Virus record (IMG/VR): IMGVR_UViG_3300045988_112808
Source of the DNA: a virus
DNA length: 64,000 nt
Direction: 5' to 3' (one strand)
A program made the position numbers and the translations under genes. The notes beneath the pieces were generated by a model, which did not search any database, was not told the DNA's origin, and worked only from the letters and a program-made list of their open reading frames with translations. Of the stretch, positions 1-64,000 are shown in pieces (the first letter of the stretch is position 1; the number at the start of each line of letters is the position of its first letter).

Positions 1-11
1 AACTTATCAAT

Positions 12-3000
12 ATGGCATCTGAGGGAAGTTACAAAGCTGCGTTAAACACTAACATGGATAAGTTTGTAGGTGATCTTGACCAGCAAATAGACATGCTTCT
101 TCCCCATTATTACAAGAAAGAGGTAGAAGATTATAATTTCGGTCAGAAGCTTTTTAAGGATACCGGTAATTTCTTATGGAATGACGTCCTTGGTAATGGT
201 ATGTCTTTTACCGTAGGAGCCATGATATCAGCGTACATGACCGGAGGACTTGGGGTTGGATCATTGGGCAATATAGGCGCTAAATTAGGTGGAAGAATCG
301 GAGCTAAGTTGGCAGCAAGGCAAGCTGCCAATAGGGGCATAGGAAACCTTAAAAGCGTGTTTAACGACTATGTAAGAAAAGGAGTTGCCACCGGAAGAAA
401 TGTAGGGGAGGCGGCTAAGACCATGACGTTGCTGGCTACCAGTGCCGGATTCGAGTCATCGGTTGAAGCAAATTCTTTTATGAAGCAATCCGAGTCTGAT
501 TTCAAGGATTATTATCGTAAGATTTATGGTCGTGATCCCAATGCAGAGGAAATGGCTGTTTTTCGTAATTCTAATGCTGATGTAGGTAGTGCTATATTTG
601 CCGCCAATATGGGTATAGTAGGATTATCCAACTGGCTTCTTTTTGGTAAGTATATAGGGTTAGGAGGCAAGGCTATACCTGGTTTGGAAAAGAAGCTCAA
701 CAAGCATTTATTTGGATTAGGGACGGAAGTTGCGAAGCCGGGAGAGATGGCTATTAAAATAACCAATCCCAATATAGGACAGAAGATAGCAGGCAATGTT
801 TTCAATATCATGAAAAGACCGGTATCTGAAGGATTATGGGAAGAAGGATCTCAAGGTGCTGTCCAGAATACGGCTGAGGAATATGTTAAGTCAAGATATG
901 ACAATGTTGCTATGAACGGGGCCGTTGATGTTCTTGATGCTATTTCTGAAGGATTTAAAAAACAATATACGTCTAAAGAAGGATGGACTGAAATAGGAAT
1001 CGGTGCTATTATCGGTTCTTTGTTTGGTATGAGGGAAGGCCTCTTTGGAGTGAAAGAGTATAGTAATAATCAGATATTGCTGGAAAGGCAAGTAAATGAA
1101 TATAACAAAGCATCTTCTAATCTTAATACGGCGGCTTTGAATACGTTGAAAAAGTCAATGAGTTTAGGGCCTCAAGTTCGTTCCGATGCTCAGTCTATGA
1201 CCGGCAAGGAGCTTGATGATGCAATGTTTGAAAAGATGTCGATTGACAACCAAATGGGAACCTTAGAGGATTCGGCTGAAAATTTCAGGCAGATGGTTGA
1301 TATGATGCCTATTTCGGAAATAGCCGAAGCCAACGGAATGTCTTTGGAAGAGGCAAAGAAATACAAGGATTCTATTATTGATAATTATAATAATCGTCTT
1401 TCGGATTTCAGATCTGCCCAGAGTTTTGCCGAAGATCTTATAGGTGATGATTCTAAGATTGAGTTTAGAAAATACGTGGCTCGTAATGCTTTTCTTGGTC
1501 TTCAATCGGAATCAAGAATGAAAGACATAGCTTCTGTCATAGAAACGCTTTCGGGTCAGCCTCGCGTGGCATATGCACTAAGTACGTTCTCCCGGCTGTC
1601 GGACAGGGCAAGGGAGCGGGCGATGGCTATCCGTGGCATACGGTCAAGGATAGAAGAGCTTGAATCCGAAATAGAAGATCTTGCTACTCGTCCTCGTAAC
1701 GTAGATGGAAAAGACCCACAAGCTGAATCCATACAACGAAAAACCAAAGAATTGGAAGATCTTAGAACCAATTATAACAATTCGTTGTCTGAGTTATCAA
1801 CGTTAATAGGAAAAGAGTTTTCGATAGAAGAGTTGGTAAGTAAAACCGAATCTGTTTTATCATCGCCTCTTTCTCCCATAAGTTCACAAGATGTAATAGA
1901 AGCCTATGATACGCTTGTGGCTTTTGATGATTATTTTAATGTAAAATCAAGACAGGAAAAGAAGTTTACAGCCAAAGACAAAGCCATGAGATCCTTGGTA
2001 AATGAATACCGAAGGAGTTTGATGGACTATAGGAATATGAATAACTTCTTGTCTAAGATGCTTGATAAAAGATTCTTAGCTGAGGAAAACAGGGGATTTT
2101 CAAAAGCGCTGTCTTCTCTATGGTCTACTCCTTATAAGGGGGATGATAAGGTTCCTGATTTTGCAGAGCCTAATAAAGTTGGTGAATATGACACTGATGA
2201 GGTAGTAGATCAAGCTGTGTCAGAAGGTAAGATTTCGGAAGACGAAGCTTGGACTATCAAGGCTTTTATGCATGCTCTTGATAAAGTAAGGGAAGATAGG
2301 ATGAAGGAAGCAGAAGACGATATAAAAGAGTCACCGCTTACGGAGTCTGTATCGGATGAAGATTATGAGGCTGCTATGGATAATCCTATTATGGTTCCGG
2401 TTGTAAGGCAGTCTATAATTGATAAACTATATACAGGTAATGCCGATCTTCTTACTGCGAGAGAAAAAGATGTGTATGATAAATACAAACAAGATTTTGA
2501 TGATTATGTATCGTCTTTAGGTGATAGTCCTGTTAATCTCATTAAATCATTATCTGAAAAGGCTGACAGGCTTACAAGTCCGAGATCAGTATATGAGGAA
2601 AATAAAGCTATTATTGATATGGCTAAGTCTAATTTGGAGCCAGATCAAAGAAAGGAGCTTGATGATGCTATTTCTTCGTATGTTGATATAATGAACAGAC
2701 GGGATAAAGGGGAGAAGGTTGACGAAGATAAGCTTGCCGATTCGGTATTTACCATAGAAGATCTTGGCCAAGTTGGAAACATCACAGATCTCCTTCCTTA
2801 TATCGAACAAAACAGGATTATTGATAAAGGTCGTATTTCCGAATCTACGTTAAGTAATTTTGGGGAGGATGATGCTAATATAGATTCTCTTGTAAATGAG
2901 TTAGACGAATCTGATAATACACCTGGAGCTAACATAGATAGTGCCCAGAATCCAGAGACGTTGATGGTAAGAAGAATCTCCAATGATGGCAATGAAAGGT

Positions 3001-6000
3001 ATGAAATTGCAGGTCTTAGAGCTGATAAATTTATATCTTCTATAAAATCATTGGTTCCTATTCAAATAAGCTCTGAAACGAACGCTAATGGTACTAAAAG
3101 GTATTCTCTTAACATAGGTGGAGAAACGGCTACTATAATTGAACTGCCTTATCATGCGAGATGGTCTATAGACAAAGAATCGGCTCGTGTTCTTAACCGT
3201 TACACAGACGTGTCTATTCAGGACGTGGGTAATTCCTATTCTTTGGTTTATAAGCGTCTTGATTCAGATGAGTTGGTTCCGTACAGAACAGGTGTCGGAT
3301 TTGGAGAGAATGAGGTAGATAAAATAGATCAGGAAGCATTATCTTCTTTGAAAAAAGGAGATAAGGTTAATCTCGAAATAGATGTAAATGATACCTATAA
3401 TCAGTCTCTTTTTGCCGAATACAATGATGCTGTTCAGTCCGGAGATAAAAAAAGAATAGAATCTGCTGAAAATAAACTGGTATCCAATATGGTTATCAAG
3501 GTCATGAGTGGAAACAGATTCGTTTCTGTTGTAAAAGCTGACACAGGGGGCATAGATGGTATAAGTAAGATAAGAAGAGCGGCTTTCAACAAGTGGAAGA
3601 AGGACGCCGGCCGGTCGGCTACCATCGGCGTCGGCACGCATGTTGTTGCCCAGACCCTTCCCGGAAGACCGGTGTTTAACATGAAGGTAAACGGTCAAGG
3701 ATATGGCCAGGTAGAAAATCTCCCCATTACCGAAAAAGGTGCTGAAAAAGTATCTGATGTCGGATATGTATTAAATGGCAAAGTCGTGCTTAAGAACGGA
3801 TCTAAATACACAGGCTTCCCATTTGCTTATTCTATATTAAATGACAAGGGGAATAATTACAAAAATGTAAGAGTTCCGGTAGTTGTCATCAAAGGTAAAA
3901 ACGGTCTTAATTATCTTTTCCCAGTTAGTCTACGTTCTGTAGAATCAGAGGAAGGGCAGAAATGGATGTCTTTTATAGATATGCTACTTGAATCTGGTGA
4001 TTCTGAATTGCTACAGATGGGTCAAGATGATATACAAGATCTTAATGCGTATCTAACCAAGTTAGGTCTTGATCCGGCTTCGTATCAAGTATCGTATTTG
4101 AATCCTATTTCAGGTCTTAGAAAAGCTCGTGAGGCTATAGAAGAATTATCTACAGTTCCTGATGTTGTTAAGTGGGTAGAAGATGGAAGTAGGAGCGTGA
4201 AAGACATTGTGACGTCTGAAGTAGAATCTGGAATAGATTTCGAAGGTGAGATGTTTGTTGCTCCTAAGATCAGGATCCAGTTTGGTAAATCATCTTCAAG
4301 ACCTAAATCACTTATAGAGGATGATCTTCCTTTCTCTGATGAGGGTAAGACCGTTACTTCTAAGGAAGACGTGGAAGTTTATGAAGAGGAAATGCCAGAG
4401 GAAGGGGCTGCCCGGGAGACTCAGCCGGCGCCATTAGCTCAGCCGGCTCCTGCGGCACAAGATGCGCAGTCTTTACCTGGCAAGAAGCGTACCTCCAGGA
4501 AAAACTTCTCTCTTATGTTAAACGAAATAGAATCTCATATAGAAAAAGAGGGATTGCCGCCTTATGCTAATATTTTTGATTTTATAGCAAGGAAGATTGT
4601 AGGAGGTGATTTGAGGTTTCTTCGTGAGAGAGGTAATCCTAAAAGCCTTAAGGAGGAAATGGGATTAGAACCTAAAGGAACAGTAGGTGATAAAATATCC
4701 ACTCCTTCCGGTAAAGGTGGTAAGACTTTAGAAGAATACGTTTCTTGGCTTCGTTCTCAAACAGATCAGGTAGTCGAGGATTATGTTGGGCCAAGATCTG
4801 ACGAACAAATTATATCAGAGTTGAAAAACTTTTTGAAATATATTAATTTTGTTCCAAGCAAGGCTTTGAATTATTCTCTTAGAGTCAATGGCATGGATAC
4901 CCTAAAAGAATATGGCACAAAAGAGGAAGTAGAAAAAATGGAATCTGATATCAATAGTTTGGTTTCTAAAGTTTTGCCTACGATGGACAACCAAACTATA
5001 GAAGATGTTTCTACTGTAATAAAATCAAACAACTTGCCCGCCATATGGGGGCCCGTGGAAAGCCTTGATATGACAAACGAGGAAAAAATAGAGTTTTTGA
5101 ATAACGTAGCAGATTTCCTTAGCGGCATACCAGAGTATGATGCTGTCGTGGAGTCTATAGAGTCAGAATCAGATAATATTTTAAATGATGGAAAAGAAGG
5201 AAGTGCAGAAGGCGGTGCAGTACGCACTGAGGAAGATGGCGATAAAAAGGGAGATGGAGAAGGCAAAGGACAATCCAGAACAAATGTCGAAGTTGAAAGA
5301 AATGTCGAATTACCTGGATCTGAAGAAGGAAGAGTAGATAACTATAGGAAGAACGGAGATAAGTTCTCTGACATTGCTGAAGTTACTTTATGGCTACTTA
5401 GAAGGGCTGCCGGCATAACCTCTATCCCGGAAGGAGAAGAGGCTTATGTAGAGGGAGATGAGGTTAATAGTATTATGACCGATATGGAATCAAGGTATGG
5501 TATAGACACCATCAATCACTCGCATACGACTAAGGCTATAAGGGATCTTAACGGCGTATCAGGTTATAAAGTAGAATACGGCTTAACCTTTTTGACATAC
5601 GATCCTTTTATTAGAATATCCAATCTAAGGAAAGGATCTAAGGCTGCGAAAGACGAACCTCGTATATCCGAAGAGTCGCTTACTCACATATCAAGGGTGA
5701 CAACCCCTTATTTCCTGTACGGCGGCGATGAAGCATATACATCTGTTCCGGCTAAGGTAGAACCTATACCGGAGAAGATAATGGGTCGTAATGGCATTAA
5801 ATTTGGTATGAGTGTAGTCGAGTTAACCAAATTAGGGTACAAAAAAGCTGGTGGAAACTGGATATATAAATTCTATATGAACTCAGGTGTGTATGATTTG
5901 TATAATATCAGTACCGGTGAAGCGTTTAGGGCAAAACCGGATCTTGGAGTTAAGATAAGTTCCAGTGCATTCATCCGCTCTTTATCTCAATCTGGTAGAA

Positions 6001-6113
6001 AAATACAAAATATGATGAGTAACATGAGTCAGGAAGAGATAGATAGGAATAAGAATCTTGTAGAAGGTTCTGATAATTCGGATTCGATAAATGAGTTAAA
6101 TAAAGAGTGTTGA
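12..6113 (+). CDS. giant virion-associated/ejected-type protein (2033 aa), function unassigned; may be 5'-truncated by the window edge
   Basis: Single uninterrupted 6.1-kb ORF; the frame stays open back to base 3 of the window. Gly-rich hydrophobic segment near the N-terminus (GGLGVGSLGNIGAKLGG), long acidic/coiled-coil stretches, PA-rich linker (QPAPLAQPAPAAQ). The virion/cargo role is inferred from size and context only. Confidence 0.85.
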   Translation: MASEGSYKAALNTNMDKFVGDLDQQIDMLLPHYYKKEVEDYNFGQKLFKDTGNFLWNDVLGNGMSFTVGAMISAYMTGGLGVGSLGNIGAKLGGRIGAKLAARQAANRGIGNLKSVFNDYVRKGVATGRNVGEAAKTMTLLATSAGFESSVEANSFMKQSESDFKDYYRKIYGRDPNAEEMAVFRNSNADVGSAIFAANMGIVGLSNWLLFGKYIGLGGKAIPGLEKKLNKHLFGLGTEVAKPGEMAIKITNPNIGQKIAGNVFNIMKRPVSEGLWEEGSQGAVQNTAEEYVKSRYDNVAMNGAVDVLDAISEGFKKQYTSKEGWTEIGIGAIIGSLFGMREGLFGVKEYSNNQILLERQVNEYNKASSNLNTAALNTLKKSMSLGPQVRSDAQSMTGKELDDAMFEKMSIDNQMGTLEDSAENFRQMVDMMPISEIAEANGMSLEEAKKYKDSIIDNYNNRLSDFRSAQSFAEDLIGDDSKIEFRKYVARNAFLGLQSESRMKDIASVIETLSGQPRVAYALSTFSRLSDRARERAMAIRGIRSRIEELESEIEDLATRPRNVDGKDPQAESIQRKTKELEDLRTNYNNSLSELSTLIGKEFSIEELVSKTESVLSSPLSPISSQDVIEAYDTLVAFDDYFNVKSRQEKKFTAKDKAMRSLVNEYRRSLMDYRNMNNFLSKMLDKRFLAEENRGFSKALSSLWSTPYKGDDKVPDFAEPNKVGEYDTDEVVDQAVSEGKISEDEAWTIKAFMHALDKVREDRMKEAEDDIKESPLTESVSDEDYEAAMDNPIMVPVVRQSIIDKLYTGNADLLTAREKDVYDKYKQDFDDYVSSLGDSPVNLIKSLSEKADRLTSPRSVYEENKAIIDMAKSNLEPDQRKELDDAISSYVDIMNRRDKGEKVDEDKLADSVFTIEDLGQVGNITDLLPYIEQNRIIDKGRISESTLSNFGEDDANIDSLVNELDESDNTPGANIDSAQNPETLMVRRISNDGNERYEIAGLRADKFISSIKSLVPIQISSETNANGTKRYSLNIGGETATIIELPYHARWSIDKESARVLNRYTDVSIQDVGNSYSLVYKRLDSDELVPYRTGVGFGENEVDKIDQEALSSLKKGDKVNLEIDVNDTYNQSLFAEYNDAVQSGDKKRIESAENKLVSNMVIKVMSGNRFVSVVKADTGGIDGISKIRRAAFNKWKKDAGRSATIGVGTHVVAQTLPGRPVFNMKVNGQGYGQVENLPITEKGAEKVSDVGYVLNGKVVLKNGSKYTGFPFAYSILNDKGNNYKNVRVPVVVIKGKNGLNYLFPVSLRSVESEEGQKWMSFIDMLLESGDSELLQMGQDDIQDLNAYLTKLGLDPASYQVSYLNPISGLRKAREAIEELSTVPDVVKWVEDGSRSVKDIVTSEVESGIDFEGEMFVAPKIRIQFGKSSSRPKSLIEDDLPFSDEGKTVTSKEDVEVYEEEMPEEGAARETQPAPLAQPAPAAQDAQSLPGKKRTSRKNFSLMLNEIESHIEKEGLPPYANIFDFIARKIVGGDLRFLRERGNPKSLKEEMGLEPKGTVGDKISTPSGKGGKTLEEYVSWLRSQTDQVVEDYVGPRSDEQIISELKNFLKYINFVPSKALNYSLRVNGMDTLKEYGTKEEVEKMESDINSLVSKVLPTMDNQTIEDVSTVIKSNNLPAIWGPVESLDMTNEEKIEFLNNVADFLSGIPEYDAVVESIESESDNILNDGKEGSAEGGAVRTEEDGDKKGDGEGKGQSRTNVEVERNVELPGSEEGRVDNYRKNGDKFSDIAEVTLWLLRRAAGITSIPEGEEAYVEGDEVNSIMTDMESRYGIDTINHSHTTKAIRDLNGVSGYKVEYGLTFLTYDPFIRISNLRKGSKAAKDEPRISEESLTHISRVTTPYFLYGGDEAYTSVPAKVEPIPEKIMGRNGIKFGMSVVELTKLGYKKAGGNWIYKFYMNSGVYDLYNISTGEAFRAKPDLGVKISSSAFIRSLSQSGRKIQNMMSNMSQEEIDRNKNLVEGSDNSDSINELNKEC

Positions 6114-6115
6114 GT

Positions 6116-6646
6116 ATGAGAAGGAGATTTTTTAATGCTGCGGATAATTTCGTGGGAGGATGTTATAATAAGTTATCTAATGAGGATATAAAAAGGCTTG
6201 GAGGGAAAAGACCTTATGTATGTCAGTTTAATAAAATTCATGTACATATAGGACCTGTGTTAAAAGATCATGATTCTGATGTTAGTTACATAATGTTTAA
6301 TAGTTATTGGAATCAGGGTGGTTATGAATCTATGGTTTATAATCATAGCAATAATGGTATTTTTATATTAGGTGAAAACAAAATTGGTAACATAGAAGAT
6401 CATATACAAGATCTAACATATTGGTACGAATATGATCCAAGCATTAATGAAAATTATTGTTATTTTTATTATGAGGCTAATAACAGCGGAAATGCTATCA
6501 AGTTGAATGGTGAGTTTGGTGAGACCAGTACTGTTTTCAACATTCCCAGCTTGGAAGTCACCACTCTTCGTGATGGCAGTTTGAGTTTTCCGGAGATTTA
6601 TATAGAAGGAATTTGGGATCCGTCATTGTATAAGTCGGTTTTATAA
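6116..6646 (+). CDS. small protein with N-terminal MRRRF motif (176 aa from the ATG at 6116)
   Basis: The ORF track starts at GTG 6107; the ATG at 6116 gives MRRRFFNAADN. It lies 2 nt after the giant ORF stop. The same MRRRF start occurs at 20542 and 21164. Confidence 0.7.
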   Translation: MRRRFFNAADNFVGGCYNKLSNEDIKRLGGKRPYVCQFNKIHVHIGPVLKDHDSDVSYIMFNSYWNQGGYESMVYNHSNNGIFILGENKIGNIEDHIQDLTYWYEYDPSINENYCYFYYEANNSGNAIKLNGEFGETSTVFNIPSLEVTTLRDGSLSFPEIYIEGIWDPSLYKSVL

Positions 6647-6655
6647 TTAACTTTG
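6627..6655 (+). promoter_or_regulatory. candidate Bacteroidota-type promoter (TTG-N18-TAacTTTG)
   Basis: TAACTTTG at 6648-6655 matches the TAnnTTTG -7 box, 17 nt before ATG 6673. It overlaps a 10-bp perfect palindrome (6645-6654 / 6660-6669). Confidence 0.4.
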
Positions 6656-6672
6656 CAAAAAAGTTAATTACA

Positions 6673-8928
6673 ATGGGTGTCAAATGTCAGATAGAAAAAA
6701 AGGAAAATGAAATAAAACGGGTTAAGGCTCCTAACGGGGAGCCTTCCGTTCTTTACGAAAGTGCCTTAAAATTATTAGGAAACAGCGAGCGGGCTCTTCA
6801 GGTATGGGCTAAGGCTTACACTCTTGGTTTTTTGTCGTATTACGGTCATTGGAATAACCCGGCTCCAGGGGAGATGTTTAACACCGATCCCAATGGCGAA
6901 CCTCTTTTAGAAGACGTGCTGTCGTATATGAAGCGTCAGGCTTATTTTTCCGATCCCTTAACGGCTCAGGATGTTAAGGATGTAAGAGATGTTATGATAT
7001 CCAATTCCATATATAGCATACGATCTCTTATTAATAGAGTTAGAGGCTCTTTTTATGTGGATGGTAATCTTATCCTAAATGAAGAAAATCTAAGGAGATC
7101 CGGCTTGTACAATGAGACAGAGATAAGTAGGATATTAGATAATCCTTCTGTACTTAATGAGGTCAGCTCTTTTATGAGGTTATTATTAGATTATTCCAAT
7201 AACGAACACGATCTCGGGAAAGAGTCTTACTTCACAACCGTAGAAAAACCATACGGTCCTGTTGTGTATAAAAATGGCGTCTTCAATAAATTAGGAAAGA
7301 GAGCATCATATAATCCGGCTGAAGTTTACGAGGTTATAAAAAATACAGTAGGAGGTATTAGTGTTGCTTCAGAGTTTGATGCTGCTTTCGAATCTTTATC
7401 TGATTCATATCCGGAGTTAGTTGAAAGATATCAGTCGGATAAGAGTTTTGCCTTGTCGCTGTTCAACGAATTTTCGAATATGAACATCGTTCCGGTTGTG
7501 GCTTTAGAAGATAATAATATCGTAGAAGGGAAGAGACGGTCATTGTCAAAGTTGCAAGATTATGCTTATTATAGCCCTATTAATGCTGAGTCATTACGGG
7601 CTCGTATATCAGCCTTTCTAAATAGGGTTAATGCTGATACAGAAGAAGACCTTAGAAGTATGATATGGGACGTAGAAGAGGCTTGTGTAGGTCTTGGTAT
7701 AGATATCGTAGGGGCGTCTAAAGCATACGACGGAACAGAAGAATCGCTGAATAAAATTGATAGCTTGATGTTGGATCTCGATATTTATGTAGCAAGGCAC
7801 AACGATGACACTTATGCTCCTACCTTAGCTTCTGCTATTGATAATGTTCTTGGAGATAGCAGGGATCGCCGTGTTATGTTTCTGCCAGAGTATATGGATA
7901 ATATGAATATCGTTTATATGGAATCTGACATAGATCCGGTATCGGCATTTGAAAATCATTCTCTGCTTTATCTTGGTGGAAACCTATATCATAAGGTAGA
8001 AAGAGATAATTTAGGTGATTTGTACGATATAGCTGCCGAGCTTGCCAAGCGGAGTCTAACTTATTTCCCACCTGGTATCTATCCTGAATATTGTTTTAAG
8101 GATGGTGTTTTAGATAAGCGCCGCGTGGAAAACGTAGATAGTAAGGTCCTTGCTGATTCTATTAAAAAATACATCCTGTCTTATACCGATTCTCAGAATA
8201 CGGAAGAGATGAATGCTACCAGATTGGCGTTCGGTCATCTTGTTATTCCTGAAAGTCCGTATGTTAATGAAGAACGGGAGTTTAGCCGATACATAAACAG
8301 AAAGCAGGACAAAGAGAATCCTTTACTCTTATTCGATTTATACCAATCTTATCTTGAAAATAAGCTTCATAATACGGAAGTGTATGAAGGGGCATACAAG
8401 TATCTTGATTTCAAACCGGATCATTTGCTGGGTCTTACCGTTTCAGATCCGGATACGTTAAAACAAATTGAACTATCTTTGGCAGGTAATGATCGTGAGC
8501 AGTTATTTGAGTATAGCATGAGCAGCACCGATCCTTCTTTTACAGATCTGTTCTATTTGGATTATTATGATATGTTATATGCCGGTTCTGATTTCTATCA
8601 CGATCTTTTTACAAAACATCCTAATCTCTTAAATGAGGTTCGGGGTCATAACATAACTAATCAGGATGATAATGTTATCGTAGAAGGTTTGTATGATAAT
8701 TTTATCAGAATAGGAAACATAGTGTTCACTAAAGTCGGCGAAAGTAGTTCCGGCTCTATCTACCAAAATCTGACAGGAACCGAATCGGAGGTGAAATACG
8801 ATTCTACTCAGAAGGCTAAGACGGTAGAAACCGATTACGCTCCATACCAAAACAGATCTGGCTTGACGCAAGATATGATCGTAAGCAAGTCTGAATTGGA
8901 TGATCTTAACAAATTAGAATGCAAATAA
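6673..8928 (+). CDS. large virion-block protein (751 aa), function unassigned
   Basis: Long ORF between the giant genes. Its N-terminal ~60 aa share a motif pattern with the N-terminus of the 2137-aa ORF (G-x-x-S-x-L-Y/F ... ERA ... F/Y-G-x-W). Confidence 0.85.
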   Translation: MGVKCQIEKKENEIKRVKAPNGEPSVLYESALKLLGNSERALQVWAKAYTLGFLSYYGHWNNPAPGEMFNTDPNGEPLLEDVLSYMKRQAYFSDPLTAQDVKDVRDVMISNSIYSIRSLINRVRGSFYVDGNLILNEENLRRSGLYNETEISRILDNPSVLNEVSSFMRLLLDYSNNEHDLGKESYFTTVEKPYGPVVYKNGVFNKLGKRASYNPAEVYEVIKNTVGGISVASEFDAAFESLSDSYPELVERYQSDKSFALSLFNEFSNMNIVPVVALEDNNIVEGKRRSLSKLQDYAYYSPINAESLRARISAFLNRVNADTEEDLRSMIWDVEEACVGLGIDIVGASKAYDGTEESLNKIDSLMLDLDIYVARHNDDTYAPTLASAIDNVLGDSRDRRVMFLPEYMDNMNIVYMESDIDPVSAFENHSLLYLGGNLYHKVERDNLGDLYDIAAELAKRSLTYFPPGIYPEYCFKDGVLDKRRVENVDSKVLADSIKKYILSYTDSQNTEEMNATRLAFGHLVIPESPYVNEEREFSRYINRKQDKENPLLLFDLYQSYLENKLHNTEVYEGAYKYLDFKPDHLLGLTVSDPDTLKQIELSLAGNDREQLFEYSMSSTDPSFTDLFYLDYYDMLYAGSDFYHDLFTKHPNLLNEVRGHNITNQDDNVIVEGLYDNFIRIGNIVFTKVGESSSGSIYQNLTGTESEVKYDSTQKAKTVETDYAPYQNRSGLTQDMIVSKSELDDLNKLECK

Positions 8929-8970
8929 TTTTTGTACACATATATAGTTTTTTTATAATTACAATTTGGG

Positions 8971-9000
8971 AAGTGGGGCTTGTGAAAGTCTCACTTTTCT
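8971..9000 (+). terminator. rho-independent terminator candidate
   Basis: AAGTGGGGC (8971-8979) pairs with GTCTCACTT (8988-8996), including two G-U pairs. It is followed by TTCTT and lies 43 nt after stop 8928. Confidence 0.5.
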
Positions 9001-9068
9001 TATATATGCACGTATATCAATAACATACAAGAAAAGTTAGATTTTCATTGTTTATGAATTATTTTTGT

Positions 9069-9076
9069 TAAGTTTG
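9069..9076 (+). promoter_or_regulatory. candidate -7 promoter box TAagTTTG
   Basis: Matches TAnnTTTG in the intergenic region upstream of ORF 9151; the -33 element is weak. Confidence 0.3.
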
Positions 9077-9150
9077 CAATATTAGTTTCAGGAAGGGATT
9101 ATGGAAATAAGGAAAAAGTAAGAACCGAACGTAACTAATAACAGTAGGAA

Positions 9151-9348
9151 ATGAGAATCAGTACCATCAAACGTAACAACAGCATTCATCTTATGTATAA
9201 AAACATTATGAATGATTTAGGTCAATTAAGAACTGTAGTTTCAAAATCCTATATTTATAATCTGATACAAAATCAAACCGGATTAAGTATCAGAACTATA
9301 TCCCATGTCTTGAATCACACAAAAGAACAGGATACAGATTCTTTGTGA
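9151..9348 (+). CDS. small HTH-like protein (65 aa or shorter)
   Basis: The segment TGLSIRTISHVLNH resembles a helix-turn-helix recognition region. Followed by a hairpin terminator. The start is uncertain (internal Met at residues 15 and 20). Confidence 0.4.
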   Translation: MRISTIKRNNSIHLMYKNIMNDLGQLRTVVSKSYIYNLIQNQTGLSIRTISHVLNHTKEQDTDSL

Positions 9349-9431
9349 AAGGCATACATTTTCCTACATTTGTGTGTTCTTTAGTTTTTAGATTTAAGTT
9401 TTTCATGGTATTAGTTTAGATTAGTGTAGAT

Positions 9432-9466
9432 CAGGGCTCGCAGTGATGCGGGCCCTGGTTTGATTT
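9432..9466 (+). terminator. rho-independent terminator candidate
   Basis: CAGGGC-T-CGC ... GCG-G-GCCCTG stem (9432-9457) followed by GTTTGATTT. Confidence 0.55.
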
Positions 9467-9482
9467 AAAAAGTATTAAAATA

Positions 9483-9513
9483 TTTGCTATTTAAAATCCT
9501 GTTCCTATCTTTG
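9483..9513 (+). promoter_or_regulatory. Bacteroidota-type promoter (TTTG-N19-TAtcTTTG)
   Basis: TTTG at 9483-9486 and TATCTTTG at 9506-9513 with 19-nt spacing match the -33/-7 consensus. It would give a ~115-nt leader before ATG 9636. Confidence 0.55.
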
Positions 9514-9635
9514 CTCCAGAAACAATGAACAACGAGATCCCACCTCTGGTTGTTTGATGTTGAAAGATATTTTTGGCTCATTAGGGTTTGTCATAGTGGG
9601 ATCTGACATTCTCTTTTGGGCCTATTTTTTTTATC

Positions 9636-10202
9636 ATGGATAAAGTTTCTGTTTTTGAAAGTTCGGATTTTGGAGAGCTTAGAATTATTGTAGATCCAAA
9701 AGGAGATGTTTGGTTTGTGGCGTCAGATGTGGCTAAATCTCTTGGATATATAAATGCTAAAGATGCGGTAAAAAGACATGTAGATGATGATGATTCTATG
9801 CTTTTGCAAGTATCTGATAATCAATGGGGCGTAAAACGATCTATATTGAAAACCAGATATATAGATAGTATAAGAATAATTAATGAATCTGGTTTATATT
9901 CTCTTATATTATCTTCAAAATTAGAGTCTGCTAAGAGATTTAAGAAATGGGTAACATCTGAGGTTCTTCCTTCTATTCGTAAAACAGGAGAATATAAAAC
10001 AAGTTCCGGTGGAAAGGGAATTTTGGTCCCTGACTTTTCTAATCCGGCAGATGCAGCAAGAGCCTGGGCTGATCAATATGAAGCTGCTCAAAAAGCTATA
10101 GCCGAAAAGTCGCAGGCAGAGGCAGAAGCCGGCGTTCTGATGGGACGTACATGGGGTACGGTGGTGGTATTTACGACCATTACGGTATGCATGAGAAGAT
10201 GA
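9636..10202 (+). CDS. Bro-N domain protein (BRO/KilAC-type antirepressor family)
   Basis: N-terminal pattern FGELRIIV..G..WFVASDVAKSLGY....DAVKRHV ... INESGLYSLILSSKLESAKRFKKWVTSEVLPSIRKTGEY is the classic Bro-N signature. The last 17 codons overlap the next gene and look non-native. Confidence 0.85.
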   Translation: MDKVSVFESSDFGELRIIVDPKGDVWFVASDVAKSLGYINAKDAVKRHVDDDDSMLLQVSDNQWGVKRSILKTRYIDSIRIINESGLYSLILSSKLESAKRFKKWVTSEVLPSIRKTGEYKTSSGGKGILVPDFSNPADAARAWADQYEAAQKAIAEKSQAEAEAGVLMGRTWGTVVVFTTITVCMRR

Positions 10203-10795
10203 AGGAAATGGAAGAGCGAGAAAACGAGCTGGAAGAAAGGGAAAGAAGGCTCGAAGAGCGCGAACGTCGTCATGAAATGGAAGACCGGGAATACCGGAGG
10301 ATGGGTTACGAATCCTACCCGACCGATTACTATGGAGACGACAGATACTACGGTGACGGACCTCAGATGCGCAGAGGTCGCGGACGTGGCAGAGGTCGTT
10401 CTTATTGAGGAGCAGACGCAGAGGATCCAGCTTATCAGAAATATGTAGATACTTACGGCTACCATTTTTCTAATGCTCTCGCTGATGAGGCGGTAAAGAA
10501 GATGGTCAACGTCGATGGATCCAAGAGGATCTGGAAGCAGCCGGAAATAAAAGATATTTTTGAAAAGTGCGGAGCGAAGAAGCCGGATAAAGCGACATGG
10601 GGCGATGTCCAATATGTCTTTGCAATGTACTATTCGGATGGTTTTCCGAAGGTCTTCAAATGTGAGAACGAGTTGGTGAAAGCTACGTTAATGTATTTGG
10701 ATGATCCGGATGCTCCCGAAGGAGTAGCCTTTATAAGATGGCTTGCCGTGCAAGATTACCTCGGCGAAAAAATAAACTGGAAGGATCTGACCTGA
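10151..10795 (+). pseudogene. single gene split by an in-frame TGA (10406-10408): RG/Y/G-rich disordered N-terminal part plus a conserved-looking C-terminal domain
   Basis: ORFs 10151-10408 and 10502-10795 are in the same frame. The stretch 10409-10501 is open and encodes ...YHFSNALADEAVKKM, contiguous with MVNVDGSKRIW...FAMYYSDG. Only the one TGA interrupts the frame. Confidence 0.55.
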
Positions 10796-10898
10796 GATCC
10801 AGACCCAGGTCCTTCCGGTGGTGCGGGAGCCATAGTAAAAAATATGATTCCCGCATTCCCGTTTTTCCCGTTTGGAAAAAAAGAATAAAAATGTTATA

Positions 10899-10938
10899 CC
10901 GGTCGGCGGGCAATAGAATACCCGTGGCCGGTTTGTTT
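10899..10938 (+). terminator. weak terminator candidate
   Basis: CCGG..CGGG / CCCG..CCGG interrupted stem (10899-10931) followed by TTTGTTT. Confidence 0.3.
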
Positions 10939-10957
10939 CACATAACTTTTTTTTGAC

Positions 10958-11134
10958 ATGAATATAGCACACGAATCTAAATCGAATAAAACCCCATTGT
11001 ATTTAATAGGAGAGTTGATTGGCGTACCGAATACGGTTATGGACTCAGCATTGCATGAACTGAAAGATAGAATAGACAAAGACCCTAAATATAAAGATGT
11101 TAAAAATTGGCTCGAATCTTTACCCAAGATCTGA
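10958..11134 (+). CDS. small hypothetical protein (58 aa, below the ORF-track cutoff)
   Basis: ATG 10958 to TGA 11132-11134 (MNIAHESKSNKTPLYLIGEL...). A strong terminator follows 22 nt downstream. Confidence 0.4.
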   Translation: MNIAHESKSNKTPLYLIGELIGVPNTVMDSALHELKDRIDKDPKYKDVKNWLESLPKI

Positions 11135-11156
11135 ACCTATTTTTCCCAATACCAGG

Positions 11157-11190
11157 CCCGATGCGATTTTAACGTATCGGGTTTTTATTT
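11157..11190 (+). terminator. rho-independent terminator
   Basis: CCCGATGCG (11157-11165) / CGTATCGGG (11173-11181), 9 bp with one G-U pair, 7-nt loop, then TTTTTATTTT. Confidence 0.75.
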
Positions 11191-11236
11191 TAATTCATAT
11201 TGTTTTATTTTAAATCTAATTAATTCATAAATGTCG

Positions 11237-11244
11237 TACATTTG
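11237..11244 (+). promoter_or_regulatory. candidate -7 promoter box TAcaTTTG
   Basis: Matches TAnnTTTG 17 nt upstream of ATG 11262, directly after a terminator. Confidence 0.4.
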
Positions 11245-11261
11245 TTGAAAAAGTATTCTAT

Positions 11262-11489
11262 ATGGAAAATAAGGAAGATTACGTTGGTTACGAAGATCAA
11301 GAACTGTGTAACCGGTATTACAAAGAGGCCGAAGCCATGAGGCAAAAGCAGGACTGGTATCGGCTTAGGGCTGTCCCTGCTCCGGCCAAGGGAACGCCAT
11401 CGCCCGGCTGGGGTCAGCTTGGACGTGGAAATGAAGTTCGTGTCAAGTACGTTAGCATCAATTCAGGATTAGGAGGGGACAGATTATGA
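11262..11489 (+). CDS. hypothetical protein (75 aa)
   Basis: First ORF after the promoter box. Its stop overlaps the next start (ATGA at 11486). Contains a GC-rich patch at about 11330-11440. Confidence 0.6.
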   Translation: MENKEDYVGYEDQELCNRYYKEAEAMRQKQDWYRLRAVPAPAKGTPSPGWGQLGRGNEVRVKYVSINSGLGGDRL

Positions 11490-11701
11490 CCGTAGAAGAA
11501 TTGGCTAATAAAAGATACGGTGGCGAATTTGTTTTTATGCTTGGTCATTTGGAAGGTGTAACAAGATTCGTTTTTGAATGTTTCGATCCCAGACCTGATC
11601 ACGAAGGTAAAAATACTTATATGGTTTCCTATTTTGATAAGCGCATCCGTAGAAGAGATGTAGTAGATGTGCCATGTTATATGAGTGTTTTAGCAAAATA
11701 A
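11486..11701 (+). CDS. hypothetical protein (71 aa)
   Basis: ATGA-coupled to the upstream ORF; same-strand operon context. Confidence 0.6.
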   Translation: MTVEELANKRYGGEFVFMLGHLEGVTRFVFECFDPRPDHEGKNTYMVSYFDKRIRRRDVVDVPCYMSVLAK

Positions 11702-11721
11702 ATTAAAATATTGTAAATATC

Positions 11722-12243
11722 ATGGTTAGAATCGCATATTTCGGAACCGATGGCTGCCCCGGTCATCACGTTATTCCAATACGAGGTAAATTCACAGAAG
11801 AGGATATTAAGGTAATAGAATCTGTAGATTGTGATGATTTCTATAAGGTGTTTGACGTTATGCGTTTTAAGATAGCTGAGTTTAAAGGATGGACGATATT
11901 GGGAATCCCGGCAAGCTTAGACGATCATAGACCTGGGAGCAAAACCGTTATCTTCATAGAGGGTAAAGCTAACGAAGCTGATTTTATGGAAGTCATACAA
12001 GAGTATTCTTTTCTTAAAAATAAGGTAAAGAAACTTATCGAATTGTATCATGATGGAGAATGGCTTGCGACTGGTAAATTGAATCAAGATCCGCCTACTA
12101 ACAAGGAGCGGTTTCAATTTATGTTAGACAAGGATGATAAACTGGTGGTGGTTCCTGGAACGTGGCATGGTAGGTTCAAGAAAGAATGGCCTACTGAAGA
12201 AGAAAAGAAGCATATTGGTAAAAACGGTATTTTAAATTATTGA
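11722..12243 (+). CDS. hypothetical protein (173 aa)
   Basis: ORF-track ORF; tight same-strand packing (20-nt and 3-nt gaps). Confidence 0.7.
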   Translation: MVRIAYFGTDGCPGHHVIPIRGKFTEEDIKVIESVDCDDFYKVFDVMRFKIAEFKGWTILGIPASLDDHRPGSKTVIFIEGKANEADFMEVIQEYSFLKNKVKKLIELYHDGEWLATGKLNQDPPTNKERFQFMLDKDDKLVVVPGTWHGRFKKEWPTEEEKKHIGKNGILNY

Positions 12244-12246
12244 TTT

Positions 12247-12552
12247 ATGTGTGATAAGGAAATTGTTGTATGCGCAGCTATATGGGTTCAAGATCACAAG
12301 AACAAGCCTCACGGTCCAGTAAACATACCATCCGGAACCGTATTTTGTGGATTGAGACATTGTTCCATAATATCTCAACTTGCGGCATACGGTATAGCCC
12401 ATAAAAACCGCAGTGTTCAAGGATTTTTGACGAGCAAGAACCGGTTTTTAACAAGAGAGGAAGCATCTGAACTTGTTAAGAGCAATAATCAGGAAATGGT
12501 AGTAGATAGGAGTGCTATTAGAGAACAATTGTATTCAGAAGATCTATATTAA
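12247..12552 (+). CDS. hypothetical protein (101 aa)
   Basis: ORF-track ORF, 3 nt after the previous stop. The motif GLRHCSII...QGFLTSKNRFLTREEA recurs in small phage proteins by recollection only. Confidence 0.65.
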   Translation: MCDKEIVVCAAIWVQDHKNKPHGPVNIPSGTVFCGLRHCSIISQLAAYGIAHKNRSVQGFLTSKNRFLTREEASELVKSNNQEMVVDRSAIREQLYSEDLY

Positions 12553-12570
12553 CTAAAAAAACAAAACAAC

Positions 12571-12924
12571 ATGGGGTTTAAAATCAAAAAGTCAATCACT
12601 TATGATATGATGGACGACAGTCGGGTAGAGTATGAATTTGATAATACCAATGATTTAAATCATATCATATTTAAAGGTAATTGTAGAGAACCTTTTTCAT
12701 TTAGCAGAGTACTTGTTGAAGAATTAATTAAGACATTTGAAACCATACGGGATAGATACTTTGATAATTATGAACTTAAGGTCTATCTTTACAATTGCAT
12801 AATTCAACTGAGCGTAAATCCAAAGGATCCCAGTGAATCCTTTTTTGGCGTATATGATAGAGATGAGATGAAATTGATATACGGAATAAAGATCAGTATT
12901 CTGAAAGGAATGTTTGGCATATGA
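12571..12924 (+). CDS. hypothetical protein (117 aa)
   Basis: ORF-track ORF; its stop overlaps the next start (ATGA at 12921). Confidence 0.65.
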   Translation: MGFKIKKSITYDMMDDSRVEYEFDNTNDLNHIIFKGNCREPFSFSRVLVEELIKTFETIRDRYFDNYELKVYLYNCIIQLSVNPKDPSESFFGVYDRDEMKLIYGIKISILKGMFGI

Positions 12925-13238
12925 TGACTAAACAAGATATACAAGCAGCGGCATCGTATATTTTCCGAAGCAGTTTTGTCTCGGAGGACCAGGCAAGGAA
13001 AGCAATGGTAAGAGCCGGCAATAACGCTACCAAGATCCTCGTCAAGACCTTTAGAGGCAAGTTGTTCAAGAAAGCTTTTGAAAGAGCCCGTAGAGGAAAG
13101 GATATCAGTTCTTTTGAAAAACAGGAAAAAGAAAGTGGTTTCAATTTTCTACATAATCCTAATAATGGTCGTATGCAAAGCGGTCATATTATAATAGATG
13201 GAATTGGTCTGTTTAAACAAATAATTCATGAAAGGTAA
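12921..13238 (+). CDS. hypothetical basic protein (105 aa)
   Basis: ATGA-coupled to the upstream ORF; Lys/Arg-rich. Confidence 0.6.
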   Translation: MMTKQDIQAAASYIFRSSFVSEDQARKAMVRAGNNATKILVKTFRGKLFKKAFERARRGKDISSFEKQEKESGFNFLHNPNNGRMQSGHIIIDGIGLFKQIIHER

Positions 13239-13398
13239 AAAAGTTGATATTCGTTTAGGCAGAGGTCTGGCGAATCAGATTAAGATAAACAAAACCATCC
13301 CAGTGTCTCATAAACCAAAAGAAGAACGTCGAATGATGTTTATTTGTGGTGATGATATTGCTTCTCTTATAAAGCGGTTTGAAAACGAATCAAAGTAA
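13228..13398 (+). CDS. small hypothetical protein (56 aa, below the ORF-track cutoff)
   Basis: ATG 13228 to TAA 13396-13398 (MKGKKVDIRLGRGLANQIK...). Overlaps the previous gene by 11 nt; a hairpin terminator follows 10 nt downstream. Confidence 0.35.
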   Translation: MKGKKVDIRLGRGLANQIKINKTIPVSHKPKEERRMMFICGDDIASLIKRFENESK

Positions 13399-13407
13399 TA
13401 TAAAGTA

Positions 13408-13434
13408 GGACATGTATCTTGTCCGATTTTTTTT
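13408..13434 (+). terminator. rho-independent terminator
   Basis: GGACA (13408-13412) / TGTCC (13420-13424), 7-nt loop, then GA plus T8 (13427-13434). Confidence 0.6.
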
Positions 13435-13447
13435 ATATATTTGTGGC

Positions 13448-13771
13448 ATGTCAAGAGGTTATTATTGGATACCACAAACAGATGAAACGTTAAATGGCAG
13501 AAGCTATTACGTGGCTAAGATAGTAGGAGATATCACGTTTGATACTAAACGAAAAAGAATCGTATTTCAAGCTGATAGGTATTTCCCTGTAGGATCTGTT
13601 TTCCATTTTACGCACAATTGCTTCAACTATATCATAACTTGCCGACTTCGCAAGCCGGGGCTTTGGTTTGAAGCCAGGAGAGAGGATTCAGGCCCTATTT
13701 GCCCTGAAGATATTGAGCGCTTTGAATCGGGAAGGTTTATACACCGAGATGGGTACATGCATTACATATAA
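13448..13771 (+). CDS. hypothetical protein (107 aa from the ATG at 13448)
   Basis: The ORF-track start at 13412 lies inside the terminator loop, so ATG 13448 (MSRGYYWIPQ...) is preferred. A TATATTTG box (13436-13443) ends 4 nt before it, so the mRNA may be leaderless. Confidence 0.6.
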   Translation: MSRGYYWIPQTDETLNGRSYYVAKIVGDITFDTKRKRIVFQADRYFPVGSVFHFTHNCFNYIITCRLRKPGLWFEARREDSGPICPEDIERFESGRFIHRDGYMHYI

Positions 13772-13823
13772 GCTGAACTTGACGATTTTTCGTAAGATTA
13801 TAATTTTTTTTCATATTATTTTT

Positions 13824-13861
13824 AAGCCATCAGACTGAGAAGTTAGGTGGCTTTATTTTTT
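13824..13861 (+). terminator. rho-independent terminator
   Basis: AAGCCATC (13824-13831) / GGTGGCTT (13846-13853), 8 bp with one G-U pair, then TATTTTTT. Confidence 0.65.
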
Positions 13862-13882
13862 ATGATATGCTTGATTTTTAAC

Positions 13883-13890
13883 TACCTTTG
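13883..13890 (+). promoter_or_regulatory. candidate -7 promoter box TAccTTTG
   Basis: Matches TAnnTTTG 23 nt upstream of ATG 13914, directly after a terminator. Confidence 0.4.
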
Positions 13891-13913
13891 TCTCATAACA
13901 AAAATGTTTTACT

Positions 13914-16900
13914 ATGACATCAGCGTGTATTATTAAAAGAGATAATAAAAAGAAAGTTGTTTCTGTCTCTACCATATCAGGGGACAGGTCTATGTTATTT
14001 GATAAAATAGCATCTATTCCTCTTATGGAGAACAGGGAACGGGCCACTACTGTTTTTAAAACCGTATTTTCTAATAAGTTCTTAAAGGCTTTTGGCGACT
14101 GGAGAAAGAGAGTGCCTATCAACAAACCGGCTTATAATAAGGTAAAATCCAACATCGATCTTATTCCGGAAGCCTATAGAGAAAGGGTGTTGGATAAGGC
14201 TTCTAAGATGAGTAATCCTGTTCTTGTGTCAAAATCAGATGTACCTTATGAAATCCAAGAATCGGGCTTTGGATTCTACAGCCAAAATCTGGGTGATAAT
14301 ATTATGTTGGTGGATGCTATGGTCCCGTCAAGTATTTCCGTACCGGAAGGACCGGGAATAGACGCCGGGCAGTATCTACAAGATGCTATATCTTCGGACT
14401 TCACTCCCGTATCTATGGTACAGGATAAGGGTGTTAATTATATGGTTATAAAAGATGGTCTTAAGATATTTAGCCCAGAGGAGTTACCAGAAACAGATTC
14501 TAATCCTGTGGGTGTAACGTATCAGACCGGAGAGCCTCGTTTGTTTTTCATGAACGATCGTAGTCAATTATTTGAAGATTACGGAGAAGCTCTTCGCTCT
14601 GGCGGGAATGATATTAGAATAGGGTTCTTATCAGGCACCGTTCAAGAATCTACCGTGGATGGCGTGGAAGACATTACTTACAAAGCTGGAAAGTATGTTC
14701 TTAATAATCCCAAGTCTTTTATACCGGTCATGACCGCGTCTGCTTCTACTTCTTTATCAACAAAAGGTGGTATAATTAACTACCTTATAAAGAAAGGTCT
14801 TTTGTCCGGATCTAAGATATTCGATCCTGAAACAAGAAGCTATTATCTTACAGGAGAAGGACATACAGGACAAATTAGACTTTTCAATTCAGCCTTATCC
14901 TACACCGAGCTCCGTAATCATTTTGGTTCCGATGTTTCCATGAACGACCAAGGTATGATAACCATAAGCTCGTTGGATAATAGTAAGGTAACTATGAGGC
15001 TCGCCACCGGAGGAACGGAAAGGGTTAGCAAAGAGCAGATAAAGAACGATCTTAAGTCAGGAAGATACAATGAATTGGACGCCAAGTACGATCATTTTGA
15101 TGCGCTTGTAGTTTCATTCATATTAGAAGACAACGATCTTTATGCTGATACTAAAGCTAAGATCGTATCAGATTATAGCAGGCAGGAACGTGATCAACGA
15201 AATTCTATTGTCGAGATACTGAAAACTCTTGGCGTTAGTGTCATAGGTATGACCGACTATATAGAGAAGTACCAAACCAAATACGGGCATGAACCTTCTG
15301 CTAAGGCATTGGCGGATATTGCCAATAACGTAATAGCAGTTGGTGAAGATGCTACTTTATCTGATTTAGTAGAAGAAACAGCCCACTTCCTTGTAGAGGC
15401 ATACAGAGATCAGAATGCCGTTGAGGCTGTTCTGCAAGATGTAGAAGGTACGGAAGAGTGGAACCAGTATGCAGGTCAGTATTATAATACATACGGTAAG
15501 GTATATGAAGGAGCTGAGCTTGATAATGCTGTTAGGAGAGAAATTCTTGGAAAGATCCTCGCCATGGAGATGCAGACCGGCACAGCACAGGCGCCGGTAG
15601 AGCCCACCTCCTTCCTGGGGCGCGTCCGGCAGCTTCTCTCTGGAATCGTAAGCTGGCTTAAATCAGCTTTATCAACCCAAAGACAAGATTTGAATAACGT
15701 TATTAAAAACATTCGTGATCTTGCCATTACTGACATAGATAAAGGATTTGACACTTCTCTGTTAAAGGATAATGACTTTACATTATACTCCCTTTCTTCT
15801 ATGAACAAGAACAAGTTTCTTGAGTCTAAGATCAGATCACTAAGAAAAACATTAAGAGACTTACGTCAGATAAGCTCTGATAGGGCTGTAACTACGTCTA
15901 TGACCCTTGCTCAGCTTAAGACCATAGAAGATAAGATAAATAAGGTAGAGACCGAAATAGACAAGAATGAGATGGCGGCTGCCATGAACAGCATGATCTC
16001 CACAGCCGAAGCTCAGGTTAGATACTTAAGTAATGTGGTGAACACCATCCTTCATGGTGATACCAAAGACGGTAAGCTTCACTTCAATACCAATGATCGA
16101 AAGAACGTAGATATTATCAACAATCAGGTTCTTCCGATCATGAACGATCTTCGAGGATATATCCGTAACAGAAGTACCGAATTTGATGAACGTGAAAAGC
16201 AGGATTATACAAATAGGATCAATACCGTCATTGCCGACATCAATGGTATTCAGTCTGATATTAAATCAGTACAAGACCTTGATGAAAGTACGTTGCTTGA
16301 TAAGTTAATGAACGAACTTCATGTGCCGGCAGATAAGGTAAAGAGAGTAAAAGAATTTTTTGACAAGGTTCAACACGATGTTTCTTGGATAAGTAGGTGG
16401 TTTGGTATATTAGAGCATTCTTCCAGCCCGTTCAATAACGCTCTTGGAGCTATGATTGCCAAAGACAATTACAATGCGATGGTGAATGCCCAGCCCGCCA
16501 TATCCGACTTCCTGGCATATGCTAAAAAGCATGGTTTTAACAAATCTGAATTTGAAAAACTGCTTCAGAAAGTAGACGGCAAAACTTCCAATTACCTTCG
16601 TAGTGCTCTTGATATGGCTAAATACGATCGTAATAAGAAGCTGGCGCAGATGCGAGCGTTTGCGACTGCCATGAACATAGAGATATCAGAAGAAGAAATT
16701 GGTGATGTGGTTGACAATAACCGTAATTACGTATTTAAAAGAGAAGTAGTTGACAAGGACGGAAATACGGTTACTGAAAACGCTAAATTTAAACCATCGT
16801 CCGATAGGGTTAATACCGATATTTTTACCATCGAGCAGGAAAAGATCTATACGGAGCAGATGGAAAAGTGGGATGCTGAAAATTCAGAATTGGAATTTAG

Positions 16901-19900
16901 TGAAAGTTATGCCACAAGAATGGAATCCATATACAAAAAGGCTGAAGAAGAATTAGGACATCCGGTTTCTCAAACAACCAAAGAATACCTTAATGCCTTA
17001 TCCCGGCAAAAACGGATATTGAGGCAGCCTTTTATTGATAGCGGTGGTAATTTTGATGAGGTTGCCTACTATAAGAGTAGTAACTACGAAGAAGAAGGAC
17101 TGCTTCGTAAACAACGTAAGGAGGCAGCTTCGGAATACATATATGTAGGAACCAGGAGAGTGGAAAAAACCGGCGACCAACTTAAGATGGCCAAAGAAAT
17201 ACAAGCCATAAATGAAGTTTGGAGAAAAGAATCAAATAATGCCACTAATGCCGTATCAGAATCGTTTTTGCAAAAATTAAGAACGATTCAGAGCGAGTCT
17301 GGAGGAGAAGCTGCGCTGAAGACGCTTATGTTGGGGGGTCACCTGTCATTCAACGATCGGTTTTGGAATGACGTAGAATCGGAACAGTCGGCGCGTACCG
17401 AATCAAATAACAAGGCTTCGTATCTTAAAATGGCGCATGATATCATTAGTTCTACGACAAGTGATAGAGATGCGACTGACGTGGACTCGATTGTAAAAGA
17501 TATAGAAAAAAATAAGGCCATTATCAAGGAAATAATCGGAAACAATCGCGATGTGGCTGATATCGGAGAAATCAATGAAGCGACATTTACCTCATCTGAA
17601 AGAGATGCTTTTAGGGCCGCATCTGAAGCTATTGAAGCCGATTACGCTATTTTGATAGATTATGCTAAGATGGTGGGTCTTGAAGATATTGATAAGTACC
17701 TTACTAAAAGCAGTAAGGCTGAAAACGAAGTAAATCAGTCTTATTTAAGTGCTCTTGCTGACTCTAAGGAAATTGAATGGCAGTTTGCACAGCGTCATAC
17801 TACTGCCAAAAAAGCCAAAAGGATTCAGGCTCTTAGAGATAAGTTATTCATGGCTCAAGATAACAGGTATATGTTTACCGTCTCTGAAACCAACTACTTG
17901 TCAGAAAAATTGGGAATAGATAAAAAGCTAGATCGTAGAGATTTTAGGAATGCGGTTAGAGCTAAGATGTCTGACATATTTGGACACGATAACGGAGTAG
18001 CTGAAGTGAACGATATCGTTAATGAATTTGCCAGGAGCCAGGTCTTTTCGTACTATAAACGCATGGCGCCTACCGGATATGCGGCTATGATCGACAAAAT
18101 CGGTCGAGGTGAGATAGATGTGGCGCAGATGGTTAAGGACGTACAAAACGGTACATCCACCCAAGATTATGGCATGGACATATCGTACCTGTCTTTCGAT
18201 CCTGCAAGGGCATGGGTGGCTGAATCTGAAGCCGAAAATAGCGGCCGTAATCCTGATTATGTAAAAGATCATGGGTATGGTCATCGCATGCCTAAGAAAA
18301 GCCTGTATCGTGATGAATCATATTTCAACGACTTCGGCATTAAGTATGATGCTGATGGTAATGAGGTTGCTACTAAAAACATAGAGCAGTGGAATATGAT
18401 TCAAAAACTCAAGGAAATAAAAAGACAATCCCTTGATCTATACAAAGAGCAGAGCCCGAACCTGTATGCTATTCCACAGATATCCAAACAAGATATAGAA
18501 CGTATAGAAGGGTTAGGTATCAGCCTTAAAAGTACGGTCAGGAACTTCGTATCCGACTTATGTCTTGACCGCGTAGATGACTCCCTGTATGGTAAAACAC
18601 GTCAGGGTGAGGTATATGATCCGGAAGATAGGGTTCGGTCCATACCTAAATACTACATATATGAATTAGAGAACCAAGATGATGTATCTCACGATTTTGG
18701 CTACTCTTATTCGATGCTTATGATGCAGTCATCGTTATATAACGAAAAGCAGAAGTCTATAGAGCTTGCCCAAGGACTGGAGCAGATGTTACTGAATAAA
18801 CAATTTGAGGGTGGTAAGAAGGCTGAAGCAACCCAAGCATATCAGATGTTCAGGGACTTCTTCAACGATCATTATTATGGCATTAGGATGAACACCAAAA
18901 AACTTACGGTGAACATCGGAGGATATACGGTAGACCTTACAAGAATTATGATGGCTGTTGAAAGGTTTATGTCGGTCATGAACTTGGCACTGTCTCCGTT
19001 TGTGGCAGCTACCGGCGCCCTTACCGGCCATATCAACCTCATCATGGAATCTGCCGTAGGACAGTATATAAGCAAAGACTCCCTTAAATACGCATCGGCT
19101 GAGTTTTCACGTCTTGCGCCATCTTGTATAGCAGAAACCGGAGACATAGATAGGAAAAGCAAATTATATGTCATAGGTGAGAGAATGGGGATATTCAATA
19201 TCCGAAATCGTATGTATGGTGCCGGATACAATAGAGCGGCCAGGACCTTAATGCGTTCGCCTATGTATGCTTTTATGGAAATCCTGAACTACCCTCTTGA
19301 TCCGCAGGTTATGATTGCTACTATGGACAATGTTCGTTATTACAAAGGCCGGTTCTACACGTTCCAAGATTTCAAGATGGAAAAAGAACGTAATAAAGAA
19401 CAGAGTACCATAAAAAGAGAATGGAATGCATTAAAAGATCGTACTTTATGGAGTATGGTAGACGTCGTGGATGGGAAGGTGGTTGTAAAGCCAGGATCGG
19501 GTGTTACTGTTGAGGAAGTTGAAACCCAGATGGCTATAACCAGAAATCAAGTTCGTAGCTTGTCGCAGATATGTAACGGATCTTTGAATGAAGAAAACCG
19601 AACTGCCGCATCGCGCAACTGGATAGCCAGGTTCATGACCGCCCACCGAGGATGGTTGGTGCTGGCGGCTCAACGTCTGTGGAAAAGACGTGGCTTCAAT
19701 TTCCAGACAATGCAAGAAGAGGAAGGACTGTCAATTACGTTAAAGAATATGATAGCCAAAACATTTAGCTTAGCTTCCGAGTCTGGTATGAAAAACATCA
19801 TAGATGCCTGGAACGAAAATAAAGACAATATGAATGAGGTAGAGAAAACCAATATAAAACGTCTCAGTGTCTATGCCGGCACGTTCCTTATCATGCAAGC

Positions 19901-20327
19901 CGTATCCATGCTTCTTGCCGGATGGCGTGATGATGATGAAAACGAAGAAAGTTGGCTTACTCAATTTGGATCCTATGTCGGATTCAGAACCATAAACGAA
20001 ATAGCTTCACAGATGCCGTTTATTATGGAGCTTAACGTTGTAGATATCATTAACGACCCGTTTGTCATGGGGCGGAAGTTGAAGGATCTTACTGATCTTA
20101 GGAATTACTCACTTGATAAAGTAACATCCGGCACATACAAAGGAGAGTTTAAGTTATTTAGGCAACTCGCCAAACAGACGTTTATCAAACAATGGTATAA
20201 TATCAAGACGCCGGAAGACGTAGCGCGCGCCTATAATTGGTGGCAGCAGACAAACAACAAGTCAATGATGTTCTTCATCGGCGCTACTCCTGATTCGGAA
20301 GGAGACGATGACGTTAGTTACAAATAG
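13914..20327 (+). CDS. giant virion-associated/ejected-type protein (2137 aa), function unassigned
   Basis: Uninterrupted 6.4-kb ORF with its own promoter box and terminator. Its N-terminal module is shared with ORF 6673. Hydrophobic segments near the C-terminus (MNLALSPFVAATGALTGHINLI; YAGTFLIMQAVSMLLAGW) suggest membrane insertion. No DxDxD RNAP motif seen. Confidence 0.85.
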   Translation: MTSACIIKRDNKKKVVSVSTISGDRSMLFDKIASIPLMENRERATTVFKTVFSNKFLKAFGDWRKRVPINKPAYNKVKSNIDLIPEAYRERVLDKASKMSNPVLVSKSDVPYEIQESGFGFYSQNLGDNIMLVDAMVPSSISVPEGPGIDAGQYLQDAISSDFTPVSMVQDKGVNYMVIKDGLKIFSPEELPETDSNPVGVTYQTGEPRLFFMNDRSQLFEDYGEALRSGGNDIRIGFLSGTVQESTVDGVEDITYKAGKYVLNNPKSFIPVMTASASTSLSTKGGIINYLIKKGLLSGSKIFDPETRSYYLTGEGHTGQIRLFNSALSYTELRNHFGSDVSMNDQGMITISSLDNSKVTMRLATGGTERVSKEQIKNDLKSGRYNELDAKYDHFDALVVSFILEDNDLYADTKAKIVSDYSRQERDQRNSIVEILKTLGVSVIGMTDYIEKYQTKYGHEPSAKALADIANNVIAVGEDATLSDLVEETAHFLVEAYRDQNAVEAVLQDVEGTEEWNQYAGQYYNTYGKVYEGAELDNAVRREILGKILAMEMQTGTAQAPVEPTSFLGRVRQLLSGIVSWLKSALSTQRQDLNNVIKNIRDLAITDIDKGFDTSLLKDNDFTLYSLSSMNKNKFLESKIRSLRKTLRDLRQISSDRAVTTSMTLAQLKTIEDKINKVETEIDKNEMAAAMNSMISTAEAQVRYLSNVVNTILHGDTKDGKLHFNTNDRKNVDIINNQVLPIMNDLRGYIRNRSTEFDEREKQDYTNRINTVIADINGIQSDIKSVQDLDESTLLDKLMNELHVPADKVKRVKEFFDKVQHDVSWISRWFGILEHSSSPFNNALGAMIAKDNYNAMVNAQPAISDFLAYAKKHGFNKSEFEKLLQKVDGKTSNYLRSALDMAKYDRNKKLAQMRAFATAMNIEISEEEIGDVVDNNRNYVFKREVVDKDGNTVTENAKFKPSSDRVNTDIFTIEQEKIYTEQMEKWDAENSELEFSESYATRMESIYKKAEEELGHPVSQTTKEYLNALSRQKRILRQPFIDSGGNFDEVAYYKSSNYEEEGLLRKQRKEAASEYIYVGTRRVEKTGDQLKMAKEIQAINEVWRKESNNATNAVSESFLQKLRTIQSESGGEAALKTLMLGGHLSFNDRFWNDVESEQSARTESNNKASYLKMAHDIISSTTSDRDATDVDSIVKDIEKNKAIIKEIIGNNRDVADIGEINEATFTSSERDAFRAASEAIEADYAILIDYAKMVGLEDIDKYLTKSSKAENEVNQSYLSALADSKEIEWQFAQRHTTAKKAKRIQALRDKLFMAQDNRYMFTVSETNYLSEKLGIDKKLDRRDFRNAVRAKMSDIFGHDNGVAEVNDIVNEFARSQVFSYYKRMAPTGYAAMIDKIGRGEIDVAQMVKDVQNGTSTQDYGMDISYLSFDPARAWVAESEAENSGRNPDYVKDHGYGHRMPKKSLYRDESYFNDFGIKYDADGNEVATKNIEQWNMIQKLKEIKRQSLDLYKEQSPNLYAIPQISKQDIERIEGLGISLKSTVRNFVSDLCLDRVDDSLYGKTRQGEVYDPEDRVRSIPKYYIYELENQDDVSHDFGYSYSMLMMQSSLYNEKQKSIELAQGLEQMLLNKQFEGGKKAEATQAYQMFRDFFNDHYYGIRMNTKKLTVNIGGYTVDLTRIMMAVERFMSVMNLALSPFVAATGALTGHINLIMESAVGQYISKDSLKYASAEFSRLAPSCIAETGDIDRKSKLYVIGERMGIFNIRNRMYGAGYNRAARTLMRSPMYAFMEILNYPLDPQVMIATMDNVRYYKGRFYTFQDFKMEKERNKEQSTIKREWNALKDRTLWSMVDVVDGKVVVKPGSGVTVEEVETQMAITRNQVRSLSQICNGSLNEENRTAASRNWIARFMTAHRGWLVLAAQRLWKRRGFNFQTMQEEEGLSITLKNMIAKTFSLASESGMKNIIDAWNENKDNMNEVEKTNIKRLSVYAGTFLIMQAVSMLLAGWRDDDENEESWLTQFGSYVGFRTINEIASQMPFIMELNVVDIINDPFVMGRKLKDLTDLRNYSLDKVTSGTYKGEFKLFRQLAKQTFIKQWYNIKTPEDVARAYNWWQQTNNKSMMFFIGATPDSEGDDDVSYK

Positions 20328-20464
20328 ACGAAGAATATCGGACTTGCATTGTTTTTGTATGATTCCAATATGTTATATTAGCATCGTCAAAGAGTAGATT
20401 GTACGTTTTTTTGTTCTTACTTGAAAGATTATGTAGGTTTAATTTTTTCTGAAATTGTTTTCTT

Positions 20465-20505
20465 ACCGGTTCTCAGTCAGAGATGATAGAGAACCGGTTT
20501 CTTTT
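20465..20505 (+). terminator. rho-independent terminator
   Basis: Perfect 10-bp stem ACCGGTTCTC (20465-20474) / GAGAACCGGT (20489-20498) followed by TTCTTTT. Confidence 0.7.
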
Positions 20506-20541
20506 ATGTTGTCAATTATTGCTATCTTGCAAACAAAAATC

Positions 20542-21159
20542 ATGAGACGAAGATTTCAAATAGGGATGGGGGTAAATCCCTCGCTTATAATCAATAAAGG
20601 CATATACATCCAACATGTAGATGGAGGATTATATACAAAAGAAAATTGGTCTAATAAAGGATATTCCAATGATCTATGCAATGGAATAGCTCTTGTAGAT
20701 AAAGTGTGTTTTGTTATAGCCACCGAATATATTGGCACATTTCGTTGGGGTAAGGATGGAAGAGTAGATAATGTATTTGCACAAAATAGTTCTTATATGG
20801 AGACCGTTAAAAAGGATTATTGGGGGCGTGAAAATCAGAATGCGTATCTTGAATATGATACCAGTAATGAAAATTACGCTTTTAATAAAGCTAATAGCTA
20901 TTTATTTAAAAATGGTCAAAATGGATATGTAGGTGGCGCCGGAGAGTTTTTTTTGATATCATTGTATGCGAATGAAATAAACGAATGCTTTTTAATGGTA
21001 GGAGGTACGATAATGAGTAATAAAATGTGGACATCCACTCAATCTACACAATTTACCTATTCGTGGTATTATGATATAAACATCCAAGGGGATCATTTGG
21101 ATACAAGTACAAGGAGTAATCCACGTTATGTCCGCCCCTTTACTGAATTAATTTTATGA
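20542..21159 (+). CDS. MRRRF-motif protein with a DUF1566-like C-terminal domain (205 aa from the ATG at 20542)
   Basis: The ORF-track TTG start at 20455 runs through the terminator, so ATG 20542 (MRRRFQIGMG) is preferred. The C-terminus ...GAGEFFLISLYANEINECF...MWTSTQS...SWYY...RYVRPF resembles the DUF1566 / Lcl C-terminal pattern. Confidence 0.7.
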   Translation: MRRRFQIGMGVNPSLIINKGIYIQHVDGGLYTKENWSNKGYSNDLCNGIALVDKVCFVIATEYIGTFRWGKDGRVDNVFAQNSSYMETVKKDYWGRENQNAYLEYDTSNENYAFNKANSYLFKNGQNGYVGGAGEFFLISLYANEINECFLMVGGTIMSNKMWTSTQSTQFTYSWYYDINIQGDHLDTSTRSNPRYVRPFTELIL

Positions 21160-21163
21160 AATT

Positions 21164-21901
21164 ATGAGAAGAAGATTTGAAAATAATGCTAAACTATATG
21201 AGTATAAGATAGTTAGCGATTGTATAGGGGGGGAGGTAATCGTAGAAGGAAAGAAAGTAGGCACCATTCCACAGGGCGGGCAATTTATCTTTCTGTCTAA
21301 AAAAGAACGGCTGGATTCCATAAGTGTCCAAGGCGGTGTTCCAATGGAAGATAGGCAAGAGATCGATAATAGGGTTGATACGACAGAGGAATTGCTTGAA
21401 CAGGATTCGGTGGTTCTTGCTGTTGCTTTAACAACCTCTCCTTATTATGGATTTAGAGTAAGTGTGATAGCACCTGATGAGTTTACGCTAAGAACAACCA
21501 ATAGGATTAATAGAACCTTTTTAATAACAAGCTTTACTCCACCTGCTGCTATATACGGTGTAAACTTTAGTGATCCTATTGTCCTTAATTATGATAGTTA
21601 CCAATATAAGATGCCAGATCTTGTAATTGATGGACCTCATGATAGAATAGTTAGGGCAGATCCTAATTTTACTTGGACTACAAGATGTACAGATGCCGAC
21701 TTTACACCTTTGCCATATCCAGAATCATGGTCTGGCCAAGGTTTAAATTCTATGTTCTTATCAGAAATGAAACGTCTTACTCCTGGTGATCATCATGTAT
21801 CATATACAGCTTATATTAAATTGGACTTGATAGATGATGGCGGAAGTAAAGTTCATACTGAATATCTGGTATTAGAAAAAACACTTAATTTTACGATATG
21901 A
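21164..21901 (+). CDS. MRRRF-motif protein (245 aa)
   Basis: Starts MRRRFENNAKL, 4 nt after the previous stop. It is the last plus-strand gene before the convergent hairpin. Confidence 0.75.
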   Translation: MRRRFENNAKLYEYKIVSDCIGGEVIVEGKKVGTIPQGGQFIFLSKKERLDSISVQGGVPMEDRQEIDNRVDTTEELLEQDSVVLAVALTTSPYYGFRVSVIAPDEFTLRTTNRINRTFLITSFTPPAAIYGVNFSDPIVLNYDSYQYKMPDLVIDGPHDRIVRADPNFTWTTRCTDADFTPLPYPESWSGQGLNSMFLSEMKRLTPGDHHVSYTAYIKLDLIDDGGSKVHTEYLVLEKTLNFTI

Positions 21902-21947
21902 CAACAATCCCCAACCGTACGCCTATTGTATGGTTGGGGATTGTTGT
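21901..21947. terminator. bidirectional terminator hairpin at the convergence of the two transcription blocks
   Basis: Perfect 16-bp inverted repeat ACAACAATCCCCAACC (21901-21916) / GGTTGGGGATTGTTGT (21932-21947), 15-nt loop, between stops at 21901 (+) and 21991 (-). Confidence 0.75.
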
Positions 21948-21990
21948 AGTTACCATCTTTTCTTGTATAAGCAGAACATGAAATAAGTTT

Positions 21991-22479
21991 CTAAGCATTA
22001 ACTTCATGACCTCCCCTATCCGTGAAAACTAAACCAATACCTTCTATGATATGTCCTACTACAGGAGCTTTGTCAAATTCCTCCTTCGTAGCCCAAGTAG
22101 CATTATCAGGCATCAGATCCTTGAATGCGTCCGAAACATCACCTTGACACCAGCAGTTATTTGATGTAACAATGCCTTTCCCTTCGATATTGATATACAT
22201 TTTTCTTCCACCACATCCAAGGCTGTTCCATCCGCTCGGTACGTTTTCCACCATAGGCTTAAGCACCCAGCTTACACCGTCTATCCTAACCCATCCCGGA
22301 TCGTCTTTGTGCTTGTCGTACAAGTTTTGCCAAAAAGAGCATTCGTAGCACCATCCCTTGTCTTCCATGATAGTTCTTATCTCACACCTTTCAAATCCAT
22401 CTGCATCCAACGTGTGCGGAGAATGAGGCTGGTGAGGGGTGCCACATTTTGGACATACGAGTTTTAAATTATCTTTCAT
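21991..22479 (-). CDS. hypothetical Cys/Trp-rich protein (162 aa)
   Basis: ORF-track ORF. N-terminal CPKC zinc-ribbon-like motif. Last gene of the minus-strand block. Confidence 0.7.
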   Translation of the reverse strand: MKDNLKLVCPKCGTPHQPHSPHTLDADGFERCEIRTIMEDKGWCYECSFWQNLYDKHKDDPGWVRIDGVSWVLKPMVENVPSGWNSLGCGGRKMYINIEGKGIVTSNNCWCQGDVSDAFKDLMPDNATWATKEEFDKAPVVGHIIEGIGLVFTDRGGHEVNA

Positions 22480-22683
22480 ATTGCTTTACTTTTACGATTT
22501 TAATAGAATCACCAATATTGTATTCTCCTTGGTATCCAACGAATTTTATAATTCTATTATTTTTAAATATTGAAACTCTTTCGTCTTCACCATAATATAT
22601 CACACGTCCACCATCTAAAGGAAGTAGATCATATATAACCCATCCTTCATTAACCTGATCATCAATAAAATAAAATACCTCAT
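22469..22683 (-). pseudogene. small gene with an apparent 1-nt frame break near its start
   Basis: ATG 22683 opens a 22-codon frame. The -1 frame carries a 66-codon protein-like ORF with no start (..DDQVNEGWVIYDLLPLDGGRVIYYGEDERV..) that ends in an overlap with the ATG of the next gene. The frames meet at two T4 runs. Confidence 0.4.
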
Positions 22684-22690
22684 ATTATTT

Positions 22691-22882
22691 TCAACATAAA
22701 AATTTGTAACCTGGTTTTACTGCCTCTGCTTCTTCTTTTGTATCAAACATTAAGGTAGTGACAGCTCCTATGCCTTCACAAACGTAAGATACTTTTACCC
22801 ACCACCTGAAAATTCCCGATCCGTAATCATCATAATACGGCTCGGAAAGGACCTCTTCTACGTACCCATCTAAGTAATTCAT
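22691..22882 (-). CDS. hypothetical protein (63 aa)
   Basis: ATGA overlap with the upstream stop; AAGGAGG lies 7 nt upstream of the ATG. Confidence 0.6.
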   Translation of the reverse strand: MNYLDGYVEEVLSEPYYDDYGSGIFRWWVKVSYVCEGIGAVTTLMFDTKEEAEAVKPGYKFLC

Positions 22883-23616
22883 GATCGCTCCTCCTTATTT
22901 TCAGATTCTGCCTCTTCGAGTATGCTGATCACCTTATCAACAATATCCGAATCAGACATTTTCTCAATAAAAACATCCATTGCCTTAGTTATGTCATTGG
23001 CTTCTTTTTCTTCAAGAGCAATCTCTCCACCGGTAATAGCATCAGATAATGATGTAGATAAGTGTCTTATCTTATCAATGCTCATAAACGTAAATGGATT
23101 ACCACCCCAGCCTCCACCCATTTCTTTCATAATCTGATATCCACCTGAAATAAGTCTGCCTGATGTCGTGGCCAAGGAGGATACGATTAGGGACAGCACC
23201 GCCACCTCCGTCCGCTCCTCCGACACGCCCTTCGACCACACGGCTGCCCTTATAGCGCCGGCCAGGTCGTCTATGTATGGCATGAGGCAATCTTCCATCG
23301 CTTGTGTTATATCAGCTATAACCTCACTACGCTCTTTATTTATGTAGTAGATAGAAGCATTGTACCTCTTTATCTCTTTGTCCATGTCATTTAAAAGACG
23401 CTTGATATTGTGCTTATACATAGGACTGGTTTTAATTACTTCCTTTAGCTTAAGAATGTAATTATAAGCCTGGTCGTTTACAAACAACGTCATGGTCTCA
23501 ACCGTTGAATGAAGCGTGTTAAGACTGTTAAGAATCTTATCGAAATTGTTTATCAAATAAGCTCTTATGGCTTTTGCTGCGTAGTTAATGTTATTAAAAT
23601 TATTCATTTTATTCAT
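22879..23616 (-). CDS. hypothetical protein (245 aa from the ATG at 23616)
   Basis: The ORF-track start is TTG 23625; the first ATG is at 23616. Contains a GC3-rich island at about 23165-23270. Lies immediately downstream of tnpB. Confidence 0.7.
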   Translation of the reverse strand: MNKMNNFNNINYAAKAIRAYLINNFDKILNSLNTLHSTVETMTLFVNDQAYNYILKLKEVIKTSPMYKHNIKRLLNDMDKEIKRYNASIYYINKERSEVIADITQAMEDCLMPYIDDLAGAIRAAVWSKGVSEERTEVAVLSLIVSSLATTSGRLISGGYQIMKEMGGGWGGNPFTFMSIDKIRHLSTSLSDAITGGEIALEEKEANDITKAMDVFIEKMSDSDIVDKVISILEEAESENKEERS

Positions 23617-23632
23617 TAGATTCAACCTTATA

Positions 23633-24820
23633 TCACAAAATATTTATTCTAACCGGATTAAACACAAATCCACTATCGATTATCTTTCCAATGAAAGAAT
23701 CACCGATTACTTTTCTTGCTATTCCAATTGCTCCATTAATATCTGCATTGATCAGCTTCCCAATAGAACTTTGAAACAATCCGCGTTTCTTCCTTCTACC
23801 TAAGTAGGATTCTTGTTTCTTTAGAGGTTCAAAAGCAAGATGGTCAATCTTTGATGTGTAAGATTCCTCATGAGTAATTACCTCTATCCCTAAAAGATTT
23901 GCTTTGTAAACAATCTTATCAATCAATTTAGAATGAGGAATAGAAACAAAATGTTGGTTATTCCTTTTACCGATATTTATCTCGTTTTTCCATTCTTTGT
24001 TTAATCCAATGATGATTGTTCCTATATTGTTAGATTTACAAAAGTCTACAATGTATCTACTGATTTTATGCAATTTGTCTTCTATCCAACAATTTCTAAA
24101 CAAAGTAATTTTTCTTATTCTATTTGAAGTTCCCTTATTACCAACAAAAGACATCAACTTAGCTTTCTTCTTATTGTACCACTGATTTACTGATTTCATA
24201 ACCCGTCCGTTTATAATGAAAGAATTAACTACATTACTAATACATGAACATAAATTATTCAATCCTAAATCAATCGAAAGAAAATTGTCTTTGTTTAAAC
24301 CAAGATCAGTTTCCTTTCTTTCATAAACTACCTCTACTACATAACATGTAGCTTGAGGGATTATTCTAACTTGTTTTAGTTTGTCTTTCTTTACATTTGT
24401 TTTGATAGGTTTGATTATATCTTTAACAAAATAAATACAATTATCACCCTTTACCCTACAATTGCAGTTGGTGAAAACAACCATGTTTTGTTTCTTACCT
24501 TGTTTGTATGATGGAAGGTGAGGTCTATGATTTCCGTATTTAGAAGGATTCTTTTCAAAATCCTTCTTGAGTTTTATCCAGGATTTTATGTTTTTAAATA
24601 CCTGTTTAATCACCTGTTGGGATACATGATTAGGTAAATTCCTGAAATCGAATTGGTTTTCTTTGCAAAGTTTGTTTGATAAATCAAATTCCTTTAAATA
24701 GTTACCTGAAAAGATTCCTTGACGAATGTTGTAAAGAACATAATTATATAACAAGCCGGATTTGAAGCAAATATCCTCAAACCGGTTGTCTTTAACTATA
24801 TGCCTTTCAACTAATCTCAT
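23633..24820 (-). CDS. tnpB: TnpB-like RNA-guided endonuclease (IS200/IS605 OrfB family), zinc-finger-less subtype
   Basis: 395 aa. RuvC-like triad: D in LSIDLGLNN, E in HEESYTSK, D in INADINGAIGIARK. Cys-free linker SKIDHLAFEP..YLGRRKKRGLFQS between RuvC-II and RuvC-III. N-terminal half is typical of OrfB. Confidence 0.85.
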   Translation of the reverse strand: MRLVERHIVKDNRFEDICFKSGLLYNYVLYNIRQGIFSGNYLKEFDLSNKLCKENQFDFRNLPNHVSQQVIKQVFKNIKSWIKLKKDFEKNPSKYGNHRPHLPSYKQGKKQNMVVFTNCNCRVKGDNCIYFVKDIIKPIKTNVKKDKLKQVRIIPQATCYVVEVVYERKETDLGLNKDNFLSIDLGLNNLCSCISNVVNSFIINGRVMKSVNQWYNKKKAKLMSFVGNKGTSNRIRKITLFRNCWIEDKLHKISRYIVDFCKSNNIGTIIIGLNKEWKNEINIGKRNNQHFVSIPHSKLIDKIVYKANLLGIEVITHEESYTSKIDHLAFEPLKKQESYLGRRKKRGLFQSSIGKLINADINGAIGIARKVIGDSFIGKIIDSGFVFNPVRINIL

Positions 24821-24837
24821 TTGAATGATTTATATCG

Positions 24838-24869
24838 TAAATGTAATCGTTATTTGTAAAATAATCAAA
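24838..24869 (-). promoter_or_regulatory. near-consensus Bacteroidota-type promoter upstream of tnpB (TTTG-N20-TAcaTTTA)
   Basis: The minus strand reads TTTG (24869-24866), then 20 nt, then TACATTTA (24845-24838). ATG at 24820. Confidence 0.4.
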
Positions 24870-24873
24870 TTAT

Positions 24874-25416
24874 TCAATCATCGCATTCAAATTTTAGATT
24901 TTCAAGTTCGTGTATTTGTAACTTAAGAGACTTAATTAAATTCGTTCTCTGTTCCTCTGCATGTTTTAAAGCCTCTTCCTTGCTTTCAAAAGCACAATCC
25001 CCTATCTGATAAGGGGTGTAACGACCAGGAGTGTCGGCTAATAAAAGACCACCACAATCTTCTATTCTGGCTTTTACCTTTCTTATTTTCCCATCTTTTA
25101 GACACATGTCTGTAACCCATACGAATTTACCATATAATTTATCATACTCTTCTAATCTCTCTTCTTGCAATTCATACCATTTCGGCTTAGGAAATCTTAA
25201 TGTGAATTTAACCTCAGTATCTTTTTCTAAGACATTAATATCGTATGCTTCCGGCCACAGCTCTTTTATGCTGTCTTCGTCTTCGGCATACGCTACAAGT
25301 ATGAATGAATCATCGGATTCACCACTACACCAATATGGATATTTTATAGGCCATTTGACTGGACGGTAGTCGTTACCGCAGTCGGATTTTTTAATGTAAA
25401 ATCTTGCTCTAATCAT
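24874..25416 (-). CDS. hypothetical protein (180 aa)
   Basis: ORF-track ORF; 7-nt gap to the upstream gene. Confidence 0.7.
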   Translation of the reverse strand: MIRARFYIKKSDCGNDYRPVKWPIKYPYWCSGESDDSFILVAYAEDEDSIKELWPEAYDINVLEKDTEVKFTLRFPKPKWYELQEERLEEYDKLYGKFVWVTDMCLKDGKIRKVKARIEDCGGLLLADTPGRYTPYQIGDCAFESKEEALKHAEEQRTNLIKSLKLQIHELENLKFECDD

Positions 25417-25423
25417 ATCGTTA

Positions 25424-25735
25424 TTAATCTAATAATTTTTCTATTTTAATTGATTTTGATGATAGATACATATTCCACGTTCCTCTGCCTCTATCACCTT
25501 TTTCGTTTTGTTTTTGGATTGTCAAGTACAGATCTCCGTCTTCACATACTTCAACTTTTTTCAAGAAGCCTATCATTTCATCTCCTGCTTCGTGTAAAAT
25601 ACGGATCTTATCTCCTTCTTTTAACCCATAATTGGAATCAAAATATTCTTTTTTGATTCTATCAATATTGTCTTTATGGTTTTTTATAGCATAAAGCTCT
25701 TTTCTTAATAAATAATTTAGTTGTTCTATTGTCAT
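25424..25735 (-). CDS. hypothetical protein (103 aa)
   Basis: ATGA-type overlap with the upstream gene (25732-25735). Confidence 0.65.
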   Translation of the reverse strand: MTIEQLNYLLRKELYAIKNHKDNIDRIKKEYFDSNYGLKEGDKIRILHEAGDEMIGFLKKVEVCEDGDLYLTIQKQNEKGDRGRGTWNMYLSSKSIKIEKLLD

Positions 25736-26289
25736 TTCTTTTCCTCCTTATTTAATGGCATTAACCCTTTTCCGTGCTTGTCATACCACAGCATAGCTAT
25801 GCAGTTCCATGCACATTGTGCAAGATGAAAACATCCTGTATCGGAATCCACTCTTTCCCCTTTCATGTATTCCATTAGGTGTCGAAACATCGCAGCACGG
25901 TACCGTTCAATGCCATTGTCAAGATTCTGCCAAGTATTAGGACCGTACTTTTTGGCTCCGGCATGATAGACTTTTACAATGTCCTCAATTTCTTCCATCG
26001 GAAGCAAATCCCATCGTAGTTTATCGTCAATGATGTCATTTTTCACCGATTTGTTTTCTCTGGATACTTTGACAGGAATAATACCCATAATGTCCGTTCC
26101 TACGATAAACGTCTCTCCATTGCAACAAACCTCCGCATATTCATCATCTACCTCTATGTCTGATACTGCCTCCACTATAGCTCCTCTGGCTATTTCTAAT
26201 TCGGAACTGATTACATCACTTTCCAACATGCGAAAAATAGATCCTTTTGGATAAAGGATGTTTTTAGTATTATTGTCCATCTTTTCCAT
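25732..26289 (-). CDS. protein with a MazG-like / DUF5664-type (dATP/dGTP pyrophosphohydrolase N-terminal-like) domain
   Basis: The C-terminal half LRWDLLP...IVKVYHAGAKKYGPNTWQNL..GIERYRAAMFRHL...DSDTGCFHLAQCAWNCIAM fits the K-Y-G..N-W / R-H / D..G..H-L-A pattern recalled for that family. Confidence 0.45.
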   Translation of the reverse strand: MEKMDNNTKNILYPKGSIFRMLESDVISSELEIARGAIVEAVSDIEVDDEYAEVCCNGETFIVGTDIMGIIPVKVSRENKSVKNDIIDDKLRWDLLPMEEIEDIVKVYHAGAKKYGPNTWQNLDNGIERYRAAMFRHLMEYMKGERVDSDTGCFHLAQCAWNCIAMLWYDKHGKGLMPLNKEEKK

Positions 26290-26333
26290 TGTTTTATCGT
26301 TGTTTTAATCGCTTGATATAATAATATAATCCA

Positions 26334-26672
26334 TCATTCTCCTGTAAAGCGGTCAAATTCTTCTCCGCTCATGACAATGCGGTTAATGATAATTATGCCG
26401 TTATCGCTATAATCATCATCTTTAATTCCCATATCATCAAGCTCTTTCTTTAAGTCTTCAAATGTGGGACCTTTCTTGTCTTTAGAAAATAAAGTAGCAT
26501 GTACAACCTTTCCGTTGTTTAGTTTTACTCTCACGGTATAGAGATATCCTTTTTCTTCTTCATCCTTTTTATTGATACCATCAAGGATGCTATTTATCAT
26601 ATCCTTGTTCTCACGTGATAGGTTGGGTATAGCTATTTTGACCTTGAATCTAAATACTTCGTTTTCGTTCAT
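26334..26672 (-). CDS. hypothetical protein (112 aa)
   Basis: ORF-track ORF; start overlaps the upstream stop. Confidence 0.65.
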   Translation of the reverse strand: MNENEVFRFKVKIAIPNLSRENKDMINSILDGINKKDEEEKGYLYTVRVKLNNGKVVHATLFSKDKKGPTFEDLKKELDDMGIKDDDYSDNGIIIINRIVMSGEEFDRFTGE

Positions 26673-26956
26673 GACTTTCTGTTTTTATTGTTTTCAAAAT
26701 ATTGTCTTACGGCTTCTATGGCTTTATCATCATCAAAAACTTCTTCAAACTCCGTGTAGAACCTATCTCGCTCCATGCAGAATGTGTTTTTCCCTTCCGG
26801 TATAGGACGGAACACAACCATCCTCTCTTTGTCGTGATTGGTTCCTATTATGTTATTATCTAAGATAATAGAATACCTTCTTGAACTTTTGTTGATAACA
26901 ACATCATGTTGAAGACCATACAATTTAAGTATTTCCCTTAATTCATTTGTTTTCAT
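26669..26956 (-). CDS. hypothetical protein (95 aa)
   Basis: ORF-track ORF; abuts the upstream gene with no gap. Confidence 0.65.
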   Translation of the reverse strand: MKTNELREILKLYGLQHDVVINKSSRRYSIILDNNIIGTNHDKERMVVFRPIPEGKNTFCMERDRFYTEFEEVFDDDKAIEAVRQYFENNKNRKS

Positions 26957-27313
26957 TTATATTACTCCTTCCAAATTTACTTTAATAGAACCATTTATGG
27001 TTTTAATGCTCCCATCTATGGTTGAAATCACATCATCTATATCATTTATAATACTTTCCATGTCATCAACCACCTCCTCCATATCAGTTACAGCCTGATC
27101 TGATTCCCAATATCTTTCTGAGTCTTGTAACGATTCCGGTATATTATCTCTCGCCTCAGTCTCTTCGTCTAAAATCATATCAACATCATCTTTGGCTGAA
27201 TTTATGTTGCACTTCAACTCCGATAACTTTGATTTGATGTATTCAAAATCTGTTTTATACTTATTTACGTTGTTAATAACATCCGATATTTTTTTTCTTC
27301 TCTTGTTGTTCAT
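26957..27313 (-). CDS. hypothetical acidic coiled-coil protein (118 aa)
   Basis: ATGA overlap with the helicase stop; Asp/Glu-rich. Confidence 0.65.
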   Translation of the reverse strand: MNNKRRKKISDVINNVNKYKTDFEYIKSKLSELKCNINSAKDDVDMILDEETEARDNIPESLQDSERYWESDQAVTDMEEVVDDMESIINDIDDVISTIDGSIKTINGSIKVNLEGVI

Positions 27314-28731
27314 GCTTTTATCCTATTATAATATTCTATAACCTTTTCTTTTCTATCTCCTGGTTTTACTGCCATATTCTCAGCCAAGAACCTAAAATAC
27401 GACACCGGTATGTCCTTGAATCTAATTCCTTCATATTTTCCAAACCACATTATTATACTATCAAGATCGTCTTCTCTCCTACCATCTCCATTCACAGATT
27501 TAAGCGAGGCTGCCCGACGAAGGATCTCGTCTTTGGTAATAATATCACCCATCCTTATATTAGACAGAAGTTGATCGCCAGCAAACATACACCAGCCCTT
27601 AGAAGGGAATTGCTCGATTGTCAGGTCTTCTATCCGACCAAAGCGTCTCATGTTGTCGCAGCAATCAACTATCAGCGCCTCTTTCTTGTCAGGATGGATG
27701 CGGACGGCGCGGCCTAATATTTGGTAATAAGTTGAATATGAGAAAGTTGGTCGACCAAACATCACACAATCAAGTTCAGGAAAATCAAATCCGGTAGCAA
27801 GCGTTGAATAATTAAAAACCACCTTCAACTTACCTTCTTTGAAATCGGATATGATTTGCTCTCTTTTCTTTTTGGTTGTTAGCGATGTTACGACACCGGT
27901 TATGGCTCCCATCCTGGCATTCATGAACTCTGATATTCTATTACATGATTCGATAGAATCCATGCAAACCAAAATGGCTTTACGCTCGTTCATAAGTTGA
28001 AGAAGGCGCTTGTAGATAGAGTTGTTTAAGCCGTTTCGTACAATACTTTCTTTAATAGATTCGTTGGTGTATTCGGCTCCGGTACTGTTTAACATCAGAG
28101 CCGATTCATCAAACGACCATCGTTCGTACTTAAGTGGACACCAAAACCCTTGAGAAGTTAGTTCTTGTATTTGAGTCACATGAACTATTTTCTTGAAGAA
28201 GTTATGCTCGTCTTTCGTCAGCATATTGAGCTTGCTATAGTTCCCTTCCAGCATGGAACTGTAGGTTCGGAGGCGGCAGGGAGTGGCGGTGAAGCCCAGT
28301 ACCTTCGCCTCTGGGAACCTGTTCATAAACTCCATAAATTCAGAACCTTCTTCAGGAGAATATCCTGAATGACATTCGTCTATCAATAAGGTATCTATCC
28401 CTATATCCTTCAACCTCGCTACATCTTTCTTTATGCTCTTTAATGTTGCATAAGTCATAGCCGACAGCTCCTTTATACCACATGAAGCAGAATATATAGT
28501 AGGTTTAGAACCGAATGATACGGCCTTTGCATAATTCTGCTCCAGAATCTCTTTTGAGGGCTGTAATACTAATGTCGGTCTATTTATTTCATGTGCTATC
28601 TTGGATATCAGAAGGCTCTTTCCACATCCGCATGGGGCTACGATTATGCCAGGCTTCTTAGATCTTCCTGTAAGAAACTTAAGCCCGGCATCTACTGCTT
28701 CTTTTTGGTAAGGTCTAAGTTCAAAGCCCAT
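27310..28731 (-). CDS. superfamily-2 DNA helicase (DEAH-type) with a C-terminal DUF3820-like tail
   Basis: Walker A APCGCGKS, motif II LLIDECH, motif III GFTATP, motif VI YQILGRAVR. The C-terminus MWFGKYEGIRFKDIPVSYFRFL resembles the KYKG..l..P..Yl.Wl module. Confidence 0.85.
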   Translation of the reverse strand: MGFELRPYQKEAVDAGLKFLTGRSKKPGIIVAPCGCGKSLLISKIAHEINRPTLVLQPSKEILEQNYAKAVSFGSKPTIYSASCGIKELSAMTYATLKSIKKDVARLKDIGIDTLLIDECHSGYSPEEGSEFMEFMNRFPEAKVLGFTATPCRLRTYSSMLEGNYSKLNMLTKDEHNFFKKIVHVTQIQELTSQGFWCPLKYERWSFDESALMLNSTGAEYTNESIKESIVRNGLNNSIYKRLLQLMNERKAILVCMDSIESCNRISEFMNARMGAITGVVTSLTTKKKREQIISDFKEGKLKVVFNYSTLATGFDFPELDCVMFGRPTFSYSTYYQILGRAVRIHPDKKEALIVDCCDNMRRFGRIEDLTIEQFPSKGWCMFAGDQLLSNIRMGDIITKDEILRRAASLKSVNGDGRREDDLDSIIMWFGKYEGIRFKDIPVSYFRFLAENMAVKPGDRKEKVIEYYNRIKA

Positions 28732-29107
28732 CGCAATCTATTATATTATTTTTTGAAAGTTCTATTATCGCCTCTTTCAACATCTCCCTTGCTTTATTCT
28801 CATTATCTTCAAACAGGCATACACTGCATGTAGCACCTTTGGAGGGGTAGTCTCTGTAGGCTTCTGCTCTTTCTACAACGTACTCACAACAATAGTCGTG
28901 ACTCATGTCTTTTGCTATACTTATAAAATGATCTTCTCCATCCATCAACACGCAATATTCAGCATCGTTTTCGCATGCAATAACACCTTTGTTTTTTAAA
29001 ATGGATAGCACTTTATTTCCAAAAAGTCCAATATAGACCCATATATCTTTCCCTGCATTTTTGTAAAAAATATCCATTCCTTCTTTGATTGTGACTTTCT
29101 TTTCCAT
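28721..29107 (-). CDS. hypothetical protein (128 aa)
   Basis: ORF-track ORF overlapping the helicase start by 11 nt. Confidence 0.65.
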   Translation of the reverse strand: MEKKVTIKEGMDIFYKNAGKDIWVYIGLFGNKVLSILKNKGVIACENDAEYCVLMDGEDHFISIAKDMSHDYCCEYVVERAEAYRDYPSKGATCSVCLFEDNENKAREMLKEAIIELSKNNIIDCDGL

Positions 29108-29113
29108 AATCCC

Positions 29114-29437
29114 TTATTTTATATCAGTAATTAAAACATATATTTTAGCAATATCTTCAAGACTCACAGAAGAACGTATATATAGTTTTTCTTCGTACTC
29201 ATATAGAGCGTACCCTTCTTTTATGTCTAATATCTTAATCACATGCTTGCCTCTTTCAAATGGATCCTCAAAGTAGCTCTTATGTTCGTATCTTTGACCT
29301 ACTTTGATTTTGTCAGTTTTCTTCTTCATCTTATAACGCTCTACTGCTCTACCTGTTTTTATGAAAGCTGTCGTGAGTAAGTATAATAAAACTAAATACA
29401 AAAGGATCGCTACTCCACATATTAGATCTTCTTTCAT
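29114..29437 (-). CDS. small membrane-anchored protein (107 aa from the ATG at 29437)
   Basis: The internal ATG 29437 forms a TAATG overlap with the upstream 56-aa ORF. Hydrophobic helix ICGVAILLYLVLLYLLTTAFI. Confidence 0.6.
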   Translation of the reverse strand: MKEDLICGVAILLYLVLLYLLTTAFIKTGRAVERYKMKKKTDKIKVGQRYEHKSYFEDPFERGKHVIKILDIKEGYALYEYEEKLYIRSSVSLEDIAKIYVLITDIK

Positions 29438-29607
29438 TACACTCCTTTTAAATAGTTGAACCATATATCCTCCAGCTTCTCCTGAAGCTCAAACGCTTTC
29501 TTGAAATTCCCGCATCTTACAGCAACGTCTCTCATGTATTCTACGTTTATAACTTCCGGATCTTGCCGGTATTTCGTTCTTAACTTTTGAACATCCTCGT
29601 ATTTCAT
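29437..29607 (-). CDS. small hypothetical protein (56 aa, below the ORF-track cutoff)
   Basis: ATG 29607 forms an ATGA overlap with the nuclease stop (MKYEDVQKLRTKYRQDPEV...). Fills an otherwise empty 140-nt gap. Confidence 0.5.
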   Translation of the reverse strand: MKYEDVQKLRTKYRQDPEVINVEYMRDVAVRCGNFKKAFELQEKLEDIWFNYLKGV

Positions 29608-30623
29608 CGTTTTATCTTTTTAGACGGATCCCAATCTGAAGAGAAAGGGCATTCGTTTTTGTTATGTAATCCAAAGTCACAATAATAACACAGCGCCGAC
29701 GGGCAGGGTAGCTTGTTTTGCGAAACAGGCTGGCTTAGGGTGGCGCGCCGCTTGCTATACCTGGCTTCTTCTGCTCCCTGGATGTACGCTTGAAATGCTT
29801 TTACACTATTATCTTCAAAATCATACATTTTAGACAAAGTGTCATTTAGCATCTCTATAGATTTTGTTTTACGTTCCTCATCTACCTTAACCTTTTGGTA
29901 CTGTCTGGTCCTGGTAAAGAAATAGATGTTCATATCTGGCATAACTCCGCCATATCTTCTATAGATGTAAAATGAATATATAGGATGCTGTAAATTTGTT
30001 TCCAACTTCTTAGAGTCAAAAACCTTATTACCGGATTTCCAATCTATGACATAATGGTGAACTACGTTCTTGCTTTTTATAGCCAGATGAAGATCCACCG
30101 ATCCTACTATGTACACATGAGTATGAACGTCACCATTTATATCAACAGGCTTAGGAAGACGGTACGGCAGCACAAAATCTTCTTCGACTCCAACTATAGC
30201 GCCGTGTCTAATAAGTTTCTCACAGGGATTAAGATCACTATCAGCTATCATAAACCTATTCCCGTCTTTTTTAAATAGATCTACAATCCAAGCAAGAAGC
30301 TCTCCAGATTGCTTCATGGCTATCATCATATTTTCCGGTGATTGCCAAGGTATGTCTTCCTGGTAAGCATAGTAACTTATTGCTTCTCCAAGGTCTTTAC
30401 CAGAAGGCTGTCTTCCGTTCTTAAAAAAGTATTCCAGTGTCTTATGGATAACCGTACCATAAGACGTAGCTTCTTGTTTTTCCGTAGACCTTTTGCCCTC
30501 TACGTAAGTCTTATACCATTTCATTGGACAGGTAAGAAACGTATCTATCTGGGAATAAGATATGGCAAGACGTTTTACACCATTAAACTCCTTATATAGC
30601 AAATGCGTTTCCGGGACCATCAT
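29604..30623 (-). CDS. PD-(D/E)XK nuclease, Cas4/RecB-like, with a Cys cluster
   Basis: N-terminal Cys (FLTCPMKW), GTVIHKTLE, VGSVDLHL, VIDWKSG (D-x-K), QHPIYSFY (QxxxY), C-terminal CPSALCYYCDFGLHNKNEC. Confidence 0.7.
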   Translation of the reverse strand: MMVPETHLLYKEFNGVKRLAISYSQIDTFLTCPMKWYKTYVEGKRSTEKQEATSYGTVIHKTLEYFFKNGRQPSGKDLGEAISYYAYQEDIPWQSPENMMIAMKQSGELLAWIVDLFKKDGNRFMIADSDLNPCEKLIRHGAIVGVEEDFVLPYRLPKPVDINGDVHTHVYIVGSVDLHLAIKSKNVVHHYVIDWKSGNKVFDSKKLETNLQHPIYSFYIYRRYGGVMPDMNIYFFTRTRQYQKVKVDEERKTKSIEMLNDTLSKMYDFEDNSVKAFQAYIQGAEEARYSKRRATLSQPVSQNKLPCPSALCYYCDFGLHNKNECPFSSDWDPSKKIKR

Positions 30624-30979
30624 AAGTCATTGTCTTTAAATCCTTCCGGGTAATATACGACATACTTCTTACCGTCTTCTGGTGTCATGGCAAACTGCAT
30701 GTAGTTATTACGATTACGATGCTTGCCATCTAATCCTCGCTTCCAATACAGAATCCCATCTATATCCACATAAGACCGTCCGCGTTCGGCTCTAACTACG
30801 TCCGTGTGTAGCAGATACCCGTCGGAAGACACGATCCACACTTTATCCCCTTTGTTTAAATAAGATATTCTTTTTCTTACAACAACCTTTTTCTTATTAT
30901 CTAATGCAAATTCCTCATCGGTCATACTCTTCATCCTCCTCTTCTTCTGTTTCAAAATCAATTCCATAACACTGATCAT
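30620..30979 (-). CDS. hypothetical protein (119 aa, or 101 aa from Met19)
   Basis: ATGA overlap with the nuclease start. The true start may be MTDEEF (30925), because a 36-codon acidic ORF (30914-31024) overlaps upstream. Confidence 0.6.
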   Translation of the reverse strand: MISVMELILKQKKRRMKSMTDEEFALDNKKKVVVRKRISYLNKGDKVWIVSSDGYLLHTDVVRAERGRSYVDIDGILYWKRGLDGKHRNRNNYMQFAMTPEDGKKYVVYYPEGFKDNDL

Positions 30980-31113
30980 AATGCTTGGTCAGTTCTTCTG
31001 GTTCTAAATCTTGTCCAAAATCCATGTTAAAAATATCGTAATTAGTAAAGCACTTAAAATCACTGTTCCCGCAGGCAGGAAATCTATGAATGCTGCTTTT
31101 ATTTCTTCAATTA

Positions 31114-31135
31114 GGCCCAAGTGTAACCTTGGGCC
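31114..31135. other. perfect 8-bp GC-rich palindromic hairpin downstream of the flotillin gene
   Basis: GGCCCAAG (31114-31121) / CTTGGGCC (31128-31135). No U-tract on the minus strand, so terminator function is uncertain. Confidence 0.4.
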
Positions 31136-31142
31136 ATTGTAT

Positions 31143-32843
31143 TTATTTTTTGTCATCTCCTTTTAATTTCTTTAAAGTATCTGCAATCGGAAGCTGATCA
31201 ATGACTCCCAATGCCGGAGCGACGGTCTTGACAACATTGTTAAGGAAATTACCGGTACTGTTCTGACCGCCGTCAAATACCGTGATATTTCCGAGATTAA
31301 TGTGCTCAAATGCTTTAACCTGTTCTCCAGCAATTTCTTTCCACTGATTAACCATCTTGTACTGGATGGCGATCTGAGGATTGGATTCTGCTGCTTCCAC
31401 CATAGCCTTAAATCCGTCGGCTTCTGCCATTAACGACTTTTTCTTACCTTCGGCTTCTGCCTCCAGCTTCATCTGAATAGCTTTTGCCTCTGCCTCAGCT
31501 TTTGCCAAATGTGCTGATGCCTCAGCCTCAGCCCGGCGTTTGATCTTCTCGGCCTCGGCATCAGCTTGCAAGATAGCCTCTTCCTTCTGGGTTTCAGCCG
31601 GCACAATCTTTTCAGCCTTAAGCGCAGCCTGAACTTTCTTAGCCTTAGCTTCTTCCACTTCTTTGTCTGCAAGCTCTTTTGCTGTTTTTACGGCCGCTTC
31701 CGATTTAACTTTTTCTTCTCCGGCCTTCTTTTCTGATTGAGCTTTGATAATCTGCAATTCTGATACTGACACAGCAACCTCCTTCTGGGCATTGTTGTAT
31801 CCTATAGACGCATTTTTCTCAGCCTCAGCCTTCTTAATCTGAGCTTCAGAGTTTTGTATTGCTATAGCTGCTTCCTTGTCAGCTTCAGCCTTGTTCTTTC
31901 CGACTTCTTCCATCCTTTCAGCCTCGGCTTTATTTACTTCAAGTTCTGCCTTAGATCTTACGATCGCCGATTCCTTGTCGGTTAAAGTTTTTGCGATAAC
32001 CGCAGCCCTATCTCTATCTGCTTGAGCTACACCAATCTGTTTTTCTTTATCGGTTAAAGCCAAAGCTATTTCTTTTTCTTTCTTCGTTTCAGCTACTATT
32101 GTTTCCTTTTCTTTTTCAGTACAAGCAATTTGAATCTCTTGTTCTTTTTTGGTATTAGCCACAGCCGTTTCTTTCTCCTTCTGCTGTACAGCAATCTTAA
32201 TAGCCCCCAGCTTCTCCTGTTCTTCGATATTAGCCTGTGCTTCGTTCAGAGCCCTACTTTCAGCCTCCTTACCAAGGTTCATAATATAACCGGCTTCGTC
32301 TCTAATGTCACTGATGTTGATGTTCAGGAGGTAAAGACCTAACTTGTTAAGCTCGTTATCAATGTTCTTTCTTGCCTTATCCAAAAACTCATCCCTGTCA
32401 GAATTAAGTTTTTCGATTGTCATTTCAGCAATAATCAAACGCATCTGACCGTAAACGATGTCCGTAATAAGATTTTCAGTAGATTCGGTATCCATTCCCA
32501 AAAGTCTTTCTGCCGCATTTTGCATGATCTCTGGATTTGTACTGATAGCTACTGTAATAGTCGTAGGAACATCTACTCTAATATTCTGAGATGACAAAGC
32601 ACCGGTAAGCTTGCAATCTATTTGCATAGGCTCCATTGACAAAACATCATAGCTTTGAATAATAGGCAAGACAAATGCCGCTCCACCATGATATAATTTC
32701 GCCGATTTCTTTTCCCCACCTGTCTTACCATAAACGACCAAGACCTGATTAGGCTTACATCTACGATACCTTGATAAGACTCCGATGATTGTCAAAATAA
32801 TCACTACAGCTAAGATAGCTGACACGTACATGATTGTTGTCAT
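31143..32843 (-). CDS. flotillin-family SPFH/Band-7 protein (YqiK/FloT-like)
   Basis: 566 aa. N-terminal TM anchor, PHB-domain motifs (NQVLVVYGK...GGAAFVLPIIQSYDVLSMEP), about 250 aa of Ala/Glu/Lys coiled coil, flotillin-type C-terminus. Confidence 0.85.
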   Translation of the reverse strand: MTTIMYVSAILAVVIILTIIGVLSRYRRCKPNQVLVVYGKTGGEKKSAKLYHGGAAFVLPIIQSYDVLSMEPMQIDCKLTGALSSQNIRVDVPTTITVAISTNPEIMQNAAERLLGMDTESTENLITDIVYGQMRLIIAEMTIEKLNSDRDEFLDKARKNIDNELNKLGLYLLNINISDIRDEAGYIMNLGKEAESRALNEAQANIEEQEKLGAIKIAVQQKEKETAVANTKKEQEIQIACTEKEKETIVAETKKEKEIALALTDKEKQIGVAQADRDRAAVIAKTLTDKESAIVRSKAELEVNKAEAERMEEVGKNKAEADKEAAIAIQNSEAQIKKAEAEKNASIGYNNAQKEVAVSVSELQIIKAQSEKKAGEEKVKSEAAVKTAKELADKEVEEAKAKKVQAALKAEKIVPAETQKEEAILQADAEAEKIKRRAEAEASAHLAKAEAEAKAIQMKLEAEAEGKKKSLMAEADGFKAMVEAAESNPQIAIQYKMVNQWKEIAGEQVKAFEHINLGNITVFDGGQNSTGNFLNNVVKTVAPALGVIDQLPIADTLKKLKGDDKK

Positions 32844-32875
32844 AACTTTTAAAATTTAATTGTTGATAAAAAAAA

Positions 32876-33364
32876 TTAGATACTTAGTTCTCCTTCTTCG
32901 TATTTTATATTCACCTTGTCACCGTTTTTGTAAGTTTTTCCAGACAAGCATCTTACTCTCATTTGCTCCTGTCTTCCATTTTTCGAAATATTTACCATAT
33001 AATGATTCTTCCCTGATCTAAATACTATCTCCACCTCTCTGCCATTTAAATCTTCCGGACATTCGTACACCATTTCTTGCTTTAACTTAAGAAGTAACTT
33101 ATATACGTAAAACAAAACGATAAAGAAAAACGACCCTATCACAACCCCTACTAAATGAGAACCCGAAAAGTAGGTAGTCCAGCTATATCCAAGAATAAAA
33201 TGTGTTATACCCTTAAATGATATGATGTCTGATAAAGACATGCTTAAATCAGAAGCATTGTCAATATCCGTATCCAGATCAGATCCTAATATCGACAACA
33301 AAAACTGTATAACAAAAGCAAATGATGCTATTAAAGCCATGCATAAAATTATATCACTTCCCAT
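32876..33364 (-). CDS. NfeD/YqiJ-like membrane protein
   Basis: 162 aa. TM helices, acidic loop GSDLDTDIDNASD, beta-rich C-terminal domain GREVEIVFRSG...GDKVNIKYEEGELSI. Sits 32 nt upstream of the flotillin gene, as in bacterial nfeD-flotillin operons. Confidence 0.6.
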   Translation of the reverse strand: MGSDIILCMALIASFAFVIQFLLSILGSDLDTDIDNASDLSMSLSDIISFKGITHFILGYSWTTYFSGSHLVGVVIGSFFFIVLFYVYKLLLKLKQEMVYECPEDLNGREVEIVFRSGKNHYMVNISKNGRQEQMRVRCLSGKTYKNGDKVNIKYEEGELSI

Positions 33365-33605
33365 ACCCTTCTGTTATTATTTTGTAAACAAGATCAGTCA
33401 TATCTTTGATGGTCTCCATATCATAATCAATAATAACAATATTGAATTTTTGTTCCACCATCACTTCCAGTTCAATTTGATCAACAGAATCTAATCCAAG
33501 TTCTTTAAACGTCACATCTTCTTCATGAACTATATCTATTTCCGAATTAAGAAACTGAGTAATAATTATATCCTCTATTATCTTTCTGATTCTTACTTTT
33601 TCCAT
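33354..33605 (-). CDS. acyl carrier protein-like (phosphopantetheine-binding) protein
   Basis: 83 aa. LGLDSVDQIELEVMVEQKF matches the ACP G-x-D-S-L/V-D-x-V/I-E-L signature with the attachment Ser. Overlaps the neighbours on both sides. Confidence 0.75.
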   Translation of the reverse strand: MEKVRIRKIIEDIIITQFLNSEIDIVHEEDVTFKELGLDSVDQIELEVMVEQKFNIVIIDYDMETIKDMTDLVYKIITEGYGK

Positions 33606-34306
33606 TGCTTTCTAATTTTGTTAAATAAATACGTTTTTATGTTTTTCAATCGCTCTTTGTCTGTTTCAGAACTTCCGGTAAACAAATAATCCGGATTGCC
33701 TTTAGCTGGCGGCGTAGGCAATTTAGATACGGCAAACAACCAATCCATTTCCTTATTCTTCTTAGACTCCAAATAAGGCTCGGTAGCGATCTTAAATTTT
33801 TCAGCTATTAAGTCAAAGAGCTTTGAATTTTTAAGGTTCATATGAACTGAAAAAGCCTGAGAAGGCGGTTTCCATATGAAGTTGCATAAGCTCATTGTAT
33901 AATCTCCTGACTCTGCTATATAAGATTCCGTTACCTGAAGTATGACCTCTTTCTTGAATGAGGTGTTACCCATAAACCAACACAATCTGGATTCCGCTTC
34001 TTTTCTGCTGACACCTATGTCTTTTGAATATGATTCGTACATTCCTATCATAATCTTCAACGTTTCCAGAACCTCGTCTGTCATCTCCGGTGTCTCTATA
34101 TAATTCACAAAAGACGTTCCTTTGTTGGTCAATCTCATCACGCCTGATTTTAATTTCTCAACCAGGCCAAGCTCTATATACCTCCCAGCATCTTCTTCCG
34201 GCATGGCTTCGATCATAACCGAATCCTTCTGTCTTATGGCAAGAAGATTAGCAAGATCATTAGGAGTCATGTCTGATGCTGCAAGTTGTCTGAAATTGAT
34301 GTACAT
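33593..34306 (-). CDS. hypothetical protein (237 aa)
   Basis: ORF-track ORF overlapping the ACP start by 13 nt. Confidence 0.7.
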   Translation of the reverse strand: MYINFRQLAASDMTPNDLANLLAIRQKDSVMIEAMPEEDAGRYIELGLVEKLKSGVMRLTNKGTSFVNYIETPEMTDEVLETLKIMIGMYESYSKDIGVSRKEAESRLCWFMGNTSFKKEVILQVTESYIAESGDYTMSLCNFIWKPPSQAFSVHMNLKNSKLFDLIAEKFKIATEPYLESKKNKEMDWLFAVSKLPTPPAKGNPDYLFTGSSETDKERLKNIKTYLFNKIRKQWKK

Positions 34307-34308
34307 TC

Positions 34309-34506
34309 TTAATCAGCTTTAATGAAAATAACATCCTTGTTATCTTGTCTATCAATATGTTCACATGGACCAATAATCATGTCTGTACATGAACAATAAT
34401 TGTATTTTTCAAATATACACCTATCGCATGTATCACCTTCCACACATTTTAATCTTACAAGTCCGGCAGTAAACACTTCTCCTACTTTAAATTCCTTCTT
34501 TTCCAT
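34309..34506 (-). CDS. small Cys-rich protein (65 aa)
   Basis: CVEGDTCDRC...CSC...CEH pattern; AAGGAGG 5 nt upstream of the ATG. Confidence 0.6.
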   Translation of the reverse strand: MEKKEFKVGEVFTAGLVRLKCVEGDTCDRCIFEKYNYCSCTDMIIGPCEHIDRQDNKDVIFIKAD

Positions 34507-34521
34507 ATTCCCTCCTTGTTT

Positions 34522-35124
34522 TTAACTGTTGTACCCTTCTTTAATAATCGAATTTCTACCGGTAGATACCGACTGTCGAAGATCGTCATGTACAGAATCT
34601 ACCGTAGAATACTTGTTTCTGGTTGTAAAAATCACTTCCAGCATCTCCTTGTAATCACCTAAAGCTACTTCGTATCTCGGATCTACTTTGGCTTTTCTTT
34701 CAGCCTCGGCATTACTTTTAGCCAGTTCTCGATCAAGAAGATCTTCTTTGATTCGGTCAGCAATCATATCAAGTTCTTTTTTAATAACTTCTCCTGCTGC
34801 CCGAAGTTGACCTTCTACGTCACCAAGCTGGTCTTGGACGGTTCCTATTTCTTTCTTTAGACGATCGTATTCGTTAATCATACCCATATCACCAGCATAG
34901 CCAGAAAAGTCCTTGATTATTCTGGTTCCTTCTTTAAGGAGCTCAATAACTCGTCTTTTACGTTCTCTGCTTATTAAAGACGGAAGACGATAATTCATAT
35001 CCGCCACCGCCTTATCATGTATGGAGTTGATTAAAAACATCTCTCTTTCATCCCCTGCAAACTCAGTAAGAACCAAAAGGAACTTACTTATCAGGTATTC
35101 GTTTTCTTCTACTGTTAGTCTCAT
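34522..35124 (-). CDS. hypothetical coiled-coil protein (200 aa)
   Basis: ORF-track ORF, 15 nt downstream of the helicase gene. Confidence 0.7.
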   Translation of the reverse strand: MRLTVEENEYLISKFLLVLTEFAGDEREMFLINSIHDKAVADMNYRLPSLISRERKRRVIELLKEGTRIIKDFSGYAGDMGMINEYDRLKKEIGTVQDQLGDVEGQLRAAGEVIKKELDMIADRIKEDLLDRELAKSNAEAERKAKVDPRYEVALGDYKEMLEVIFTTRNKYSTVDSVHDDLRQSVSTGRNSIIKEGYNS

Positions 35125-35139
35125 GGTTCTTATTTTTTT

Positions 35140-36267
35140 TTAATACAATGACTGTTCTTCTTTTGTCTCTTGTTCCTGATTGTCCGTAACGTCTTCCACA
35201 GTATAGAGCTTAGGCGGCGTCGGCGGCTGGTTGGGGTTCACGAACTTCGTCCCGCCCTCCCCGTACATCCATCCATGTCCCGGCAGTATCTCTGGGTGGA
35301 TTGTATTAGTAAGCTCTTCCATACTAACTTGCCTTACCTTCAGTATATGATGAAACACAAGTCCGGCTGTCCTGAATGATGTTTTGTTTTCAGTTTTAAA
35401 CCTATCAAGAGTCTGATACCAATCTTTCCCAAATATCATATACTTATCCAGCCCGTACCTACGAGGATTGTGCAAACCTATCATTAACGTACATAACTGA
35501 CCCAGCGTATCAGATTGGTAAAAATCAGAAAGACGCGGAGGTTGCTCTTGTGGGCTTTTTATCCTTCCTTCTATCTCTCTGTTGAATTGGGATATGATGA
35601 GGAAAAATATGTTTTTATATACTAATTTAGCTTCGTTCATAACCGCCACCAAATCATCTATAGCCGACTTAGGATCTAATCCCATTCTTTTTATCAAAGC
35701 AATATGATCGACTTTAAATATTATAAGACGTTTGTCTTTGTGTTTGGTAGCTATATGATACACAGCCGCCTCAAACTCTTTTACCGTACACGGAGCATCG
35801 ATGTATATTATATTATTCCTGATTTCACCTTGAAGGATTTCAAACATCCTCATCTCTTCTACTGTATTAGAATCTTGCCTTCTTAATATTTCAGGAGCTC
35901 GCTTTTTCATATCTTGGCTCATTCTACGAAGAAGAAGATCTTGAGGATTCATTTCGAACTCGCAATTAACAAGAAAATAATCTTCTGCTTGCGGGTTGAT
36001 CATCGGATTCATCACATTTTCCAATATCTTTTGGGCCACATACGATTTACCTACAGATGGCCGGGCTCCTATGGCAATAGCGTGCTGAGGAAAAATACCT
36101 CCAAGCAAAGCCTCATCAATATAATCGTATCCGGTTTTAGCGGGGATAGGCTCTCCCCGCCTGTATTTCAAGATATTCTCATACGCCTCTTCCATAACCT
36201 GTTTAGAGGTTTTGAATATCCTTCTTATATCTATTTTATTTTTCAGATCCTCTTGCATTTTTGTCAC
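35140..36267 (-). CDS. dnaB: DnaB-family replicative helicase (C-terminal RecA-like domain)
   Basis: Walker A GARPSVGKSYVAQ, Walker B IIFKVDHIALI, ISQFNREIEGR (DnaB LSQLNR-like). Confidence 0.8.
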   Translation of the reverse strand: MTKMQEDLKNKIDIRRIFKTSKQVMEEAYENILKYRRGEPIPAKTGYDYIDEALLGGIFPQHAIAIGARPSVGKSYVAQKILENVMNPMINPQAEDYFLVNCEFEMNPQDLLLRRMSQDMKKRAPEILRRQDSNTVEEMRMFEILQGEIRNNIIYIDAPCTVKEFEAAVYHIATKHKDKRLIIFKVDHIALIKRMGLDPKSAIDDLVAVMNEAKLVYKNIFFLIISQFNREIEGRIKSPQEQPPRLSDFYQSDTLGQLCTLMIGLHNPRRYGLDKYMIFGKDWYQTLDRFKTENKTSFRTAGLVFHHILKVRQVSMEELTNTIHPEILPGHGWMYGEGGTKFVNPNQPPTPPKLYTVEDVTDNQEQETKEEQSLY

Positions 36268-36514
36268 CTTTCGTATCCGATTTGGATCCCCTATTAGCTT
36301 TTACTGATTTATACCTAAGACCGTTCTTGGTATGAGAACAATCCTTTCCTTTTCTCCAGCCCTTACCCTTCTTCTTGTCCGTTTCGTAGTTTTTACGACC
36401 AAGCTCTCGGCGTTTGGCTTTCTGTTCCGGTCTGGCATTTATCTCCTTGTCCTTTTTAGCCTTTTTCTTCCTGGCTTCGGGATGAGTCCTGTAGTACTCT
36501 GTCGATCTACCCAT
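36236..36514 (-). CDS. highly basic small protein (92 aa)
   Basis: Lys/Arg-rich (RKKKAKKDKEINARPEQKAKRRELGRKN). Overlaps the dnaB start by 32 nt. First gene after promoter box 36546-36553. Confidence 0.6.
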   Translation of the reverse strand: MGRSTEYYRTHPEARKKKAKKDKEINARPEQKAKRRELGRKNYETDKKKGKGWRKGKDCSHTKNGLRYKSVKANRGSKSDTKGDKNARGSEK

Positions 36515-36545
36515 GTGCTTATATTTTTTTTGATTAATAATAGCA

Positions 36546-36575
36546 CAAAGATAGGCAATTCACGCCCTATTTCAA
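36546..36575 (-). promoter_or_regulatory. candidate Bacteroidota-type promoter (TTG-N19-TAtcTTTG)
   Basis: The minus strand reads TTG (36575-36573), then 19 nt, then TATCTTTG (36553-36546), 31 nt upstream of ATG 36514. Confidence 0.45.
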
Positions 36576-37133
36576 CCTGCCGTAGCTCATATCAGGATCA
36601 CACCAGACATACCCGTCTTTCTCATCATGAAGATACTCAGGACATCCTCTACATGCGCTACTGCCTGACACTATTTGATTGTTTTTATTAGGGCACTTAT
36701 CTCCAGGTTTATGCCATTCTATTCTCGAACCTGATCGTTCTTTGTTTACATGACAGAACTGAAAGACTTTTCCCATCGTCTTCTCGCCAAACATACCTAT
36801 ATGTGTGTACTCTTCCGGTATAAAGAGAAATTCAGATAAATCTTTATACATCCTTTTCCGTTCCTCCGGCGTAGACCATAGTCTATCAAGTTCGGCATGG
36901 ACTCTTATCTTAAGAGACCTCAGTGATGGCCCCGCAAGCCGGCCTTTAGCTTTTCCCTTATTCGGCCCTGATTCATGAACACCGACATAAGCATTGCATG
37001 GTTTACACATCATAACCATCCCTAAGCCTTTTCTGCTATATATTTTATCGGCATTAACCAGCTCAGTTTCTCTTCCGCAATAAGGGCAAATTTCGCCTCT
37101 TAAAACCCGTTGTTGCCGCTCATTAAGTTCCAT
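36567..37133 (-). CDS. zinc-ribbon protein, DUF3268-like N-terminal domain
   Basis: CPYCG...MMCKPCNAYVGVHE....GRLAGPSLRSLKIRVHAELDRLW matches the recalled DUF3268 pattern; an extra Cys-rich C-terminus follows. Confidence 0.5.
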   Translation of the reverse strand: MELNERQQRVLRGEICPYCGRETELVNADKIYSRKGLGMVMMCKPCNAYVGVHESGPNKGKAKGRLAGPSLRSLKIRVHAELDRLWSTPEERKRMYKDLSEFLFIPEEYTHIGMFGEKTMGKVFQFCHVNKERSGSRIEWHKPGDKCPNKNNQIVSGSSACRGCPEYLHDEKDGYVWCDPDMSYGRLK

Positions 37134-37375
37134 ACCCTATTCTTTTGTTTTTCTTTAAACTTTTCATACAAACTGCTTTCAGTTTCCATTTCTGAGATCT
37201 CTACCTCTACGTCCTCTCTTTTGAAAATTACTTTCTTGACTGTCGGATACGCGCATTTAGAGATACGAATAGCATTACGAATAGCGTAAACAAAATACGT
37301 TTCTGGTGACGATTCGATCACCACTACCTCGTTTAAAGTGTTTTTGTAATTTTCCATATTATCTACTTGCTTCAA
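37100..37375 (-). CDS. hypothetical protein (91 aa)
   Basis: ORF-track ORF; overlapping neighbours on the same strand. Confidence 0.6.
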   Translation of the reverse strand: MKQVDNMENYKNTLNEVVVIESSPETYFVYAIRNAIRISKCAYPTVKKVIFKREDVEVEISEMETESSLYEKFKEKQKNRVWNLMSGNNGF

Positions 37376-37712
37376 TTATATAACCCGGATGATCTTCACA
37401 CGCCTCTTTGTATTTGATAAGAAACTTAAGAAATGAATCATAAGACCCCCATCCGTTTTCCGGCTCGTATCTCAAAAGACTTTTTCTCTTAGAGATCATA
37501 ATACATATACCTTTTGTAAGTACATTCTTCATCTCATTGGTATATATTTCTTTATACAATTCTTCTGGTCTCCAAACATAATCGTACAGCGTTTCTTTAT
37601 TTTCCGATACGAATATTCTTTGTGCCATCTTGTTCATGTTGTGGGTGATGTTTGCAACCCATTCACGATCCTCTTCTTTCTTCTTGTTCTTAATATAAAC
37701 ATCCAGGCTCAT
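37359..37712 (-). CDS. hypothetical protein (117 aa)
   Basis: ORF-track ORF overlapping the primase stop by 23 nt. Confidence 0.6.
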   Translation of the reverse strand: MSLDVYIKNKKKEEDREWVANITHNMNKMAQRIFVSENKETLYDYVWRPEELYKEIYTNEMKNVLTKGICIMISKRKSLLRYEPENGWGSYDSFLKFLIKYKEACEDHPGYIIEASR

Positions 37713-38703
37713 GATATTTTTCTTTTATCTTGTTACTAATTATCAAATCTGCCACATCATCTCCGTCTCCTACATTTTCAACATTTTGAAGATAGTCCGA
37801 TACTTTTATCCTTGACTTCATCATCATCTCATCTATCTTTTTACTCCATGTCTCAAATGCTCGTCCTTTGTCCGGAAAAGCTACAGTCTTTCTATCTTTT
37901 AAAACATCTATCACTTCCGGCCTTAGATTCTGCAACCCTCCGGTGGCCACAAATAATTCATCTGGTTTATTCACAGCGCATATAATAGCCGTCTTTTCTG
38001 ATTCCACCAGATTAACCACCTTATCCGGATACTGGCTTAGAAGATGCTCCCCGAACAGGCATTGTCTAAACAAGAAGTCCCTTGCATGCAACGAGTGATA
38101 AAACATAACATGAGGCCGCTCATTGTCACCGTCTTTTTCTTTCACTCTTTTTACATCAATCTCATTCCCCTGGCTGTCGGTCTTTATACAAAAGTCCATG
38201 ATCTTGCCGGTTCTGCATACAAAATCTTTGTCTATCTGCCAGAATATACAACACCCTTTCCATCCCCATAAGTCCATTGTTCCGACATGATACCTTCTGA
38301 ACACATCAGATACCCTTTCTTTTCCCCATAGAGACGATAAAAATCTAAATACGGTGTTTCTATCGTCTGGAACCACAGTCCTCTCAAACTCGCTAAAAGG
38401 TATGTAATTTACAACGTCAGGATTTACAGGAGGACGATAAGCTCTTATACACTTGTTTCCCGAAATCCAAAGATCTTTGTCACCTACATCCTTGCCGGTA
38501 GGTCGTTTATCGTAACCGCAAGTCCGTTCATGATCGCATCTTCCGAACTCGTTTCCAACAACCTGACCTGTTGCCACATCAATATAAGGGGTGAGGCACC
38601 GGCTTTTCCCGCAGGCCGGGCAGGTTAGCTTCAGCCGGCTCCTGCCGGGTCTGCGGTCAAGTTGAAACCGGGGTACGTTTTCGTATTTTCTAAAATCAAG
38701 CAT
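37690..38703 (-). CDS. DNA primase (zinc-finger plus Toprim domain)
   Basis: CPACGKSRC...GRCDHERTCGY zinc-binding region. Toprim-like LVESEKTAIICAV and TVAFPDKG motifs. Confidence 0.65.
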   Translation of the reverse strand: MLDFRKYENVPRFQLDRRPGRSRLKLTCPACGKSRCLTPYIDVATGQVVGNEFGRCDHERTCGYDKRPTGKDVGDKDLWISGNKCIRAYRPPVNPDVVNYIPFSEFERTVVPDDRNTVFRFLSSLWGKERVSDVFRRYHVGTMDLWGWKGCCIFWQIDKDFVCRTGKIMDFCIKTDSQGNEIDVKRVKEKDGDNERPHVMFYHSLHARDFLFRQCLFGEHLLSQYPDKVVNLVESEKTAIICAVNKPDELFVATGGLQNLRPEVIDVLKDRKTVAFPDKGRAFETWSKKIDEMMMKSRIKVSDYLQNVENVGDGDDVADLIISNKIKEKYHEPGCLY

Positions 38704-39046
38704 TTTTAACTCCTCTCATTGCCTCTATGACTCTATCTGCTATAGTTATAGACCATGACACCACATCTGGTACATATACTCCGCAATCTATTTCACCTTT
38801 TCTATTTTGTGCTTTAACAAACTCAATAGAATAAGCCTTAATAAGATCGAATCTACGTTGCTCCCAGTCTACATCTTTGTTTTCGTCATTTACAGGAAGG
38901 GTATCGAGATAAAAATTTAAACTCTCACTTATCACATTCCCATTATCACCATAGAACTGTATTCTGTCATGGTCGCTTCTTGTAGTTGAGCTACTGAAAG
39001 TGATTACGTCTATTATCTCTCCTGTTCTTCTAATTTTTCTTTTCAT
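38696..39046 (-). CDS. hypothetical protein with a DWEQRR module (116 aa)
   Basis: DVDWEQRRFDLIKAYSIEF; the same motif appears in the C-terminal extension of methyltransferase 47599-48261. Confidence 0.65.
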   Translation of the reverse strand: MKRKIRRTGEIIDVITFSSSTTRSDHDRIQFYGDNGNVISESLNFYLDTLPVNDENKDVDWEQRRFDLIKAYSIEFVKAQNRKGEIDCGVYVPDVVSWSITIADRVIEAMRGVKNA

Positions 39047-39276
39047 ACTCTTCTTGTATTTCTGACCAATATAGGCATTATTATTTCGATGGTCTTGCCA
39101 TATTTCTTATGAGATGCAAGTACACATATTGCATATTTATCTCCTATTTTCAAATCTTTCGATAATCTTAATCTCGAACCCCTTTTGATGTTAATAAAAT
39201 AATAACCAAAAGGATTGATGCATATCGGTTTTACGATTTCTATATAATCTCCTTCAGGAATAACAATATCGTTCAT
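39043..39276 (-). CDS. hypothetical protein (77 aa)
   Basis: ATGA-type overlaps on both sides. Confidence 0.6.
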   Translation of the reverse strand: MNDIVIPEGDYIEIVKPICINPFGYYFINIKRGSRLRLSKDLKIGDKYAICVLASHKKYGKTIEIIMPILVRNTRRV

Positions 39277-40592
39277 ATTATGAATCTTTTAGACATTTCC
39301 TCTGCAATATCATACACGACCGTATGATCCTCTTCATTGTACGGCTTATTGATATTCAGCACTCCTTTTCTCACTTTGAACTTCTTATCTTTTCTAAGGT
39401 GATTCAACATACCTTGTTGGAACACGCAGTCCGCTTTCTCCATAGCAGCATTTTTATCAGACCATTCTTTTAGCGTATAACCTTTACTGTTCGTGCTTTT
39501 TGGAGAAAAATTCATAATACGTGCATCAATTCCGTACCAGTTTTTAACCATTCTTCTTTCAGCCTCCAATTGAAAAGCGTGTTCATTTCGTATGTCACCT
39601 GATTTAAAATCTAAGATAACAATCTCTTCTTTCTCCACTTCTCTCACTTCCTTCTTCGGATCACCTTTTTTGAACTGCCCTGTGGCCCTTTGATACACGG
39701 CTCCAAAATAACCTTCTTCTTTGTATTTGAATGTCATTTCAACCATCGCATCTATCGGCGTAGCTACCAAATAGTCCTCTAATGACAATATTCTTTCAAT
39801 CATCATCGGCTTAACCTTATACTCCGAACAAAACTTAGCAAACTTCATAACTCTGACAATCATATCATCAAGATCATCTATGCTACCAAAGAATTTGTCA
39901 AGATTCTTTTTTGATATTTTAAGCTTGCCTTCTTGCACTGTCTTAACTATAAAACTTCGATTTAAGACCATATCTCTACCTGTCAAGTACAATCCGTATA
40001 GGTAGTGCATGATCGTTCCTTTATCTGCATCATATTCTGATACTTCTTCCGGATTGCGACCAATCATCCTCATCTCCTGTCTCCATTCTTGAAGAGCCGT
40101 CTTGTCATCTACGAATCCGTCTCTGATCATGGTTGTTACCGAGGCGTATATCTTGGCTGTCCCATCGTCCATCTTTCTTACATAAAAACGATTACCGTCT
40201 AATGTCAATCTTACGAATTTGGGAGTCTCGATCTTCTTTAACTCATCACAGATATAAAACGGTTCTAACGTTTCCTGATTTTCTGTAAACGGATTCGAAT
40301 CCTCTTCTCCAGGGTTAGGAGCGGCTTCCTCCGCCGGAGCTTCCGGTTCCTCCTTCTGGGCCTGCTCTGGCTCAGGCGCCGGCTCTTCAACTACTGGAAC
40401 CTGTCCACCTCTTTCCGCTATGTCTCTGTTCTTTATTAAAGACATAACCTCCTTCTTCAACTGCTCCGGTGTTTGATTAGGATCTGACACCGACATCACA
40501 ACATCGTTCATTCTAAACAACGTATTTCCTTTTCCCTCCACCATAGGTACAAACCCTAAATCTGTCAATATTTTTATTTTCTGTTCTATCAT
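39273..40592 (-). CDS. PD-(D/E)XK-like nuclease candidate with a PA/E-rich linker (439 aa)
   Basis: GTIMHYLYG, PIDAMVEM, VILDFKSGD (D-x-K) and QLEAE motifs; low-complexity linker EEPAPEPEQAQKEEPEAPAEEAAP. Confidence 0.45.
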   Translation of the reverse strand: MIEQKIKILTDLGFVPMVEGKGNTLFRMNDVVMSVSDPNQTPEQLKKEVMSLIKNRDIAERGGQVPVVEEPAPEPEQAQKEEPEAPAEEAAPNPGEEDSNPFTENQETLEPFYICDELKKIETPKFVRLTLDGNRFYVRKMDDGTAKIYASVTTMIRDGFVDDKTALQEWRQEMRMIGRNPEEVSEYDADKGTIMHYLYGLYLTGRDMVLNRSFIVKTVQEGKLKISKKNLDKFFGSIDDLDDMIVRVMKFAKFCSEYKVKPMMIERILSLEDYLVATPIDAMVEMTFKYKEEGYFGAVYQRATGQFKKGDPKKEVREVEKEEIVILDFKSGDIRNEHAFQLEAERRMVKNWYGIDARIMNFSPKSTNSKGYTLKEWSDKNAAMEKADCVFQQGMLNHLRKDKKFKVRKGVLNINKPYNEEDHTVVYDIAEEMSKRFII

Positions 40593-40674
40593 CGCAATTT
40601 CTCAATTAATTCCTCTTTAACATAATACAACACAGTTACAGTCTCATCAATATCTGTGGCTGCTTTCTCAAATA

Positions 40675-41196
40675 CTATTTGGGGTTATATCTGTCAATTA
40701 TTTCAATAATCAACCTACCTCTTTCTTTAATCATTCCCCTGCTTTCCATATCCAGTACCTTCTTTACCGCATATTTCCACACAAAAGGAAATTCTGTTTC
40801 AAGTTTATCAAATTCTATCCGGTCAAGATACATGTCGAATACCGTATGCTCCGATTCATGTAGAAAAACTATATTATCTCTGCAAGTGGCAACCGACTTA
40901 TATATCCTTTTCGGAAGTATGTGACATACGTTACATACTGTAGGAAAATGAATAGCCCTACCAGTCATAGACATCCGAATACTATTTAGCTCTTCCAGCA
41001 TAAGACGAAAAAACCCGGATAAATCCGGGCTCTCTAACTTTTTCTTCTTGCTGCTGTTTTTAATGGATGTAATTCTGTTTTTCTTCTTCGGAGTCAACTC
41101 TTTGCTCCTGCAAGCCTGGCATAAGCCATGACTTCTTATCATCACTTTTCGTCCGCATCGTTCGCAGACGTATAGCTTCTTTTCCTTGCTTTCCAT
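40675..41196 (-). CDS. zinc-ribbon protein, possible HNH/NinG-like nuclease
   Basis: CERCGRK...GLCQACR N-terminus, basic linker, and C-terminal NVCHILPKR...NIVFLHESEH pattern. Weak assignment. Confidence 0.35.
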   Translation of the reverse strand: MESKEKKLYVCERCGRKVMIRSHGLCQACRSKELTPKKKNRITSIKNSSKKKKLESPDLSGFFRLMLEELNSIRMSMTGRAIHFPTVCNVCHILPKRIYKSVATCRDNIVFLHESEHTVFDMYLDRIEFDKLETEFPFVWKYAVKKVLDMESRGMIKERGRLIIEIIDRYNPK

Positions 41197-41381
41197 TCGA
41201 ATAATAATGATATTATTGAAAAGAACAATCCCGCTGAAGCCAGTAGATAAGGTACGTTCATTAATAATTTAGATACCTCGTCTGTCTTAATCACTATCAA
41301 AAGGAAAGCGCCTGCTGAAAGCAATGATATTATCGCCACAACAAGCGCTATGTTGGAAACTACATCAGCCTTACTCTTCAC
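41142..41381 (-). CDS. small two-helix membrane protein (79 aa)
   Basis: Two hydrophobic helices (IALVVAIISLLSAGAFLLIVI; YLLASAGLFFSIISLLF). Confidence 0.6.
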   Translation of the reverse strand: MKSKADVVSNIALVVAIISLLSAGAFLLIVIKTDEVSKLLMNVPYLLASAGLFFSIISLLFEWKARKRSYTSANDADEK

Positions 41382-41841
41382 TCTTCTTCTCGCCTAATTT
41401 TTCAGCTCCCTTCTGAAGATCGTATTTGAATACGTCAATGATCTTCGTTTCAGCAATAGCTTCGCAATTCCAGTCTCCTAACGTGCCCTGCATACCTTTA
41501 GTTAACACAGCCTCAGCGTCTTTCGGATTGCCGGCCTGGACATACATATAGCATGGCGTTTTCTTTTCTTTACCTTTCTTTTCATCCAGTGTAATGTAAT
41601 TCACCTTACACTTATACCAGTACTCAGCTTCTCCGTTGAAGAAGATTTCCGACACTTTAATAGGATTTATTTTAATAATGTCGAACACTTGAAATAAATC
41701 CTTGAAAATCTCTAAAGATCTTGATTCTGCCTCTGTATAAGACAAGGCATCTACCAAATACTTTTCAGTTACTTTCTTTTTTTTGCCGTTCTCGATATTA
41801 TCAATCTCGGCTTTTACCGTAATTTCAAACCAGCGATTCAT
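41371..41841 (-). CDS. DUF4494-like protein (156 aa)
   Basis: WFEITVKAE...KKKKVTEKYLVDALSYTEAESR...YWYKCKVNYITLDEKKGKEKK..YMYVQA...ETKIIDVF fits the recalled DUF4494 pattern of Bacteroidota. Confidence 0.5.
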   Translation of the reverse strand: MNRWFEITVKAEIDNIENGKKKKVTEKYLVDALSYTEAESRSLEIFKDLFQVFDIIKINPIKVSEIFFNGEAEYWYKCKVNYITLDEKKGKEKKTPCYMYVQAGNPKDAEAVLTKGMQGTLGDWNCEAIAETKIIDVFKYDLQKGAEKLGEKKSEE

Positions 41842-41852
41842 TGTATTAATAT

Positions 41853-42107
41853 TTAATTAGTTGATTTCTTTCCTTTCTCTATACTATTTTTAAATCTTTC
41901 AGAACACCACTGCAAAACATCCATCATCATCATCTCATTATTAGATAAGATGCCTTTTATAATTAACGCCAATTGATGCTGTGACATTCTTAGGCTCATA
42001 TCAAATCTTCTTTCCTCTTCATTTACTATCGTGGCTACGAAATACTTACACCCCTCTAAGTGCGTCAGGGCTTCAATCATAGCTTCTTTTATCTCTTTTT
42101 CTTCCAT
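41853..42107 (-). CDS. hypothetical protein (84 aa)
   Basis: ORF-track ORF preceded by a TATCTTTG box. Confidence 0.6.
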   Translation of the reverse strand: MEEKEIKEAMIEALTHLEGCKYFVATIVNEEERRFDMSLRMSQHQLALIIKGILSNNEMMMMDVLQWCSERFKNSIEKGKKSTN

Positions 42108-42124
42108 TCTGTTTGTTTTTTGGA

Positions 42125-42132
42125 CAAAGATA
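42125..42132 (-). promoter_or_regulatory. candidate -7 promoter box TAtcTTTG
   Basis: The minus strand reads TATCTTTG, 17 nt upstream of ATG 42107. Confidence 0.35.
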
Positions 42133-42183
42133 TGTCTTTTGATAATAAAAAAAGATTCAAAATGATTTAATTTAGCTTAATTA

Positions 42184-42849
42184 CTACTCTTTTGATTCGT
42201 CCGGCATAGGCATGTCAAACTTTTTCCTGATAAACGATTCTGTTTCTTCATTGAATGGATAGGCCTCCTTAATAAAATTCATAGCTACCTCCATATCACC
42301 GTCTGCTATATCTTTATACCTTTCAAAGATACCAACCAGGTCATTGTTATATGAACGCTCTTGTTTTATGTTGTACACGTATCTCAACACCCTGTCTTTA
42401 ATTTCATTGGCTTTTTTCACAGTATCATTGAAGGAATTTATACTTTCCAATTCTGGATCTTTGCTTTCCTTGTTTACCTTATCAAACTCTTCTTTGCTAT
42501 ACCCCGCTTCCCCTTTAATAGCCGGGCAAACACTTTCTTTTATGATCCAAAACTGTTCATACGATCCTGTCAGAAACCTTGATTTTATTTTAAATGCATT
42601 ATATTTAACAAGCAAATTAGCCACCTCAGTTGCACCTTCTATGGTTCTAAAACCGATGCCGATATCTTCTAACATAAATACTGGAACTCCAGTTCTTGGA
42701 TACACGACTTCTTTTTTGTTCTTTATATTCCAGTTTTTAGCTTCAATTGGAATACCTTTACCAGCAAGCTCTTTGTCTATATACAGACTTATCTCTTCGT
42801 CTGTCAATGCCACAATCTCATCTCTGCTTAAATCAAAAACTGTTTTCAT
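42184..42849 (-). CDS. hypothetical protein (221 aa)
   Basis: ORF-track ORF; the overlapping plus-strand ORF 42344-42871 is judged antisense noise. Confidence 0.7.
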   Translation of the reverse strand: MKTVFDLSRDEIVALTDEEISLYIDKELAGKGIPIEAKNWNIKNKKEVVYPRTGVPVFMLEDIGIGFRTIEGATEVANLLVKYNAFKIKSRFLTGSYEQFWIIKESVCPAIKGEAGYSKEEFDKVNKESKDPELESINSFNDTVKKANEIKDRVLRYVYNIKQERSYNNDLVGIFERYKDIADGDMEVAMNFIKEAYPFNEETESFIRKKFDMPMPDESKE

Positions 42850-43049
42850 TTCTTTTTATTTATTAAATTAAACAATCTACCTCTTTGTTCAGGCTCCGTA
42901 TATTCTACCCATATATCGGCTGCCACATTTCTAAGAAATTCCATAAAGTCTTGATGATCCCTGTATTCAGCAGAATCAACTTTTCTCACAAAACTTAGAA
43001 TTTCCTTTAACATCTTATTGTTTTCTTCAAGAAGTTCTCTGTCGGTCAT
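42846..43049 (-). CDS. hypothetical protein (67 aa)
   Basis: ATGA overlap with the downstream gene. Confidence 0.6.
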   Translation of the reverse strand: MTDRELLEENNKMLKEILSFVRKVDSAEYRDHQDFMEFLRNVAADIWVEYTEPEQRGRLFNLINKKK

Positions 43050-43055
43050 AACCTT

Positions 43056-43304
43056 TCAAATTTTCTTCTTATGGTGTTGATTCTTTACCGCTCTGGCTAC
43101 CTCCGACAACTCCACGTCCCTTTCCATTGTTACCCGAAAATCTTCTTCTGTTAAAGAAAAAGACATAGTTAATGTAGGAGTATCCTTAAAATACCAATCA
43201 CATAATTCTTTTAACTCTTTACGTTCATCCTAGTTTTTACATTTATGAATGGTAAGGTAATTCATTCTTTCCTCTTTTTCTTTGTCTGTTAAATCTTTTT
43301 TCAT
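43056..43304 (-). pseudogene. 82-codon gene interrupted by one in-frame TAG (43232-43230)
   Basis: ATG 43304 to TGA 43058-43056 reads MKKDLTDKEKEERMNYLTIHKCKN-TAG-DERKELKELCDWYFKDTPTL...HHKKKI. Fills a 290-nt gap in the ORF track. Confidence 0.5.
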
Positions 43305-43337
43305 AATTCTAACTTTTAAAATTGAGTATATAATTAC

Positions 43338-43604
43338 CTAAGGTAATAGATCATCCAAATAAGCCCATGATTCCATTTCATCTAATCTGCATAAAATACA
43401 TCCTGGACGGCTGGATATAAAAGTTCTGTTCTCTTCCAATATACCCATAATTGGATTCTTTGATCCTATTGTTGATTTCTTAGGGAGAAACACAATAAAA
43501 CGGTGGCAATCTGGAATTACTGTTATAGAATGCCACACGCTGTTAATGCGCCATTCTGCACCAGCTTTAAAAAGAGGAACAGCAAATTCTATATCTTGTT
43601 TCAT
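43338..43604 (-). CDS. hypothetical protein (88 aa)
   Basis: ORF-track ORF. Confidence 0.6.
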   Translation of the reverse strand: MKQDIEFAVPLFKAGAEWRINSVWHSITVIPDCHRFIVFLPKKSTIGSKNPIMGILEENRTFISSRPGCILCRLDEMESWAYLDDLLP

Positions 43605-43648
43605 GTCTTATTATTGTTTAATTAATTTAAATATTTTTAGTTTTGAAA

Positions 43649-43894
43649 TTATTTAATATGCTTATCGGCTGGATTGATTATCAATCCATCGTCACATGAA
43701 GGGAATGATATGTTAGATTCTCCATTATCAAGATTAGTCAGTTTAACCGTTCCAGCATATTCATCATCCACAAAAAACAATTGACCCGAAGAAACCACAA
43801 ACCTGCATTGATATGCATTCATCATTGCTCCAAGTTGTCTAATCTTAGTTTTAATCTCTAAAAGTTGAGCGTTGTTGATTATATTCTTATTCAT
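43649..43894 (-). CDS. hypothetical protein (81 aa)
   Basis: ORF-track ORF. Confidence 0.6.
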   Translation of the reverse strand: MNKNIINNAQLLEIKTKIRQLGAMMNAYQCRFVVSSGQLFFVDDEYAGTVKLTNLDNGESNISFPSCDDGLIINPADKHIK

Positions 43895-43899
43895 ATTTT

Positions 43900-44040
43900 A
43901 TTAAAGTTTATCTATTATTTTGTCACCCATTTCCTGCCATTCATCACTCACGCTTATAACCAATCCTATGACAGTTGATGATAATAACAATGTAAAAATA
44001 AGCCATAACAGAAAGCAGATAAAAACACATACATACCTCA
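43900..44040 (-). CDS. small hydrophobic membrane peptide (46 aa, below the ORF-track cutoff)
   Basis: ATG 44040 to TAA 43902-43900: MRYVCVFICFLLWLIFTLLLSSTVIGLVISV... Fills a 150-nt gap. Confidence 0.45.
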
Positions 44041-44047
44041 TGATTTT

Positions 44048-44794
44048 TTAGTTGTTAGATAAAAGCAAAATCGGTTCATTTGACTCCGCAATTGCTTTTA
44101 TTTGTTCTGGATTGACAAAACTCTTAACTTGTTCGCTTATATTACAAATGGACTTGATCATATCAACGAATAATTTCGAGGTACATTCGTTACACTCCAC
44201 TTCCATTACCTGTTTATGTCTATTGTATGATATGCTCGTTACACAATTCAGCCAGTGCGCATAAGTTCCTTTTTCTGTATTTAACCTGCCGTATTCTACT
44301 TTTGTCTCTCCATTTCCATATTCAATTACTCTTTTTAGAAATGGTTTTGCATAAACACTAAAACCGAAAGGTTGGGTGTTTAAGGCATCTAAACGGGAAG
44401 TTCCATCTCTCCATTTTCCATTTTCATCGCCTCCTGTCCATTCCTTAGAGGGGTTAGGGACAATATTTCCGTTTTTGTCATAGGAAAACGTGCAATTCGT
44501 TTCCAGTTGATACTTAATAACAGGCACTTCTTCTACTATTTTATAACTCAAACATCTCTTCAGAACTTCCCTGATTTGACTTTCCAAATCAGAAAGTGCT
44601 ATACTATTGAAATATCCTTCGTTGCCTAATCTGTTTGTAGGTAATTTGATCCCATAAGAATGAATCTTGTCCACATCTTCTTTTGACAAGGTAGTGGTAA
44701 ACACTCCTTCTTTGGTGACATTCACTTTAACAGTTACAGACAAACTGTTATTAGCGTTCTTTTCCGTTATATTTAGTGTTGTTAATGCTGCCAT
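44048..44794 (-). CDS. hypothetical protein (248 aa)
   Basis: ORF-track ORF. Confidence 0.7.
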   Translation of the reverse strand: MAALTTLNITEKNANNSLSVTVKVNVTKEGVFTTTLSKEDVDKIHSYGIKLPTNRLGNEGYFNSIALSDLESQIREVLKRCLSYKIVEEVPVIKYQLETNCTFSYDKNGNIVPNPSKEWTGGDENGKWRDGTSRLDALNTQPFGFSVYAKPFLKRVIEYGNGETKVEYGRLNTEKGTYAHWLNCVTSISYNRHKQVMEVECNECTSKLFVDMIKSICNISEQVKSFVNPEQIKAIAESNEPILLLSNN

Positions 44795-44812
44795 AATCAG
44801 ATCTTTTTAAAA

Positions 44813-45059
44813 TCAATTCGAATAAATATAATACATTCCTGCTTCATATACCTTATGTACATCAGGGTCATTCTTGTCTTCCGGTTCCAATTCACTCTCT
44901 TCACAAGTATAATTCAGAGTTGTAGTACATATCCTCGTCTGTTTTCTCCAAGGAACAATCTTTCATTAGATTCATATTTTCTCCCCATACTGCAACTTCT
45001 TGTCGTTGCTCTTCTTCTGTCATAAGGGATATTTTGTCTTTTAATTCTTTCCAGGTCAT
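44813..45059 (-). pseudogene. small gene with an apparent +1 frame break
   Basis: ATG 45059 gives 52 codons (..DEDMYYNSELYL) ending at TGA 44903-44901. The +1 frame continues with the protein-like CEESELEPEDKNDPDVHKVYEAGMYYIYSN to TGA 44815-44813. Confidence 0.4.
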
Positions 45060-45083
45060 GATTTCTAAAATATGATCAATAAT

Positions 45084-45467
45084 TCATTCTACATCAAAAA
45101 GTTGATCTAACACCAATAATTCGGCATCCATGTCTTCATCTTTCGGGAAACGAACTTTTATGTTTCCGAACTTAGATGTCTTAAACAAGATATAGGGGTT
45201 CATATCTTCGGCAGTCACCGGCTTATACTCCTTAACTTCCGACATCTTGAGATACCAGTCACCTATTTTTACAAACCCCGAAAAGATAGAACACAGATGC
45301 GCTTTCACGGACAGTATTTCCCTTTTATCTTTAAGGGGTATAATTTCCTCCTTCCCTCTTATCCTGATTGACAGGAAAGGACGAATGTTGTCTGTTTCAT
45401 TTTGGAATCTGAAGCCTGTTATGGCTTGCTTGGGGATTCTTCTTCCCATTAATATAAAATAGCTCAT
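45084..45467 (-). CDS. hypothetical protein (127 aa)
   Basis: ORF-track ORF. Confidence 0.65.
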   Translation of the reverse strand: MSYFILMGRRIPKQAITGFRFQNETDNIRPFLSIRIRGKEEIIPLKDKREILSVKAHLCSIFSGFVKIGDWYLKMSEVKEYKPVTAEDMNPYILFKTSKFGNIKVRFPKDEDMDAELLVLDQLFDVE

Positions 45468-45469
45468 TG

Positions 45470-45811
45470 TTATAAGTGATTTTGTTTTATATCAGGTAAG
45501 TAATTTGTAATAACATCAAGTGATATCCATAACTCTGGCTCTATGCTGTTTTTTATTCTATCACTAAAAAGCGAATTATCATCACAATCACAATGAGAGA
45601 TTGTGATATAACAATCTTGATAATCCCACCAATGAGCCGATTTAAAATCGTCCCCTCCATTCCAGAATCCTATTCTTATACCTCTTGGGTTGAAATCTTC
45701 ATCTATCCAACTTGGATGATAAGCCAACACTTCTTCTCCCTCTGGAGGTTTTTCCTCTTTGTATTTCTTCCAGTTCATATCACTTTTAATTAGTTGGACA
45801 CAAATGTACAA
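45470..45811 (-). CDS. hypothetical protein, DUF551-like N-terminal pattern (113 aa)
   Basis: WKKYKEEKPPEGEEVLAY resembles the DUF551 W...e.P..g..vL motif. Weak assignment. Confidence 0.55.
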   Translation of the reverse strand: MYICVQLIKSDMNWKKYKEEKPPEGEEVLAYHPSWIDEDFNPRGIRIGFWNGGDDFKSAHWWDYQDCYITISHCDCDDNSLFSDRIKNSIEPELWISLDVITNYLPDIKQNHL

Positions 45812-46590
45812 ATTTTATTAAGATACCCTTCTGTCATCTCTATGAAATTCACACAATCTAATTTGCTTAACTTGTAAATCAATGCCGGATTGTGTACTAT
45901 GGCTATAATTTGTGTTTGTGGTTTATGGAATGACAATACATTATAAATTTGCATTATGTTGTCAATGTCAAGATTCCTGTCTGGCTCATCCATGAGAACC
46001 GTGTATTCAAAACTGCTTTCTGTTAATGTTATGCGGTTTCTTTCATAATACTTCAACAGGTTATCAATTCTTTTAATCCAAAACGCATTTGATTTTTTCT
46101 TGTATTCTACAAGATCTTGTATTGGAAATGTATAATCCTTTTGACCGAACATTAAATTGAAAAGTGATTCCAATGACAACACCACTTTCTCTCCATAAGA
46201 TCTTCGAATATTATTCACATACAAATCTAAGTTGCTGATGTTTTTCAATACGCTATCTCGATTCATCTCCGCCGATGGCAATAAACGGAATACTTTCCCT
46301 GCATAATCGGATGATATGTCAATCCCATCAAGAACCTTGTCATCATCATCATCAAATATAGGTGGAAAATCCAGTGCCTCGATCGGTATTTCAGAACACA
46401 TGGATTTCTCACATAACGCATACATTGATATGATGTTAAGCAAGGTTGATTTTCCACTACCGTTTTTACCTATAATTACATTCACTCCTGGCTTGAAAAT
46501 AAATTCTCTGCCATTTTCAAATGCTTCTATATTAGAAACGTATTCAAATGGAGTTTTTGTATTGTCTTTTATTTTTACCGATGTTATCAT
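45790..46590 (-). CDS. ABC/AAA-type ATPase (266 aa)
   Basis: Walker A GKNGSGKSTLLN, Walker B VLMDEPDRNLD, H-loop-like AIVHNP. Confidence 0.7.
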   Translation of the reverse strand: MITSVKIKDNTKTPFEYVSNIEAFENGREFIFKPGVNVIIGKNGSGKSTLLNIISMYALCEKSMCSEIPIEALDFPPIFDDDDDKVLDGIDISSDYAGKVFRLLPSAEMNRDSVLKNISNLDLYVNNIRRSYGEKVVLSLESLFNLMFGQKDYTFPIQDLVEYKKKSNAFWIKRIDNLLKYYERNRITLTESSFEYTVLMDEPDRNLDIDNIMQIYNVLSFHKPQTQIIAIVHNPALIYKLSKLDCVNFIEMTEGYLNKICTFVSN

Positions 46591-46602
46591 ATGTAATCCT
46601 TT

Positions 46603-47442
46603 TTAAAAATCAATTACCGCCCGAACCCTGTAACTATTGTACTCAATGTTGCTGTGCGTGCCGCCAATGGAGAAGCTCACGAACCATGCGCTGACCTTGC
46701 TGTACTCGGTACTGGACCAATACCGCGCCGAGGAGAGGGGAGATGCCGAAACATAAGCGAATGCTTTGTTTAGTTCGTCCATATGATGGGCCATTAAATT
46801 TAATTGACCAAGAGATGGTATATACTCGTCATCTTCCAGCAGATTTCTCAATTTTGGATTTCTGGCTACAAGGCGTTCCGTATTGCCGCGTCCGTCAATA
46901 TCAAACAGCGCATCACATTCACGTTCGTAATATGTCTCACTTCCGGATTCTTTACGGCTATCATTGTCAAGCAACCGTACACTATCATGCTCCTCCAGCG
47001 AGATAGCAAACGATACGTCTTTGTGTTTTAATCCGATATAACGCACATTCTCTTTAATATTCTCTCCAGTAAACGGCTCAGCGTGTCCGTTTCCGTAGAT
47101 TAGATACAAACCATCTTTTCTTGATGGTACTCTATTTTCACATACACATCTTTCATTTTTGGGACTTACAATTATGTTCAACTCATTCAACACATGATCT
47201 TTTATAACCTCCTTACATATTTTACCTACAAAACCATAGCCTTCTTTTTGTTTAAGTTCGTCATTCACCATACATCTAATCCAATGCTCTATCTGATTGT
47301 TTCCTCCGTATGTATTAAGCATACACTGTTTTACGAGTTTTTCCAATAATGGCTCTATGTTTTTGATTATATCTTCTTTGGTAAGGTGAAGTTCATTTAA
47401 TATGCAGATCCTTACCGCCTTGTATTCTTTACTTGCGCTCAT
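46603..47442 (-). CDS. protein with a DUF1566-like C-terminal domain (279 aa)
   Basis: IPSLGQLNLMAHHMDELNKAF...ARYWSSTEYSKVSAWFVSFSIGG....YRVRAV matches the DUF1566 / Lcl C-terminal pattern. This domain is encoded by GC-rich island 46615-46750. Confidence 0.65.
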   Translation of the reverse strand: MSASKEYKAVRICILNELHLTKEDIIKNIEPLLEKLVKQCMLNTYGGNNQIEHWIRCMVNDELKQKEGYGFVGKICKEVIKDHVLNELNIIVSPKNERCVCENRVPSRKDGLYLIYGNGHAEPFTGENIKENVRYIGLKHKDVSFAISLEEHDSVRLLDNDSRKESGSETYYERECDALFDIDGRGNTERLVARNPKLRNLLEDDEYIPSLGQLNLMAHHMDELNKAFAYVSASPLSSARYWSSTEYSKVSAWFVSFSIGGTHSNIEYNSYRVRAVIDF

Positions 47443-47449
47443 AATATAT

Positions 47450-47602
47450 CTACTTAATACTGTGAATTATATTTTTTTTCTCTCTCCCACTATCTTCCCC
47501 TATAGGATTATTCCATCCGTATTTTACAGCCGTAGCTTTAAATAGAGGAAGTCTATAAAATCTATAATCATTCTCAAGATGAGTATATACTGTTGATTTC
47601 AT
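47450..47602 (-). CDS. small hypothetical protein (50 aa, below the ORF-track cutoff)
   Basis: ATG 47602 forms an ATGA overlap with the methyltransferase stop and ends at TAG 47452-47450. Fills a 156-nt gap. Confidence 0.4.
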   Translation of the reverse strand: MKSTVYTHLENDYRFYRLPLFKATAVKYGWNNPIGEDSGREKKNIIHSIK

Positions 47603-48261
47603 TTCAGTTCTTTAATTAAAGCATCCGCATATATTACAGCTAATTCAGCCGCCTTATCACACGCTTCCAATATTAATTCACCGTGAGGTCCACGTCCCGA
47701 TACGGATGTGATCGGAAGTATGGTTTTTGCTATCTCGTATCTACGTTGTTCCCAATCTACATGGGTGTTACACGGTTCTTGATTGACCTGTATATATCTT
47801 CCTTCAATATTAGAAGATCTTAATGTTTCCGCATTCTCTTCGCCGAATGCAACCAGAATAGACCCACATCCTGGACTTTCACCTATTGTTCCATCTTCTC
47901 TGTGGAATTTTATCCTTCCTTTCATGAACAATATACCTTTTGCTTTCGGGAATACAACATTCTGAAACATCTTATTGTCAAGACGATTAAAAAGAAGAGC
48001 TATTCCATTATTGTGCTCTACCATACGAGTAATAAAATGCTCTATAGTCGGTCTTGAATAAGGTGGGTTTAACCATACCCTTCCTTCCCATTTTTGTTTT
48101 AATCCATCTTGCTCTTTGTTATACATAACCCTGGCTGTCCTCCATAACGGACGCATAGGCGCACATGGATCTAAATCAAATTCCCCTAAAGCGTCTATAA
48201 TTTCTTTAGGTGTGTACCATTCATCTGTACTGTTTTTAGATTTCTCAAATGATGTATTCAT
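47599..48261 (-). CDS. DNA N6-adenine methyltransferase (phage Dam family) with a C-terminal DWEQRR extension
   Basis: DEWYTPKEIIDALGEFDLDPCAP...WEGRVWLNPPYSRP (NPPY catalytic motif); the C-terminal about 60 aa contain VDWEQRRYEIAK. Confidence 0.8.
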   Translation of the reverse strand: MNTSFEKSKNSTDEWYTPKEIIDALGEFDLDPCAPMRPLWRTARVMYNKEQDGLKQKWEGRVWLNPPYSRPTIEHFITRMVEHNNGIALLFNRLDNKMFQNVVFPKAKGILFMKGRIKFHREDGTIGESPGCGSILVAFGEENAETLRSSNIEGRYIQVNQEPCNTHVDWEQRRYEIAKTILPITSVSGRGPHGELILEACDKAAELAVIYADALIKELK

Positions 48262-48279
48262 ATATCTATGTTTTATAAG

Positions 48280-48942
48280 TTAATCCCATCCTCCAGTAGT
48301 GTACAAAGATACATCTTCCTCCTCTACGTTTACCCCTTTAATAGCCTGTAGAAGTTTTTTCTTTGTCTCCCGGCACATATTGTAACCATATCCTTTATAC
48401 CGATATGAGCGCTCCCATGTGCTTACTGGAAAAGGAATATTTTCGTCAATGACCAGCCTCTTCATATGAAGATGTTCGAAGAATTTCTCATGATAGAGTA
48501 GTTTGTACTCGTATGCTACTATGCTTGCGGATGAGAATGGAAAATAATCATCTTCTTTTTCTTCGTATTTGGGCTCCTTATAGTAAGCCATTTTTGTCAC
48601 AGTAAAATCGAAGCTTCTAAGAATCTCTTTCGGCTTTCCAAACTCTGACTCTATGAACTCTATCCATACCTTTTCTCCCTCTTTCTGGAACGCACATACC
48701 TTCTCATTTCTGTACTTAAATTTCCATCCTTCTTTCTGATGTTTTTCATCATTGAACGAATCAATAGCCTCCTGAAAATCGCTTTCACTTTCAAAGAAAA
48801 TATCAATGTCTTTTACTCTTTCTCCGGAAAGGATATTTTTAAAACATCCACCAGCTATGAATCCTTTGTGGCCTTCCATATACTTGTCAAGCCATCTTAT
48901 TTGCCAGAAATTATCTGGAGTATCTATTACAAAATTATTCAT
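48280..48942 (-). CDS. Pol-beta-superfamily nucleotidyltransferase-domain protein (220 aa)
   Basis: IAGGCFKNILSGERVKDIDIFF fits the hG[GS]-x9-13-DhD minimal NTase signature. Substrate unknown. Confidence 0.5.
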   Translation of the reverse strand: MNNFVIDTPDNFWQIRWLDKYMEGHKGFIAGGCFKNILSGERVKDIDIFFESESDFQEAIDSFNDEKHQKEGWKFKYRNEKVCAFQKEGEKVWIEFIESEFGKPKEILRSFDFTVTKMAYYKEPKYEEKEDDYFPFSSASIVAYEYKLLYHEKFFEHLHMKRLVIDENIPFPVSTWERSYRYKGYGYNMCRETKKKLLQAIKGVNVEEEDVSLYTTGGWD

Positions 48943-48960
48943 ATTGTTTATGTTTTGCCG

Positions 48961-49215
48961 TTACCAAGCGAGATAAAAATTCCGCTTCACAATAATACAA
49001 TGAGTGTAATTACTCAGGTCGATTCCGTTGTCCGTAAATGCATCCAGGACCCGTTTTTCCACGTATTTGAGTTTTACTGTTATCCCCTTCTTAAACACTT
49101 CTATTAACTTCTCATTGCACTCAATAGGTCCAATAAGACAGTATCTATTCGAAGGACTGTCTGATATACAATATGTCTGACATCCTAACATGTTGCTTAA
49201 AATTACTTCGTTCAT
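48961..49215 (-). CDS. hypothetical protein (84 aa)
   Basis: ORF-track ORF. Confidence 0.6.
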   Translation of the reverse strand: MNEVILSNMLGCQTYCISDSPSNRYCLIGPIECNEKLIEVFKKGITVKLKYVEKRVLDAFTDNGIDLSNYTHCIIVKRNFYLAW

Positions 49216-49222
49216 AATTTCT

Positions 49223-49699
49223 CTATGATTCTAATATGGTGTCTACAAACTCCGTTATTTTATCAACGGATTCTTTTGATAAGGTATATCTTCTCCAATC
49301 CCATCTAAAATGCGCTTTTGGGAGATTTTTAGTAGAATATTTTTCATTTCCGTCCTTGTTAGTCCATTCGTAATTATCCTCTGGATCCGCCACTTTTATC
49401 CCCGATTTAGGTCCGTTACGAAAGCTATATAGCATTCTTATAACCGATTCAAAATCCGAACCTATATCAAATAGCATATGATACGCCTTGTTTATTAAAG
49501 CCCTATCAGCTTGTTCCAAGTCTTCACCAAACAACTCTCTTACACTCCAATTTTTCATTTCTGAATAACGAATGAAATTAAGTTTCCCTTTTTCTATATT
49601 AGGATTTTTTCTTGATAATACAAGCTCCAAATCTTTCACAAATGATTCTTTTAGCTTCTGTTGTCCTAACAAGGCGGTGTATTTACTTACTATATCCAT
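49223..49699 (-). CDS. hypothetical protein (158 aa)
   Basis: ORF-track ORF; its start shares a base with the upstream stop. Confidence 0.65.
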   Translation of the reverse strand: MDIVSKYTALLGQQKLKESFVKDLELVLSRKNPNIEKGKLNFIRYSEMKNWSVRELFGEDLEQADRALINKAYHMLFDIGSDFESVIRMLYSFRNGPKSGIKVADPEDNYEWTNKDGNEKYSTKNLPKAHFRWDWRRYTLSKESVDKITEFVDTILES

Positions 49700-49999
49700 T
49701 ATCCAAAGTTTTTTAATATTACTCCAAACGAATCATATTTAACCCCTAATATATCATGTGCCTTTTGGGATCCACATTCACATTTTCCTACCTTCTGTCC
49801 TGATCCACACCCGCATAAGCCTATTCCCCAATGGTTGATACAGTGGTCGCAGCAGTAGGACTGGTGAAGCCATGTGGCATCACCAGTATCCAAATCCAAT
49901 TTTTTCAAATGTTTCCCAAAACATGCTATTCGAAGCACTATTATCAAATCTGATAGTGACTGCACCGCATTTACATTTTTGTATGTATTCTATTTTCAT
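49699..49999 (-). pseudogene. Cys-rich small gene with an apparent 1-nt frame break at an A6 run
   Basis: ATG 49999 gives MKIEYIQKCKCGAVTIRFDNSASNSMFWETFEK.., stopping at 49882-49880. The +1 frame carries ..DTGDATWLHQSYCCDHCINHWGIGLCGCGSGQKVGKCECG to 49699. The frames meet at T6 (plus strand) 49900-49905. The ORF-track GTG start at 49965 gives an unnatural N-terminus. Confidence 0.5.
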
Positions 50000-50059
50000 A
50001 TATGTTCCATTTTCAAAATATCTGGGGACAGATATTCTTGCAACTCCAATTTGCGTACA

Positions 50060-50791
50060 TTAAAGCGCCTCATCAGTTCCTAAAAGATGCTCGTTACCCT
50101 CAAAATGAATACAATAATCCCATAATGTTCCATTGGAACATTCGTACTTATAAGGCAATCCATTATAATCGTCCACAATTTCCCTTGCAAACAAACTGAT
50201 ATTCCATTTTTTATTTCCTTCTTTTCTTACCAGCACTTTATCAAACGGCTTAAACTCATATTTCGGTTTTTCTTCAATCCCGAAGAAGCGTTTCAGATAC
50301 TCTTTAGCTTCAGGTTCTTTGCTTGCCTTTAATGCGTCAACCAACTTTTGTCTTTCGGACTCAGTGGCAAATCTGTATTTTTCTATCTGATTTTCCCAAG
50401 CAGATAAACCATCTTCTATTTTAAGAATACCTTTTTGATTTAAAGAGGCATAAAAAGACGTTAAATATTTCCCATGTGTATTTAAAATAAAGATATAGCT
50501 ACCATCTTTATTACTTAACACCTCTCCATCTTTAAATGTAATATATTCTGGAACTTCAAGAAGGAGGCGATTTTCGCTGCTAAGTGCTTTTCCTGTAGCA
50601 GAAAACCAATCTGCCGATACAGAAATCGAATGAATTACAACCAATAACGGACAATTTGACGAATTGTCTTCATATACGATTTCTGCTCTATTTTGTCCTT
50701 TCTCTGTCACAATCCGACCTGCTATTTCCCCTATGTTTATTTTTTTCGCCATTTCTAAATCAAACGGAATTGTTACTGTTTTCTGTTCCAT
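50060..50791 (-). CDS. hypothetical protein, tandem paralogue A (243 aa)
   Basis: Shares N-terminal (PFDLEMAKKINIGEI) and C-terminal (FKPFDKVLVR...W..SLF......CIHFEGNEHLLGT) blocks with ORF 50796-51536. Confidence 0.75.
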   Translation of the reverse strand: MEQKTVTIPFDLEMAKKINIGEIAGRIVTEKGQNRAEIVYEDNSSNCPLLVVIHSISVSADWFSATGKALSSENRLLLEVPEYITFKDGEVLSNKDGSYIFILNTHGKYLTSFYASLNQKGILKIEDGLSAWENQIEKYRFATESERQKLVDALKASKEPEAKEYLKRFFGIEEKPKYEFKPFDKVLVRKEGNKKWNISLFAREIVDDYNGLPYKYECSNGTLWDYCIHFEGNEHLLGTDEAL

Positions 50792-50795
50792 AATC

Positions 50796-51536
50796 TTATT
50801 TGTTTTTATTAGTTCCTAAAAGATGTTCGTTCCCTTCGTATGGGATACACTGACTAAATCCTACCCCTCCTAAGCATTCGTATTTATTATCTCCTACTGA
50901 TTCTCTGGAAAATAGATGCAATTTCCACCTCTCTTGGTTAGTTCTTCTCACCAGCACTCGTTCAAATGGTTTGAAGTCGCGTTTCGGCATCTCATCTAAT
51001 AGATACTCATATTCACTTAAATATCGTTTTATTATATCTATTTTTCTACTGTCTTCCGCTTTTATAATCTTTTCTGCTAAAAATTTCTTCTCTTCCTCTA
51101 TAGCCTTTCTTACATGCCGTTTTTTATCTTCATCATACACATCAGTCCATAATCCGCTATGATCAAACTCAATATCTCCAGATGTTACCATTCCACATAT
51201 ACTTCCCATTACCCCTTTGGTAATAAGTCCATCATATATAAATTGACATCCTTTAGTGCTTGTTAATACATCTCCTTTCTTAAAATACGCTCCAGCCTCT
51301 ACCCTCAATTCCAGAGTGGCGTCAGCAAAAGTACAACCTTCTGTGTTAGCATATATAGCACTTATCCCATATCCATCTTTTTTTACAAAAAGTAAATTAT
51401 AAGGACTTGTACAGTCTTTCGACTCATATACAAATTCTATTTCAATATCATTAATTAATACCGAACCTTCTATTTCTCCGCTTTTAATTTTTCTCGCCGT
51501 ATTTAAATCAAACGGAACAATAATTGGATTTTCCAT
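50796..51536 (-). CDS. hypothetical protein, tandem paralogue B (246 aa)
   Basis: PFDLNTARKIKSGEI ... FKPFERVLVR...W.LHLF......CIPYEGNEHLLGT; 4-nt gap to paralogue A. Confidence 0.75.
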   Translation of the reverse strand: MENPIIVPFDLNTARKIKSGEIEGSVLINDIEIEFVYESKDCTSPYNLLFVKKDGYGISAIYANTEGCTFADATLELRVEAGAYFKKGDVLTSTKGCQFIYDGLITKGVMGSICGMVTSGDIEFDHSGLWTDVYDEDKKRHVRKAIEEEKKFLAEKIIKAEDSRKIDIIKRYLSEYEYLLDEMPKRDFKPFERVLVRRTNQERWKLHLFSRESVGDNKYECLGGVGFSQCIPYEGNEHLLGTNKNK

Positions 51537-51554
51537 ATCTTTTCGTTTTTAATT

Positions 51555-51588
51555 GTTATAAAACAGGATGGGTTACTTACGCCCATCC
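51555..51588 (-). terminator. rho-independent terminator (minus strand)
   Basis: GGATGGG / CCCATCC 7-bp stem (51566-51572 / 51582-51588) followed on the minus strand by TGTTTTAT. The TAA of the frame-corrected upstream gene lies in its loop. Confidence 0.6.
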
Positions 51589-52630
51589 CAGTTGTTTCGC
51601 AATACTTTCCATCTCGCTATATGCAATCCGGTGGCATCCAGCGGTTAACAAATCGTTTTCGTACCGATTTAGACTCCACTGGTGGCCGGTGACGTCCTCC
51701 ACCAGACCGTGCCGAAACTCGGCGCATTGCCGACACAGCCCGCCACAGTTTTCTGGCTTCTGCTATTCCAATCTTTATCTGTTTACTTGTCTCAATAATA
51801 TTTCCTTTTATACGAATCCAGGCGTTAGGTTTTTCACCAGGAATATAGAAAGGTGTATTCAAGAAATTGATTTCTCCTGACTTCCACTCTTCCAGTTTTT
51901 CATCAAAATCCTTGTAACGGGCTTCTTCTTCCTTTCTTAATCTCTCTAATTTTATTCTTTCTCTTTCTTCCTCACCCTTTCTCCATCTTTCAGATCTTTC
52001 TGAATACTTAATCCATGTACCTTCCCCGCAAACTTCATCAACAATCACATTTACGGTCCCTAACACTTTTAATCCTTGATGATCTAATAAAATTTGAAAG
52101 ATGCGTTTTAATTCATGTACGTGCTTACGCTTGATACTATCTCCGCTCTTGGATAATTCATGATTGGTTCCAAGCCAATCATTAGCACTCTTTTTAAGGA
52201 TACTCTTAGCAGTCCCCATGTTAAAGAACTGAATGTAATCCATCATATTCCCAAAAGCGCCCCAAATATCTGTATAAGATAATTCTGTTTTAGCTCTTTT
52301 GTATTTTTCAATAGACTTCTTAATTGATTCCAGTTTGCTGGCAACAAACCTCATATTACCAGTATCCGATATATTATCCCCTACACTGAAAACCATTGCC
52401 CAAGTTGGTATCGCATTACGAACATAGCATTGATGTTTGCTCGTAGTAGCAGAATAATAATCTTCATTTATCAGGTATGCTTTCTTCCCTTGTTTGTTTT
52501 TTACTATTCTCCCGACTTCAAAGTGATGCCCATAAGAATAAATACTTGTACCTTCAAAGAAGAAATTGCTCCCTGATGCTGATTCTTCTTGTTCATGAGC
52601 CCACAAGTGAGCGACCATTGAATTGTTCAT
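51577..52630 (-). pseudogene. conserved phage protein (AHLWAHE...FFFEG.SIYSYGHHF family) with an apparent 1-nt frame break before its C-terminal domain
   Basis: The ORF-track frame ends in an Arg-rich tail with no recognisable motif (to 51617). The +1 frame, open 51762-51577, encodes CGGLCRQCAEFRHGLVEDVTGHQWSLNRYENDLLTAGCHRIAYSEMESIAKQLGWA. The frames meet at an A4 run (plus-strand T4 51749-51752). Confidence 0.55.
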
Positions 52631-52642
52631 ATAAATATCTTT

Positions 52643-53050
52643 TTAATTGTTTAACTTACCTTTATCATATGACATTCTCTTTTCGTATTTTTCAATACGT
52701 TCGGTTATCATATCGCAGAAGACTTGCCCCTCTTTTTCGGAACCTCTGAAGTAACCAACCATCTTCAGGATATTTCCGTCAAATTCATGGACAAACTTGT
52801 TATAATAATGTTCACCCATTACCCGTCCGTATTTTTCTACGAACAAATCCTTGTCCAGTGATTCATCCTTAAAGCAACGGTTGTAATCCCATCTTACGAT
52901 ACGAAACAATGTTTCAAAATTCAATCTTTCCATATCTTGTATTTTATGGATTTCCTCACATTCTTCATCCGTTAATCCAGTGTAATCATCATTGATTAAC
53001 GGACAAGCCCAACAAGATGGCAACCTGTATCTTATTACTTTTATGCTCAT
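52643..53050 (-). CDS. hypothetical protein (135 aa)
   Basis: ORF-track ORF; its stop overlaps the next start (ATGA). Confidence 0.65.
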   Translation of the reverse strand: MSIKVIRYRLPSCWACPLINDDYTGLTDEECEEIHKIQDMERLNFETLFRIVRWDYNRCFKDESLDKDLFVEKYGRVMGEHYYNKFVHEFDGNILKMVGYFRGSEKEGQVFCDMITERIEKYEKRMSYDKGKLNN

Positions 53051-53439
53051 AGTTTTATTAATCTACAGTTACTATCTTCAAATACCGGAACCTTCCCTTG
53101 TTCTCTAAAATAAGCAGTGGCCACCTTGAAAGCATAAAGCGGATTTACTTTCTGGATTTCTTGTTGTGATTTATAGAAAGATACTGGCTGGCATACATAG
53201 AAATTTTCATTGCCAAGGCAACCGAAAAGCCAATCCATATCGGATCCACCGCAATTAGTACCTCCAAGTACGATTATATCGCACCCGGTCTTTCTTGTTC
53301 CCAAAATAAATGTCTTGTTCTTATTCTCTGGCTGCATAAATATCTCCCTGTCGATTATAAACCAGTCACTCTGGCAGCTCTCTACATCCCGGCGAACGAT
53401 TTCGTCAATTTCATGGGCATATTCTTCTTGTGTTTTCAT
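53047..53439 (-). CDS. hypothetical protein (130 aa from the ATG at 53439)
   Basis: The first 19 codons of the ORF-track model look non-native; MKTQEEYAHEIDEIV starts at 53439. Confidence 0.6.
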   Translation of the reverse strand: MKTQEEYAHEIDEIVRRDVESCQSDWFIIDREIFMQPENKNKTFILGTRKTGCDIIVLGGTNCGGSDMDWLFGCLGNENFYVCQPVSFYKSQQEIQKVNPLYAFKVATAYFREQGKVPVFEDSNCRLIKL

Positions 53440-53548
53440 AAGATATGTTATTAAAAAATGATAACTGAATGTATTTCTTAAAAGAAACTCCAACAAAATG
53501 TTACGATAAATTCTCCCATCCCGTATTCAGCAAGTTGCTTAAATGATT

Positions 53549-53890
53549 CTATCCCATTACAATAATAAAAACATCATCATTATCATCATCGTTGATACTC
53601 AGCGATAGTTTGATTGTCGCTCTTTTATCGTCTCCTGTCTCCTTCCATACAATCTGACATTCTACGTATTCAGGCTCCTTACCTGTTCTTTCTACAAATT
53701 CATGAAATCTTAAATCAATTTCATGTTTGACTTCTTCAACGTTAGATATTATTACCTCATTTTCACAATCCCCGCAAATAGCATGCGCGAAAGATCCATC
53801 AAAATAATCTATTATTTCTCTGGTATTCGGATTTACTATGGCTTCACAAGCAACCTTTGTTCCACCACATCTTGTACATATATATCCCAT
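53549..53890 (-). CDS. zinc-ribbon protein (113 aa)
   Basis: CTRCGG...C and CGDCENE Cys pairs. Confidence 0.6.
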   Translation of the reverse strand: MGYICTRCGGTKVACEAIVNPNTREIIDYFDGSFAHAICGDCENEVIISNVEEVKHEIDLRFHEFVERTGKEPEYVECQIVWKETGDDKRATIKLSLSINDDDNDDVFIIVMG

Positions 53891-53892
53891 AA

Positions 53893-54088
53893 TTATCTTC
53901 TTTTAAAATGTTCAATAATTTCATCTACTGTAACCTTACGCCATGTGATGCAGCCCGCGTCTCCCCTGAACCGGAGCTCTTCGCACTTTACCCCACCTGT
54001 CTCCTGTGGCGTCCGTCACTATCAGCCGTTGACCTGAATCAGTATTATTTGTAATTCTTTGGTGTTCTTTCTGATAATACACCCTCAT
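53893..54088 (-). pseudogene. small gene with an apparent 1-nt frame break at a G4 run inside a GC-rich island
   Basis: ATG 54088 gives MRVYYQKEHQRITNNTDSGQRLIVTDATGDRWG... The +1 frame gives VKCEELRFRGDAGCITWRKVTVDEIIEHFKRR, ending at 53895-53893 just before the next start. The junction is at plus-strand C4 53991-53994. Confidence 0.45.
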
Positions 54089-54103
54089 GATCTCCCCATC
54101 TCC

Positions 54104-54904
54104 TTATTCTTTCAAGTTATGTTTTTTCATTATTTCTTCTATCAATTCGTCTGTTTCCATATAATAATCCCAACAGGAATCAACCTCTTCCCATTCTTCT
54201 CCCTCTTCATCCTCCCTGGATTCATCTTTGTATTTCTTGACAAATTTCACTTTCTTTTCAAGCACATACCCCTTTACATCTCCCCACATCCACATACCTA
54301 TGAATTTCACTTCATCATCAATCAATTTGTCAATTTGGGTTTTCCAATCGGAAGTATTATTACTAACCATTTTTGTGTACCTCTCCTTTGTACAGAAAGC
54401 TATACCTTTAACATAATCCCATTGACTGTATCCTGTTGTGGACCATTCTTTGACAAATATATCTTTGCCTAAGTCTGAAAGAATCTGAATCAATTCTTTA
54501 CATCCTAAGTCTTCTATAAATTCATACGTATAATCATACGTGTAAAGATCTGATGGAGAAATGCTAAAAATTTCTTTATAATACCACATTTTATCATGGT
54601 TATCATATCTCAGTTGATAACCGTCAATCTTGCCTTTCTTAAAATAATTCAGCAAGTCTTTCCATTTAACATATTTACTAATAAGTTTATGTAGTGCATC
54701 TATAAGCGAGTGTCGACTATCTCCGTATTTACCAAATACTTCTCTCCAATCGCACACATCTTGCAGTTGGTATGAATCGCTATATTCCCATAAGAAATAT
54801 GCTGCCATATCCCAACTTTCACAAGGACATATACTGTCAGTATCATAGTATATTTTTATACGATAATTCCCTACTTCTTTTGTTGTAATAAGTCTGTCTT
54901 CCAT
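54104..54904 (-). CDS. hypothetical protein (266 aa)
   Basis: ORF-track ORF; the N-terminal IKIYYDTDSICPCESWD resembles a recurrent phage/plasmid motif of unknown function. Confidence 0.7.
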   Translation of the reverse strand: MEDRLITTKEVGNYRIKIYYDTDSICPCESWDMAAYFLWEYSDSYQLQDVCDWREVFGKYGDSRHSLIDALHKLISKYVKWKDLLNYFKKGKIDGYQLRYDNHDKMWYYKEIFSISPSDLYTYDYTYEFIEDLGCKELIQILSDLGKDIFVKEWSTTGYSQWDYVKGIAFCTKERYTKMVSNNTSDWKTQIDKLIDDEVKFIGMWMWGDVKGYVLEKKVKFVKKYKDESREDEEGEEWEEVDSCWDYYMETDELIEEIMKKHNLKE

Positions 54905-54917
54905 GTTTTTTTATATT

Positions 54918-55370
54918 TTAAATAGTTTTTAACTTCTCATCAATAAATGCATCTATTACATCATAGTATGAACCATTAAAATCATAATTTTCATATTTTT
55001 CCGTAAACTCTTTAGCCCACTCTCGAATGATGTTAAATGCCTGTTCCCTGCTATATTCTTTTGGTCCTGTTAGATACTCCACAGCTTCCACCGATAACTC
55101 TTGCAGATTTCGTAAGTAATTTAAACCAATGCTATATGGTAGCTTACCTACTTCTATACATACATGATGATCTTGTTTAAAGGCGTCCTGCAAGTCTTCA
55201 GGACTCTCTATCAATGACTCAGACTCATCATCTACCCTCACCTTGTATAACTCAAAATCTTCATTTTCTGCCGACACCCATATCTTGTAGGCTTTTTCGT
55301 TGGACAATCTTTTCCAAACAAATCCGTCGCTGAATACAATCAGGCTACCTGTTACTATCGTTCCTTTCAT
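54918..55370 (-). CDS. hypothetical protein (150 aa)
   Basis: ORF-track ORF; ATGA overlap upstream. Confidence 0.65.
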   Translation of the reverse strand: MKGTIVTGSLIVFSDGFVWKRLSNEKAYKIWVSAENEDFELYKVRVDDESESLIESPEDLQDAFKQDHHVCIEVGKLPYSIGLNYLRNLQELSVEAVEYLTGPKEYSREQAFNIIREWAKEFTEKYENYDFNGSYYDVIDAFIDEKLKTI

Positions 55371-55651
55371 TTTTCTTCCTCCTCATTATCCCATCCTAAA
55401 CAAGAATCTAAATGTGAAATAAAAATTGTAGCTCCCTTATTTTCTTCCACAGTAGGATACTCTACCTCATAATAGTCAAATTCAGAGCTCTCTAATCCGA
55501 CCCTATCTTCATCCCATCCATTTTTGGTTCCATCCTCTGCCATTTCTTTAAGCTTTTCCAAAGCCTCTTCTGGTGTTTCTGCTTCAATGGATAATCTATC
55601 TTTCATCCATCCATAAACTCTTCTTTCTACTTCAAATATAAATTCTTTCAT
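55367..55651 (-). CDS. hypothetical acidic protein (94 aa)
   Basis: ORF-track ORF. Confidence 0.6.
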   Translation of the reverse strand: MKEFIFEVERRVYGWMKDRLSIEAETPEEALEKLKEMAEDGTKNGWDEDRVGLESSEFDYYEVEYPTVEENKGATIFISHLDSCLGWDNEEEEK

Positions 55652-55691
55652 TTCGCTATTTTTTTTTGTTTATTATATTTCACATCTTGTA

Positions 55692-56012
55692 TCAAATAAC
55701 CTCCTTGGAAGCATTATTTAATGGTGATTCCTTCAATCTCTTTAGATTAAATCCTATCATATTCCCACACTGTGGACACTTAAAACCATAAGGTTCACTA
55801 ACCATCCTGTCACTTCTGTTGCACATCATACAGTATGGTCGCCATCCGTCATACCATGTCCCTCCCTTGGCTTCCTTCAATCTTCTCAACTTTTCTTTTT
55901 CTGGAAGATCTATATTCTGTTTTAGTGTTTCCATTAATCTGTTGTTTACCGTGATAATATCAATATCTGAGACATCAAAACATAATACGGCTATTTTGAT
56001 TTTCGCTTCCAT
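55692..56012 (-). CDS. zinc-ribbon protein (106 aa)
   Basis: CMMC...CPQCG motif. Confidence 0.6.
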   Translation of the reverse strand: MEAKIKIAVLCFDVSDIDIITVNNRLMETLKQNIDLPEKEKLRRLKEAKGGTWYDGWRPYCMMCNRSDRMVSEPYGFKCPQCGNMIGFNLKRLKESPLNNASKEVI

Positions 56013-56018
56013 GATTGT

Positions 56019-56198
56019 TTATTGTTCTACATCAATAATCCCATACTCTGCTACTTCCAACACATCCTGCACTATTTCCGGATAGTCAGTCGTATCTAAC
56101 GAAGCATCTTGAACGTATGCTTCCGCTAATTTCTTGGCTTCTTCAAACGATTCGGCTTGTATATATAAATCAAGCGTCAATGAAAACGGATATAACAT
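56019..56198 (-). CDS. small acidic protein (59 aa, just below the ORF-track cutoff)
   Basis: ATG 56198 to TAA 56021-56019: MLYPFSLTLDLYIQAESFEEAKKLAEAYVQD... Fills a 188-nt gap. Confidence 0.55.
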   Translation of the reverse strand: MLYPFSLTLDLYIQAESFEEAKKLAEAYVQDASLDTTDYPEIVQDVLEVAEYGIIDVEQ

Positions 56199-56200
56199 AG

Positions 56201-56515
56201 CTAATCTGTTATTCTGTAATAATAATCAAGTTCTTCTCCCTTAAAGTTGTTCATGGCATACTCGTCAGCTTCCCGCCACAACCGGTCATACAATGCAGCC
56301 AGTTCACGATTGCTTTTATAATGTTGCCAGATTTTATGATTCAATACCAGCGTCAATTCTGTAAAGAACTTATAATCGTCTTTCCATTCGCTGAACGCAC
56401 GTTTGTAGGTATCTTTGACACCTGCTATACCATACTTGTCGGCTATGCTGAAATCTTCCCAAAAGGTAGTTATCAGGTCATAGCCATTCTCCTGCATAAA
56501 TTCTCGAAATGTCAT
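56201..56515 (-). CDS. hypothetical protein (104 aa)
   Basis: ORF-track ORF; TTFWEDFSIADKYG...LVLNHKIW pattern recalled from mobile-element genes of unknown function. Confidence 0.65.
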   Translation of the reverse strand: MTFREFMQENGYDLITTFWEDFSIADKYGIAGVKDTYKRAFSEWKDDYKFFTELTLVLNHKIWQHYKSNRELAALYDRLWREADEYAMNNFKGEELDYYYRITD

Positions 56516-56522
56516 ATCCTAA

Positions 56523-57218
56523 CTATTTAAAGGCAATTCCATAATTACTCCAAAACTTTACTTGTTGAGACAAATTCCACGGCATAGTGTTGTATGCTTG
56601 AAAATATTCCCACTCGATTTTATCCTCAAAGCCGGGACAATGATGTTTGACGTAAGCATAAAACTCATCATGCTTCTGTTTTGCAAAATCATCCCCTTCT
56701 TCATCCAGCATGACAATTTTTGGTTTGTTTGCCTCCCGACATTGTTTTGCGGTTTGATAGAATCGCCGAAAGTGTTCGGCATAATACTCGTTTCCGCTAT
56801 AATCAACGAAGGTAACTTTACCTCCATAAATTTTGCAAACCCTTAAAGGTTCCCGTGTTGCTCTCTTTACCGGTCTTGAACCATCCCATAGCCAACCACA
56901 GAACTGTATGCCATCCCAGACAAGATACGGTAAGTATTTTAAAGAAAAAGACTCTATATTCAACACCTCATATTGTACAGGATTAGTTTCTTGTGCTGCA
57001 TCTTCAGCGGTTTTGTATATGGGCATACTTACCTTAAATTTTTCCTCTCCCAATTTGCTGCCAAACCAAAAGATATGTTCGGTATCCACGTTGTTTCCAC
57101 AAATACCGGTATCTTTTATTCTCATGCCGCGATATTCTGCTTCACGAATCACTCCGTTTCTGTGCATAAATACCCTTGTTCCAAAGGGGAACGGGTAAAC
57201 TGATACTTTTCTTTCCAT
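56523..57218 (-). CDS. hypothetical protein (231 aa)
   Basis: ORF-track ORF; the overlapping shorter ORFs on both strands are judged spurious. Confidence 0.7.
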   Translation of the reverse strand: MERKVSVYPFPFGTRVFMHRNGVIREAEYRGMRIKDTGICGNNVDTEHIFWFGSKLGEEKFKVSMPIYKTAEDAAQETNPVQYEVLNIESFSLKYLPYLVWDGIQFCGWLWDGSRPVKRATREPLRVCKIYGGKVTFVDYSGNEYYAEHFRRFYQTAKQCREANKPKIVMLDEEGDDFAKQKHDEFYAYVKHHCPGFEDKIEWEYFQAYNTMPWNLSQQVKFWSNYGIAFK

Positions 57219-57268
57219 ATTGTTTTATTTATAAATTAAAATTCAGCAATATAACTATATACATAATT

Positions 57269-58024
57269 TTATTTTCCCCAGCACCAAAAATTTACAGCGT
57301 ATTTCCCGGTAGTTATAAATATCTTACCTCCTCCTATCTCCGCAAGTATGTTCTTTCCAAATATCCTTGTAAGAAGCGGTATATACTTTGCATCTATAGG
57401 TAAATCCTGGATTTCTTTTATAGGTCTATATGGCACAAACGCTTTGTTCTCATATACCATCTCAATATACAATCCATCCGGTGATTCAAACACGTCTTTC
57501 CCTTTCTGTCTCATCCCAGATCGTATTATCCGTTCTTTCCAAGATTGAATATATGATTTTCTAAGGGTCTCATTTATCTTATTAATGACCTCTTCCTTAA
57601 ATTCGTAATACTCATATATACGACCTTTGTAGTCAGCTATCATTTCTTCAATCTTACTTTCGGATGCCCATAATCCATAATACACATAGCAATCCAATAA
57701 TCTATCTACTGAAGAAACACCAATCAGTACCATTTTAGAAAGTGGATTTCCCTCTTTTTCCAATTCTTCTCTTGCTCTGTCTGTCACCGCATCCCACCAT
57801 TGCCCTTCACACTTCTCTATCTCCCCGTTGTCAAGTACGATATCGAACTTTCTACCTCCGAAAGCTTCTCTTCTCTCATTTCTCTTTGCAAGGAAATCAT
57901 AGAATACACCTCCTATCCTTCCAATAATGGTATCATCTCCGTACTTTGTGCTAATTTTATCAGGCATTTCGTCGAAGACAAGAAACTTCGATTTTCCTGA
58001 TTCTACTAAGTATAATAGCTTCAT
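57269..58024 (-). CDS. hypothetical protein (251 aa)
   Basis: ORF-track ORF. Confidence 0.7.
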   Translation of the reverse strand: MKLLYLVESGKSKFLVFDEMPDKISTKYGDDTIIGRIGGVFYDFLAKRNERREAFGGRKFDIVLDNGEIEKCEGQWWDAVTDRAREELEKEGNPLSKMVLIGVSSVDRLLDCYVYYGLWASESKIEEMIADYKGRIYEYYEFKEEVINKINETLRKSYIQSWKERIIRSGMRQKGKDVFESPDGLYIEMVYENKAFVPYRPIKEIQDLPIDAKYIPLLTRIFGKNILAEIGGGKIFITTGKYAVNFWCWGK

Positions 58025-58035
58025 GATTTATCTCT

Positions 58036-58515
58036 TTAGATGTAAGTTATGCTGCCAACATTAATCTGCATTATATCGTTTTCCAGCGTAATGAAATTAT
58101 TTTGTTTTATGGGTCCAAACATCAATCCATATACACTTACTGTATTAAACAGCCTAACAGTGTGAAAATCTTCATTTAGCTCTACCCTGTTTTTATCCCA
58201 ATATCCCAAATCGTTGATAGTTGCCGGGAATCCTCCTACGTCGTTATGCCTGTAGTAATCGTTTTTATTGAAAACGATTCCCTTTATTAACAGGTTACCG
58301 ATGCTTTTCATGTTGAATCCGGACAACGCGATCTGCTCTGAGATATAACTAATCAAACAGTTATGATACGTGTTTGGCCTATCTCCTCTCTCGTTAATAA
58401 TTTTCTTCCATTTCTTCGTTAATGGAACCCTAATATCCATATATGTACCAAATACGACTATGTTAGGACATTCTCCTTCAAACTTCGTTAAATCTTCTAC
58501 TTTCATAATTAACAA
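58036..58515 (-). CDS. hypothetical protein (159 aa)
   Basis: ORF-track ORF. Confidence 0.65.
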   Translation of the reverse strand: MLIMKVEDLTKFEGECPNIVVFGTYMDIRVPLTKKWKKIINERGDRPNTYHNCLISYISEQIALSGFNMKSIGNLLIKGIVFNKNDYYRHNDVGGFPATINDLGYWDKNRVELNEDFHTVRLFNTVSVYGLMFGPIKQNNFITLENDIMQINVGSITYI

Positions 58516-58608
58516 ACATTTGTATTGTTTTCGTTGTTCACTATCTGATTAATGTATGATCCTGGCCACGAACAGCCAGGCTGACCTCATAGCAGGACGG
58601 GCGCTGCC

Positions 58609-58797
58609 CTACTCTAGCTGTTCTACCCACTCTCTGTACCCTACGTTAAAACCAATAGGATCATACCTTTTGATCATAGTACCATAATTCTCTCTACCGC
58701 AATACCTGTTTTTTCCTCCAATAATCCATCTCTCATCGTCTCTATCTGGAGATATGGAGTTAAGATACTTTTCATAATCCTTTCTACTCTTTCCCAT
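58609..58797 (-). CDS. hypothetical protein (62 aa)
   Basis: ORF-track ORF ending in TAG, immediately followed by a GC-rich twin hairpin. Confidence 0.6.
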   Translation of the reverse strand: MGKSRKDYEKYLNSISPDRDDERWIIGGKNRYCGRENYGTMIKRYDPIGFNVGYREWVEQLE

Positions 58798-59143
58798 CTT
58801 TGTCTTGATTTAAACAATAGTTAATAAAATAAGCAACCTGTTCATTTTCCCCTGTATTATCAAAATCACCTAAAGTCATATCATCATAATCCAGCAGAAC
58901 CATACGAAAACCGTTTTTTTTGACATACACCTCCGTTAAAAACATAGGAATCCCAGCAATTTCTATTATCACCGGAAACTGATCATCAAAGTCAAACGCA
59001 TTATTATCTTCTCCCCATTTTTTAAATTTTAGCTTTATACTTCCACCGTTCTCCACTAATGCCTCTTTGATGTACTTTAATCTTTTTGCATTCAGATCAA
59101 TCTCTGCTTTTTCTATTTCTTTGTACAATTCATTCAGATCCAT
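58784..59143 (-). CDS. hypothetical protein (119 aa)
   Basis: ORF-track ORF; overlapping neighbours. Confidence 0.65.
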   Translation of the reverse strand: MDLNELYKEIEKAEIDLNAKRLKYIKEALVENGGSIKLKFKKWGEDNNAFDFDDQFPVIIEIAGIPMFLTEVYVKKNGFRMVLLDYDDMTLGDFDNTGENEQVAYFINYCLNQDKDGKE

Positions 59144-59645
59144 ATTCCACTATATTTATGTTGTCAAATTTTTCTTTTATAACATCCAAGGCTCCACACT
59201 CGTTTGTTATCATAGCATGCATCCCTGGCTTCATTCTCCACAGATTAAAATACCTTGTCACATTCATAGTGGCATTAAATAATGATATTTCATATCTTGT
59301 GTTTCCATTTTTATCACGCCCTATGTTTTTAATATAACATATGTCTGGCTTGTATTTGAAATAATTAAAAAGCCTATACCATCCCTTCCCGTTACATGTT
59401 TCACGATTCCATATTCCAGCAAGCTTCCTATATCCCCTTACTGGTATTTTCTTTATTTCTTTTGGTACGATCTTGACATACTTTCCTTCTCCGATTGGTA
59501 TGGTCATATTACCTGCCTCTTCAGTACAAAAGTATTCTATTTCAGATGCCATTCCTTTATACACATAGAACCGGTATAAGTTCCCGTCAGGGTCTACCCG
59601 ATCCATGTAATATAATATCACTTTGTCTACTTTTATCTTTTTCAT
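59130..59645 (-). CDS. hypothetical protein (171 aa)
   Basis: ORF-track ORF; ATGA overlap upstream. Confidence 0.65.
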   Translation of the reverse strand: MKKIKVDKVILYYMDRVDPDGNLYRFYVYKGMASEIEYFCTEEAGNMTIPIGEGKYVKIVPKEIKKIPVRGYRKLAGIWNRETCNGKGWYRLFNYFKYKPDICYIKNIGRDKNGNTRYEISLFNATMNVTRYFNLWRMKPGMHAMITNECGALDVIKEKFDNINIVEYGSE

Positions 59646-59893
59646 TCCTTTATTCTACTTATCTTTAAATTGTTATTCCCACAGTATTCCTTCAGCCAAC
59701 TATCCGTTAGATAACGATTAACTCTATCGTATTTCTTTTTCGGACCCTTGCTCCAGAATTTCCATTCGTTTGTGATATTGTACCCATATTTATCAAACCA
59801 ATAGATATAATACACTACGTTACCATATAAATCCACTCTTTTTCTTTCCTGTATGACTACCTCGTAAGGTATCTTCTTGTCTCTTTTCTCCAT
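59642..59893 (-). CDS. hypothetical protein (83 aa)
   Basis: AGGAGG 6 nt upstream of the ATG; first gene after terminator 59915-59949. Confidence 0.6.
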   Translation of the reverse strand: MEKRDKKIPYEVVIQERKRVDLYGNVVYYIYWFDKYGYNITNEWKFWSKGPKKKYDRVNRYLTDSWLKEYCGNNNLKISRIKE

Positions 59894-59914
59894 CTTTGTC
59901 CTCCTTTATTGAAT

Positions 59915-59949
59915 AAAAAAACGGCACCTATCTTCGCAGACCAGTGCCG
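59915..59949 (-). terminator. rho-independent terminator (minus strand)
   Basis: CGGCAC (59949-59944 on the minus strand) / GTGCCG stem with a 16-nt loop, followed by T7 on the minus strand (plus-strand A7 59915-59921). Lies 22 nt after stop 59971. Confidence 0.65.
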
Positions 59950-59970
59950 GCAACTAACTTACATGGAAAA

Positions 59971-60381
59971 CTACTTAACCTCAACTAATTCTACAGAGCC
60001 GTAGAATTTAGTGAAGCTACCAACAAATTCTCTTATATTTTTATATTCTTCTGGTCGTTTTCTGTTACCATCTTTTATATAATTCACCCACAGTCTATCC
60101 TCTATGTTCTTAATCGCATTCTCTATCGTAAATTCGTCGCTGACGCTCATTAAACACGAAGACCCGGTTTTCTTATGTGGTTTATATATCCTTGAAAAAG
60201 ACCACATTTTTATTCTATCATATATATATCCGTTGTTGGGATAAACGAATCCTATCCGGCTGTCACCTTCTTTAGCGTAAAACACACCTGGCTCCTTCCC
60301 GCCCTTTCTATATACTACAAATCCTTTTTCTTTTAGGATATTAACCACTTTATCTAATTTATTTTCTACGTTCATTTTCAT
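59971..60381 (-). CDS. hypothetical protein (136 aa)
   Basis: ORF-track ORF. Confidence 0.65.
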   Translation of the reverse strand: MKMNVENKLDKVVNILKEKGFVVYRKGGKEPGVFYAKEGDSRIGFVYPNNGYIYDRIKMWSFSRIYKPHKKTGSSCLMSVSDEFTIENAIKNIEDRLWVNYIKDGNRKRPEEYKNIREFVGSFTKFYGSVELVEVK

Positions 60382-60832
60382 GCAAAAATTTAAAAACGAC
60401 TCTCATTATAGTTGCGAAGTTCTCTACCTTAATCCACTCATGAGCTACTGCTCTAAGTACAGACGTTTCATATGTTGGAATATTGTCTTCTTCAAGCACC
60501 TTACAAGAAGCCAGAACTCCTTCGGTCGGCTTTAGTCCACGGTCATGCAGCTCGCAGAGACCGTCTGGCCGGCGGAATGCGCACCACCCGTCTTTCTCTG
60601 TCGGCTGGATCATCGCTATTGGTTTTTCCTTCACTGCAAGATACCCTACCATCCACATTGTTTCTTTTAACCTATCAGCGTATCCGGCATCTATGATAGC
60701 CTCTATGTCTTTTGGCGTACCAATACAAGGAACCTTACACATGTTCTTGCATTTATCACATGTACAAGGTTGCTCCCATCTATTATGATCTATGCCTACC
60801 AACTTCTTTATCCGTTCTACTTCCTCTTTCAT
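60359..60832 (-). CDS. Cys-cluster protein, YkgJ-like (zinc/iron-chelating domain) candidate
   Basis: CTCDKCKNMCKVPC and GWCAFRRPDGLCELHDRGLKP resemble the CxxCxxCC ... C.F....g.C.i...RP pattern. Weak assignment. Confidence 0.4.
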   Translation of the reverse strand: MKEEVERIKKLVGIDHNRWEQPCTCDKCKNMCKVPCIGTPKDIEAIIDAGYADRLKETMWMVGYLAVKEKPIAMIQPTEKDGWCAFRRPDGLCELHDRGLKPTEGVLASCKVLEEDNIPTYETSVLRAVAHEWIKVENFATIMRVVFKFLHENERRK

Positions 60833-60833
60833 G

Positions 60834-61115
60834 TCACACTTCTTTCGTTAGTTTATCATAATATGCTTTCAATTCCGGTGAAGCATATTCCATAAATGCC
60901 TCAAATAAACATAGTACTTCTACTATCGCGTATATAGCGCACCCTTTCATCGTTGAAAGCTGTTCAAGATCATTACTGTACAGGCACGTAACATAAGCAC
61001 CTACATTAAATACATGTAAATCTATCCTTACGTATTCCATACATAAAGATAATGACTTAAACAAATCCTTTACATCATTCTTATCAAAGAGTTCTACAAA
61101 TTCTCTCAATTTCAT
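60834..61115 (-). CDS. hypothetical protein (93 aa)
   Basis: ORF-track ORF. Confidence 0.6.
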   Translation of the reverse strand: MKLREFVELFDKNDVKDLFKSLSLCMEYVRIDLHVFNVGAYVTCLYSNDLEQLSTMKGCAIYAIVEVLCLFEAFMEYASPELKAYYDKLTKEV

Positions 61116-61495
61116 CTTACTACCCTTTCCACGTGTTTAATTAATACTACTGCCATCCCTTTGCCGGTTTTTATCGCACATTCCGATCCTTTTATCCATT
61201 CTACACATCCTACATACTTTTCTGTAGAATGAAAACCTGGATTGTATTTCCCGGATGTACTAAACTCTACCGTATCCCCTACCTTCAGATCCTCAAAAGC
61301 AATAGCCCATGTGGTCCAAATTCTATCATGTCTTCCAGGCTGAATGGCTCCGATTACGCCTTTCTTACGACCGTTTTTTATTGCCTTTAGTATTATCTTT
61401 CTATCACCTTCAATAAGGCTGCAAAAACACCCATAAAAGGTCAAATCAACCTGTTTTCCTCCTATTTCTTCTCTTATTTTTGTTATTCTGTTCAT
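61112..61495 (-). CDS. hypothetical protein (127 aa)
   Basis: ORF-track ORF; ATGA overlap downstream. Confidence 0.65.
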   Translation of the reverse strand: MNRITKIREEIGGKQVDLTFYGCFCSLIEGDRKIILKAIKNGRKKGVIGAIQPGRHDRIWTTWAIAFEDLKVGDTVEFSTSGKYNPGFHSTEKYVGCVEWIKGSECAIKTGKGMAVVLIKHVERVVR

Positions 61496-61739
61496 TTTCT
61501 GATTTTGTTTTATTTTTTTCTTTGTTTTTTCTATCTTCTATAGAAGATGATAATAACATTATCTTTTCTATGTTACTTTTTGACTGTAAAAAAGAATCGC
61601 ATTTCATTACTACTACGATCTTCTTAAGTTCCCCATTATCATACAGCGATACACGCATCATGTTTTGCGCCTCGTCCACTATCAGACCTGGAGTAGTCTT
61701 AGCCATTTTGCGTAGCTTATTATACTCCGGTCTTTCCAT
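61446..61739 (-). CDS. hypothetical protein with a Lys/Asn-rich tail (97 aa)
   Basis: ORF-track ORF; its last about 17 codons overlap the next gene. Confidence 0.55.
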   Translation of the reverse strand: MERPEYNKLRKMAKTTPGLIVDEAQNMMRVSLYDNGELKKIVVVMKCDSFLQSKSNIEKIMLLSSSIEDRKNKEKNKTKSENEQNNKNKRRNRRKTG

Positions 61740-62004
61740 TTCCTCTGTTTATTACTCTATAGTATTTATCTTTATCTCCCTCTTCCAACTTCTCCAAATA
61801 GAAAATTCCATCATGCAAATGAGACAAACAAAACCTGTATCCGTATTTCTGCGTTCTTCTTACATGATCCCGCAATCTTATCTCTTCACTTTTGTCTTGT
61901 ACTTTGATTTTAATACTGTCTCCTTCTTTGATTGTGTATAAAATAGTTTGAATCTCTTCTTTTTTCATCTTATAAAATATTTTAACGGCAGCACCTATAC
62001 TCAC
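61720..62004 (-). CDS. hypothetical protein (94 aa)
   Basis: ORF-track ORF. Confidence 0.6.
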   Translation of the reverse strand: MSIGAAVKIFYKMKKEEIQTILYTIKEGDSIKIKVQDKSEEIRLRDHVRRTQKYGYRFCLSHLHDGIFYLEKLEEGDKDKYYRVINRGNGKTGV

Positions 62005-62031
62005 GCACCACTACTGCCTTATGTTTAACAA

Positions 62032-62841
62032 TTAAATACTTAACTCTTCAATGGTCAAGCCTTTTTCTTTTGCCCATTTTAACATCGAGCATAATTCTGT
62101 TTCTGATTTATATTTCGGATCACGCCACGCCCATCCGAATTTATCCAGGACATGATGATATAATTCGTCGGCCTTTGCCGTGTAAATGTCTTTGAATAAA
62201 TGCTCCGAACCTTCCGGTATAAGCATCTCTGTTGTTGCAAAATCGGAATACGATAAACATCCGTAAGCATATTCTGTTATTTCACTCCACGCTTCTCCGG
62301 CTTTAAATCCAAATTCTTTTACAAAAGCCAAAGTTAGATACATATTTAATAATATTGTTACATCATATCCCGAATCTGACTTTCTTTCTATTATTTTCTT
62401 TTCAAATTCCTTTAAATCTTCAGGTCCTAAAAAGATGTATCCTGATACCGACCGATAATTAGCCTCCGCATACTTCTTGCATTTATCATCATTAACAATC
62501 TTACCAATGTTAGATAACATCTTTTGCCTCCATTCATCACAAAACTCTACCTCTACGTTTATCCAATCGGTACCATAATTGTATTCTTTTGGATGTCCGA
62601 CCGATATTACCTTTATGTTATTCACACCATATTCATAAAGGCGTTCGCCCACCTTATTCGCCCATTCCTGTACAAAAGGAATAAACTTATTGCAATAAGA
62701 ATCAAAATCAAAATCTAATTCCTCCTCATATTCCGGCATCTCTTCATAATCTTGTTCAAAGAAATAGCGAGGATCTGCTATTGTTTCATAGAAACTTACG
62801 TTAATGAAACAAAACTCGTTGGTTGTCGTTTTTAATATCAT
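62032..62841 (-). CDS. hypothetical acidic protein (269 aa)
   Basis: ORF-track ORF. Confidence 0.7.
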   Translation of the reverse strand: MILKTTTNEFCFINVSFYETIADPRYFFEQDYEEMPEYEEELDFDFDSYCNKFIPFVQEWANKVGERLYEYGVNNIKVISVGHPKEYNYGTDWINVEVEFCDEWRQKMLSNIGKIVNDDKCKKYAEANYRSVSGYIFLGPEDLKEFEKKIIERKSDSGYDVTILLNMYLTLAFVKEFGFKAGEAWSEITEYAYGCLSYSDFATTEMLIPEGSEHLFKDIYTAKADELYHHVLDKFGWAWRDPKYKSETELCSMLKWAKEKGLTIEELSI

Positions 62842-63092
62842 AGCTTTTTGTATTTACGTACATTTTTCTTGCCATAGAATCTACACATGGCACGAATCTG
62901 ACTATAAAATACTTTTGTCCTCCTGGCCTCAAAGTATTTAAACATTTCTTCATTCTTTGTTTCCCACACGTAATCCGTTTGAGAACTCATGTGATTTTTG
63001 TCCTTGCGTGAATAATGGTAATATGATACCACAACACGTTTCGCACCATTCTTTACAGGTACGATATTCACATCTATGTTATTATCTGTCAT
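62838..63092 (-). CDS. hypothetical protein (84 aa)
   Basis: ORF-track ORF; ATGA overlap downstream. Confidence 0.6.
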   Translation of the reverse strand: MTDNNIDVNIVPVKNGAKRVVVSYYHYSRKDKNHMSSQTDYVWETKNEEMFKYFEARRTKVFYSQIRAMCRFYGKKNVRKYKKL

Positions 63093-63123
63093 ATTATTAT
63101 CGTTTTATATATTATACAAATAC

Positions 63124-63157
63124 AAAGAGCGCATACCTTCACAGGCCGGCGCTCTTT
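63124..63157 (-). terminator. hairpin / terminator candidate
   Basis: AAAGAGCGC (63124-63132) / GCGCTCTTT (63149-63157), 9-bp perfect inverted repeat, 55 nt after stop 63212. Only a moderately T-rich tail on the minus strand. Confidence 0.45.
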
Positions 63158-63211
63158 TCAATAAAAATGAAAAAACTAACATTACATAAACATATTGTTT
63201 TCTGCTCTTTA

Positions 63212-63445
63212 TTACAATACTTTTGTCCCACAATTGTTATATCGTCCGTACTCTTTTTTCGTATCATTCAAGATTTCAAACACCATCTTCTTATGATCTT
63301 TGTTTGGTAACTTGTCTTTAACAGCCGATATCACGCTCGCTATAGACGTAAAGCCTGAATCTGTTATTGAACACAACAACAAACCTCTGTCGTCGTCTGT
63401 GCTTATCGCTGACGCCTTTATAATATCATTCCTATATATTCTCAT
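63212..63445 (-). CDS. hypothetical protein (77 aa)
   Basis: ORF-track ORF. Confidence 0.6.
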   Translation of the reverse strand: MRIYRNDIIKASAISTDDDRGLLLCSITDSGFTSIASVISAVKDKLPNKDHKKMVFEILNDTKKEYGRYNNCGTKVL

Positions 63446-63623
63446 AATCTTTCGTTTTATTGTCTACAAACTTATCTATATCGTCTCTTATTCTTTTTAG
63501 CACTCCGGCTATAATTTCCGGCATCTCTCCTTCGGTACGGTTCAGAGTTTCTATCACCCCATCAATCCTACCAATTTGACGCCATAAGAAATTGGCGTCT
63601 TTCGCATTAAATTCCCTCATCAT
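63432..63623 (-). CDS. hypothetical protein (63 aa)
   Basis: ORF-track ORF. Confidence 0.6.
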   Translation of the reverse strand: MMREFNAKDANFLWRQIGRIDGVIETLNRTEGEMPEIIAGVLKRIRDDIDKFVDNKTKDYENI

Positions 63624-63854
63624 GTCTTATTTTACAGTAAACAACTTGCTTTTTTAAGCACCAGTCTTGCGATTCTGAGAGTGAACACCGTTCGGAGTTG
63701 TTAAAAAATATACAATCTTTGCAGAACATAAGAGGATCTTCGTCGTCACCAACTACTTTGACATCATACTCTATACCATACAATTTTAATCTAAATACAT
63801 CTCCTGTTTTTTAGAAGACAAATCCATGTTCGGACCGAATGTTATTACTTCCAT
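63607..63854 (-). pseudogene. small Cys-containing gene with an apparent 1-nt frame break at an A6 run
   Basis: ATG 63854 gives MEVITFGPNMDLSSKK.., stopping after 22 codons. The -1 frame continues TGDVFRLKLYGIEYDVKVVGDDEDPLMFCKDCIFFNNSERCSLSESQDWCLKK... to TAA 63609-63607. The junction is at plus-strand T6 63807-63812. Confidence 0.45.
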
Positions 63855-63879
63855 ATAATTATGTTTTATTGTTTGTGAG

Positions 63880-63975
63880 ATGCCCAGAATCGAACCAGGA
63901 CCGGCACATACATACCGGCACGCCGCGCCATCCCTCTATGATACACAAATAGACATGCCTATTCTCACGAACCGA
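63880..63975 (-). other. GC-rich intergenic island with a tRNA-like T-arm and short direct repeats; not a canonical tRNA
   Basis: The minus strand contains CCTGG-TTCGATT-CTGGG (a T-arm-like stem-loop with two G-U pairs that forms only in the minus-strand RNA). It also has the direct repeats GTGCCGGT x2 and GGCATGTC x2. I could not build a full cloverleaf. Confidence 0.3.
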
Positions 63976-64000
63976 CATGCCAAAACCCAAAACTTAATTT

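Follow-up and report, generated by a model that had tools for sequence, protein, structure and literature searches.

The stretch from 45790 to 48942, with four named genes and a 50-aa ORF, is probably a mosaic of accessory genes that are functionally independent of one another, and not one system. It lies in the early/replication block of a gut phage of Bacteroidales. The window (the whole 64-kb stretch of DNA analysed, beyond which the source genome continues) comes from an epsilon crAss-like phage that is about 94% identical to crAssE-Sib (OR575929.1; 94% identity over 86% of a 5-kb query), which was placed among the epsilon crAss-like phages by its muzzle and ring proteins and by its published description. 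The five ORFs listed in an earlier sequence-only reading of this DNA were all present on the minus strand at the positions given below, and the Walker A, Walker B, NPPY and GG-x12-DID motifs it had reported could be read in the translations. As it had stated, an orphan Dam-family methylase, a minimal Pol-beta-type nucleotidyltransferase (NTase) and an ABC ATPase that stands alone are indeed grouped in the replication/early-gene block. Any biochemical function or anti-defence role assigned here to the four genes is one that we infer. A counter-defence role seems plausible for two of them: for the NTase and the Dam methylase it would be a reasonable guess, since the methylase was confirmed as an orphan and the NTase is homologous to Gad2.

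Linkage of the four genes in related genomes

The same reading had joined the ATPase, the DUF1566-like protein, the Dam methylase and the NTase in a single module for defence or counter-defence. In its favour, all the genes point the same way and either overlap or are 7-18 nt apart; the NTase is Gad2-like, the Dam methylase matches the orphan-methyltransferase models of PADLOC, and the PADLOC matches of the ATPase cover the ATPase domains, and nothing else, of mad3, AriA, PtuA and GajA. However, tight spacing is common to the whole co-directional array, running from about 22 kb to 64 kb, that includes all four genes, and the PADLOC matches are to generic P-loop regions only, the partner genes of those systems being absent.

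Linkage was compared in about 100 non-redundant near-identical genomes. Among such close relatives gene order is shared through common descent, and therefore only losses are informative. Because the relatives were gathered with the NTase or the ATPase as the query, the following allele frequencies are biased: the Dam gene was present in about 30% of these genomes, and the slot between the NTase and the DUF1566-like gene had at least four alleles, among them NTase, a 145-aa gene and the DUF1566-like gene (35 loci), NTase, Dam, the 50-aa ORF and the DUF1566-like gene (23 loci), and NTase with the DUF1566-like gene (11 loci), while about 20 more loci lacked the NTase and/or the DUF1566-like gene. 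In these genomes the NTase, the DUF1566-like gene and the ATPase were each lost independently of the others, and the neighbours of the ATPase differed between relatives. Near homologues of the NTase and the ATPase (about 60% protein identity) in unrelated phages, the other genes of the cluster were not found. The genes are thus not linked in related genomes, an outcome that the sequence-only reading itself had listed as counting against it, and a single functional module is very unlikely.

Variable region of the DUF1566-like gene

The DUF1566/Lcl_C-like early protein (279 aa, 46603-47442, minus strand) has a helical N-terminal region and a C-type-lectin-like C-terminal domain. Its earlier description as DUF1566-like holds for its close homologues, which carry PF07603, but the window copy itself stays under the cut-off, with a weak Lcl_C/DUF1566 match (20.4 bits versus 34.9, 6.6e-4); it also matches phrog_4245 (1e-8). 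The AF2 model of the protein had a pLDDT of 43. In the relatives, this gene had a mean column entropy of 0.34, exceeding the values of its neighbours (0.06-0.15) two- to fivefold.

The last ~40 codons of the gene form a DGR-type variable region (VR) of 120 nt (46616-46735, minus strand), which is a new result of this analysis, and the protein would be a C-type-lectin-fold binding protein ending in this region. The VR is the most distinctive feature of the interval and was missed by the sequence-only reading. Within it only codon positions 1 and 2 varied, often with three or four alleles at a site and four at most. The template (TR) was predicted blind from this variation and was then found exactly in 4 IMG/VR contigs; it is located in L173-L176 and L232. 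Over 49 VR alleles the mismatch rate was 46% at TR adenines versus 6-8% at other bases, and in the window VR 15 of the 19 mismatches with the TR fell at TR adenines (Fisher p = 8e-6).

Compared with what is expected of a DGR target, the VR lies at the 3' end of an ORF within a C-type-lectin/DUF1566 domain and differs from the TR essentially only at adenines. A TR and a reverse transcriptase (RT) in the same genome are also expected, and neither was found in the 64-kb window, although the source genome could carry them further along; no matching TR was found in the complete genome OR575929.1, where the TR of the resident DGR is unrelated. For the phage group of the window a single DGR has been published; it acts on the receptor-binding protein, and its TR is unrelated. 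As for the expected IMH and downstream hairpin or cruciform, homology of the window VR to the TR stops at GTTCGGGCGGT and the IMH extension is absent; the next 70 nt downstream have a folding energy of -2.8 kcal/mol versus -19 to -20 kcal/mol in competent copies, and a hairpin with a 10-bp stem that follows the VR in L175, L174, L232 and L044 is absent from the window. Judged from these sequences, the window VR appears to be an orphan copy with the adenine-specific footprint of retroelement-driven hypermutation, which would have retained the VR and its footprint and lost the IMH extension and the hairpin. Because of these losses, and with no TR or RT in the window and none matching in OR575929.1, its alleles would be inherited or only rarely renewed. 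Such rare renewal might come about by gene conversion or, when a cell is co-infected, in trans.

The C-terminal hypervariability could also be ascribed to diversifying selection and recombination of the ordinary kind, without a retroelement. This would fit with the TR and RT missing from the window, with the lack of a matching TR in the nearest complete genome, with a single VR allele dominating the lineage, and with the same VR occurring in genomes whose flanks are at least 99% identical. It is nevertheless already contradicted by the adenine-specific variation and is scarcely credible: the changes keep to codon positions 1 and 2, they are enriched about 6-fold at the adenines of a TR that had been predicted before it was found elsewhere, and the L232 orthologue differs from the TR of its own contig at adenines only (15/15 positions).

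The matching TR belongs to another gut-phage lineage, where it is accompanied by Avd and a reverse transcriptase. In L175 the layout is target-Avd-TR-RT, with RVT_1 and Lcl_C above the Pfam cut-offs, and in L232 all 12 differences between the canonical VR and the same-contig TR are at adenines, besides the 15 in the DUF-like VR. The 214-aa early orthologue in this second lineage is a true remote target of the Avd-TR-RT cassette about 11 kb away. The paradigm of a DGR target protein is Mtd of BPP-1. Remote DGR targets with DUF1566 domains have been reported in the Bacteroides siphophages Bacuni F1-F4 (PMC8143477). The present protein resembles these known targets in that the VR spans the final ~35-40 codons of a DUF1566 protein with a C-type-lectin fold and has adenine-specific substitutions relative to the TR. 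The layout likeness to Bacuni is that of the second lineage (L232), in which one target adjoins Avd-TR-RT and the second is ~11 kb off, whereas the window copy is an orphan: its IMH is truncated, the hairpin is missing and neither a TR nor an RT is within reach. The gene that holds it is an early, non-structural one of a crAss-like phage.

The stand-alone ATPase and its possible pairing

The ATPase (266 aa, 45790-46590, minus strand) is of the ABC type (AAA_21/AAA_23/SMC_N) and has no effector domain. Walker A (GKNGSGKST) occupies residues 41-49 and Walker B (LMDEPDRNLD) residues 199-208. The protein scored 42.3 bits against AAA_21 (cut-off 27, 1.3e-10) and 36.1 bits against AAA_23 (cut-off 27), and matched SMC_N at 4.5e-10; in 23 homologues (50-69% identity) G41..K47S48, S131-x-G133-E134, D201E202 and H233 were invariant. 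With its motifs complete and no nuclease domain detected, the earlier call of an ABC/AAA-type ATPase with no fused nuclease was borne out, and the enzyme is predicted to be complete, catalytically intact and stand-alone. It resembles the OLD/ABC-type defence ATPases (GajA, AriA, PtuA, mad3, AbiLi; AAA_21, AAA_15, AAA_23) in its Walker A, ABC signature, Walker B and H-loop, with PADLOC E-values down to 7e-18. Unlike them, it is neither fused to a nuclease domain (Toprim, HNH or other) nor accompanied by a partner gene; its 266 aa were judged short against the PADLOC profiles (253-709 positions; 374 for mad3), and the matches lie mostly within the P-loop region. Membership of the OLD-family, PARIS, Septu, Gabija or MADS systems was not supported, as no Toprim, HNH or partner-protein match was found in the neighbouring ORFs.

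The DUF1566-like variable protein and the ATPase might instead form a two-gene unit, a variable sensor or binder with an ATPase motor. Such a unit could serve as an exclusion system encoded by the phage, or as an anti-defence pair that is programmable. A functional link between these two genes may be considered because they are separated by 12 nt in about 85% of the relatives and because, when most of the DUF1566-like gene is deleted, a 3' remnant containing the VR often stays fused upstream of the ATPase. However, deletions under the constraint of sparing the start region of the ATPase would explain this remnant just as well. In L044 and in the second lineage (L232, L204-L230), unrelated genes follow the DUF-like gene and the ATPase is missing. 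The ATPase occurs without a DUF1566-like gene in at least five relatives, and its homologues of 62% identity are found on their own, flanked by small ORFs and a pRha/ANT gene, so that the pairing is considered quite improbable.

The nucleotidyltransferase and the Dam methylase

The NTase (220 aa, 48280-48942, minus strand) was assigned to the Gad2 family, short form, by homology to PF26128 "Gad2", which is precomputed in Pfam for its homologues. The GG-x12-DID motif covers residues 31-47; G31, G32, D45, D47 and D112 were invariant in 32 homologues and align with the AGG...DVD and FDFTV of Gad2. The protein matched phrog_4400 (6e-66), and against verified Gad2 proteins it gave BLASTP E-values of 2e-12 (Brevibacillus homologue) and 1e-7 (SPbetaL7) and an hhalign probability of 97.2% (E = 4.6e-11). 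In the predicted model the head had a pLDDT of at least 90 and residues 161-220 were of low confidence. The description as a minimal Pol-beta-type NTase is in agreement with these results; the catalytic core is present, with its full set of three carboxylates, and the head matches class II NTases in Foldseek. The protein appears to be a Gad2-family member consisting of the N-terminal catalytic half only, and such a short form (190-230 aa) is the norm for its subfamily.

Gad2, verified in Bacillus phage SPbetaL7 and in a prophage of Brevibacillus laterosporus, is an experimentally proven anti-Gabija protein. The two NTase domains are homologous (hhalign covers Gad2 residues 22-163), the AGG...DxD, FDFTV and H-x-x-F-x-x-H segments are common to both, and in both cases the phage gene lies among early or accessory ones. 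The window protein is, however, 220 aa long versus ~400 aa for Gad2, the C-terminal ~220 aa being absent and the alignments spanning Gad2 residues 22-177 only; identity is only 21-25%, and the host belongs to Bacteroidota rather than Bacillota. Early in infection the NTase may add nucleotides to a small molecule or to the 3' end of a nucleic acid and, by analogy with Gad2 acting against Gabija, would most likely blunt a host defence. The neighbours of its homologues in Bacteroides phages are dUTPase and ThyA-like genes, a hint of a role in nucleotide metabolism.

It is also conceivable that the NTase is not an anti-defence protein but an enzyme of RNA repair or tRNA maturation, i.e. a minimal CCA- or A-adding enzyme or poly(A) polymerase acting on the tRNAs of the phage itself. 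The top 40 NTase matches of Foldseek in the PDB were all class II NTases or PAP I, the best of them for the head domain (E = 4e-5 to 1e-3, query-normalised TM 0.39-0.45, identity 15-23%) including the Aquifex A-adding enzyme (1VFG/4WC2), the Thermotoga CCA-adding enzyme (3H37/5HC9) and the E. coli PAP (3AQM), which share the GG...DxD catalytic layout. A weak PolyA_pol match, a "polyA polymerase" label on an orthologue in GenBank, and the six tRNAs, polynucleotide kinase/phosphatase and Ro60-like protein of the closest complete genome point in the same direction. The PolyA_pol (PF01743) score was however below the gathering threshold (14.6 bits versus 23), no PDB chain was matched by sequence, and similarity to Gad2 was far above that to any solved NTase. 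In class II NTases, body and tail domains bind the tRNA, motif B reads RRD and motif D EDxxR. The window protein, with 220 aa versus 340-450 aa, has neither the body and tail domains nor these motifs, and reads RSFDFT (SFD) where RRDFT (RRD) is expected in motif B; since the motif definitions are textbook knowledge, the motif test weighs less than the others. Furthermore, no tRNA genes were found in the window, and this NTase family (190-230 aa) occurs in many phages devoid of tRNAs, such as S. thermophilus phages and Listeria P35. A function in RNA repair is therefore regarded as unlikely, and a Gad2-like function is preferred.

The Dam gene (220 aa, 47599-48261, minus strand) encodes an orphan phage Dam-family N6-adenine DNA methyltransferase, as the sequence-only reading had proposed: it scored 55.2 bits against PF05869 (cut-off 28.1, 8.8e-15), with NPPY at residues 65-68 in a catalytic domain of residues 1-160, and matched phrog_111 (1.6e-41) and PADLOC oMTase (3e-11). 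The C-terminal extension noted earlier was also recovered (~60 aa, residues ~160-220, matching phrog_28300). Dam is flanked by the NTase gene and the 50-aa ORF, and no nuclease family was found in the ten ORFs around it. Like orphan Dam methylases (PF05869/TIGR01712), it has NPPY, an N-terminal DEWYTP...DLDPCA and no adjoining endonuclease, and its residues 1-160 are 67-69% identical to methylases of cultured Bacteroides/Phocaeicola phages (BT50, SJC01, BV741P4 and others). It differs from known phage orphan Dam proteins in the extra domain and in scoring below the NCBIfam equivalog cut-off of TIGR01712 (40.5 versus 97.05 bits).

The gene lies in a 692-nt cassette (47577-48268, strand unassigned), delimited by the blastn breakpoints against OR575929.1 and the allele census. 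In the closest complete genome, 326 nt stand in its place, which form the 5' part of the 145-aa gene. The 50-aa ORF (47450-47602, minus strand) was analysed by its phrog_5706 match (positions 107-142 of 149), by blastn and by comparing the junctions of four slot alleles at the cassette: its first ~11 codons are the cassette's own downstream ORF and the remaining ~39 are the C-terminus of the 145-aa phrog_5706 gene. The cassette seems to have been inserted recently and the chimeric ORF to be a recombination scar; a small mobile cassette carrying Dam would have recombined into the resident 145-aa gene and truncated it. If Dam methylates the phage DNA and so allows escape from restriction in some hosts, its patchy presence would be explained by usefulness in those hosts. 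GATC was not depleted in the window (246 sites, O/E 0.78). The C-terminal WEQRRYEIAK motif of Dam recurs in the ORF at 38696-39046.

Gene content and linkage of the early interval

The interval at 45790-48942 lies within a co-directional minus-strand array (about 22 to 64 kb) whose replication genes include a DnaB-like helicase and a primase. The five ORFs and the motifs quoted for them in the sequence-only reading were all readable in the translations: on the minus strand, an ATPase (45790-46590), a DUF1566-like gene (46603-47442), a 50-aa ORF (47450-47602), a Dam methylase (47599-48261) and a nucleotidyltransferase (NTase; 48280-48942). Every component of the interval belongs to a known kind. 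The ATPase matched AAA_21 (1.3e-10) and SMC_N (4.5e-10), the Dam matched PF05869 (8.8e-15), phrog_111 (1.6e-41) and the PADLOC orphan MTase model (3e-11), and the NTase matched phrog_4400 (6e-66). The DUF1566/Lcl_C match of the window copy was weak (6.6e-4, under the cut-off), and PF07603 was found in close homologues.

The cluster region was 94% identical to crAssE-Sib (OR575929.1, 151 kb, human gut), the closest complete genome, which encodes crAss-type muzzle and ring proteins and was described in print as a member of the epsilon crAss-like phages (proposed genus Epsilonunovirus). Methylases from cultured phages of Bacteroides and Phocaeicola shared 67-69% identity with the catalytic domain of the Dam, and a protein of a B. 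fragilis phage shared 56% with the NTase; these protein similarities point to a Bacteroidales host.

It had been proposed from the sequence that these genes act together as one defence or counter-defence module. A PADLOC scan gave nothing for the NTase or the DUF1566-like gene, and its matches to the ATPase were generic, being restricted to ATPase domains. Hundreds of near-identical relatives are present in IMG/VR, from which about 100 non-redundant loci were examined, each extending 4.2 kb or more on the upstream side of the ATPase; since either the NTase or the ATPase served as query in retrieving them, they form a biased sample. The window arrangement (NTase, Dam, 50-aa ORF and DUF1566-like gene upstream of the ATPase) was seen in 23 loci. 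In 35 loci a 145-aa phrog_5706 gene lay between the NTase and the DUF1566-like gene, in 11 this slot was empty, and in about 20 the NTase and/or the DUF1566-like gene was missing or in fragments, with widely differing genes upstream of the ATPase. Since protein identity among these relatives was 93-100%, their synteny says little, and it is the independent losses that are informative.

More distant homologues were unlinked. None of the other three genes was found within 8 kb of NTase homologues at 60-62% identity, some of which were surrounded by unrelated early genes and others by dUTPase, ThyA-like and carbamoyltransferase genes (metagenomic contigs and B. fragilis phage BF503P2). The NTase homologue of Listeria phage P35 likewise had none of the cluster's other genes as neighbours. 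ATPase homologues at 62% identity were located in another phage, one with an SPP1-type portal, where they occupied the early region, separated by several small ORFs from an SSB gene upstream and lying directly upstream of a pRha/ANT gene, and stood alone without other cluster genes nearby. The independent losses in relatives and the unlinked homologues at about 60% identity thus speak strongly against a single functional module, the genes not being linked in related genomes. We consider it rather probable that the interval is made up of four accessory genes, independent of one another, in an early region prone to recombination. Defence-flavoured genes standing side by side in a phage early region are weak evidence for a system, and the question was decided here by the variation among about 100 near-identical genomes.

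Variable region of the DUF1566-like gene and its template

Across the relatives, the DUF1566-like gene was 2-5 times more variable than its neighbours, with the variation concentrated in the last ~40 residues. All alleles of this variable region (VR; 46616-46735, at the 3' end of the gene) shared a fixed scaffold, ...YWSSTE.S...AW.V.FS.G......K.....VR.VIDF, between which the residues were scrambled. Within the last 80 codons, nucleotide variation at codons 38-75 fell almost entirely on codon positions 1 and 2, position 3 being mostly fixed, and many sites had 3-4 alleles. Such a codon-position pattern is what adenine mutagenesis of AAY codons leaves as its signature. A predicted template repeat (TR) was written with A at each variable site and IMG/VR was scanned with it. 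The predicted TR was found exactly in four contigs (core AACACGAACAACAACAACAAG), and a looser pattern returned just three of the same four. Over 120 nt the window VR differed from the TR at 19 positions, 15 of them TR adenines (Fisher p = 8e-6), and for 49 VR alleles the mismatch was 46% at adenines versus 6-8% at other bases.

The template belongs to a second gut-phage lineage, for which no cultured relative was found by megablast against the phage collection. Its contig L175 carries a textbook DGR cassette in the order target gene (Lcl_C above the cut-off), Avd-like ORF, TR and reverse transcriptase (RT; RVT_1 above the cut-off). In L232, an independent 60.8-kb contig, a 214-aa orthologue of the DUF1566-like gene lies ~11 kb from the TR; all differences from the TR of that contig fell at adenines, both for this remote VR (15/15) and for the VR of the canonical target (12/12), and the orthologue is a true remote DGR target. 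The occurrence of VR and TR together in another contig, L174, might have reflected misassembly through a shared 852-nt block, which was ruled out because the independent L232 is arranged alike. Adjacent and remote DUF1566 targets are already known in the Bacuni phages of Bacteroides uniformis (PMC8143477), which have one of each in the same layout as the second lineage. Among 27 VR copies of this lineage there were 20 distinct sequences, and 23 copies had a hairpin with a 10-bp stem 3' of the VR.

The window copy is built differently. Its similarity to the TR ends at GTTCGGGCGGT, the stop codon comes next and the ATPase starts 12 nt past the stop. The copy has neither the IMH extension nor the hairpin; its downstream fold was -2.8 kcal/mol, versus -19 to -20 in competent copies. 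Searches of the window for a TR by blastn (word size 7) and with an nhmmer profile of the 49 VR alleles gave the VR alone, and tblastn with two RT sequences found no RT there. The complete crAssE-Sib genome contained no matching TR. Its own DGR, annotated as a tail-fibre DGR, targets the receptor-binding protein and is the only DGR described in the published analysis of the epsilon crAss-like group; this DGR was rejected as the template source, its TR being unrelated to the window VR. By these sequence features, the window's DUF1566-like gene is a remote DGR target present as an orphan copy. What is new here is that a crAss-like phage has an orphan VR in an early gene and that the template for it resides in another phage lineage. 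An AF2 model of the protein (22 homologues, 80-94% identity) was unusable, with a pLDDT of 43.

The two lineages evidently exchange DNA, since L044, a 124-kb contig of the same lineage as the window, has a DUF1566-like gene with full IMH and hairpin, followed not by the ATPase but by genes that also occur in the second lineage. Blocks of 0.85-2.4 kb at 96-98% nucleotide identity were common to two unrelated lineages, the epsilon crAss-like one (~150 kb) and the one that bears the DGR (contigs of 13-61 kb), located at 7712-10464 in L044, 1-2977 in L174 and 7770-8621 in L175. These blocks indicate recent exchange and probably a host common to both lineages.

The 86 unique proteins of the window lineage represented about 10-12 VR types, one of them dominant. 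Divergence of VR and flank was compared on shorter flanks, since indels confounded longer ones: genomes with flanks at least 99% identical had the same VR, and in some pairs with flank divergence below 2% the VR differed at 21-31 of 120 positions. This pattern does not fit continuous diversification; it fits rare replacement of the VR as a cassette, by occasional trans-retrohoming or gene conversion. A bolder proposal, improbable in our view, has two parts. The DUF1566-like protein would not be a receptor-binding tail protein but an early, intracellular, DGR-diversifiable one that lets the phage bind, adaptably, host factors that vary, for instance defence proteins; and in the crAss-like lineage, where the cognate template is missing, its VR would be renewed in trans by the Avd-TR-RT of a co-infecting second-lineage phage, a form of cross-phage DGR 'parasitism'. 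With its orphan VR, this early, non-structural gene of an abundant human-gut crAss-like phage offers a tractable case, which raises the questions of whether one co-infecting phage can diversify the DGR targets of another in trans and whether DGR-diversified lectin-fold proteins are used inside the cell and not on the virion.

The nucleotidyltransferase and the Gad2 family

All NTase homologues carried the precomputed annotation PF26128 'Gad2'. Gad2 of Bacillus phage SPbetaL7 is a protein of 400 aa that counteracts Gabija and has a predicted NTase domain, and verified Gad2 sequences were taken from the supplement of the Gad2 paper for direct comparison. BLASTP gave matches at 2e-12 and 1e-7 (window residues 22-202, Gad2 residues 22-177), and profile-profile comparison gave 97.2% probability (E = 4.6e-11). 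The entire C-terminal half of Gad2 is absent from the window NTase, which is thus assigned from these comparisons to the Gad2 domain family, not to full Gad2. The short form, typically of 190-230 aa, accounted for 1005 cluster representatives at E <= 1e-3 (50% identity clusters), and was found in phages of many phyla, including Bacteroides, Streptococcus thermophilus, Listeria, Bacillus and Maribacter phages. The recognition of these widespread short NTases as Gad2 family is new here, and lets one ask if the catalytic head alone blocks Gabija or another system. A counter-defence role of the Gad2-like NTase would be a reasonable one.

Residues G31, G32, D45, D47 and D112 were invariant among the homologues. 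The AF2 model had pLDDT >90 over the head and <50 at residues 161-194, and matched class II tRNA nucleotidyltransferases and PAP I (E = 4e-5 to 1e-3); a PDB sequence search gave no meaningful match and the Pfam PolyA_pol match was sub-threshold. A role in tRNA repair has to be weighed here, and the RNA-repair and quality-control genes of the closest complete genome bear on it: outside the window, OR575929.1 encodes a polynucleotide kinase/3'-phosphatase, an NrnA-like phosphodiesterase, a Ro60-related protein and six tRNAs (2615-4409, 6667-7027 and 72756-74725). The Gad2 similarity, the invariant residues and the fold matches together argue for a Gad2-family protein predicted to act like a class II NTase head and not as a CCA-adding enzyme.

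In two loci (L160 1-9500 and L167, Bacteroides phage BF503P2), a short Gad2-like NTase lies between dUTPase and ThyA/dCMP-hydroxymethylase-like genes, adjoined in L160 by a carbamoyltransferase and an AAA_28 protein. Such surroundings resemble a cluster for DNA base modification, perhaps a hint that the NTase has its substrate at the nucleotide level. Upstream of the window NTase, an 84-aa ORF (48961-49215) is in the same frame with a TAA between, and 311-aa database proteins (P0001) fuse the two by reading Q at the stop codon. Stop-codon recoding was rejected because every fetched locus had 1-3 stop codons at this junction.

The Dam cassette, the ATPase and recombination in the early region

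Window 47577-48268 takes the place of 326 nt in crAssE-Sib, the N-terminal coding part of the 145-aa phrog_5706 protein. The first ~11 codons of the 50-aa ORF come from the small ORF that the intact cassette has behind the Dam (about 80 aa in relative L075), and the remainder is the C-terminus of the 145-aa gene, as read from the junctions of four slot alleles. These junctions mark the 50-aa ORF as a scar of recombination and not a designed component; its start codon overlaps the Dam stop codon (ATGA). The C-terminal domain of the Dam (residues 159-196) shares a WEQRR(Y/F) motif with a 116-aa ORF 9 kb away (38696-39046, minus strand; BLASTP 2e-5). This domain (phrog_28300) had no function assigned in any library searched, and a PDB sequence search with the Dam gave no match. 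For this patchily distributed orphan methylase, a counter-defence role may reasonably be supposed.

CTAG was nearly absent from the window, with 3 sites (17928, 43230 and 58614) versus 112 expected under a second-order Markov model, and the first 126 kb of crAssE-Sib had 2 versus 223 expected. The avoidance is specific to the tetramer, since TAG and CTA trinucleotides were common, and fits selection by a CTAG-cutting host restriction enzyme. GATC was not avoided in the window (O/E 0.78). The near-total CTAG avoidance and the patchy Dam cassette are relevant to how restriction shapes the host range of Bacteroides phages.

Illegitimate recombination appears unusually active in the early region. 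Many in-frame deletion chimeras of neighbouring early genes were seen in relatives (L017-L157; proteins P0017, P0087, P0125 and P0358), such as a 50060-type N-terminus joined to the NTase, or the NTase joined to the DUF1566-like gene or the ATPase. A second indel relative to crAssE-Sib lies at 44057-44805, where the 248-aa ORF 44048-44794 had no counterpart at that position in crAssE-Sib and no family match. The early block also contains a TnpB/IS605 OrfB-type gene (23633-24820, minus strand; OrfB_IS605 4.9e-18, Cas12f1-like TNB 8e-8), and crAssE-Sib has two further TnpB genes.

The ATPase is probably catalytically active, since Walker A, the ABC signature S-x-G-E, Walker B and the H-loop histidine were invariant in 23 homologues (50-69% identity); neither a nuclease domain nor a conserved partner was found for it. 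Its poly-Asp tract DDDDD (residues 80-84, window 46339-46353) varies in length among relatives, whose proteins range from 264 to 272 aa, and behaves like an intragenic trinucleotide microsatellite.
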